From: Promethearchaeota archaeon
Lineage (GTDB): Archaea; Asgardarchaeota; Lokiarchaeia; Sigyniarchaeales; Promethearchaeaceae
Length of the DNA: 32,000 bases
NCBI GenBank assembly: GCA_016933055.1
Contig: JAFGBS010000002.1
Location: 167,905 to 199,904, forward strand
Direction: 5' to 3'
The position numbers were made by a program, and so were the translations under genes. Positions 1-32,000 of the stretch are shown piece after piece. Under the pieces are notes generated by a model. The model did no database searches. It was not told the origin of the DNA and saw nothing but the letters and a program-made list of their open reading frames with translations. Each line of letters starts with the position of its first letter. Positions within the stretch are counted from its first letter, which is position 1.

Positions 1-53
1 AAAGTAATGCAACGGGAGCAGAATAATTGCGGAGTCGGAAAACTATTACTCAT
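1..53 (-). CDS. Possible N-terminus of a gene running off the left edge (MSNSFPTPQLFCSRCIT...)
   Basis: ATG at 53-51 on the minus strand, open to base 1, contains CxxC; only 17 codons visible. Confidence 0.3.
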   Translation of the reverse strand, partial: MSNSFPTPQLFCSRCIT

Positions 54-345
54 ATTTCTTACATATACCTACCATGAAAAATAAAGCGACGGTTGTCAGA
101 AATAAGTACCAATAATGATTCTTCGACAAAATGTTGCGAATTATATTTTTCAGTTACCATCTTATAGTGATAGTATTATGATTTTACTTTTTGCGGTTTC
201 GGTTAGTTTTTCCCATGCAATGTTCATGCTTTCAAGAGATCCAAAACCCATTTCTAAATTTTCATTTTGGACATATTTTGATAAGAATTAATAGTCATTT
301 TATAGACCATATAAATTTTGAATAAATCTGTGGCATAAACTCAAA

Positions 346-765
346 CTATGAAGGAGTAGTAAAGTTATTTCTTTTCATTTCTAGATCATGATGGAGTTTA
401 TCACATCTTCGGTACCATAGTTTTACATATTCCTCATGGGGAACAATTCTGGGTAATAAATCTAAGACAGTATGTATTCCCTCATCTAAACACCATTGAA
501 CACATACTTCATAGGCTTCCCAGTCCAATTCTTCATATTCCCAATAAACTGGTATGGTTTTTTTGTCAAGCAGGTATAAAGCAAGAGCACGTGTGTGACC
601 ATCAACGAATATTGTTTTCCCATGTAGATTTTTAATTGGAATCGGCTCCTCCAGCATAGGTTTCATAGAATCTAGCCTATTTTGAATTTTTTGCAGTTTT
701 TGTTCACTAATATATAATTGACTAGGTTGAATCTTGACTGTCTGTATTGGAAAAATCTCTACCAT
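346..765 (-). CDS. ParB/Sulfiredoxin-like N-terminal domain protein
   Basis: IQPSQL...EPIPI...FVDGHTRALA matches the ParBc/Srx fold signature (DGHxR). Confidence 0.7.
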   Translation of the reverse strand: MVEIFPIQTVKIQPSQLYISEQKLQKIQNRLDSMKPMLEEPIPIKNLHGKTIFVDGHTRALALYLLDKKTIPVYWEYEELDWEAYEVCVQWCLDEGIHTVLDLLPRIVPHEEYVKLWYRRCDKLHHDLEMKRNNFTTPS

Positions 766-867
766 ATATGATAATAAGGAATTCTTTATTCATTAGATTT
801 ATTGCATAAAAAATATTGTTAAGAAAAAATTTAATAGTATTAATTTGCTTTAACTGAATGATGTCTG

Positions 868-1308
868 ATGAATGATCAAGAAGATCAAAATTTACTGCGA
901 GAAAAAATTGGAAAAAGAGGAAAGCGATTTATAATTGCAGGACTCTTTGTCCTTGTCGGTGGTATAGTTCTTTTTATTGTTGGAATTAGTGTTAATGATT
1001 TTAACCTATCGCCAGCATTAGCAGTTCCTGGAGGATTTATGACGGTGATAGGGTTTGGTATAGCAGCTGTGGGTTTACAATTTCTCTTTGCATCGAAAAC
1101 TGGGAAAATTACGAAATTTTTTGCTACAGAAACGGCTCCCGCAATGAAAACCACTTCAGAAGCAGTAACGGATGGTTTTGCTTCCGGTTTAAAAAAACAT
1201 GGAATGGGGATTGGTGAGAAAGAAGTCATAAAAGTGAAATGTCGAAATTGCGGCTATTTAGAGACGGAAGACGCCGAATTCTGCAGTAAATGCGGACAAC
1301 CCATGTAG
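868..1308 (+). CDS. Two-TM membrane protein with C-terminal zinc ribbon
   Basis: Two hydrophobic helices followed by CRNCG...FCSKCG. Confidence 0.75.
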   Translation: MNDQEDQNLLREKIGKRGKRFIIAGLFVLVGGIVLFIVGISVNDFNLSPALAVPGGFMTVIGFGIAAVGLQFLFASKTGKITKFFATETAPAMKTTSEAVTDGFASGLKKHGMGIGEKEVIKVKCRNCGYLETEDAEFCSKCGQPM

Positions 1309-1340
1309 ATTAATTATTAATTTTGATTTTTTTATTTATC

Positions 1341-2864
1341 TTATGTACCAGCAAGACGTTTTGGGAGTCTGGATTGGGCTTTCAAGCATTCTTGCAATAA
1401 TTGCGTGACCATCTGAAATCGTAATTCTTTATATTTCTCCTCATTCCATAAATTGTGCAGCTCCCAGGGATCCTTTTTTCGATTGAATAAATCTCCATAT
1501 CCAGGATGCCCCTCATACATCGTGAGTTTGTGATCTTTTGTTATGAGATGTCGTAATCTCACATATAGTCTCCCTACTTCTTCATCATTTTCGATTAATA
1601 CACTGTTACGCGGATCAATGGAGGGGTCTGTTGGGTTTTCCAATACAGCAGTCATATCTATTCCTTGCATATCAGGACGTTTTCGTCTATTAATACCGAG
1701 GAGATTTAATATTGTGATGGGATAATCCACTTGGGCAATCAATGCATTGGTTTTTGCTGGCTGTAAATCAGGTATCCGCCATATCATGGGAATATGAAAT
1801 ACACCCATACCGTGACTCGGTCCTTTGAAAAGCATACCGTGTTCCCCCATTAAATCTCCGTGGTCTGAAGTATAAATCGTGATGGTATTGTGATGATACC
1901 CCAATCGATTTACTGCGTTTAGGATCTCTCCAATATGGTAGTCCATTAACGAAAGAATTCCATAAGTATAAGCAATGAATTTTTTCGTTTCTTTTTCCGT
2001 GGATTCCCTTAGCATAGCTCCAGGCATTACATTAATATACTGTCCCAAATATCGATGATCGCGTAAATTCTCGATGTTGTGGAAATTCGGTGGAAGTTCC
2101 ATATCTTTTTGTTTATACATCGTTCGATATTTTCCAGGAGGCCAAACAGGTTGATGGGGATCGGGAAATCCGCAATGAAGATAGAATGGTTTATCCCCAT
2201 ACTCTCCATTTGCATGACGTTCCAGAAATGCGATGGTTCGCTCAGCTACATAAGCGCTCGAATATAGTTCTACAGGGATTTCATGGTCTGTAAATACGGA
2301 AAAAAAGTTCCCCATATCCTTCCAGCGTTCTCTCATGTTCTCTGCGAGATGGGGAGCTCGGTTTTCGAGCCAGTCAAGGTAATGACCACATAAAGTCGCG
2401 CCGTGTCCTAAGCATGTCTCCACTTCTTGATAGCCGTAATAAGGGAGAGGGAAATTTTCTCGGACGGGCATCCCTATCGGATCAAATACCCATCCATTGA
2501 AAGATTCAGCAGATGGAAACCCTGCAAACCAGGGGGCAACATTATATTGATGATGTAATTTCCCAATTGCAGCGGTTTGATACCCCTCTTTTACAAGGAT
2601 TTCAGTCAACGTAGGAATCTTTTCTGAAAGGATCATGCCATTACTGCGCACTCCATGCACATTGGGATAAAGACCAGTTAACAATGATGCCCTGCTAGGC
2701 ATACACATGGGGGAGTTACAGAAGGCTTCTGAGAAATGAATGCCTTCTTGTGAGAATTTATCTAGATAGGGGGTTTGAATCACTGAATTGCCCGAACATC
2801 CCATGTGATCATAACGATGTTGGTCTGAGATAATGAAAAGAACGTTTTTTTTATCAGTTACCAT
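1341..2864 (-). CDS. Formylglycine-dependent sulfatase (arylsulfatase A-like)
   Basis: NVLFIISDQHR, CMPSRASLLTG (CxPxR), GKLH, FPDPH, TSDHG motifs. Confidence 0.93.
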   Translation of the reverse strand: MVTDKKNVLFIISDQHRYDHMGCSGNSVIQTPYLDKFSQEGIHFSEAFCNSPMCMPSRASLLTGLYPNVHGVRSNGMILSEKIPTLTEILVKEGYQTAAIGKLHHQYNVAPWFAGFPSAESFNGWVFDPIGMPVRENFPLPYYGYQEVETCLGHGATLCGHYLDWLENRAPHLAENMRERWKDMGNFFSVFTDHEIPVELYSSAYVAERTIAFLERHANGEYGDKPFYLHCGFPDPHQPVWPPGKYRTMYKQKDMELPPNFHNIENLRDHRYLGQYINVMPGAMLRESTEKETKKFIAYTYGILSLMDYHIGEILNAVNRLGYHHNTITIYTSDHGDLMGEHGMLFKGPSHGMGVFHIPMIWRIPDLQPAKTNALIAQVDYPITILNLLGINRRKRPDMQGIDMTAVLENPTDPSIDPRNSVLIENDEEVGRLYVRLRHLITKDHKLTMYEGHPGYGDLFNRKKDPWELHNLWNEEKYKELRFQMVTQLLQECLKAQSRLPKRLAGT

Positions 2865-3087
2865 CGCATGAAGGTCAATTTATTGTAATTTAAATTCATT
2901 GTCTAAAAAATGGACAAAACTAGAATATATGAGAAAAAATTACAAGATCGTAAGATTTTCCCGGAGTGATCAGAATACTCACTGATCAGATTTATCCATT
3001 TACTTAACTCTTAAGGAATTAATAGAAACTGATATTGTAAAATGGAAATATCCTACAAGGAAGGAAAAATTTATTATTTTCCCCGAG

Positions 3088-4077
3088 TTAAGACAGGATT
3101 TTGGATAAAAATTCTACTACTCTCTGGAATGCTTGATCACTTTCAGGAATATACTCATACAAATTATGGAACACGTGGATCATGTCCTTCCATTTTTTAA
3201 ACTGAATATTTACTCCCGCTTTCTGTGCATTCTCGACGAGTCGTGCAGAATCATCTAATAAAATCTCAAGTTCCCCCGCATCCAGTAATAGAGGAGGAAG
3301 TCCACGAAAATTCCCGTATAAGGGAGATATATACGGATCTTGGGGAGAATGATTTGCGTAATAGGCGGCTGCTAATAGGCGTAAATCTTGTTCGCGTATG
3401 TCGGGATCACTTTGTTTATTCGAGAATAAAGAAGGTCCTGTAAAAGTGAGATCAGTCCAAGGAGAAAATAATATAGTCCCTGCTGGAAGGTTTTTGTCTT
3501 CGTCTCGAAGCTTTAGTAATAGAGCAAGCGCAAGACCTCCTCCAGCCGAACTTCCTGCAATTATGATGGTCTTTGGATCGATATCCATTTGGTCCAGTAG
3601 ATAGTTATATACAAACACTGCATCTTCCAAGGCGGCTGGATAGGGATGTTCTGGAGCATGAGAATAATTAACGCTCAAAATCTTTTTTTTAATGATGGTA
3701 CTTAAGCGAGTAGGAGTTTTCCACCTGGCGTCAAGGGAGCCAAATACATAACCACCTCCGTGAAAATATAAAATCAAGCCAGTTTCATCCGCTTTTTTAG
3801 GTAGAATCCATTCTACAAGTATGGATCCAATGGTTTCGCGCTGAAAGTTTACATTAGAAGGGCGAGGAGTTAAATTTTGCATATAATCGTCCACAAACCG
3901 ATGGGCTTTTACGACAAATAAGGAATCCTCTTGTGTTTGGAACTTTTGGAGCACCTGGTCTAGAGGAATCTTTTCTTGTTCTGCAAATAGCTTTAATCCA
4001 TTATTGAACTGGGAATCTTTTACTTTTAGGGCTTTAGCGAGATCCGCACGTAAATGAGAATAATCTGGTTGTTCCAT
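3088..4077 (-). CDS. Alpha/beta hydrolase fold-3 esterase/lipase (HSL family)
   Basis: HGGG oxyanion motif, APEHPYPAALED, GSSAGG nucleophile elbow, late Asp and His (MIHVF). Confidence 0.9.
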   Translation of the reverse strand: MEQPDYSHLRADLAKALKVKDSQFNNGLKLFAEQEKIPLDQVLQKFQTQEDSLFVVKAHRFVDDYMQNLTPRPSNVNFQRETIGSILVEWILPKKADETGLILYFHGGGYVFGSLDARWKTPTRLSTIIKKKILSVNYSHAPEHPYPAALEDAVFVYNYLLDQMDIDPKTIIIAGSSAGGGLALALLLKLRDEDKNLPAGTILFSPWTDLTFTGPSLFSNKQSDPDIREQDLRLLAAAYYANHSPQDPYISPLYGNFRGLPPLLLDAGELEILLDDSARLVENAQKAGVNIQFKKWKDMIHVFHNLYEYIPESDQAFQRVVEFLSKILS

Positions 4078-4140
4078 AATATATCCTCCATTGTATATTA
4101 ATGGTTAAAGGGATGAAGTGTTTAATAAAATGGTGGATTT

Positions 4141-5418
4141 CTACTCAATTCTTTCATCCATATTTTTTCTTAATTTTTTAAGTGCTAAGAGAAATAGGGG
4201 TATAAGAGAAAGTTCTAAAGCAATAGATAATATAAAAGGTGCTTTGGGGCTGAAAATGTCCCATAACCATCCTCCAATCACCGGTCCAATCAACCACCCA
4301 CCTTGGTTCATGAGTTCTATCAGTCCGAATATGCGACCACGATGGCTAAGGCTAATTCTGCTAAAAAGATTCTGAGCGAGTAATTGCCCCGCTGTAGCCA
4401 ATATGAAATCCATCAACAATAAGATCAAGAAGAGCCATGTTAAACTGGTAGTAATGATAATTCCAGTCACAATTGCTCCAATCAGACTCACTACGACAAA
4501 TCCTATTACACCTACTTTATCTGCAATTACTCCTAATTTTGGGGCGGCAATTAAACTAAAAATTCTAGAACTATAAAGCGCAATCATCACATAGATAGTG
4601 CTCAGTTCCAAATTCTCATACATGTATACTTGTAAAAAAGGTTGTGTAGTATGTTCATTCATTGAAGAAAATAACACAGTCATAGAAAGAAAGATTAAAC
4701 CTAGAATGATGATCCAATTCCGAGAGTTTGTGGATGGTGAAGATAGTGGTTTTTTTCCTATGGAACTATCAGCAAGAACGTCCTCTTCTTGATATTTTAT
4801 GGTTTCATCGACTTTTCTCATAAATTGCCATCCCGCAAATACATTGATAAGAGCAAAAATGATCATGGGAGAATATTGAATCCATGGATTTTCCCCAAAG
4901 ATGTAGAATCCTAATGCAAACAGTGCAAACGAGATAATAGCACCAGCAAGTGAACCGTACCCAATCATTCCGAACCTTTTACCATATGCTTCAGACCTAT
5001 AATATTTGGAAGATTTCTCTGCGACTAATGTATTAAAAGGGGGCCAGAAAAACCCAACGAGAAGCCCTTGGATGAAAATCCCTACTCCAAATGCAATAAC
5101 TGACTGGAAGATAATAGAGAAATAGAATATCGTATAGCTAACGGTTCGACCAAAGGAACCGATCATTACTAATATTTTCTTGGAGGCTTTATCTGTCAAA
5201 TATCCGACCAGAGGAGTCACAATCAACCGTCCGAAGGGTTGCATTGCAATTAAAACCCCAATAATCGATGCACTGACTTTAAAATACTCGCTCGTTACAT
5301 AAGGAATTACAAAACCGAAGAACATAAACCCGAAGCTATTCCAGAATATAATACGGATCATTTGTGAGAAATCTTTGGTAGTGTGAGAATTAGGTCGAAT
5401 TTGGGTCACTAAGATCAA
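4141..5418 (-). CDS. Major facilitator superfamily transporter
   Basis: About 12 hydrophobic segments; GYLTDKASKK and GVIADKVG motif-A-like loops. Confidence 0.88.
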   Translation of the reverse strand: MILVTQIRPNSHTTKDFSQMIRIIFWNSFGFMFFGFVIPYVTSEYFKVSASIIGVLIAMQPFGRLIVTPLVGYLTDKASKKILVMIGSFGRTVSYTIFYFSIIFQSVIAFGVGIFIQGLLVGFFWPPFNTLVAEKSSKYYRSEAYGKRFGMIGYGSLAGAIISFALFALGFYIFGENPWIQYSPMIIFALINVFAGWQFMRKVDETIKYQEEDVLADSSIGKKPLSSPSTNSRNWIIILGLIFLSMTVLFSSMNEHTTQPFLQVYMYENLELSTIYVMIALYSSRIFSLIAAPKLGVIADKVGVIGFVVVSLIGAIVTGIIITTSLTWLFLILLLMDFILATAGQLLAQNLFSRISLSHRGRIFGLIELMNQGGWLIGPVIGGWLWDIFSPKAPFILSIALELSLIPLFLLALKKLRKNMDERIE

Positions 5419-5533
5419 ATTAGTCTTTGGTGGAATACTAATAACATTTCGCCCTTAGATGGGTAGAAATTTGACCAGAGAGATATTGCATTATTGTTGA
5501 TAGATTCAAATACCTTCCAAGGTTATTAGAGTC

Positions 5534-6170
5534 ATGTCTTTGGGAATCTCTTCTGTAGCGGAATTTAACACTGTTATCACCATGCTTGGATTTCTGTGTG
5601 CTTCTGTTCAAGCGGCTACAGGTACTTACGCAGCTTATTATAAGGGTAAAATCTCTCTTTTGCGCACAAATGATGCCTTAAATCGGTCATCGTGCTTTTG
5701 GTGGATTTGCAACCGTACTATACTTCATCGGTTTGTTTCAAGGCCTTACAGGATTTATTGGGGGTCTTCTGCAAATGGAGGGGTCCCCTCCATTCGAACC
5801 AGATAGGGTGTCATTCAATTTGCACGTCTGGATTAGTTTTCCAATTATGGTGATAATAATATGGAAGACAGTTATTTCGTACTTTGCTAAAAAAAAGGTG
5901 TTTAAACAAGGTAAAATCGTCGGGATGGTAACATTTATTGCATGGCTCATAACATGGATCACTTCATGTATTGCATTTTATGTGAATGTAGAAGGAAATC
6001 CGTGGGCGATTCCGGGATTGACCCACGAGCCACCAGGTATTCTGCTACCTGCAACTTATTGGGGTCTAATTATACAAATTTTAATCCCATTTATCATTGC
6101 AATATTAGTCACTCGACCAATATTATGGAAAGCACAAAAAATTGAACTGGAAAAACAGAAAAAAGGTTAA
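5534..6170 (+). pseudogene. Frameshifted multi-TM membrane protein with two His-containing helices (cytochrome b561-like, tentative)
   Basis: ORF 5534-5806 reads as a membrane protein up to ...TNDALNR. A +1 frame then opens after TAA at 5679-5681 and reads HRAFGGFATVLYFIGLFQGLTG... into ORF 5733-6170. Confidence 0.65.
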
Positions 6171-6203
6171 ATAGGAAATTTTGATGGACCATCGAGGGTA
6201 AGA

Positions 6204-6617
6204 ATGATATTTCAAGGAACCATACAAAAGGGCTTCGGGACGGGAGCCTTTTATGTACAACTACCACATTATTTTCAAGGTTTCACTGATCTTTTGGGAG
6301 CGCCTCCCTATCCTGGTACATTAAACGTTCTATTTTCAGAAAAAGATAATGAAGAATTGAATCGAATTTTGAGCTTTATCTCACCATCAGTGATTTCTGG
6401 AAAACAAGATGCTAATCTGGGGGACTGGTGTATTGAATGTTATCCGTGTGAAATTTGGAAAAAAAATCCAAAGAAAAGCGTTAGAGGGCTGATCCTGCGA
6501 TTTAGTCGTCCAGATCATGAAGAAGAGGTAATAGAATTGGTATCTGCCCACTTTTTACGGGAGAAATTTACTTTAGAGGATGGGGATTTAATAAAATTCC
6601 TACCGATAAGGGTATAA
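6204..6617 (+). CDS. ribK: CTP-dependent riboflavin kinase (archaeal type, no HTH domain)
   Basis: GTIQKGFGTGAFYV, PYPGTLNV, IELVS, LREKFTLEDGD motifs. Confidence 0.85.
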   Translation: MIFQGTIQKGFGTGAFYVQLPHYFQGFTDLLGAPPYPGTLNVLFSEKDNEELNRILSFISPSVISGKQDANLGDWCIECYPCEIWKKNPKKSVRGLILRFSRPDHEEEVIELVSAHFLREKFTLEDGDLIKFLPIRV

Positions 6618-6638
6618 TCTGCGGGTATTTTATAGGAG

Positions 6639-7181
6639 ATGATGATTAAGATGGTTTTTCAGAACGCGTCCCTCTCCGATATCGATGAAATTTGCCAGAT
6701 CAATCACCGACTTCTCCGAATGAATGTTTCTGATAAAAATAGAGGATTTTTATTAGGAGAACGCTCTAAGTCCGAAATAATGAATTCTCTTGGCAACTAT
6801 TACGTCATTAAAGAAGAAAATCAAGTTCTTGGATATCTGGAAATCGATTTTAAGATAGAAAGGAAGAATTTTAGAACTGGAATATGGGAAAATGTCCAAA
6901 TCCAAGATAAGATCCTAGAAAAGATGCGTCAAAAGAAATATATTTATTTGGTTCAAATTGCGGTAAAAAAACAAAGAATGGGTATTGGTCGACAATTAAT
7001 TCATGGAATTTTAAAAAAATTCGAAGGATTTCTCATGATTTCATTCGTGGTAAGTAAACCCTATTACAACGAAGCTTCTTGTGAATTTTTTGAAAAGCTT
7101 GGATTCATTAGAGGGGGATGTTTTTCACTGCAGTCAAAATTTGGAATATTGGGTTATGAACGATTCTGTTACGTAAAATAA
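6639..7181 (+). CDS. GNAT family N-acetyltransferase
   Basis: LVQIAV..QRMGIGRQL acetyl-CoA motif and NEASCEFFEKLGF. Confidence 0.8.
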   Translation: MMIKMVFQNASLSDIDEICQINHRLLRMNVSDKNRGFLLGERSKSEIMNSLGNYYVIKEENQVLGYLEIDFKIERKNFRTGIWENVQIQDKILEKMRQKKYIYLVQIAVKKQRMGIGRQLIHGILKKFEGFLMISFVVSKPYYNEASCEFFEKLGFIRGGCFSLQSKFGILGYERFCYVK

Positions 7182-7314
7182 ATCTTTCTCTTCACCTTGA
7201 TCAACTTTTTTAGACTAATTTATTCCATACTTGGAATGTTCTCCTCATATTTAAAAGCGATTTAAAGAATTACTGTTCGGAATATTTTTATAGAACTTTC
7301 AACCGACAATTTTT

Positions 7315-8751
7315 ATGAAAAGAATTACAAGTATGGATTTTTGGAGAGGCATTTGTATAATTATCGCTACTATGTTCCACTTCTTGTTTGTATCATGGGA
7401 GAAATTCAAAAATAATGGTGCAGAAATTTTAGCTGGAGATAATTACGTATTAATTGCTCTAGCAGTTGTAATGTTCGTATTTATCCACTGGAGAGGATTA
7501 TTTCTTCTAATTTCAGCAGTAGTGAATTTTTACCAATTGGAAACCGCTGCAAAGAAGTATGATTCCAATATGGGGGTAATTTTTGCTAAACAAATTATCA
7601 CGGGGATTGTTTTGATAATCATTGGGAAAATATGGGCTTTTGCCTTTCCCTATTGGGGATTTATTGAATTGTGGTCTAGGGATCCAAGTTCCACGTTTTG
7701 GGGGGGGACCATCACTCTGGCGTTTTATTTAAAAGACCACTGGGCTTTTGTGTTCATCATCGAAGCGATTGATTCCATCGGTCTAATGATGATTATTACA
7801 TCATTTTTCTTTGTCTTGTTTCATTACTTCCGTGGAAAATATGCATGGTTGGTTAAAGTTGTATTCTTAAATGTAATAGGTTACACGATTATTTTTGTTA
7901 GTCCCCTGATTATCCAATGGGCTAGCAATATTCATTACGGAGATAGTTTAATTGATACTTTTCGGCACATCAATGGAGTTCGAATTGAGGGAGGGGGATT
8001 CGGATTTTGGGAATTATTACGACATACGGTAATCATATGGATTGGAGGGAGGGAAGCTCCTCTATTTCCGATGCTCGGATCATATTTTGTGGGGGCTTCT
8101 TTTGGATATATTATCACTCAAGAAAACCCGAAACGAACTCAATTACGGTGGATGCTTATCCCTAGTGCAATCGCTGTAATAGTAGGGGTTGTCGACTTGT
8201 TTTTCTTTTATGAGTATGCAGGATTGACAGGAATTGATGCTATGTTTGCGAATATTGGATTCCATGTTCACCCGCGCTGGTTTGCAATGATATCGATAGG
8301 ATTACAAGCACCAATCATTCTCGCTTCTCTTGCGATTATTGAATTTAATCCAAAGTTGAATCAGGAAAGGTGGTTGAAATATACTCGGTGGATACGCAGA
8401 TTTGGAGTATTTACCCTAACACTGTATTTTCTCGGAGTGTTCGATTTTCTAGTCCGCTGGGTAATACGAAAAATTGTGCATGCAATAAATCCCTCCTCTA
8501 CAGTAGATTTCATTACCCGTTATGGACTGGCAGATGGGTGGACTTTTGCCATCTTAGGAATTCTGATGGGATTATGGGCTATTGGTATATTTGTCTGGGA
8601 TAAAGTGGGTAAGGGATACTTATCCGTGGATTTTTTTGTAAATTTACTGCGTATTCCTAAAAAAGGACGAAAAAGAGATTGGAAAGATCCAATGAATCTA
8701 CAAGGTATATTATACGATGTGCAGATGGTTACTTTTTGGAAAAAACCTTGA
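7315..8751 (+). CDS. Polytopic membrane protein, DUF1624/HGSNAT-like acyltransferase-type
   Basis: N-terminal KRITSMDFWRG...MFH pattern, many TM helices, PLFPMLG. Confidence 0.6.
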   Translation: MKRITSMDFWRGICIIIATMFHFLFVSWEKFKNNGAEILAGDNYVLIALAVVMFVFIHWRGLFLLISAVVNFYQLETAAKKYDSNMGVIFAKQIITGIVLIIIGKIWAFAFPYWGFIELWSRDPSSTFWGGTITLAFYLKDHWAFVFIIEAIDSIGLMMIITSFFFVLFHYFRGKYAWLVKVVFLNVIGYTIIFVSPLIIQWASNIHYGDSLIDTFRHINGVRIEGGGFGFWELLRHTVIIWIGGREAPLFPMLGSYFVGASFGYIITQENPKRTQLRWMLIPSAIAVIVGVVDLFFFYEYAGLTGIDAMFANIGFHVHPRWFAMISIGLQAPIILASLAIIEFNPKLNQERWLKYTRWIRRFGVFTLTLYFLGVFDFLVRWVIRKIVHAINPSSTVDFITRYGLADGWTFAILGILMGLWAIGIFVWDKVGKGYLSVDFFVNLLRIPKKGRKRDWKDPMNLQGILYDVQMVTFWKKP

Positions 8752-8818
8752 GATCAATTGCATAAGATCCCAATAAGAGATATTAGGACCTTTGCAATAC
8801 TTACATTATAATGGGGGT

Positions 8819-9343
8819 GTGAACACAATAACCAGCAGTTATAAAGTTAAAGTGTTGTTATGTGGTCCTGCGGGATCGGGGAAGGAAAAACTCATAAATC
8901 GTTTTGTAAAGTCAAGGTTTCAAACTGATTACAAACTCACGGTTGGTGTTGACATTCTGACGAAAGATGTGGAATTACCAAATGATCAAATTTGTACTCT
9001 TAGCATATGGGATATTGGTAATCAGGAACGATTCTCATTTGTACGATCCACCTTCTATAAGGGTGCTGCTGGGGCAATATTAGTGTTTGATTCAAGCTGT
9101 GCTAAAACATACGATGAAATCAAACAATGGAGAGCAGAGGTGAAAAAGTTTGCGGGAGATATTCCATTCGTACTAGTTGGAAATCACTTGGAACGATTAC
9201 CAGACGAAGGAGGGGGAATAGATCGTAATAAATGCAAGGAGTATGCAGAAAATCAAGGATCTATCTATATTGAAACTTCCGAGATTGATAGTTTCAATAT
9301 TGATGAAGTTTTTACTGCACTAGCAAAGCGAATCGTGGGGTAA
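8819..9343 (+). CDS. Rab-like small GTPase homologue with degenerate nucleotide-binding motifs
   Basis: YKLTVGVDI, TLSIWD, RFSFVRSTFYKGAAGAILVFD are Rab-family-like. G1 GPAGSGKE, G3 DIGN, G4 NHLE and G5 TSEI are non-canonical. Start placed at GTG 8819 after a G-rich SD-like run; the track gives TTG 8792. Confidence 0.85.
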   Translation: MNTITSSYKVKVLLCGPAGSGKEKLINRFVKSRFQTDYKLTVGVDILTKDVELPNDQICTLSIWDIGNQERFSFVRSTFYKGAAGAILVFDSSCAKTYDEIKQWRAEVKKFAGDIPFVLVGNHLERLPDEGGGIDRNKCKEYAENQGSIYIETSEIDSFNIDEVFTALAKRIVG

Positions 9344-9448
9344 ATATATAGATCAAATCTACAGATAAAAAGAAGAAACTGGCTTATTTTAGATCAGGTT
9401 GATATACATCCAGAAGTTTCTGAACCTATTTATGACTCAAATTATCTA

Positions 9449-10063
9449 TTACCTGAAGTTTTTTTCTTCTTTTTCCTCGATTCGATTAATATAATCAATT
9501 ATCTTCTGGAAAGTTCCTCTCTTTTTTGGATTTTTATTAATCGACTCAATAATTACCTTCTTAAAAAATCCATAGAATTTATCGGGAAAATCTGGGTATT
9601 CCTCTAATAATTCGTTGATGTTTAACTCTTCTTCATCAAACAGATGAATTTGTTTTTTATCGGGGTACCCCGGAACATCCACTTCATCTCGCTTGAATTT
9701 AACAATATTTCTTTCTCGGGTTAGATAAATATCGACCCCAAAATAGCGTACAATATGATCTTTAGGAACATTGTCCATGTCATTAAACCGAAATTCTGCT
9801 TTAGTTTCCAGTTCTTCTGGAGTATATGGTTGTTTTTGTTGATAAATCAGAATTCCTGGTTCCTCATAATAATCTGTAATGAGTTGAATATTACCCCTTG
9901 AATTAATTTCATATGACAAATCCGTCACGATTTTTCCATCTAGAAATCGAATAATGTTAGAGATATGATCAATTGTTTCCTCAATTTGCTCCAAAGTTGT
10001 TTCTTCATATTCCTCAAGTTCTTCTTCCGTCTCTTCTAGTAATTTATTAAATTCCTCATTCAT
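9449..10063 (-). CDS. Hypothetical acidic protein
   Basis: 204-aa ORF with AGGAG SD-like motif upstream; no family recognised. Confidence 0.7.
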   Translation of the reverse strand: MNEEFNKLLEETEEELEEYEETTLEQIEETIDHISNIIRFLDGKIVTDLSYEINSRGNIQLITDYYEEPGILIYQQKQPYTPEELETKAEFRFNDMDNVPKDHIVRYFGVDIYLTRERNIVKFKRDEVDVPGYPDKKQIHLFDEEELNINELLEEYPDFPDKFYGFFKKVIIESINKNPKKRGTFQKIIDYINRIEEKEEKNFR

Positions 10064-10238
10064 TTTAGTTTCTCTCCTTAGGGTTATGACGTGGTGTCGA
10101 GACCCATACTTACATAATGTCTATACCCTTTTTTAAATGTATGTGTTAATTTCCAAATTTTACTTCAATACGATTTTGGGTGAGCTGACATAACCTTTAA
10201 TGATATGAAATCCCTAAAAATGAGTATCCAAGTACAAA

Positions 10239-11312
10239 ATGATCAATATGGAAGAAACACAACCTAATATCCAGTACACAATCCATCCTCCCCAACTTGT
10301 TGCTTTTTTAAGAAAAAGTCTTAAAAAACGCGCTGAAGTGCTCATAGAACTTCAAAAATTATCGGATGCCATTCCTAAGGATTATGTTCGCGGGAGTCCA
10401 TTTTGTATTTTCTATTTTGTGACCAATATAGGAGATGGGTTTGATGTAGAAATAGGAATACCTATTATGGAACAATTCCCCTCAGAATTCGTGAAGTTCC
10501 GAATCCTTCCAAAATTAGAAACGTTCTCTATTAGGCATAAGGGAAATTTGGAATCAATTGGTCAAACATATGAAACGGTTTTCACATATGCATATCAATT
10601 CGGTTTTCCTTCCCAAGAGTTTTCTCGAGAAATCTACTTAGATATCGAAGAAGAAGAAAAAGTTGAAATAGAAGTACAGTTCATCATCCATTCTTGGAAT
10701 TCATTGCTTGCAAACCACATGGTTCGAGTTCTGGGTGAAAAAATGCAAGGAAAAATTATGAGAGGGTATCAAAGATTCGAAATTGAAACACCATTGCAGG
10801 AGAAATTTGAGTGGTTAGTAAGAATGTTGGAGAAACTTGAGGAAGTGACAAATGAATCCCAACGGTTTGAAATTCTTTCTGGTTGTGCACATTTCTTTCC
10901 AAAAGAGTTAATTACGGAATTTAAAACAGTATTCGATAATGCACGTAATAGTAGTACCAACTTAATCGATGCAGTGGATAAGACTCTGGAATATATGAAA
11001 ATTAATCCAGGAGGAGGATCAGTTCCGATTCGCAAAGGCACCAGGTTGTACACCACAAAAAATCCACGAGATCCGAAAGCTTTTCAAGATGCAAAAACTC
11101 GTATAGAGCGAATGAAAGCATATTGCTATTGTCCAATTATTCGAAATAATTTGGATCAAAAAATACCTCCTTTTTTTTGTAATTGTGGAGCAGGATGGCC
11201 AAAACAAATATGGGAGGGAATATTTGATCACCCTCTGCGAATTGAGGTGATAAAAAGTCTCACTAAAGGAGATGACGAGTGTGAGTTTTGCATTTATCTC
11301 CCTGATGAATGA
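10239..11312 (+). CDS. GyrI-like small-molecule-binding domain fused to a Cys-rich C-terminal domain (DUF6144/V4R-like, tentative)
   Basis: DVEIGIP, HKGNLESIGQTYE, SREIY (GyrI-like); GCAH, YCYCP, FCNCGAGW, DDECEF in the C-terminal half. Confidence 0.7.
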   Translation: MINMEETQPNIQYTIHPPQLVAFLRKSLKKRAEVLIELQKLSDAIPKDYVRGSPFCIFYFVTNIGDGFDVEIGIPIMEQFPSEFVKFRILPKLETFSIRHKGNLESIGQTYETVFTYAYQFGFPSQEFSREIYLDIEEEEKVEIEVQFIIHSWNSLLANHMVRVLGEKMQGKIMRGYQRFEIETPLQEKFEWLVRMLEKLEEVTNESQRFEILSGCAHFFPKELITEFKTVFDNARNSSTNLIDAVDKTLEYMKINPGGGSVPIRKGTRLYTTKNPRDPKAFQDAKTRIERMKAYCYCPIIRNNLDQKIPPFFCNCGAGWPKQIWEGIFDHPLRIEVIKSLTKGDDECEFCIYLPDE

Positions 11313-11326
11313 GCTTATTACCAATC

Positions 11327-12895
11327 TTATTCCGAATATCGAATATATTCATATATGAAGTCATTATGACGATATCCATGAAGTAAATGGGAATGACTCC
11401 GTCTTCCGATTCGAATAAATCCCGCTTTTTCCAAGATTTTCCATGATGCAGTATTTTCTTCAGTAGCAGTCGCCTCTAAACGATAAAATTGGAATTTTTG
11501 CACTGCTATAGAAACCAATGCTTGAACAATCTCAGCTCCAAATCCTTTTCCAGCATATTTTGAATTTCCGATAAGATAAGATATTTCTGCTGTCTGATTC
11601 CATAAAGTAGTATCATATATTGCCCCATAACCGATAGGAATGTGCGCGGATCGTTCATAGATCATCAATGCAATGCCGGAGATCGCTGAATTAGCGGGGT
11701 GCAACAAAAAATCTTTCACAAGCTGGTCTTTTGAAGTATACCCTTCGGGTTCCACCATATATTGGTTAATATGTGGATTATTGAACCAAGTATACATAAG
11801 GTCTAAATGAGAATAGGTAATTGGGTAGAAGTCCAATCGAGAAGATTGAAAAAATGGAGAATTCGACTCTTTGTTATCCTTTTGATTCAATAGTTCCATA
11901 TTGTACCGCTTTAGAGCTGAATTTAGAATCTTATGGATAAGATCCACGTAGGTCCATCCCATAGTTTTTGCAGACCTTACATATCCACTATCTATATTGA
12001 TACCAGGATTAGGATTTACCTCTAAGACATAGATCTCAGAACCACTTAATCGAAAATCCACTCGTGCGTAATCCCGACAACCTGTTATTTCATAGGCTTT
12101 TTTTGCGATATTGTTTATTTGTTCCGAAATTTTCGGTTCCAGATCTGCAGGGCACTTTCCATTTGTATGGGTAAACTTAAACGAATCCTCAATCCATTTA
12201 CTTTCATAGTCCACTATATGCGGAATAGACGAATCAAAATCAAAAAGAATTTCTGAAGCAGGGAGAGCTACAATATCAGAACCATTACCATAAAGAGCGA
12301 TATTAATTTCTCTTCCATCAATATATTCTTCCACCAACGCAGGTTGTTTATATTGCTCTAAAATACGCAGAATTTGTCGATTTAACTGTGAGGAATTATA
12401 TACCACCGATTCCTCTGTTATACCAATACTTGCGTCTTCATGAAGAGGCTTAACGATTAATGGAAAAGATAATTCATCAACCAAGGATTCTGCTATTGTA
12501 TTAAATACTTGGAATCGAGGTGTTGGAATCCCATTTACCATCAAGAATTGTTTGGTACGGGCTTTATCAAGGCATAATCCAAGTGTGATATGGTCTGATC
12601 CCGTATAAGGAATGTGAAATAAGTCCAGAATCGCCGGAACTAAAGATTCAGCAGCCACATTCCCGCCAATTCCCTCACATAAGTTAAATATAACATCAAA
12701 ACGTGCTTCTGCAATATCAGAAAGAGTATCAGGGCTAATTCTTACTGGAATAACTTCGTGATGTGAGGAAAGTGCCGTATAAATATGATCTACTGTAGAT
12801 ACAATTTCATTATCCGCAATTTTATCTAGCTCAATTCCTCGCTCCAGTGTATCCACAAAATTATATATAAGTCCAATCTTCATCCAATATATCAC
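11327..12895 (-). CDS. D-Ala-D-Ala ligase-like ATP-grasp enzyme fused to a C-terminal RimJ/RimL-type GNAT
   Basis: FNLCEG, IPYTGSD, LIVKPLHEDASIGI, VEEYIDGREI, DYARVDFR, LEVNPNPG; C-terminal AEISYLIG...GKGFG...NTASWKILEKAGF. Confidence 0.85.
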   Translation of the reverse strand: MIYWMKIGLIYNFVDTLERGIELDKIADNEIVSTVDHIYTALSSHHEVIPVRISPDTLSDIAEARFDVIFNLCEGIGGNVAAESLVPAILDLFHIPYTGSDHITLGLCLDKARTKQFLMVNGIPTPRFQVFNTIAESLVDELSFPLIVKPLHEDASIGITEESVVYNSSQLNRQILRILEQYKQPALVEEYIDGREINIALYGNGSDIVALPASEILFDFDSSIPHIVDYESKWIEDSFKFTHTNGKCPADLEPKISEQINNIAKKAYEITGCRDYARVDFRLSGSEIYVLEVNPNPGINIDSGYVRSAKTMGWTYVDLIHKILNSALKRYNMELLNQKDNKESNSPFFQSSRLDFYPITYSHLDLMYTWFNNPHINQYMVEPEGYTSKDQLVKDFLLHPANSAISGIALMIYERSAHIPIGYGAIYDTTLWNQTAEISYLIGNSKYAGKGFGAEIVQALVSIAVQKFQFYRLEATATEENTASWKILEKAGFIRIGRRSHSHLLHGYRHNDFIYEYIRYSE

Positions 12896-12927
12896 CTGTA
12901 TTTACCCAGAAATTTTAGAGAATCATC

Positions 12928-14061
12928 TTATTGCACCAGATTATAGCGTTTCAAGGCAGAATATAAGATCATTTTGATCATCTGTGAATACGACAATCCA
13001 GCAACTTCACAGGCGTATGGAAAACGGGAATGGAACTCAGGATTAGGGTTTAATCCGGGCAAAGCATTGATTTCTAGTACATTTGGCACTCCTCGCTTAC
13101 TAAGGCGGATATCCATTCGACACAAGTCTACACAATCCAATGCTTTATATGTCTTCAAAGCAATTCGCTCGATTTCTTGTCGTAATTTTTCAGAAATGTT
13201 TGCAGGACAGGTTAATGGTGTGGCTCCTTGACCAGGGACATCATAGGTCCATTTAGATTCATAGGAATCGATTTTCGCATATCCAGGTGGAAGATGGTTA
13301 AAATTTACCTCAATAATCGGAAGAACTAGGGGAGGATCATTCCCCAAGATGCCTACGGTAAATTCCTTTCCCGGAAGAAATTCTTCCACTAGAACAGGAG
13401 CCCCAAATTCTTGGAATACCCAGTGTGTTTGTGCTCGTAATTCATCCAGAGAATGCACAACAGATCTATTGGTGATGCCAGCACTGGAACCTTGCGCGTC
13501 TGGTTTGATAATAAGTGGAAATTTCATCAAGGGTCCTAATAAGTCACTTGGGGCTCGAAACACTTGATATCGGGGAGTAGGAATATGATAAAATCCTAAA
13601 ATCTCCTTAGTTCGACTTTTACTCAACGTAAGCGCTTGGGTTAATACACCCGATCCCGTATAGGGAATGCCCAGCATCTCTAATATAGCTGGTATGTGGG
13701 ATTCTCGAGACTCCCCACGAATACCTTCTGCAATATTAAAAACAAAATCCACGGAACGTGTTTTTAATGCCTCAATAAAATCGCAATTTACCGGTAGTAA
13801 TTCCACTTCGAATCCCCACGAATTTAATGCACTTTGAATGGCTTCAATGGTTTCCGCCTCATCATATTCCAATGCGACACTATTACTTAATGGAGTAGAT
13901 ACATCAGGACGGGCATTATATGCAAATCCGATGCAGTTGATGCCAAGTGGCTTCTGAAAAACAGACTCGGTTTTACTTGTAAAAATTGAGGTAGAATGCG
14001 GTACGTGCACAGTTTTGGAATAGGTTGTGCGCGATGGGGATTGTAATGCATCAAAAGACAT
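12928..14061 (-). CDS. D-Ala-D-Ala ligase-like ATP-grasp enzyme
   Basis: EYDEAETIEAI, FNIAEG, IPYTGSG, IIKPDAQGSSAGI, VEEFLPGKEF, CRMDIR, LEINALPGL. Confidence 0.85.
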   Translation of the reverse strand: MSFDALQSPSRTTYSKTVHVPHSTSIFTSKTESVFQKPLGINCIGFAYNARPDVSTPLSNSVALEYDEAETIEAIQSALNSWGFEVELLPVNCDFIEALKTRSVDFVFNIAEGIRGESRESHIPAILEMLGIPYTGSGVLTQALTLSKSRTKEILGFYHIPTPRYQVFRAPSDLLGPLMKFPLIIKPDAQGSSAGITNRSVVHSLDELRAQTHWVFQEFGAPVLVEEFLPGKEFTVGILGNDPPLVLPIIEVNFNHLPPGYAKIDSYESKWTYDVPGQGATPLTCPANISEKLRQEIERIALKTYKALDCVDLCRMDIRLSKRGVPNVLEINALPGLNPNPEFHSRFPYACEVAGLSYSQMIKMILYSALKRYNLVQ

Positions 14062-14067
14062 CGTGTC

Positions 14068-14130
14068 TTAACAATCCCTCTTCAGGTAATACGGTACCTG
14101 ACTTTGTATATGGTTATTAGGAGGTTTCAT
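14068..14130 (-). CDS. Possible 20-aa leader ORF MKPPNNHIQSQVPYYLKRDC
   Basis: ATG 14130-14128, TAA 14070-14068, ending 6 nt before the Ddl-like ATG; may be chance. Confidence 0.2.
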   Translation of the reverse strand: MKPPNNHIQSQVPYYLKRDC

Positions 14131-14535
14131 CCTATTATAGTCCTCTAGAGTACAAGGGGAGACTTTGCTTAAATACGTTTCTCATCCCCTTACTGTGCCA
14201 AAACCTAAAGTGGGTTAATTTCCCCAAAGGGAATAAAGAGTGCATTTTGTTTCTAAACAGAACTAAAATCCCAAATATGTTTTCTATGAGTGACTACTGA
14301 AAATATGAGAATCAATCTATCACTAAATCGTAGGTATTGCATTTAATTTCCATATGGATTGGATAAAAGAATTGATTATTTTTTTCTCTTGTATGTAGAG
14401 CTTGTATAGAGGCATTTCTTATAGATTTTTGTTCAACTCTGTATTTGGGAGATAATTAGTGAAGATTTTAGAAGACTAAAATATTTCTCTCTAATAACCA
14501 TTGGATTCATTTATTGTATTGGGATATGGAAAAGA

Positions 14536-14610
14536 GGGTTATAACCCAAAAATCAAAGTGTTTATATAAGAATGATCATTAGGGATATTGGGTTATAATT
14601 CAAAAATCAA
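14536..14610 (+). promoter_or_regulatory. Two imperfect 21-bp direct repeats flanking a TATA box (putative operators)
   Basis: GGGTTATAACCCAAAAATCAA (14536-14556; first 12 bp a perfect palindrome) and GGGTTATAATTCAAAAATCAA (14590-14610), with TTTATATA at 14561-14568. Confidence 0.55.
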
Positions 14611-14622
14611 GAAAGTGATAAC

Positions 14623-14970
14623 ATGTATAGAAATCGAACTTATTGGTATGGTCCCGGATATGGGAGAGGAAGAGGTTTTGGTCTAGGTTTAGGGTTTGGT
14701 CGGGGAGCGGGAAGAGGTAGACGTTTCTACAGCCCAAATTGTGACTTTTACCCCGATAGACCTCGAGGATGGTGGGCAATGCCCCAATATCAAAATATGT
14801 CTCTTGGAAATCCCGTATATGGTACTCCCCCTCAAGATGCCGTTTGGGACAATGTGACTGGCGAACCTAAAAACATTGAAGCCATTGACTATGAAATTTT
14901 ATTAATTGAAAAGCAAATGGAAGAAATGAAAAAGGAAATCGAACAATTAAAATCTCTAAAAAAAAAATAA
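14623..14970 (+). CDS. DUF5320-like Gly/Arg-rich protein with C-terminal coiled coil
   Basis: GPGYGRGRGFGLGLGFGRGAGRGRRF and LIEKQMEEMKKEIEQLK. Confidence 0.7.
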   Translation: MYRNRTYWYGPGYGRGRGFGLGLGFGRGAGRGRRFYSPNCDFYPDRPRGWWAMPQYQNMSLGNPVYGTPPQDAVWDNVTGEPKNIEAIDYEILLIEKQMEEMKKEIEQLKSLKKK

Positions 14971-14983
14971 ATAAATTATGATA

Positions 14984-15018
14984 ATGGAGTGATGAACACT
15001 CCATTTTTCAGTTTTTTT
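14984..15018 (+). terminator. Hairpin plus T-tract
   Basis: ATGGAGTG-ATGAA-CACTCCAT followed by TTTTCAGTTTTTTT. Confidence 0.55.
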
Positions 15019-15040
15019 CCCCATTTAGCATGGTGATAAC

Positions 15041-15454
15041 ATGTTTGAGAATGATAAATATCCCATAGATTACGATAGATTTACGAATTTTTTTACATCA
15101 AGCAATCGTGGAGGAGGGGGTCGAGGATATGGAGGGAATCAAGGAGGTGGAGGGGGGCGGAGAAGAAGAGGTCGGCCTGTCGTATCATATCCTGTCAATA
15201 TATCGCGATCCATTGACACACATCAAGGTTTTTTGGAACTCACTACTTTTGAGATGAAACTTTTAGAACTCGCTGATATGGAACAAGCAGATGGAAGTAC
15301 ATTATCCCAAGAGGAAATTGCACAGCGGTTAGAAGTATCTCAAACAACTGTTTGGCGCTATTTGAAAGCTCTCCGGAAAAAAATTACTCAAGCAATCATC
15401 AATCACAACGAGATTCATGTGAGAATCATCGATAAAGAAAAAAACACCTATTAG
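15041..15454 (+). CDS. DUF134 (UPF0251) HTH protein with N-terminal RGG-like extension
   Basis: RRRGRP...ELTTFEMKLLELADME...LSQEEIAQRLEVSQTTVWRYLKALRKKITQAII. Confidence 0.75.
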   Translation: MFENDKYPIDYDRFTNFFTSSNRGGGGRGYGGNQGGGGGRRRRGRPVVSYPVNISRSIDTHQGFLELTTFEMKLLELADMEQADGSTLSQEEIAQRLEVSQTTVWRYLKALRKKITQAIINHNEIHVRIIDKEKNTY

Positions 15455-15727
15455 CAGTATCTATTGTTTTTTGTGGTGATGGTATACAATTTTTTCTACA
15501 CCAAATGAGGGAAGTATGGGTGGATATAACTAGAAGCTCTTCGTATTCGTACTCGATCTATTCATTCTCATACTGGACTTTTCTCTAATTATTGAACTCA
15601 TAAAGGGCATTTATATATGAAATTTGCTATTAGTAATTTGAGGAACGTTAGGGATAGGAAATTTCATTAGCTAGACTTAGAAATTTTTTTCTGAATAGAT
15701 GGAAATCTCTCATGAGGTGAATAATAC

Positions 15728-15904
15728 ATGGTAGATTGGGCAGAAATTGCTCTACTTTGGTGGATACTTGGCAGAAAGAAAAAACCAAGATGTGAGCACT
15801 GCATCTGGTATGAAAATCGTATTCTTGGACGCAATCAATGGTGCCATTATCATAAATGCCGAAAATACCCATGGGAATTGTGCAAACACTACCAACCTAG
15901 TTAA
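15728..15904 (+). CDS. 58-aa membrane-anchored Cys/His-rich (Zn-finger-like) protein, absent from the ORF track
   Basis: GAGGTGA SD at 15714-15720; MVDWAEIALLWWILGRKKKPRCEHCIWYENRILGRNQWCHYHKCRKYPWELCKHYQPS*. Confidence 0.7.
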   Translation: MVDWAEIALLWWILGRKKKPRCEHCIWYENRILGRNQWCHYHKCRKYPWELCKHYQPS

Positions 15905-16059
15905 GTTTTTTTTTATTCTTAATTCATTAGGTCTCAGATATTCCTAAGTAAATATTACGGCAAAATGGCTACTGATGCCTATAGAAATCGATGTAAAGGT
16001 TTCGAATAGCTTTATTATTATGCAAAATTCCTTTTTTGATCCGATATTTACTATAACCA

Positions 16060-16764
16060 ATGTCGTTTTGGCAAGTATTTACGATTACTTTTCTTATTGG
16101 ATTGGGAGGTGCTATGTCCCCCGGACCCTTACTAACCTATACGATAATAAAATCTCTGGAGGCAAAAAAGAAGGCATTTTTAGTAGGACTTTTTATTAGT
16201 ACCGGTCATACTTTAATTGAACTCTTATTAATTACGGTTCTTATGTTTGGATTAGGAGTAGTATTATCTTATCCGGTTGTATTGATTCTAATTGGAGTGG
16301 CGGGGGGCGCCATCTTGATGTTTTTCAGCTACCAAATCCTAAAGGATATTCGAAAAGGTACCTTAGACATGTCATTTTTGGAAACCGCTGAAGACTCCGC
16401 CGATGAGACCACTAAATCAATATCCAAGAATTCTAGAGGAAAATTATATGAAATTCATCCGATTATAGGAAGTATCCTGTTTCTCATGTCAAATCCCTAT
16501 TGGTGGCTTTGGTGGGGAACTGCAGGGTTATCAATAATCGTAGAAAATTCAGTCAACTTTCAAAACATTTCTGCATTTATCGGACTGGTTGTCGGAAAAG
16601 AATTGGGTGTATTTCTCTGGTATACATTTATAGCGACAGCAGTAGGATTCTCCCGAAAATTTATGAGTAAGAAGTTATATGTCGGCATTTTACTCGGTTG
16701 TGCCTTGTTTATGCTGGGATATGGAATGTATCTACTTATTTCTCCGATTATTTCTTTTCTCTAA
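16060..16764 (+). CDS. LysE/RhtB family translocator
   Basis: GAMSPGPLL, GHTLIELL, SNPYWWLWW motifs; about 6 TM helices. Confidence 0.88.
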   Translation: MSFWQVFTITFLIGLGGAMSPGPLLTYTIIKSLEAKKKAFLVGLFISTGHTLIELLLITVLMFGLGVVLSYPVVLILIGVAGGAILMFFSYQILKDIRKGTLDMSFLETAEDSADETTKSISKNSRGKLYEIHPIIGSILFLMSNPYWWLWWGTAGLSIIVENSVNFQNISAFIGLVVGKELGVFLWYTFIATAVGFSRKFMSKKLYVGILLGCALFMLGYGMYLLISPIISFL

Positions 16765-17071
16765 ATTAAATTATTTCCATTCTAGAAATGATTTTCGCAC
16801 ATCTCATAAAATCAAGTAGTTAACAGGTATAGTTAGAATGTTAAAAATGGAAATTTGATTGTTGAAAGTGTTTAACAGCGTCAGAAATAAGACTACGAAA
16901 AATGAGAAAAGATATTGTCAAGTAATGAGAGAGTGACTAATCAAGACCTATCCCTACTTTTTACAGCAGTTAGGCTGTTCTCTTTTATATTTTTGTTGAC
17001 ATAAACATATACTGCTTAAATATTGCATGATAGGGGGGAAAGTCGTGGATAAGTCCTGTGGATTCACTTAG

Positions 17072-17155
17072 AATTACCCCTTAGGGGTAATTGTAGGGGT
17101 GGGCACTCCTAAGGCTAAAAGACCCTACCTCAATTATTCTATGAGTAGGCTTTTT
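17072..17155. repeat. Cluster of three adjacent inverted repeats in a long intergenic region
   Basis: AATTACCCCT-T-AGGGGTAATT (17072-17092, perfect 10-bp arms); TAGGGGTG-GG-CACTCCTA; CCTAC(C)TCA...TGAGTAGG followed by TTTTT. Confidence 0.5.
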
Positions 17156-17334
17156 GCGTAATTCGTGGAATATGGGATAGGGGGTACAAAATTCATTAAT
17201 AATCTTTTAATTGTTTTACATCAAGAAAGGTGCAACTACGGAATTAAGTCAGAAGTCTTAGAACTTGCTTTCTCAGTGGAAAATCAATACAATTGATAAA
17301 AATCCTTATTACTTTATTTTATGATAGAATTAGT

Positions 17335-18177
17335 ATGCGAATACCAGATTTAGAAGGTAAAGTAGCTATTATCACAGGGGCTGCGGGTGGAATTGGAAGG
17401 GAAATTGCCTGTTTATTTGATAAAGTGGGAATTAATTTAGTTTTGACAGACATCAAGGTCAATAGTTTACATGAGATGTCGGAAACTTTTACCAATAAAC
17501 CCCTAATCATCCCTTGTGACATCACTAAAAGAGATCAAGTACAACATCTCATTTCTCATACCTTGTCCCATTACCATATTATAGATATACTTATCAACAC
17601 AGTTGGAGTAATATTTCCAGCGCTTTTTGAGGATGCAGAATATGAGGATATTGAAAAACAGATTCGAATCAATTTGTTGGGAACAATTAATTGCACGAAA
17701 GAAATTATACCAGTAATGAAAAAAGCAAGTAAGGGTAATATCGTAACCATATCCTCACTAGCTGGAATTGTACCTGAAACTTATAGCTCGATATATACTG
17801 CCACAAAGTTCGCATTAAGAGGATTGAATTTAACTCTAAACCTTGAACTAAATAAATTCAATATTGATCTTTCTACTATATTCCCCGATTCGGTGGATAC
17901 TCCTATGTTACACTATGAAGCAGAACACGGGGGATCTCCACTTACATTTCTTAACGTTCCCATTAAGCCCGAGAAAGTGGCAAAAACCGTTCTGAGAGCG
18001 ATTCTTCGGCACAAGCCTGAAATAAGTATTCCTTCCATAACTGGGCTGGTATCAAAATTCATAATGTGTTTTCCTAAAGGGGTGATAAAAATATGGCCGA
18101 AATTAGAGAAAAAAGGAGAAAGAAAAAAACAAAAATTCCTCAATCAAATGCAATCCCCTCAAAGTGGCACACAGTGA
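17335..18177 (+). CDS. Short-chain dehydrogenase/reductase (SDR)
   Basis: TGAAGGIG, DILINTVG, SSLAG, YTATK. Start placed at ATG 17335; the track gives TTG 17293. Confidence 0.9.
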   Translation: MRIPDLEGKVAIITGAAGGIGREIACLFDKVGINLVLTDIKVNSLHEMSETFTNKPLIIPCDITKRDQVQHLISHTLSHYHIIDILINTVGVIFPALFEDAEYEDIEKQIRINLLGTINCTKEIIPVMKKASKGNIVTISSLAGIVPETYSSIYTATKFALRGLNLTLNLELNKFNIDLSTIFPDSVDTPMLHYEAEHGGSPLTFLNVPIKPEKVAKTVLRAILRHKPEISIPSITGLVSKFIMCFPKGVIKIWPKLEKKGERKKQKFLNQMQSPQSGTQ

Positions 18178-18188
18178 GCCCGATCATA

Positions 18189-19340
18189 TTACTTGGGTAT
18201 AAACGGAAAAGAAATCATACTTTGCATGCGAGAGGATTCATACGCAGCCATTACCGCTTCTAAAGCTGCTCTTCCATCATAAATAGTGGGAATCCATTCT
18301 TTCGGAAAGCCTACATCCTCATTCGATCGGTCTAACACATGATTTATAAAACTTCTCACCTGGCGTGCATAGGAAAGATTCCATGGATCTTTCGAACCTC
18401 TTATCATCATCCGAGTGGGGCGATCCGTGATTATGTTCGGGTATAAATACTTGTATACTTTCATAGGTTTTAGTTTAGGTTCAAAGGGAACATCAAATAA
18501 TAGTTTTCCTTTCAAACCGTGTATTCTTCCTTGTTCCTTTCCTGCATGTCTACCCACAAAGTTGTAAGAACGCTCAAATATTGCAGTTGTTCGACTCTCT
18601 TTAAAAGAAAACAATGCGGCCGTGTGATCCTCATATTGATTCGCTGCTTGGAATTTCCGTACTTGAGCAGATACGTTTTTTAATTCTCCAAACCACCAAC
18701 GCAATAAATCTATATAATGGGGACCGTGATCCAAGAAGTCCCCCCCTCCCGAACGTGGATCGGTCAGACGCCATGCTCCCAGTTCCTTCAAGATATCTAT
18801 CCCTAATTTCTTAAAGAATGTTAAACCCTTCTTAATCCATTTTGCATCCAGATCAGGTATGTAATGATACCAATACAGAGAAACATGCACGATCTCACCG
18901 AGTGTTCCCTTCTCAAGGATTTCTTTAATTTTCTGAAATCCTGGATCAAATCGTTTTTGCGTAGCAGTTTGAAAAATAACACCGTTTCGTTCCACTGCCC
19001 GAATCATCTCATCAACGTTTTTCAATGATACAGCCAATGGTTTCTCACAGAGAATGTGTTTCCCATTATTTGCGGCCCTTATCACTTGATCCTTATGAGC
19101 CCAATTGGGAGAACAAATACTTATTGCATCAATCTGGGGATCATCTATAAGTTCATTCGGATCTTGATATTGTTTAACGGGATGATAGAGATTGCTTACT
19201 TTTTTCAGATGATTCGAGTCGGGATCGGCTATTGCATACACTTCTGCTAGAGGAGATTTCGAATACCATGGCAAATGACCGTTTTTTGCCACAATACCAC
19301 AACCGATAACTCCTACTTTAAGTCGGGAATTAGTACTCAT
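18189..19340 (-). CDS. Gfo/Idh/MocA family oxidoreductase
   Basis: KVGVIGCG, GKHILCEKP, GGGDFLDHGPH. Start placed at the second Met (19340). Confidence 0.9.
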   Translation of the reverse strand: MSTNSRLKVGVIGCGIVAKNGHLPWYSKSPLAEVYAIADPDSNHLKKVSNLYHPVKQYQDPNELIDDPQIDAISICSPNWAHKDQVIRAANNGKHILCEKPLAVSLKNVDEMIRAVERNGVIFQTATQKRFDPGFQKIKEILEKGTLGEIVHVSLYWYHYIPDLDAKWIKKGLTFFKKLGIDILKELGAWRLTDPRSGGGDFLDHGPHYIDLLRWWFGELKNVSAQVRKFQAANQYEDHTAALFSFKESRTTAIFERSYNFVGRHAGKEQGRIHGLKGKLLFDVPFEPKLKPMKVYKYLYPNIITDRPTRMMIRGSKDPWNLSYARQVRSFINHVLDRSNEDVGFPKEWIPTIYDGRAALEAVMAAYESSRMQSMISFPFIPK

Positions 19341-19636
19341 ATACAAATATTTTTCGAGGAAAGCAGAAAAAAAGCTTTTCATGTATTTTAGTAAAAATCT
19401 GCACCAAATGGTCGTATGAAGTAATTCTCAAGAATTTTCTCAATTATATTTTTCTAGATCAAATACCACAAGCGTAATATTCACACCTTTACTGTGAATT
19501 ATTGTTAGATTACAGAGACTAGCTGATGCGGAGAAAACCCAATTTTTTTCTTTTTTGTTATGGTTTCATGATTAGGTATTGCGAATTCATGTATATAGTG
19601 AATTTATTAACTTATACCATATAGTAAAGGATTGAA

Positions 19637-21298
19637 ATGAAGCAAGATCAAGAAATCGCACACGAATCAAAAATGATGCCCATCCAGAAAATTGCTGCAA
19701 AAATGGGTATCCCTGAATCGGAAATCGAATATTATGGAGAGTATAAAGCGAAAATCAAAATGGATTTTTGCTTGAAATGCGATGATAGACCGAATGGAAA
19801 ACTAATTTTAGTCTCGGCTATTTCACCAACAAGTGCTGGTGAGGGAAAAACAACTACAACTATTGGACTAGTGGAAGCGTTATGCAAATTGGGTAAAAGA
19901 GCTGCTGGAGCTTTACGGCAACCCTCCTTGGGACCAGTTTTTGGGATTAAAGGAGGTGCAACTGGGGGAGGTCATGCTCAAGTGGTACCAGCTGATGATA
20001 TCAATTTACATTTCACTGGGGATTTTCATGCAATCACATCTGCTCACAATATGTTAACAGCATTACTGGATAATGCAATCTACCAACGTAAAATTGAGAT
20101 CAATCCTAAACGGATTCTTTGGAATCGGGTTTTGGACATCAATGATCGCGCCCTACGCAATATTATTGTGGGCTTAGGCGGACCATTGGACGGGGTTTCT
20201 CACCAATCCAGTTTTGATATTACCGCTGCCTCTGAAATTATGGCAATCTTGTGCTTGTCCAAAAATATCAGTGAACTGAGAGAAAAATTAGGAAATATTA
20301 TATTAGGATATAATTATGGAGGAAAAGCGATCCATGCATCAGATCTGGGAGTAACCGGGGCGATTACAGTTTTGTTGAAAGATGTTATCAAACCAAATTT
20401 GGTTCAAACACTCGAACACAACCCGATTTTTATCCATGGAGGACCTTTTGCAAATATTGCTCAGGGATCCAGTTCAATCATCGCCACCCGCATGGCTTTG
20501 AAATTAAACGATTATGTGGTGACTGAAGCAGGATTTGGTTCTGATTTGGGAGCCGAAAAATTCTTTAATTTGGTATGTCCGTATGGAGGATTTACACCGT
20601 CATTAATGGTTCTTGTGGCAACGATTCGTGCGCTTAAAATGCATGGGGGTGTGAACATGGAGCGTATTAAACAAGAAGATTTGGTAGCTCTCGAGAAAGG
20701 AATGGTAAATCTGGGGCGCCATCTAGAAAATGCTAAGAAATTTGGAATTGATACTGTAGTAGCACTCAACTATTTTCCCTCCGATACAAAAGATGAAATT
20801 GAAATGGTCAGAAACTATTGTAAAGAGAAAGATTTCCCCATAGCAGTTTCCTACGTCTATGAAAAGGGTGGAAGTGGCGGTGAAGAACTTGCGAATATCG
20901 TAATTCAACGCTTGGAAGAAGAGAGAACTCAGTTTAAGTATCTCTATGATTGGAAAGACTCGGTAGAAAACAAAATTAACACCATTGCGAAGGAAATATA
21001 CCGGGCAGAAAAAGTGGAATTTGAAGCTGAAGCCTTGGAAGATCTTCAATTTATCAAGGGGTTGAAACTGTGTGATTTACCAATTTGCATGGCAAAAACT
21101 CAAATGTCCTTTTCGGATGATCCCAACCAATTAGGAGCTCCGACCGGTTTTACCATGAAAGTAAGACGAATTCTTATTGCCGCTGGTGCGGGTTTTCTGA
21201 TCCCGTTGACCGGTAAAATCTTACGAATGCCCGGGTTACCGAAATTCCCTGCTGCGGAATCAATTGATATCGATCATTACGGGCGGATATTCTTTTAA
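19637..21298 (+). CDS. fhs: Formate--tetrahydrofolate ligase
   Basis: SPTSAGEGKTTT, FGIKGGATGGG, HFTGDFHAITSAHN, HGGPFANIAQG, TEAGFGSDLGAEKF, CMAKTQ, MPGLPKFPAA. Confidence 0.97.
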   Translation: MKQDQEIAHESKMMPIQKIAAKMGIPESEIEYYGEYKAKIKMDFCLKCDDRPNGKLILVSAISPTSAGEGKTTTTIGLVEALCKLGKRAAGALRQPSLGPVFGIKGGATGGGHAQVVPADDINLHFTGDFHAITSAHNMLTALLDNAIYQRKIEINPKRILWNRVLDINDRALRNIIVGLGGPLDGVSHQSSFDITAASEIMAILCLSKNISELREKLGNIILGYNYGGKAIHASDLGVTGAITVLLKDVIKPNLVQTLEHNPIFIHGGPFANIAQGSSSIIATRMALKLNDYVVTEAGFGSDLGAEKFFNLVCPYGGFTPSLMVLVATIRALKMHGGVNMERIKQEDLVALEKGMVNLGRHLENAKKFGIDTVVALNYFPSDTKDEIEMVRNYCKEKDFPIAVSYVYEKGGSGGEELANIVIQRLEEERTQFKYLYDWKDSVENKINTIAKEIYRAEKVEFEAEALEDLQFIKGLKLCDLPICMAKTQMSFSDDPNQLGAPTGFTMKVRRILIAAGAGFLIPLTGKILRMPGLPKFPAAESIDIDHYGRIFF

Positions 21299-21439
21299 TA
21301 TAACAGTATTTTCTTTTCTTTTTTTTCACATTTATTTACTCTTTGATCGTTATCTTAACCATTATCCCCCCATAAAACGATTAGTATTTCACAAATCCCA
21401 GAAGAAATAGAAAAACTTCAATCCCTAAAAAAGCTAGAA

Positions 21440-22759
21440 ATGTTTAGTGGTGAGATAACGAATCTTCCAGACAGTATTGGGAATCTGAAATCACTAGAAG
21501 AGCTAAGATTGAGTTTCAACAAGATCACCAATCTCCCAGAATCAATAGGGAATTTACAGATGTTGAAAACTTTAACATTACAAAATAATTTACTTAAAAC
21601 CATTCCCGATACGATTACTAATCTTAAAAATCTGAATTCATTAAACATTGGAAATAACAAAATTAAATGTCTGCCTGAAAATATTGGAAACCTGCAGAAC
21701 TTACAAGCAATTGTTCTGAGTAACAACCCTATTTCTGAAGTACCCAAATCATTTGCAAATCTGAGCAATCTAGAGAGAATTTACATTGAAAAGACAAAAA
21801 TAAACGAACTACCAACCAGAGTGTTGAATCAAAAAATACTTCTTCAGAGAAAATATAAATTCAAGAAATGTAAATCCCCATTATTCGGTATCACAAAATA
21901 TTGCAGTAAATGCGGTCAAGCAAGTGGTATTGAAGACCGTATAGTTGATCTATATTCTGAGACTTTCGCGGATCGACTATTTTCAACAGAAAAACAACTT
22001 TACTTAAGCTTAAATCAAAAACAGCGTGATGGATTTACAATACTCCAATATATGAATAAATCGGATGAAGAATATAACTTAACGACAGCATGGTTCACTG
22101 ATAAAGTTGAATTTGAAAAATCAGTATTCAATATTAACATCTTATTCCAGGAAGGAAAAATTGTAGGGCTTGAATTCAACGATATCTGGGATATCAATAT
22201 CAAATTTTTAAATGCGGCCTTGTGGCATTTTGGTCATATTAAATACTTACTATTGGAAAATATGGGAGTAGATTCGATTCCTGAGCATATTGGGACCTTA
22301 AAACATCTCGAAAAATTGACATTACAATATTTAAGGAATACCAAATTTCCTGATAGTCTTCAAAATCTGGCAAGATTAAAACATTTTACAGTGCATTCCA
22401 GAGGTTTAGATTCGGTACCACAATGGATTTCTGAATTGGTAGAATTGGAAAACCTCGATTTGGGAGACACGGTCTTTATAACCATTCCAAAATCGATACT
22501 TTCGTTGAAAAAACTCAAGATGTTCCGTTTAAGATCAGAACAAGGCTTTACTATTCCACCTGAAATTCAAAAATTGACCGATCTTCGTGAGCTAACCATA
22601 GATGCAACAATTGAAAATGAGGTACCAGAAACAATGAAGAATTTGTCGAATCTCGAAAAACTGAACTTAAAGGGTCTACGTGAAGATTTTCCTGATTGGA
22701 TTGGCGAACTGCCAAATATTAAAGAAGTCACTTCAAGGAAGGGAACGCAATATTTTTGA
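21440..22759 (+). CDS. Leucine-rich repeat protein with internal zinc-ribbon-like segment; appears 5'-truncated
   Basis: Two LRR blocks (LPxSIGNLxxL type) separated by KCKSPLFGITKYCSKCG. The frame is open back to 21359 with another LRR unit but no ATG. Confidence 0.85.
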   Translation: MFSGEITNLPDSIGNLKSLEELRLSFNKITNLPESIGNLQMLKTLTLQNNLLKTIPDTITNLKNLNSLNIGNNKIKCLPENIGNLQNLQAIVLSNNPISEVPKSFANLSNLERIYIEKTKINELPTRVLNQKILLQRKYKFKKCKSPLFGITKYCSKCGQASGIEDRIVDLYSETFADRLFSTEKQLYLSLNQKQRDGFTILQYMNKSDEEYNLTTAWFTDKVEFEKSVFNINILFQEGKIVGLEFNDIWDINIKFLNAALWHFGHIKYLLLENMGVDSIPEHIGTLKHLEKLTLQYLRNTKFPDSLQNLARLKHFTVHSRGLDSVPQWISELVELENLDLGDTVFITIPKSILSLKKLKMFRLRSEQGFTIPPEIQKLTDLRELTIDATIENEVPETMKNLSNLEKLNLKGLREDFPDWIGELPNIKEVTSRKGTQYF

Positions 22760-22760
22760 T

Positions 22761-22880
22761 GGGTATACGTTTCTTTTTTGTTACTTTCGTGCCCACTTCC
22801 TGCTAGTTGGCAGTATAGAATGGTTATAACATCCCATACAGATGAATTCGTATTTGTGTTGTTTTGTATATGTGTTCTTT
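22761..22880 (-). repeat. Copy R7 of the 23S 3'-trailer repeat (most degenerate)
   Basis: GGGTATACGTTT 1 nt after the LRR stop; CCACTTCC..TAGT; CATCCCATACAGATGAA and TGTTGTTTTGTATATGTGTTCTTT resemble 26501-26550. Confidence 0.55.
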
Positions 22881-22920
22881 ACTCTGATGTATTGCTTCTA
22901 AATTTAATAACACAAAACCC

Positions 22921-22947
22921 ATAAGTATTTGTACTACAAATGCTTAT
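22921..22947. promoter_or_regulatory. Inverted repeat upstream of the antitoxin (putative autoregulatory operator)
   Basis: ATAAGTATTTGTA-C-TACAAATGCTTAT: 13-bp arms with one mismatch, ending 19 nt before the ATG. Confidence 0.55.
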
Positions 22948-22966
22948 ATTTGTATTAAGGATCATT

Positions 22967-23269
22967 ATGGCAACAGTGCAAGTACGAATTGATGATGAAG
23001 AAAACAAAGATTTAGATGAGTTAGCAAAAAAATTAGAAATCACCAAATCAGAATTATTACGAAAAATCATCAAACGAGGGAAAAAAGGATTGCTTTTTGA
23101 TGTGTATTTCGAAAAACTTACTAAAAAAGAAATTAGTGTGAGTCGTGCAGCAATAGAAGCGGATTTATCCATCCCCGAATTCATGGAAATGGCAAGAAAA
23201 CGTGGGTATACCTATTTCCAATACGAACCTGAAGAGTTAGACAGGGACTTAGACGCACTTGAAGAGTAG
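22967..23269 (+). CDS. UPF0175-family antitoxin with N-terminal ribbon-helix-helix
   Basis: MATVQVRIDD...KSELLRKII (RHH); EISVSRAAIEADLSIPEFME...YEPEELDRDL. Confidence 0.8.
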   Translation: MATVQVRIDDEENKDLDELAKKLEITKSELLRKIIKRGKKGLLFDVYFEKLTKKEISVSRAAIEADLSIPEFMEMARKRGYTYFQYEPEELDRDLDALEE

Positions 23270-23277
23270 ATATAATT

Positions 23278-23826
23278 ATGAATAACCCTTCCTCAGATCT
23301 TGATTCCGAACCAAAAACTCATTTACAACGATATTTCTTTGATTCTTCCGGTATTTTTGCCTTAATTGATTGCGGCTACTTTCATCGATTCTGTGAAATT
23401 ATTACGAATATTTGTATTACTCCTCAAATTTTTACGGAACTAACGCAAAAAAAAAACTTGGCGAAAAAAATAATATCCGAAAGTTTAACTGCTGGAAAAA
23501 TTACGCTTGTCAAATATAAATCTGGAGAAAAAGAAAAATGGGACAACTATTATGCATTGGGCTTGCACACGGGAGAGATTTCGATACTTCTCACTGCACA
23601 TAAAAAATTTGATATTGTGGTATTCGACGAGGTTGTAGCACGTTCGGTAGCCAGAGCTGAAGGATTTCGACTATCAGGATTACTCGGGCTTGTATTGAAT
23701 TTCAAAAAAACCGGGAAAATGCCCAAAAAAGAAGCACTCTCTTTCTTAAGCGCCATAAACCAAACGAACTTCCGGATGAGCTCTAGTCTCTACGAATCTA
23801 TGCTGCGAAGATTATCTGAAGAATAA
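23278..23826 (+). CDS. PIN-domain toxin (DUF3368/VapC-like)
   Basis: FFDSSGIF, GEISIL, VFDE..AR..A...G...GLLGLV. Confidence 0.8.
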   Translation: MNNPSSDLDSEPKTHLQRYFFDSSGIFALIDCGYFHRFCEIITNICITPQIFTELTQKKNLAKKIISESLTAGKITLVKYKSGEKEKWDNYYALGLHTGEISILLTAHKKFDIVVFDEVVARSVARAEGFRLSGLLGLVLNFKKTGKMPKKEALSFLSAINQTNFRMSSSLYESMLRRLSEE

Positions 23827-23844
23827 AGAAAGTCGGAAGAAGGA

Positions 23845-24000
23845 GGGTAGACTGAACGTTTGTTTCTTTAAGTAAGTTTTGTATCACCGGTAATCACCCG
23901 TTGTCTGGTTTTTGCTATCCATCTCACACCTACGATACTTCCATCCTAGTCGTATCCACGAATTTCGGTTGTAATTGCGTAGATACGCGTGCCCCACCTG
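23845..24000 (-). repeat. Copy R6 of the 23S 3'-trailer repeat (may extend to about 24160)
   Basis: GGGTAGACTGAACGTTT 23845-23861, CATCTCAC 23920-23927, ACTTCC..TAGTC, GCGTGCCCCA 23987-23996, in the same order as 31261-31390. Confidence 0.75.
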
Positions 24001-24227
24001 ATATTGGTACTTGTATGCTATTTCCTAAAGGATATTAGCACCCCAATAGATGAATACGCTGTGTGCTTTTCTCTCATCCTCACGAATGATTGAAAGGTGC
24101 TTACAGTTTGGTTGTTTAACTTTGGTTGTGTTGTTTTAGGATGGTTGAACACTCACAGAAATGGAAAATTAACCACATTTATTTTGCTGCTTGAAATATT
24201 ATTATTAGGAGAAATCAGTGATTCTAC

Positions 24228-26381
24228 ATGAAATATAGTGTTAGGAAAGAGAAGAAATTTTTTATAATTATTATTTTATGGATGTGCTTTTCTCCCTTTC
24301 TCTGTTATGATAAAGTAATGTTTCCTTCTAGTAGCTCCAGATATGATATCCCGAAAACAAGTCAAGTGTACGATAATACTTCCTGCTTCATATACAGCAC
24401 TTTTATTGGAGGTTCGGAGTTAGAAATTGGAAGTGGAATAGCAATTGATCTCCAAGGAGCTTCCTATATAACTGGGGAAACAGAATCGAATGATTTCCTA
24501 ACTTATTCTGCTTTGGATGACACCTTTAATGGAAGTTCTGATGGTTTTATAACAAAATTGAACCCTGAAGGTACGATTAATTACAGTACATTTATTGGCG
24601 GAAACAACCAGGATGGAGGTACAGATATTTTGATTGATGAATCTGGTTATTGTTTTATAGCTGGAACGACGAAATCTGAAGATTTTCCCATTTTGAATGC
24701 TTTTGATTCCTCATTAGGAGCAGCATGGGAAGGAATTTCTGATGGATTCCTCACAAAATTAAATCCGGATGGATCACTTAATTTCAGTAACTATCTAGGA
24801 GGAACATCAGATGAATTAGATCTTCATATCGCCGTAGATGATTCAGGTGCTTGTTTCATTACAGGGATTACCCATTCTTTGAATTTCCCTTTACAAAATG
24901 CTTATGATGAGATTCTTGAAAATCGTGAAGTGTTTGTAATGAAGTTTAATCCAGATGGATCAATAAATTTCAGCACCTATTTAGGAGGAAATCATCATGA
25001 GGACGCTTATGGAATTGTTGCTGATTCTAATGGAGGATGTTATGTCACTGGAAGAACTTTCTCTGATGATTTTCCGACGTTGAATGAAATAGATGATGAG
25101 CAGGATGGAGTGACTGATGCATTTCTTGCAAGATTTAATCAAAATGGCTCAATGATTTTTTGCACCTTAATAGGAGGTGGATCCGAAGATGAGGCTAATG
25201 GAGTTGCATTGGATAATATTGGTAATTGCTACATTATGGGGGATACGGATTCTACTAATTTCCCTTTACAAAATCCGATTGACCATTCTTTAAGCGGGGA
25301 AAGGGATTGTTTCATATCCAAATTTGGACCGTATGGGGATTTACTCTATAGTACATACTGGGGTGGGGATTCACATGAATATGGAACGGAAATATTCGTT
25401 GATAGTAATAATTCATATTATATAACGGGACGATCCTCTTCAAATGATTTTCCCGAGCAATTTGGATTTAGTAGGGAGGAAGACAGTGAGTCTCGATTCT
25501 TTGTCACTAAGTTCAATTCTGATGATACTCTTAATTATAGTTACAAATTTGGAGGGTCTTCATCTGAAGAGCCATGTGATATAAAAATTTATAATAACGG
25601 AGTATGTTACATTGGTGGATTTACCTCTTCAATTGATTTTCCTTTAAAAAATGCCTTTGATACTTCGAATGTTTATTACGAAGCGTTTTTATGTGAAATA
25701 TATGCACCTTCAGGGGATGAAGACGGAGATGGGATACCCAATTATTGGGAGTATCAAAAAGGAATGAATTTATCCTATGCTCTTGATGCTTCTTATGATT
25801 TTGATCGAGATGGTTTGACAAATCTTCAAGAATACCTTTCAGGAACTGATCCTTATGATGATGATACGGATAATGATGGTATAAATGACTTAAATGACCA
25901 TTATCCCAACTCTTTTATGCGACCTGTGGGATGGATTATTATAATTTCATCGATTAGTGTCGTAGGGTTATCAATTAGTATTGTCTTGATCAAACCACTC
26001 CATAAATTTCGTCAATATAAAGTTAGGAAATCCTTGGAGGCTATTCAATTGGAAATGGATGACCTTGATTATGATAGCGCAGAAAAAAAAATTGAAGAAA
26101 CCCTCCCAAAGATTTCAGAATGTGGCAATAAAGACTTGTACTCCAAAGCAAAGACTATGAAAAAATCTTGTGAATATAATCAAATGTTTCTATCGAAATT
26201 GAATGACCACAGAAAGTGGATCGATGAAAGAAATTTCCAGAGTGCACATGAGAATTTAGTCCACCTTTTAAAGCAAATTCATCAACCTGAATATGTTGAG
26301 ATTGTTGACAAAAAAATCGAATCTGAAATCACCGACCTTTTGAAAATGGTTTCAGAAAAATTAGAAAATGAAGAGAAATGA
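24228..26381 (+). CDS. SBBP-type seven-repeat beta-propeller surface protein with DxDxDG Ca-binding repeats, TM helix and cytoplasmic tail
   Basis: Seven YSTFIGG-like units; DEDGDGIPNYWE, DFDRDGLT, DTDNDGIND; N-terminal signal and TM WIIIISSISVVGLSISIVLI. Confidence 0.85.
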   Translation: MKYSVRKEKKFFIIIILWMCFSPFLCYDKVMFPSSSSRYDIPKTSQVYDNTSCFIYSTFIGGSELEIGSGIAIDLQGASYITGETESNDFLTYSALDDTFNGSSDGFITKLNPEGTINYSTFIGGNNQDGGTDILIDESGYCFIAGTTKSEDFPILNAFDSSLGAAWEGISDGFLTKLNPDGSLNFSNYLGGTSDELDLHIAVDDSGACFITGITHSLNFPLQNAYDEILENREVFVMKFNPDGSINFSTYLGGNHHEDAYGIVADSNGGCYVTGRTFSDDFPTLNEIDDEQDGVTDAFLARFNQNGSMIFCTLIGGGSEDEANGVALDNIGNCYIMGDTDSTNFPLQNPIDHSLSGERDCFISKFGPYGDLLYSTYWGGDSHEYGTEIFVDSNNSYYITGRSSSNDFPEQFGFSREEDSESRFFVTKFNSDDTLNYSYKFGGSSSEEPCDIKIYNNGVCYIGGFTSSIDFPLKNAFDTSNVYYEAFLCEIYAPSGDEDGDGIPNYWEYQKGMNLSYALDASYDFDRDGLTNLQEYLSGTDPYDDDTDNDGINDLNDHYPNSFMRPVGWIIIISSISVVGLSISIVLIKPLHKFRQYKVRKSLEAIQLEMDDLDYDSAEKKIEETLPKISECGNKDLYSKAKTMKKSCEYNQMFLSKLNDHRKWIDERNFQSAHENLVHLLKQIHQPEYVEIVDKKIESEITDLLKMVSEKLENEEK

Positions 26382-26385
26382 ATTA

Positions 26386-26663
26386 GGGAAGTAAATTGAA
26401 CATTTAGTTAGAGACGCCTCACATAAGATACTCCCAATCGGCTGATTGTAGTATACTGCGTGCCCCATCCTGCTATTTGGTAGTAAATGATTTGATATCG
26501 CATCCCATACGATGAAATACTTCATTTATGTTGTTGTATATGCGTTCTTTTTGCTTTTTGGATATACTGCTTTTCTGTCTTGCCGCAACTATGTCACAGC
26601 AAAACTATCGAAACGCACAGCGAACACAGATCAGACCGTGACCACTCAAAGCATGAACCCAAA
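26386..26663 (-). repeat. Copy R5 of the 23S 3'-trailer repeat (near full length)
   Basis: GTAAATTGAACATTT, GCGTGCCCCA 26458-26467, GATATCGCATCCC; 26617-26661 matches 31542-31585 at 41 of 45 columns. Confidence 0.85.
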
Positions 26664-26954
26664 TTATAATTTTAAGTTACGGCTACCATGTATTATTATT
26701 TTGATGTAAATTTTATCTTCTTGTTCTACATATTGGTAAATTAACCTGTAGGACTGAATAATAATTTCTCGATCTTCTTCATTCGTAGATTCGGGAACCT
26801 TTCTACCCATTTTCGGAAATCGTTCGAGATTTAAAACTGAATCAAAGACTTTTTCAAAAAAATTCGATGCATATTGGGATGAAGCATTTGATAGATATGC
26901 CAAAATTTGATCGAAGTCAAACTCTGCATCCTTTGTCCATTCTATGGAAACCAT
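26664..26954 (-). CDS. RelE/ParE-family toxin
   Basis: IEWTKDAEFDFDQI...LERFPKMGRKVPE...REIIIQSYRLIYQ...IIHGSR. Confidence 0.88.
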   Translation of the reverse strand: MVSIEWTKDAEFDFDQILAYLSNASSQYASNFFEKVFDSVLNLERFPKMGRKVPESTNEEDREIIIQSYRLIYQYVEQEDKIYIKIIIHGSRNLKL

Positions 26955-27148
26955 TTCTTCTTTAACTTCTCCATAACTTCATCATGTGGAATAGTTTCTC
27001 CGGAAGAAATTTGGTGTTCGGCTTTTTGTAATTTCTGTATCACAAATAAATGGTATTGAATATCATCCAACGTAACATCATTAGGAAGATTTTCAATTAA
27101 ATCAATAGCTATTTTTTTGGAGTTTACTGAATTACTCATTTCGTTCAT
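26942..27148 (-). CDS. Antitoxin partner of the RelE/ParE toxin
   Basis: LIENLPNDVTLDDIQYHLFV...GETIPHDEVMEKLKKKW; overlaps the toxin start by 13 nt. Confidence 0.8.
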   Translation of the reverse strand: MNEMSNSVNSKKIAIDLIENLPNDVTLDDIQYHLFVIQKLQKAEHQISSGETIPHDEVMEKLKKKWFP

Positions 27149-27241
27149 ACATATATAATGAAAATCCCCATATTAACTACTATCTTTTTTACAATTTAAT
27201 TAAATCAGAATTTTGAGTAATTCAAACGAATGTAAAAAGAG

Positions 27242-27260
27242 GAGAGTAGACTGAACGTTT
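27242..27260 (-). repeat. Copy R4 of the trailer repeat (terminal motif only)
   Basis: GAGAGTAGACTGAACGTTT directly abutting a minus-strand stop at 27262-27264. Confidence 0.7.
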
Positions 27261-27261
27261 T

Positions 27262-28176
27262 CTAATTAGAAACAGCTCCGAAATTTGGTCGTTTAACCAT
27301 ATCAATTATGAAGGAAATCACCACTAACACACCTGCAGTAAAAGTGGTCAATATACTCGTTATAAGTAAAAAATCATTAGGAAAACTATGCTTTAAGAAG
27401 TTGAGAATTGGATACGAAGGTGTATAGATAATCTCCGCTGAAAATATTATAAAGGCTGTTAACGAACAACCCAATATCAGTACGGAAAAGAAAATCGAGT
27501 TCCTACTCGAAATCGTGGTTTAAATAAATCTGAAAAAAAATGAACAACTGTAAGTCCAGCAAAAAGGAACGCACAGAAAAATAGTAGCAAAATGATAATC
27601 TCATATGTGTGCAACCCAGGAAGATCAGGATCGATCGTCTGAAGAAGAAGAGTAGAACCTGAAGCTCCATAATGCTTAACCGCACGAACACAACTAGTTG
27701 AACGATATAAGACTGACTTCGTTCTTGGTGGGGAACTGCATTTTATTCCATTTCTAGGAATGTCTGTCGGGTAATTGTCAAAATTCATGATAGTATCATC
27801 TTTATTTTTTTATAGACATCGAGTAGTAAAAATACTACTTTGAAATATTATACCGATTGATCATCTTCGTATTCCATTTGATCAAGGAGAGTATGTGATA
27901 ATCATGAGTACCAATGTAGGGATATCTTGTTCCCACTGTATAAGTGCCTTAAGAATCCCCCCAAATATTGCAGAAGTACCCCACAACAGGGTAAGTTAAA
28001 CTCCATTCATATTTCATATAGTTGTTTAATCCAGATGAATTAGGGAGAAGATCTCCTTTTGGACCTTGGTTAAGATAGTCATACTGTAGCTCTAAGGCTT
28101 GACCACAGACCATTTTTAAGCTGAATACCAGGGCTAGAACACATGGATATATGGTAGGGGTTTTTTTCATCCGCAT
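27262..28176 (-). pseudogene. Fragmented secreted/membrane protein gene
   Basis: Signal-peptide ORF 28176-27949 continues in frame past TAA (GTYTVGTRYPY...), stops again, then hydrophobic ORFs 27788-27477 and 27474-27262 follow in shifted frames. Confidence 0.5.
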
Positions 28177-28478
28177 AATCCGAATCTTACCAAATGAAAG
28201 GATACCTAAGTATAAAAAGAATATACATCAATTTCTATGTTAATCATGGGATCCTTTGTAGGATTCCACCCTTTTTCTGGATTGGTAGGTTTCTCGACTC
28301 ATGAATGATGATTATTGAATCGACCCGTGATGATTATGTATACATCTATGGATCTCTATAGATCACAAATGATTGATGATTGATGATATTTTTACAATTA
28401 TCGATGCATACCGAGTAGATTAGCAACTACTCGCTTAGTGGATAAGATCGGTAAAAGGAAGTAATATAATAAAAGAAA

Positions 28479-28583
28479 GGGGGGGTAGGCTGAACATTTC
28501 GTTCAAGTTATCTTTTCTTTCGATCTCACAATCATTGGATGTAAGTAGAAAAGGGGGAGTACTGCATCCCCATCCTGCTATTT
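28479..28583 (-). repeat. Copy R3 of the 23S 3'-trailer repeat
   Basis: GGGGGGGTAGGCTGAACATTT 28479-28499, GATCTCAC, and TACTGCATCCCCATCCTGCTATTT similar to 26454-26478. Confidence 0.8.
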
Positions 28584-28587
28584 TTTA

Positions 28588-29070
28588 TTATACTAAAGGC
28601 TGATACTTCCATCCTTTCTTTTTCCCAATCAAATACAATATATACATTGCAAGCACAGAAAATACGAATAGGGAAATAATGTGAAACCATAGTCTTGATT
28701 TTCCCATAATAATATCTGAAAATGGTGCCCAAGATGCATTTATTAGAGTATACGAAAATATTAGCCAGAATATAAGACCACCTATATAGCCGAAACAACC
28801 GATGAAAACGATTTTATAAATTAACTGAGGATTTTTCACTTTTCTGATAAGAACAACTAAAATAATCATTAAAGGGTAAAAAAGCATGAATCCTATGGTA
28901 AATCCGAGATTGTTGATCTCGTAATAATATAAGATCCAAAGAAACAGACTATTAGCGATGATTCCGCCGATATTTACCCATAACCAATTTTCTTTAAACT
29001 TTTGAAAGAATTTTTTAAAAGAATTAACTTTATCCGAATGATTGTCTGTTGACTCTGTCACGAGTAACAC
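28588..29070 (-). CDS. Four-TM hypothetical membrane protein
   Basis: 160 aa, four hydrophobic helices, basic C-terminal tail; the stop lies about 5 nt from repeat R3. Confidence 0.75.
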   Translation of the reverse strand: MLLVTESTDNHSDKVNSFKKFFQKFKENWLWVNIGGIIANSLFLWILYYYEINNLGFTIGFMLFYPLMIILVVLIRKVKNPQLIYKIVFIGCFGYIGGLIFWLIFSYTLINASWAPFSDIIMGKSRLWFHIISLFVFSVLAMYILYLIGKKKGWKYQPLV

Positions 29071-29291
29071 TTCTTTTTGACAATTTCCAAAAGCTGCACT
29101 TTATTATTTAAGTGTATGGATTTAACAAATTGTTGAATAAGTATATCTTTTCTTTCCATCTTAACATATCATGATACTTCCATTGGTTATCATCATGTAA
29201 ATAAATGGTAGTTATGCATACCCCAACCTATTGATTGATCATTAATGTGGATATTGGTAGCCAATAAATTATAAACATAAAACAATATATT

Positions 29292-29303
29292 ATGTAATTA
29301 CAT
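29292..29303. promoter_or_regulatory. Perfect 12-bp palindrome upstream of the MazE-like gene (putative operator)
   Basis: ATGTAATTACAT ending 9 nt before ATG 29313. Confidence 0.5.
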
Positions 29304-29312
29304 TGTAATTAT

Positions 29313-29570
29313 ATGGAACCGGTGAAAATTAAACTCATAAAAATAGGAAATTCCCGCGGCATCCGTATCCCGAAATATATCTTGGAGCTTTTAAATCTAG
29401 ATGAAGAAATTGAATTAATTATAGATGAAGAGGCAAAAGAATTGATTATTCGGTCTAATAAACCACCTAGAATTCATTGGGATAAAGCATTTAGACAAAT
29501 GCATGAAAATCAGGACGATACCTTACTAATAGATGATGCATTAGACATCGATTTTGACGATGATTGGTGA
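29313..29570 (+). CDS. mazE: AbrB/MazE/SpoVT-family antitoxin
   Basis: KLIKIGNSRGIRIPKYILE and acidic C-terminus; overlaps the toxin start. Confidence 0.88.
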   Translation: MEPVKIKLIKIGNSRGIRIPKYILELLNLDEEIELIIDEEAKELIIRSNKPPRIHWDKAFRQMHENQDDTLLIDDALDIDFDDDW

Positions 29571-29902
29571 TACCATTGGTAACGATCAATCAATATTCGA
29601 TTTATTTAGTGAATTTAGATCCCACAATAGGACATGAAATACAGAAAATTCGCCCTTGTTTGATAATTTCCCCAGATGAAATGAATCACAATATTGCTAC
29701 TGTGATAATTGCACCGTTAACTTCGAAATCTCGGGATTATCCGACTCGAGTCGAAATACAACTCCAAGGAAAAAATGGTTGGATTGTTTTAGATCAGATT
29801 CGGACCATTGATAAAAGTCGAATCATCCGAAAAGTGGGAAAAATTTCACCACAACAAATTCAGAAGGTAAAATCAGTCATTAAAGAGATGCTAGTGGATT
29901 AG
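29564..29902 (+). CDS. mazF: MazF/PemK-family endoribonuclease toxin
   Basis: VNLDPTIGHEIQKIRPCLIIS, APLTS, VLDQIRTIDKSR; the real start may be TTG 29576. Confidence 0.92.
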   Translation: MVIPLVTINQYSIYLVNLDPTIGHEIQKIRPCLIISPDEMNHNIATVIIAPLTSKSRDYPTRVEIQLQGKNGWIVLDQIRTIDKSRIIRKVGKISPQQIQKVKSVIKEMLVD

Positions 29903-29909
29903 AAGTAAT

Positions 29910-30033
29910 GGGGTAGGCTGAACGTTTGTATTGGTATTTTGATTCGATTCGATATCGTTATCTGTTTGCTCATCTCACGAATAGTCCACTTCCGGGTAGT
30001 CTTCTATTGTTGATGTAGACGTATTTTGGTGTT
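29910..30033 (-). repeat. Copy R2 of the 23S 3'-trailer repeat (closest to the resident copy)
   Basis: Aligns to 31261-31379 with 9 substitutions (all transitions) and 2 indels by manual count; a 37-nt block is identical (29968-30004 = 31314-31350). Confidence 0.95.
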
Positions 30034-31147
30034 TGACTCTTGTGGTTACCCATAACAATAGAGAGATTATCGCGATTGATAAAGACAAACTAATTCCTAA
30101 AAATCCTGATATTGAACGATCGGAAGAAAATGTCTGTCCAAATTGTACATCGATTTCAAATCCGTTAAAATCCTTGAAATCTTCAATATTAATTAAATAG
30201 GTATGAAAAAACCATCTTTCTTGGTTATTATATTCATCATAATAAGGTAAGTAATAATCCATATCGCCTGACATATCCTCTATAACACTATGCCAAACAA
30301 ATTCTGAGATTTGGTTTTCATCTGGCGGACAGAATTTTCTCTGAAAGGTTGAATATCCAGTAGAGCTATGATCGTTAACTCTTGTCCATAGAGAGACATA
30401 AAACATCATTTTCATATAATAAAGAGCAGAGCAATTTATGGGAGCTTCTCTGATAGTGGTAGTTATAATTTTTCCAAATGCAAAATAATCCGAAATATTT
30501 GGCCAAAACACTTCTGTTCTCAATTGATGATAAGTTTTGTTTTCTCCATCGGAAGTCTCAATATTAATCCCAAACTCGAAATGATTTGGATGGGTAGTTA
30601 GTATTGGAACTTTGCCGAATCTGGAAGGTAGTTTCGCATGTTCACCATAACTTATTGATTCCCAAATGGAGCAGTCAATGTGCTGAATTTTAACCTCTGC
30701 ATAATCAATTTGATTAGATAAATTATAAACTAAGAATTCTTCAAAAAATACCCGTGTTCCGTTGGGTATTGAAATATTCACGTATCTCACGTAAGTATTT
30801 ATGGTATTATTGACCAACCAGGTAAATTGCACTCCCAAGGGTGTGGAAGTACTATTTAATCCATAATCTTTATGATGCACTTCCAATGCATAGCGGATTT
30901 CATAAAAAATTCCTGTAACATTTGTTATTTCGATAGCTGTAACATTAAGTATCGCTCCGGTATACGAAGAATACATACCCCATCGTGTTTCATTGAAAAT
31001 AATCCGTTGAATATTTTCATCGATTGCACTAATGTTAATTAAAGAATTTAGCCGATTTTCAGAATTTTCAATAGCAACAGCAGAAAACGTCGAAAATAAG
31101 ATTATAATCAGCGTACTCCACATAAACCATTTTTGTGTTCTTTTCAC
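29975..31147 (-). CDS. Secreted/surface protein with N-terminal signal and C-terminal TM anchor; last ~20 codons encoded by repeat R2
   Basis: Signal MKRTQKWFMWSTLIIILFSTFSAVA, Asn-rich body, TM FLGISLSLSIAIISLLLWV, tail HQNTSTSTIEDYPEVDYS inside R2. Confidence 0.85.
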   Translation of the reverse strand: MKRTQKWFMWSTLIIILFSTFSAVAIENSENRLNSLINISAIDENIQRIIFNETRWGMYSSYTGAILNVTAIEITNVTGIFYEIRYALEVHHKDYGLNSTSTPLGVQFTWLVNNTINTYVRYVNISIPNGTRVFFEEFLVYNLSNQIDYAEVKIQHIDCSIWESISYGEHAKLPSRFGKVPILTTHPNHFEFGINIETSDGENKTYHQLRTEVFWPNISDYFAFGKIITTTIREAPINCSALYYMKMMFYVSLWTRVNDHSSTGYSTFQRKFCPPDENQISEFVWHSVIEDMSGDMDYYLPYYDEYNNQERWFFHTYLINIEDFKDFNGFEIDVQFGQTFSSDRSISGFLGISLSLSIAIISLLLWVTTRVKHQNTSTSTIEDYPEVDYS

Positions 31148-31256
31148 AAGTATTCAACCTACACAAAGATTGGTTTATCTTTTGGCTAATCCCATATTTA
31201 AATAGATACATAGCGCTATTGCCTTAGATTATGAGAATGAAAAAAATAGATAAAAA

Positions 31257-31590
31257 GGGGGGGTAGGCTGAACGTTTGATATTGATATTTCGATTCGGTA
31301 TCGTTACCTGCTCGCTCATCTCACGAATAGTCCACTTCCGGGTAGTCTTCCATTGTTGGTGTAGACATGTTTTGGTGTTGGCGTGCCCCATTACCTGTTT
31401 GGTTCTGGTTTGTAGATATGCATCCCGTTGATGCTGCACTTTGCTTGTGTTGGTTCATTCGGTGCATTATGTTCCAGATACCTTGATTCTTGCTATCGTG
31501 CTACGTTGAATGATTTTTCATTCATTGACACATAACAGCAGACAGCGGACACAGATCAGACCGTGCCGCTCAAAGCCTGAACCCATATGC
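31257..31590 (-). other. 23S rRNA 3' trailer (resident copy R1) ending in a C7/T-rich putative terminator
   Basis: Directly follows the 23S 3' end; minus strand ends ...AAACGTTCAGCCTACCCCCCCTTTTTATCTATTTTTTT; no 5S or tRNA recognisable. Confidence 0.75.
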
Positions 31591-31607
31591 CCCCGTTCCA
31601 CTCACAC

Positions 31608-32000
31608 GCTTGAACGGTTGAAAACGGCGGGCTAAATACGTCGGCCGTAGCCTTCGCACGTACACCCCCGTCTCACCTAACGGGTCTTTTACCCGAGTTC
31701 TCGTCACCCACCCGCCCCCATAGTCGCCTATTGAGGCTCGTCATCGGACGCGTCATTTTGAACAGCCATGGTTCCTCATACTCTGGAAAGGGTACTTCTC
31801 CACTTACTGTAAAGCGGATCGGCTCCGCAACGCACCCTGTGATGGGTGAATGGGTGTTTATTTTCGGGGCATATTTCGCGCTTAGATGCTTTCAGCGCTT
31901 ATCATTTGGAGCGTAGCTGCTTGGCTTACCCTGTCGGATAACCAATAGACCAGAGGCTCCCACGCGTTGTTCCTCTCGTACTGCACGCGTGCTGCCCTCA
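31608..32000 (-). rRNA. rrl: 23S rRNA, 3'-terminal ~390 nt (continues beyond window; 3' end approximate)
   Basis: Sarcin-ricin loop AGUACGAGAGGAAC (31982-31969), GAUAAGCGCUGAAAGCAUCUAAGCGCGAAA, archaeal-type ...UUUAGCCCGCCG terminus. Confidence 0.97.

Follow-up and report, generated by a model that had tools for sequence, protein, structure and literature searches.

The stretch analysed here (the window; 32,000 nt, from contig JAFGBS010000002.1 of a Promethearchaeota archaeon) ends inside the genome's single 23S rRNA gene. Within 10 kb downstream of this gene lie seven copies of the 23S 3' trailer, all on the same strand. Each separates a small accessory-gene block (cargo) from the next; their 5' ends differ and an oligo-T end is common to all. 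Outward from the rRNA gene, the features are as follows.

31598-32000, minus strand: 3' end of the only 23S rRNA gene (Rfam RF02540 model positions 2732-2987); the remainder of the same gene continues at contig C6:1-2702
31255-31597, minus: master trailer (3' external transcribed spacer), contiguous with the 23S gene; its processing-stem strand (31542-31565) pairs with the leader at C6:2766-2788, and its fixed end (31255-31280) is a C-run plus oligo-T on the rRNA strand
29975-31147, minus: cargo, 390-aa ORFan with an N-terminal signal or transmembrane segment and a C-terminal transmembrane anchor; its final 20 codons fall in c29911
29901-30039, minus: copy c29911, the 3' 125-130 nt of the trailer, type A, 88-91% identical to the master
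29313-29902, plus: cargo, MazE antitoxin and MazF/PemK toxin pair (Pfam PF04014, PF02452); the MazF stop codon lies a few nt ahead of the c29911 fixed end
28588-29070, minus: cargo, 160-aa ORF with no assigned function, stopping at the truncated end of c28483
28469-28590, minus: copy c28483, ~115 nt, motif end 20/20 as in the master
27262-28176, minus: cargo, three small ORFs without family assignment (70, 103 and 75 aa); the stop codon of the 70-aa ORF lies inside the 20-nt copy c27244
27241-27263, minus: copy c27244, the fixed-end motif alone, ~23 nt
26942-27148, minus: cargo, 68-aa putative antitoxin beside ParE
26664-26954, minus: cargo, ParE toxin (Pfam PF05016), its stop abutting the c26391 5' end
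26376-26665, minus: copy c26391, full-length orphan trailer, type B, starting 10 nt past the 23S-end position; stem strand kept at 23/24 and 20/23, middle ~64% or unalignable
24228-26381, plus: cargo, 717-aa SBBP beta-propeller repeat protein (Pfam PF06739)
23829-24124, minus: copy c23845, nearly full length (profile positions 55-301), without the stem, motif exact
23278-23826, plus: cargo, DUF3368 (PIN-like) toxin candidate (Pfam)
22940-23269, plus: cargo, RHH/UPF0175 antitoxin (Pfam)
22761-22901, minus: copy c22761, the most degenerate
21440-22759, plus: LRR protein (Pfam LRR_14 and others), the last gene ahead of the array's far end
19637-21298, plus: formate-tetrahydrofolate ligase (Pfam PF01268), marking the core-gene boundary, directly after which synteny with the congeneric genome G001 stops

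The 390-aa ORFan matched no Pfam or PHROG family and had a single weak relative among 40 genomes.

Anatomy and distribution of the copies

The genuine trailer is the copy at 31255-31597, which adjoins the 3' end of the 23S gene (31598-32000, minus strand). The fixed-end motif TAGRCTGAACRTTT has five exact matches in the window (23848, 27247, 28486, 29914 and 31264). When up to two mismatches were allowed, seven matches were found against 1.17 expected, including one at 26392 and one outside the array, at 3198. The only additional exact match in the genome is at C17:280392. At one motif position, the three rRNA-proximal copies have a derived G, and the distal copies, the C17 and C9 copies and the real trailer of a relative have A.

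An nhmmer profile built from all copies was run against the whole 3.76-Mb genome. In the array it matched the master, c29911, c28483, c26391, c23845 and c22761; the 20-nt copy at 27241-27263 is below the length that the profile can detect. Its only matches off the array were C9:33279-33639 and C17:280254-280424, together with the complementary 23S leader; trailer copies thus total nine, seven of them at one locus. Extra copies of the 16S trailer were sought and not found.

These searches bear out a sequence-only reading of this DNA, which had described seven polar copies of the trailer downstream of the 23S gene, with the same ordered blocks following the motif. Its copy lengths roughly agree with ours (~23, 115, 125, 140, 290 and 289 nt, against 343 nt for the master), except that c23845 is nearly full length and not about 155 nt. 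The decay that it saw from the nearest to the farthest copy exists as a rough gradient that is not monotonic: c23845 has an exact motif and the nearer c26391 does not, and the farthest copy, c22761, is closest to c26391 (78% over 96 nt). Its expectation that copies lie only downstream of the 23S gene fails for the two on C9 and C17.

Gene ends follow the copies closely, at the distances originally reported. Five copies sit directly after the stop codon of a co-oriented gene. On the plus strand, the LRR (22759), PIN-like (23826), SBBP (26381) and MazF (29902) genes stop 1-19 nt before a fixed end. Stops on the minus strand coincide with truncated copy ends (ParE, 26664; 160-aa ORF, 28588; 70-aa ORF, 27262), and the 390-aa ORF terminates 60 nt within c29911.

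Leader pairing and mixed ancestry

Pairing of the master with its own leader gave a predicted gain of -52 kcal/mol, compared to about -13 kcal/mol for shuffled sequences. Every orphan copy was also predicted to pair with the 23S leader (-22 to -38 kcal/mol versus -8 to -13 for shuffles). Type A copies favoured the leader of this genome (G000), and type B copies showed no such preference. In the orphans c26391 and C9, the stem strands are 93-100% identical and the middles less than 65%. Such uneven conservation fits copies that would have diverged as working trailers in separate lineages and not the neutral decay of a local duplicate.

The copies were then compared with L052, the resident trailer of a related organism, contiguous with that organism's own 23S gene. 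Both c26391 (score 77.5 versus 62) and c23845 (46 versus 37) matched L052 better than their own master, in a comparison that the sequence-only reading had suggested for distal copies. Site patterns were L052-like versus master-like at 37 versus 14 sites for c26391 (p=0.002) and at 39 versus 15 for c23845 (p=0.0015), in short, indel-rich alignments with similar rates assumed, where a faster-changing master or selected orphans would mimic the result. By these comparisons, the copies appear to be more than decaying duplicates, two distal ones being nearer to a relative's working trailer than to their own master. Furthermore, c28483 looks like a hybrid, with a master-like motif end and an inner part resembling type B (c26391). 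The 3' half of the 23S gene gave no clear mosaic signal.

A similar pattern was found in another genus, where an orphan of G013 is 59% identical to the G013 master and 67-70% identical to trailers of the congener G010; the G013 master is the sequence least similar to this orphan. The two species have a distal LRR gene in common and differ in the cargo nearest the 23S gene. Extra trailer copies were present at about a quarter of 20 surveyed 23S ends, and the same design, with unrelated trailer sequences, recurs in other genomes of the order, including the closed genome G010. This recurrence in relatives supports the sequence-only reading. In family f3 (G019, G025 and G026), orphan starts agree within ~5 nt, ~9 nt before the 23S end, and the full-length orphans C9 and c26391 of G000 start 2-3 nt apart. 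The array of G032 has variable 5' ends that reach at least 140 nt into the 23S gene. In G019, a perfect 127-nt repeat flanks a lone 568-aa gene that was not found in congeners, and this may be a recent example of block addition. A second copy of the 390-aa or the 568-aa cargo protein was sought in the respective genome, with no match.

Possible routes of block addition

The array marks the 3' end of the 23S rRNA gene as a gene-insertion site in repeated use, of a kind so far known mainly for tRNA genes. In our preferred reading, which we regard as about equally likely to be right or wrong, incoming DNA with its own 23S end and trailer was added beside the 23S gene, anchored by homology, and displaced the old trailer. 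The stretch would then be a hotspot for accretion, situated at the 3' end of the 23S transcription unit. In each event, foreign DNA would join directly behind the 23S gene, carrying a 23S end and a trailer of its own and, behind these, one to a few accessory genes. The previous trailer, usually cut on its 23S-proximal side, would move outward with all downstream DNA, and repeated events would leave a roughly chronological row of ex-trailer and cargo blocks. The route could be homologous recombination in the highly conserved 23S gene (or the trailer), with the far side joined non-homologously or by microhomology, i.e., homology-facilitated illegitimate recombination, for which an element-encoded recombinase would be unnecessary. 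Later recombination between trailer copies may have reshuffled or deleted blocks. Remnants may be kept because their oligo-T end would terminate cargo genes reading into them.

Because neither a donor nor an empty site or population variant turned up, we infer the direction and mechanism of these events. Both the derived G in the proximal copies and a distal LRR gene common to congeners whose proximal cargo differs fit addition at the proximal end, a part of the earlier proposal; the similarity gradient is only rough. The first model of that proposal, each block being a donor's trailer plus the donor's genes, is strengthened by two observations: distal copies resemble the resident trailer of a relative more than they do the master, and the G013 orphan resembles G010 trailers more than G013's own. 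Variable 5' ends, reaching into the 23S gene in G032, are expected of random far-side joints. The purely illegitimate joint of that model does not predict that several relatives' copies start at one preferred point at the 23S end; these common starts, like those of C9 and c26391, are expected of a site-specific process. Also, the C9 and C17 copies cannot come from 23S-anchored recombination. To our knowledge, neither DNA uptake nor homology-facilitated illegitimate recombination has been demonstrated in Asgard archaea. Overall, the earlier interpretation is partly supported; the anticipated variants gaining or losing blocks were not identified, nor was an enzyme or a donor.

The serious rival to homology-anchored addition, possible though rather doubtful, is site-specific integration by a trans-acting integrase, as at tRNA/tmRNA genes. 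Small integrative or cis-mobilisable elements would carry an attachment site mimicking the 23S end and trailer, and a recombinase acting in trans (from a virus or plasmid, or an Xer-type host enzyme) would insert the element, regenerate the trailer and displace the old one; integrase genes would be missing because the cassettes never carried one or lost it. The pattern seen here, direct repeats of the 3' portion of a stable-RNA unit whose intact copy stands at one end, is the classical signature of tRNA-gene islands. The shared orphan starts in family f3 and in G000 and the perfect repeat around a single gene in G019 point the same way, and attachment sites carried by elements could account for trailers of foreign ancestry too. 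However, no integrase was found in or near any array examined: the contig of the window has none, neither C28 nor the surroundings of the C9 and C17 copies encode a tyrosine recombinase, and in the array genomes G025, G026 and G032 the only tyrosine recombinase match was XerA-sized (314-326 aa). Copies of 20 to 340 nt in G000, and copies reaching into the 23S gene in G032, leave no common crossover point. IMG/VR exact-pattern scans gave chance 18-mer matches only, and the copies showed no conserved core of inverted repeats.

Another route is duplication in situ. At the rRNA terminator, which is transcribed very strongly, forks would stall or DNA would break, and repair by template switching would copy ectopic DNA and return to the trailer at differing upstream positions, duplicating it around the captured DNA; every copy would then be a snapshot of the local master. 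This would account for the lack of a recombinase, for variable re-entry and for an end that is always at the terminator. The derived G of the three proximal copies and the perfect G019 repeat agree with this. We nevertheless consider it unlikely, as distal copies resemble the trailer of another organism more than they do the local master, the G013 orphan is least like its master, and near-intact functional blocks beside unalignable sequence are not predicted by neutral decay of snapshots. The two cargo proteins tested have no second genomic copy either.

Alternatively, the trailer might be a small RNA derived from the 3' external transcribed spacer, or a termination or processing module, kept or spread by selection. 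The blocks conserved among orphans, the TATA-like box ~25-30 nt upstream of the 5' end of the full-length C9 copy and the five copies right after a co-oriented stop codon would suit such a module. It is improbable, given that the copies lack a consensus structure and covariation, have only a modest fold z-score (-2.5), belong to no Rfam family, are truncated to very unequal lengths (down to 20 nt) and number nine in the genome, seven of them in one locus.

Even less probable is an RNA-mediated route, where 3' spacer RNA released between the processing cut and the terminator, possibly joined to mRNA, was reverse transcribed and recombined into the chromosome. Copy boundaries do match RNA landmarks, with the 3' end at the terminator and the C9 and c26391 5' ends 2-4 nt from a bulge predicted on the trailer side of the leader-trailer helix, and the genome has one reverse transcriptase gene. 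That gene is 400 kb off, on C6, and the copies cluster co-oriented beside their source and are not dispersed; G032 copies include 23S sequence, and the family-f3 boundaries appear to lie at the 23S end and not at a bulge, with the corresponding conserved GGTTCAGG helix ~25 nt further downstream.

An artefact, be it misassembled rRNA flanks, suggested by a contig end inside 23S, where short-read assemblies commonly break, or a MITE or terminator scattered through the genome, can practically be dismissed: the C6 leader of the lone 23S gene pairs with the master trailer, unitigs of the source run cover 19000-27183 and 27157-29997 without differences and cross most copies, an independent run from a second study contains identical pieces, the closed G010 has the same design, and the profile search excludes a dispersed element, having found just two further copies (C9 and C17).

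Relation to known systems

A search of the published literature found no description of such an array behind a 23S gene. Islands and cis-mobilisable elements accrete in tandem at tRNA/tmRNA 3' ends, including archaeal 'gene capture' (She et al. 2001, cited in PMC8371274). As there, an intact stable-RNA unit at one end is followed by same-direction partial 3' copies and accessory blocks such as toxin-antitoxin pairs, the newest block presumably beside the gene. Unlike there, the target is the 23S rRNA end with its transcribed spacer, the repeats are long, at 20-340 nt, and differ in their 5' ends, and the arrays examined have no integrase in or near them. A 2021 review of archaeal tyrosine recombinases nowhere mentions rRNA.

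Homology-facilitated illegitimate recombination (de Vries & Wackernagel 2002, PMC122324; Prudhomme et al. 2002, PMC122325; via PMC3646047) resembles the proposed route in its one-sided homologous anchor and non-homologous far joint, which add foreign DNA beside the anchor with no dedicated recombinase, and variable truncation of resident sequence is expected. In contrast to our case, it is known from laboratory transformation of bacteria. It is not known to have been described in archaea or as a process that builds polar arrays of several blocks behind an rRNA gene, and it does not predict preferred boundaries at the 23S end.

The likeness to integrons and CRISPR arrays drawn by the sequence-only reading holds as an analogy of layout only. 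Integrons, which are reported in Archaea too (Ghaly et al. 2022, PMC9668308), likewise have a fixed platform followed by small cassettes separated by related recombination-site-like repeats, with frequent toxin-antitoxin cargo and an order that may record insertion time. Their defining features were looked for and are absent: the array has no IntI and no attC-type folded palindromes, its cargo genes occupy both strands and have intergenic regions of their own, and its repeats are collinear rRNA-spacer fragments. CRISPR arrays also grow in a polar manner at the leader-proximal end, duplicating the resident repeat with each insertion; here, the repeat lengths are inconstant, cas genes are uninvolved and the 'spacers' are kilobase gene blocks.

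Copies of the 23S trailer and the genes between them

Rfam searches of the window matched only the 23S rRNA gene, with the last 256 positions of the archaeal model at 31598-32000 (minus strand, gathering thresholds), where the contig ends; the remaining part of the gene forms the start of contig C6. The source genome (G000) has one 23S gene and separate 16S and 5S genes. Since this single 23S gene ends at 31598 and is contiguous with 31255-31597, those 343 nt are its true 3' trailer (here named the master). The trailer is not itself a 5S gene, because that gene lies at C27:169297-169416. Within the trailer, 31542-31565 forms the complement of C6:2766-2788 in the 23S leader, and a co-fold of leader and trailer predicts a long processing helix. 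Furthermore, the reverse complement of the leader (C6:2765-2950) matches the trailer profile over ~150 positions (E = 1e-7), which indicates a leader-trailer helix much longer than the 23-nt stem.

Concordant inventories came from BLAST, from pairwise alignment and from a profile search (nhmmer) built on all copies. The rRNA strand carries seven copies at 22761-31597, namely, the master, contiguous with the 23S gene, and six partial copies downstream (orphans, named here by position, e.g., c26391). All share their 3' end, where a C-run precedes oligo-T on the rRNA strand (the fixed end), and the lengths of the orphans are set by differing 5' ends (about 23, 115, 125, 140, 290, and 289 nt). Each copy is collinear with the 343-nt master sequence or a part of it. 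A 14-mer, in which a sequence-only reading of this DNA had recognized the repeat, does occur as five exact matches in the window; a single further exact match exists in the whole 3.76-Mb genome, on C17. When up to two mismatches are allowed, the number of matches in the window rises to seven (1.17 expected), including one at 3198 that is not part of the array. The genome-wide profile search proposed by the same reading yielded nine copies in all, seven of them at one locus, a total that excludes a MITE or a generic dispersed terminator. The sole remaining profile match in the genome was the complementary 23S leader. No terminal inverted repeats were visible in alignments of the copies, and no extra copies of the 16S trailer or the 23S leader were found elsewhere in the genome.

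Trailer copies outside the array and genes beside them
C9:33279-33639, full-length copy
C17:280254-280424, 170-nt copy
C9:32270-33166 and C17:279536-280258 (loci L004 and L005), PEMT/ICMT-like membrane methyltransferase genes

The full-length orphan trailer on C9 (locus L048, C9:33279-33760) is distant from any rRNA gene. Over the 22 nt at its 23S-proximal end it does not differ from the master, and a TTATATAA box is located ~25 to 30 nt upstream on the sense strand. This copy may be transcribed on its own as a small RNA, or it may be what remains of a second 23S locus that was lost. Both outside copies adjoin paralogous methyltransferase genes (37% identity, E = 6e-34), one of which lies downstream of its copy, while the other reads into its copy.

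Within the array, the copies separate blocks of unrelated genes.

Blocks of the array, outward from the 23S gene
Block 1, 390-aa membrane-anchored ORFan
Block 2, MazEF and a 160-aa ORF
Block 3, three small ORFs
Block 4, ParE with a small partner
Block 5, SBBP repeat protein
Block 6, RHH/DUF3368 pair
Block 7, LRR protein, followed by the core gene for formate-tetrahydrofolate ligase

Both strands carry cargo genes, which are grouped in twos or threes and have intergenic regions of their own; their base composition is not distinctive (0.31 to 0.36 G+C; genome, 0.353). As described from the sequence alone, plus-strand cargo units stop shortly before the repeat motif, and minus-strand genes stop at or inside the truncated end of a copy. 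The proposed polarity, with copies decaying away from the rRNA gene, held in part: the three 23S-nearest copies have a G in common in the motif, where the distal copies, those on C17 and C9 and the trailer of a related organism (contig L052) carry an A, but the gradient was otherwise not monotonic. This distribution of G and A fits younger proximal blocks.

The outer border of the array was compared with the congeneric genome G001 (contig C58 versus window positions 19637-21298). Behind the ligase gene, G001 has 17 kb orthologous to C17:190034-172820 of the source genome. Since these orthologues sit on C17 in the source genome, synteny breaks exactly at the start of the array, and its outer border is a rearrangement breakpoint. 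The orthologous 17-kb stretch adjoins a gene for a corrinoid iron-sulfur-protein-like product.

Ancestry of the copies and recurrence in related genomes

An exact-pattern scan of metagenome contigs revealed one true relative, L052, which carries the 23S gene of a related organism (87% identical) with its own trailer. The contig begins exactly at the fixed end, and hence no cargo is visible. Its trailer has the stem, several internal blocks and the fixed-end motif in common with that of the source genome. The stem strand matches at 23/24 and 20/23 positions in c26391 and at 19/20 and 22/22 in the C9 copy, and the middle parts of both are <65% identical or unalignable; conservation among the copies of the source genome is thus uneven in the same manner as against the L052 trailer. 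In alignments that are short and rich in indels, c26391 and c23845 scored better against the L052 trailer than against their own master, and three-way site patterns favored the grouping with L052 (37 versus 14 and 39 versus 15). The copies can accordingly be sorted into two classes, type A (the master, c29911, and the copies on C9 and C17) and the L052-like type B (c26391, c22761, and c23845); c28483 looks like a hybrid of both. Every orphan is predicted to pair with the leader better than shuffled sequences do. Type A copies are predicted to pair far better with the leader of the source genome than with that of L052, and type B copies show no preference in these predictions. A test for a mosaic 23S gene detected no shift in relative similarity across its last 1.5 kb.

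A comparable pattern was found in the genus g6, where the orphan copy of genome G013 is only 59% identical to its own master versus 67 to 70% to the trailers of G010. The two genomes have a distal LRR gene in common, and their 23S-nearest cargo is different. On each of these points of ancestry, drawn from short and indel-rich alignments, local duplication followed by neutral decay, at least as a simple model, would predict the opposite.

The feature is real and recurrent. G010, a closed genome of 4.3 Mb from a different genus in the same family, contains three extra same-strand copies of its trailer 4.6, 19.7, and 23 kb downstream, with a common oligo-T end, differing 5' ends and LRR genes in between; the trailer sequence itself is unrelated to that of the source genome. 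We surveyed 20 real 23S ends from 16 genomes of the order, each with at least 4 kb of downstream sequence, and found at least one extra trailer copy at 5 of them and a weak copy at a sixth. A single 568-aa gene of G019 is bracketed by a perfect repeat of 127 nt, which starts ~9 nt short of the 23S end and extends to the terminator. This gene was not found in the congeners of G019, and its homologues in other genomes have no flanking trailer copies; an empty-site comparison with the congener G033 met sequence too divergent beyond 50 nt of the trailer. A stretch of 15 kb in G032 (C101:1404-16898, loci L079 and L075) contains at least nine orphan copies, each consisting of a 23S 3' fragment plus trailer, with no 23S gene within at least 12 kb of sequence. 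Here too, the copies share their 3' end and differ at the 5' end, and one retains at least 140 nt of 23S. The 5' ends range over 20 to 340 nt in the source genome and G032; they coincide within a few nucleotides in G019, G025, and G026 and between two full-length orphans of the source genome.

Possible routes of gene capture and comparison with known systems

The best fit to these data would be that incoming DNA with its own 23S end and trailer joins behind the 23S gene and displaces the resident trailer, anchored by recombination in the conserved 23S and closed on the far side by a non-homologous joint. Such events would account for the variable 5' ends (23S fragments included), the apparent foreign ancestry and the absent recombinase. 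The preferred boundaries at the 23S end in G019, G025, G026, and the two full-length orphans are not explained by anchored recombination, and neither are the copies on C9 and C17. Because these observations are left unaccounted for, the main rival, a site-specific recombinase acting in trans, remains a strong alternative. No recombinase domain was found among the ORFs of the array and no PF00589 tyrosine recombinase on its contig, C28; the four PF00589 matches of the genome are all on other contigs (C30, C33, C17:817 kb, and C8). The 390-aa protein was considered as a hidden integrase and rejected, as it is a membrane-anchored ORFan without a Pfam, PHROG, or Atlas family. Exact-pattern scans gave only chance 18-mers in viral contigs and one chance match in genome contigs. 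Template switching at the terminator, an RNA-mediated route (the single reverse transcriptase gene of the genome is remote from the array) and a selected RNA or terminator module (a consensus fold of the copies contained no pairs, i.e., no consensus RNA structure) are less likely than either 23S-anchored recombination or a recombinase in trans.

The array departs from integrons in all three features tested. Integrons encode an IntI-type tyrosine recombinase beside the array, which is lacking here; their attC sites are imperfect palindromes with conserved R and L boxes that form hairpins, whereas alignments of our copies show no inverted-repeat core; and their cassettes are mostly promoterless single ORFs in one orientation served by a platform promoter, in contrast to cargo on both strands. 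Tandem islands at tRNA and tmRNA genes are closer in layout, since there too the repeats derive from the 3' portion of a gene or unit for a stable RNA, which itself stands intact at one end of the row. Such islands also have a crossover point or att core common to all repeats, a feature on which the 5' ends described above give a mixed picture. However, the target here is an rRNA spacer instead of a tRNA, the repeats are long and variably truncated, and an integrase, present in at least the recent elements of such islands, is absent from the arrays examined here. A review of archaeal tyrosine recombinases makes no mention of rRNA targets, and full-text literature searches returned no description of an rRNA-trailer array. 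Accretion of an RNA-gene-anchored island with the 23S spacer as its target appears to be undescribed.

On a broader scale, and as a tentative proposal that we regard as possible rather than probable, the 23S 3' spacer may serve as the recombination site of a gene-capture system, undescribed to date, that is widespread among Asgard archaea and other prokaryotes. This system would lack a cis-encoded integrase, act via host recombination on the rRNA anchor or via an unrecognized trans-acting enzyme reading the spacer, and provide a platform on which accessory and toxin-antitoxin cassettes are captured and put in order. Should foreign genes regularly enter at the end of the 23S transcription unit, DNA transfer across species may be anchored by rRNA genes, whose sequences are the best conserved of those that distant lineages have in common. 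This would be relevant to how Asgard archaea gained large accessory and bacterial-like gene sets, and the arrays would form a dated record of acquisition readable in metagenomes. Since contigs break at the 23S end, such islands are under-sampled in metagenome-assembled genomes. The choice between recombinase-free capture and a yet unrecognized integrase is testable.

Read-level variants and predicted folds of the trailer

Misassembly of several rRNA flanks had been named as a possible source of the array. In the probable source run, unitigs correspond to 19000-27183 and 27157-29997 without a difference and thus cross most of the copies, and an independent run from a different study and habitat contained identical short contigs, including 30389-31421, so that the assembly was upheld in both. 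At 90% likeness, the source run had no contig over 30284-31151, and few extended into 29998-30283; several loose ends (e.g., at 30211) had no match in the genome. Two metatranscriptome runs gave coverage of the 23S only.

In the source run, a contig of low depth leads from 28810 back to 24094; the 27 unrelated nucleotides at the joint match nothing in the genome. Position 24094 is the truncated end of c23845, and 28810 lies inside the 160-aa ORF. At 90% likeness, this contig may represent a rearranged variant or another organism. Two contigs of the independent sequencing run X2 have ends at trailer copies: one (26380-26665) matches the extent of c26391, to within a few nucleotides at the distal end, and the other (29538-29910) terminates exactly at the fixed end of c29911. 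These ends could reflect alternative neighbors in that population or merely low coverage.

Rfam covariance models gave no match to the trailer at E ≤ 10. In the predicted minimum-energy fold of the trailer RNA, 31255-31280, with the fixed-end motif AGCCUACCCCCCCU, pairs with 31574-31597, i.e., with the 23S end and the start of the trailer (GGGGG..GGGU..AGGCU). The C9 copy preserves this predicted pairing between fixed end and 23S end by G-U changes.

Follow-up and report, generated by a model that had tools for sequence, protein, structure and literature searches.

An accessory protein gene of a Promethearchaeota archaeon is fused in frame to a displaced copy of the 23S rRNA trailer

The last 18 codons and the stop codon of a 390-aa accessory gene in a Promethearchaeota archaeon lie inside a displaced copy of the trailer that follows the 23S rRNA gene. 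The gene is found in the window, by which we mean the whole 32,000-nt stretch of DNA that was analyzed (coordinates given without a contig name refer to it); the window is the terminal part of contig C28 of a 3.76-Mb genome with 35% G+C. The sequence that became the tail was non-coding, the fused gene is integrated beside the rRNA gene, and the points at which trailer copies in this region are cut vary. We consider it probable that the stop codon of the gene was lost, and its frame fused to an older trailer copy, through homology-facilitated illegitimate recombination at the 23S gene.

The 3' end of the archaeal 23S rRNA gene occupies the last 403 bases of the window (31598-32000, minus strand, model positions 2732-2987), and contig C6 opens with the remainder of the gene (C6:1-2717). 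Behind the gene lies the resident, or master, trailer R1 (31257-31597, minus strand), which comprises the 341 bases between the 23S 3' end and a set of oligo-T runs. Read in the sense of the rRNA, R1 consists of block C (31542-31590), the middle blocks, block B (31380-31411), segment V (31279-31379) and end motif A (31257-31278), followed by the T-runs. A spacer on the minus strand (31148-31256) extends from the end of the master trailer, with its T5 and T7 runs, to the start of the 390-aa gene, and contains an A/T-rich TATA-like stretch that may be the promoter of that gene.

The 390-aa gene (29975-31147, minus strand) encodes a surface protein that is anchored in the membrane and probably glycosylated: an N-terminal signal or anchor helix is followed by an ectodomain that is all-beta and contains 13 N-x-S/T sequons, by a C-terminal membrane helix at about residues 346-372 (348-374 in the AF2 model) and by the borrowed tail. 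The frame was stop-free in none of 20000 shuffles. At its C-terminal end the predicted protein reads LLLWVTTRVKHQNTSTSTIEDYPEVDYS before the stop codon. The residues TTRVK are followed there by the tail, HQNTSTSTIEDYPEVDYS, which is encoded by codons 373-390 and terminated by TGA (29975-30033, minus strand); the R1/R2 alignment and the stop codons of homologues both mark this DNA as trailer-derived. Similarity between R1 and the displaced copy R2 stops at 30033-30036, inside or just past codon K372, and we refer to this limit as the joint. Because the similarity ends there, 18 codons and the stop lie within the repeat, close to the figure of about 20 codons given by an earlier reading of the window that used the sequence only. 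That reading also had the frame run from the membrane anchor straight into R2, as the coordinates of the two features bear out, and had the resident trailer readable in the same frame; R1 does carry such an open reading frame (31321-31467), which ends in HQNMSTPTMEDYPEVDYS and a stop codon.

The AF2 model of the 390-aa protein has a mean pLDDT of 70, and tail residues 374-390 fall below a pLDDT of 50. No Pfam family matched the protein, and its Atlas scores were below 0.9. Two beta-sandwich lobes are seen in the model. Its best Foldseek matches are Vps26/arrestin-type chains, with a probability of about 1.0 but TM scores of only 0.21-0.26 and an rmsd of about 25 Å; a match of this type would hardly be expected of a protein that has a signal helix, sequons and a C-terminal anchor. 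At such TM and rmsd values we make no claim of family membership, and the matches to the model probably reflect a generic beta-sandwich likeness. We take the protein for an ordinary orphan surface protein, and there is no hint so far of a function for the new tail.

R2 (29910-30033, minus strand) is a trailer copy cut on its 23S side, which keeps segment V and end motif A, without blocks B and C. It lies between the 390-aa open reading frame and the stop codon of a MazF gene (29900-29902), 7 nt from the latter; at this end the G-run of R2 is shortened and the T-run is missing. R2 aligns to R1 (31260-31379) with 88% identity over 125 columns (E = 3e-38), and the two differ by 9 substitutions and 2 indels. 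A 37-nt stretch covering EDYPEVDYS and its stop codon is identical in both. Seven of the nine substitutions are G or C in R1 and A or T in R2. At the leader-paired positions of segment V that vary, pairing with the rRNA leader is kept by all four R1 variants but lost in two of the four R2 variants. Since the variants of R1 keep leader pairing and those of R2 partly lose it, and since the substitutions are biased from G/C to A/T, R2 looks like a copy freed from the constraint of rRNA and drifting towards the composition of the genome. No other displaced copy aligns to R1 over a long stretch at high identity, and none lies nearer to R1; R2 is probably the youngest of the displaced copies.

Homologues of the 390-aa protein indicate where its native end lies. 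An exhaustive search of 1.84 billion representative proteins yielded four homologues (P0002-P0005) with 28-37% identity; a word-indexed search of 5.8 billion proteins recovered only the 390-aa protein itself. The family is rare, with any match at all in just 3 of 154 genomes of the order and none in the sister genome. The ectodomain and the membrane helix are common to the four homologues, which end in short basic tails, 0-18 residues past the helix. P0002, the closest, ends in WIKRKSK where the query reads WVTTRVK and then, across the joint, HQN, and in the alignment the P0002 stop codon falls precisely on the joint. Nothing similar to the trailer follows the homologues in their own DNA. The sequence-only reading had proposed this comparison of C-termini and had held that homologues ending in EDYPEVDYS would speak against a borrowed tail; that sequence is absent from all four. 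The conclusion that the tail of the 390-aa protein is non-native is thereby well supported.

The source of the tail has a place in the rRNA transcript. In 13 genomes of other genera, among them members of other families of the order, the 23S genes are followed by a conserved version of the trailer start (GGTTCAGGCTT.GAG). The trailer blocks recur in inverted order ahead of the 23S 5' end (C6:2766-3270), and this copy includes a V-like core. Cofolding of leader and trailer predicts 178 intermolecular pairs with a ΔΔG of -72 kcal/mol, compared with a mean of 55 pairs (maximum 91) and a mean ΔΔG of -12 kcal/mol (minimum -19 kcal/mol) for shuffled trailers. The marks of an archaeal pre-rRNA processing stem, complementary flanks and a long helix, are present here as colinear inverted blocks and as the predicted cofold. 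The codons for TME and for EVDYS with its stop lie inside predicted helices with the leader. Segment V alone folds no better than shuffled sequences, and in R1 worse, which suits one strand of a two-strand helix. The diverged V-like cores, one at 23846 in the window and two in the sister genome, carry 1- and 2-nt indels and stop codons in the frame of the tail.

Taken together, the position of segment V in a trailer that abuts the 23S gene, the conserved trailer start, the pairing with the leader and the broken frames of the diverged copies lead us to regard segment V as non-coding by origin and its open frame in R1 as accidental. The sequence-only reading had described the tail as made from non-coding rRNA spacer, and the same observations uphold it; the borrowing of the tail from the 23S trailer is a well-supported reading of the sequences. 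The 23S flanks as a whole (G000:C6:2718-3290 and window 31250-31597) consist of inverted blocks of the same types, in a leader of about 570 nt and a trailer of 340 nt. The predicted 178-pair helix is far longer than the usual archaeal processing stem, and motif A forms its base (17 bp), after which come the T-runs.

At least five displaced trailer copies, all in the same orientation, separate blocks of accessory genes in the window. All of them keep the terminator-side end (GGTAGRCTGAACRTTT on the plus strand), and on the 23S side four of the five have cut points of their own, which fall in or beside V, B, A or C. In the last 8.2 kb of the window the 16-nt end motif is found five times, where chance would give 0.07 occurrences, and the rest of the 3.76-Mb genome has just one more. 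Moving away from the rRNA gene, the block that follows R2 begins with a MazE/MazF toxin-antitoxin pair (29313-29902, plus strand), convergent with the 390-aa gene, and also holds a 160-aa membrane-protein gene (28588-29070). Directly behind the intact stop codon of the latter lies an older trailer copy with motif A, a short V-like piece and a B-like block (28476-28590, minus strand). Farther out are a copy reduced to end motif A (27235-27260, minus strand), a copy with block C (26617-26664, 90% identical to R1), block B and a V-like core (26390-26664, minus strand), and a diverged, nearly whole copy with motif A, a V-like core with frame-breaking indels, block B and the middle block (23840-24227, minus strand). 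On its 23S side the copy at 26390-26664 extends as far as block C, 10 nt from the 23S end, where it abuts the stop codon of a ParE gene, and its A end is trimmed by the end of an SBBP gene. The blocks between the copies thus hold, in order, the 390-aa gene, MazEF with the 160-aa membrane protein, an unannotated block, ParDE and a beta-propeller protein.

Several further observations concern the genes of the row. Two genes convergent with trailer copies end tightly at motif A (26381-26400 and 29900-29913), and one of them, encoding the SBBP beta-propeller, trims the motif at 26391. Three toxin-antitoxin pairs lie within 7 kb (22940-29902): RHH/UPF0175 with a DUF3368 PIN-like protein, ParDE and MazEF. 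The 160-aa gene was considered as a second case of a borrowed end, as 13 nt of its last codons match the V-like core, and was rejected: its C-terminus, GKKKGWKYQP, is conserved in six homologues in other contexts. Inspection of the sequences also led us to discard two further ideas, that terminal inverted repeats are present and that the motif is of tRNA-like origin. Further trailer copies lie far from any rRNA gene (G000:C9:33290-33641 and G000:C17:280260-280415), and both adjoin paralogous genes for ICMT-like membrane methyltransferases. On C17 the stop codon of the gene (280256-280258) falls at the start of the trailer similarity, and the copy stops in the middle block; the last four codons of this ICMT-like gene may be trailer-derived as well (9 of 12 nt match).

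A comparable row is found in the sister genome G001, where five co-oriented copies of the end motif lie on one contig (C153:1-6600; at 625, 3889, 4982, 5571 and 6150). The blocks between them, 0.6-3.3 kb in length, contain a DUF3160 protein, a MazE-like/PIN pair and small ORFans, and a Fic/DOC protein is also found in this row. The ParDE block is common to the window and the sister genome (88.6%), and the other sister blocks differ. These differing blocks lie between ParDE and the contig end where the 23S gene is expected; the gene itself is not in the sister assembly. A shared distal block and different blocks towards the 23S end are in keeping with R2 as the youngest copy. On the JGI metagenome contig L171 (760-960), a homologue of the 160-aa protein (157 aa, 72% amino acid identity) directly follows a trailer fragment that ends in the A motif and T-runs, and this fragment comes after an enoyl-CoA hydratase gene. 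At the corresponding place in the window, the MazEF pair lies between the A motif and the conserved upstream region of the 160-aa gene. A complete genome of the same family, G011, has two 23S copies, with no trailer copies within 15 kb behind either. By eye, a 16S-like sequence appears to lie within about 300 nt after one of these 23S genes (G011:C1:2303700-2304400), and protein genes follow the other. A scan of GTDB genomes with the 16-nt motif gave 118 single chance matches in unrelated bacteria, none of them clustered. Metagenome scans gave no match to a 24-mer of segment V and three unrelated matches to a block-C pattern, with no empty site, donor or second context among them.

The arrangement at the joint is unlikely in the extreme to be an assembly artefact, in which a repeat would have caused a chimeric join and the gene would really lie elsewhere or on a circle. 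Such a join might be suspected since unitigs at k=31 break at the 37-mer common to R1 and R2, and since at k=31 the graph alone would look the same for an integrated copy and for a circle together with an empty site. However, contigs from two other studies bridge R1 on both sides (31179-31421 and 31221-31477), joining R1-type halves to the upstream spacer of the gene and running from that spacer into block B. Because the join of spacer and R1 occurs only in the integrated form, these contigs indicate that the integrated arrangement is real. In the run that is the likely source, a k=31 contig (27157-29997) ends inside the common 37-mer, and the 37-mer forms a separate unitig at about twice the depth of its flanks (42 versus 20). 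The sequence-only reading had called for sequence support at the joint. This comes from another assembly, in which the protein is present at 100% identity on a 1369-nt k=31 unitig; the calculated span of that unitig, 29975-31343, would cover the joint, which lies 29 nt beyond the 37-mer. The 9 sites and 2 indels that distinguish R1 from R2 also suffice for longer k-mers or reads to separate them.

How the fusion arose can be reconstructed from the anatomy of the row. In the account that we favor, the native frame of the 390-aa gene would have ended at K372 or a few codons from it. Its stop codon would have been lost at a joint without sign of site specificity, and the frame would have been fused to the middle of the older trailer copy R2, which would from then on have supplied 18 codons, a stop codon and a 3' flank. 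The incoming segment would have consisted of a 23S end, a whole trailer, the spacer and the gene. It would have entered on one side via homology in the conserved 23S gene or the proximal trailer and on the other side by a non-homologous joint inside the resident trailer, and the remaining V-A part of the old trailer would have been pushed outwards. Repeated events of this kind would have left a row of outward-displaced copies with a common terminator end and mostly differing cuts on the 23S side. This history explains why the terminator-side end is fixed and the inner end variable, why the master copy beside the 23S gene is whole, and why the row turns over at its inner end. We infer the one-sided homologous anchor and the dating of the joint to the insertion of the 390-aa gene and, since neither a donor nor an empty-site sequence was found, the order of events as well.

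At the joint the 23S anchor is present, and the R1/R2 alignment has no extended homology across it. Microhomology of at most 2-3 nt (CAA) is possible there, with the donor absent from the comparison. Because the cut points differ and there is neither a hairpin nor an integron core, the inner joint of each block looks non-specific. The sequence-only reading had called R2 the junction of the newest insertion and illegitimate rather than precise. The first description agrees with the unique close match of R2 to R1 and with its place next to the master copy, and the second with the variable 23S-side cuts, the lack of a hairpin and the lack of a recombinase among the open reading frames scanned at the locus. 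Its further claim that the incoming gene was cut near its 3' end may come down to loss of the stop codon only. Some features fit the favored account less easily. The common end motif of 16-22 nt also resembles the core site of a recombinase, and the occurrence of joints at least four times inside a 340-nt trailer needs explaining, perhaps by closeness to the homologous anchor. Mobile units bounded by A and common descent are equally good explanations of the 157-aa homologue that follows an A motif on L171.

This last point bears on an alternative that we regard as unlikely, a mobile cassette made of spacer, gene and the V-A segment. Such a cassette would move whole, through motif A and an unknown recombinase acting in trans or through the 124 nt of V-A homology, and the joint of gene and V would be older than the insertion and cassette-borne, like integron open reading frames that end inside attC. 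Motif A does bound every block, far more densely than chance allows, the sister row has five copies with other gene content, and the 157-aa homologue on L171 has a different neighborhood; blocks of 0.6-3.4 kb in which toxin-antitoxin pairs are common, and the reported enrichment of integrons and CALINs in Asgard MAGs (PMC9668308), point the same way. In bacteria, DNA is known to loop out as circles and to re-enter by homology (PMC10770853). Yet no second copy or circle was seen in the assemblies, the 154 genomes of the order or the metagenome scan, the locus has no integrase, the motif has neither an attC-like hairpin nor GTTRRRY/RYYYAAC cores, and the base of the pre-23S helix together with the terminator is a plain reason for the conservation of motif A.

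Still less probable is a later deletion, in a gene that came in with its stop codon intact and with a longer trailer copy, or a whole one, behind it; the deletion would have taken the stop and blocks C and B and fused the frame to V. At 26664 the ParE stop does abut a nearly whole trailer copy, and direct repeats and A/T-rich DNA favor deletions, but two events are needed where one suffices, no intermediate was seen, and the outcome for the tail is the same, with only the timing changed. The reverse direction, with V first the 3' end of a protein gene and only afterwards part of the rRNA trailer, is largely refuted, and we give it almost no credence. It would account for a frame that is open in both copies and for the identity of the 37-nt stretch, although an identical run of that length is expected, by our estimate, at 9 differences per 120 nt. 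Against it stand the homologues, which are without the tail, the pairing of V with the leader, the V-like core in the inverted copy upstream of 23S, and the broken frame of the older V-like copies. The choice among insertion, cassette and deletion leaves the origin of the tail unchanged.

The row resembles integrons and CALINs, including Asgard ones (PMC9668308), in being a series of mostly one- or two-gene blocks with a repeated site between them, in its toxin-antitoxin blocks and in turnover at one end, and some integron open reading frames likewise end inside the site. It differs in having no IntI, no attC hairpin and no R'/R'' cores, and in that its repeat is a copy of one strand of an rRNA processing stem. 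A search for tyrosine recombinases found no integron integrase beside the row: the four PF00589 hits in the whole genome are on C30, C33, C8 and the far end of C17, with none on C28 or in the first 16 kb of C6. Pfam scans of most of the larger open reading frames (the window from 10 kb on and the first 14 kb of C6) revealed no recombinase of any kind, and Rfam found no family in the window beyond rRNA. Eight folds, of four repeat copies on both strands, had z scores of -1.0 to +2.2 relative to shuffles, giving no attC hairpin, and the motif reads GCTGAAC/GTTCAGC, which fits neither the R'' core RYYYAAC nor the R' core GTTRRRY.

Gene capture by SSV-type integrases in archaea is a form of tandem accretion at tRNA-type 3' ends. 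The tandem islands at tRNA and tmRNA genes, such as the tycheposons of Prochlorococcus (bioRxiv 10.1101/2020.12.28.424599), are like the row described here in that a stable RNA gene is the landing site, newcomers displace older blocks outwards, a partial copy of the 3' part of the RNA gene follows each older block, and degraded remnants are scattered about. Direct repeats of the 3' part of a target with the whole gene at one end, the mark of tandem islands, are found in the row, but they derive from an rRNA trailer and not a tRNA. An integrase and a fixed crossover are not found: the 8-kb row has no integrase or fragment of one, and the 23S-side ends vary. The row differs from these islands also in that the target is the transcribed spacer behind 23S, the cuts are variable, and one copy is read as coding.

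The mechanism that we favor has a counterpart in bacteria. Homology-facilitated illegitimate recombination was reportedly demonstrated by experiment in transformable bacteria (de Vries and Wackernagel in 2002, and Prudhomme et al. in 2002). The likeness lies in one conserved anchor, a nearby non-homologous joint and the loss of some recipient DNA; the difference is between bacterial experiments and an archaeal case deduced from anatomy alone, with the donor absent. C-terminal extension through loss of a stop codon and read-through into non-coding DNA is a general phenomenon. The fusion described here is an event of that type and shares with it a short disordered, newly coding tail on an otherwise conserved protein. 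What is unusual is that both the source and the non-coding role that it plays are identifiable: the codons come from a displaced copy of an rRNA spacer, and the master copy lies 1.3 kb away.

A broader possibility, which we put forward as doubtful, is that the 23S trailer serves as the landing pad of an Asgard gene-capture system without integrase or attC. Trailer copies would then routinely supply 3' ends (a terminator, a stop codon and, here, a tail), an unknown enzyme would act at motif A, and the borrowed end could tie the mRNA to pre-rRNA processing. The borrowed 3' end still matches the pre-23S leader, with 30 predicted pairs.

The 390-aa gene is a traceable, dated case of coding sequence born from rRNA spacer, with the source, R1, and the product, R2, 1.3 kb apart on one contig. 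The protein family marks the native end, and the source has a known non-coding role as a strand of the processing stem. The joint also bears on how rows of accessory genes anchored to rRNA genes are assembled. Its position is not a fixed one, and this speaks for blocks that are joined imprecisely on their inner side, with only the terminator-side end constant.
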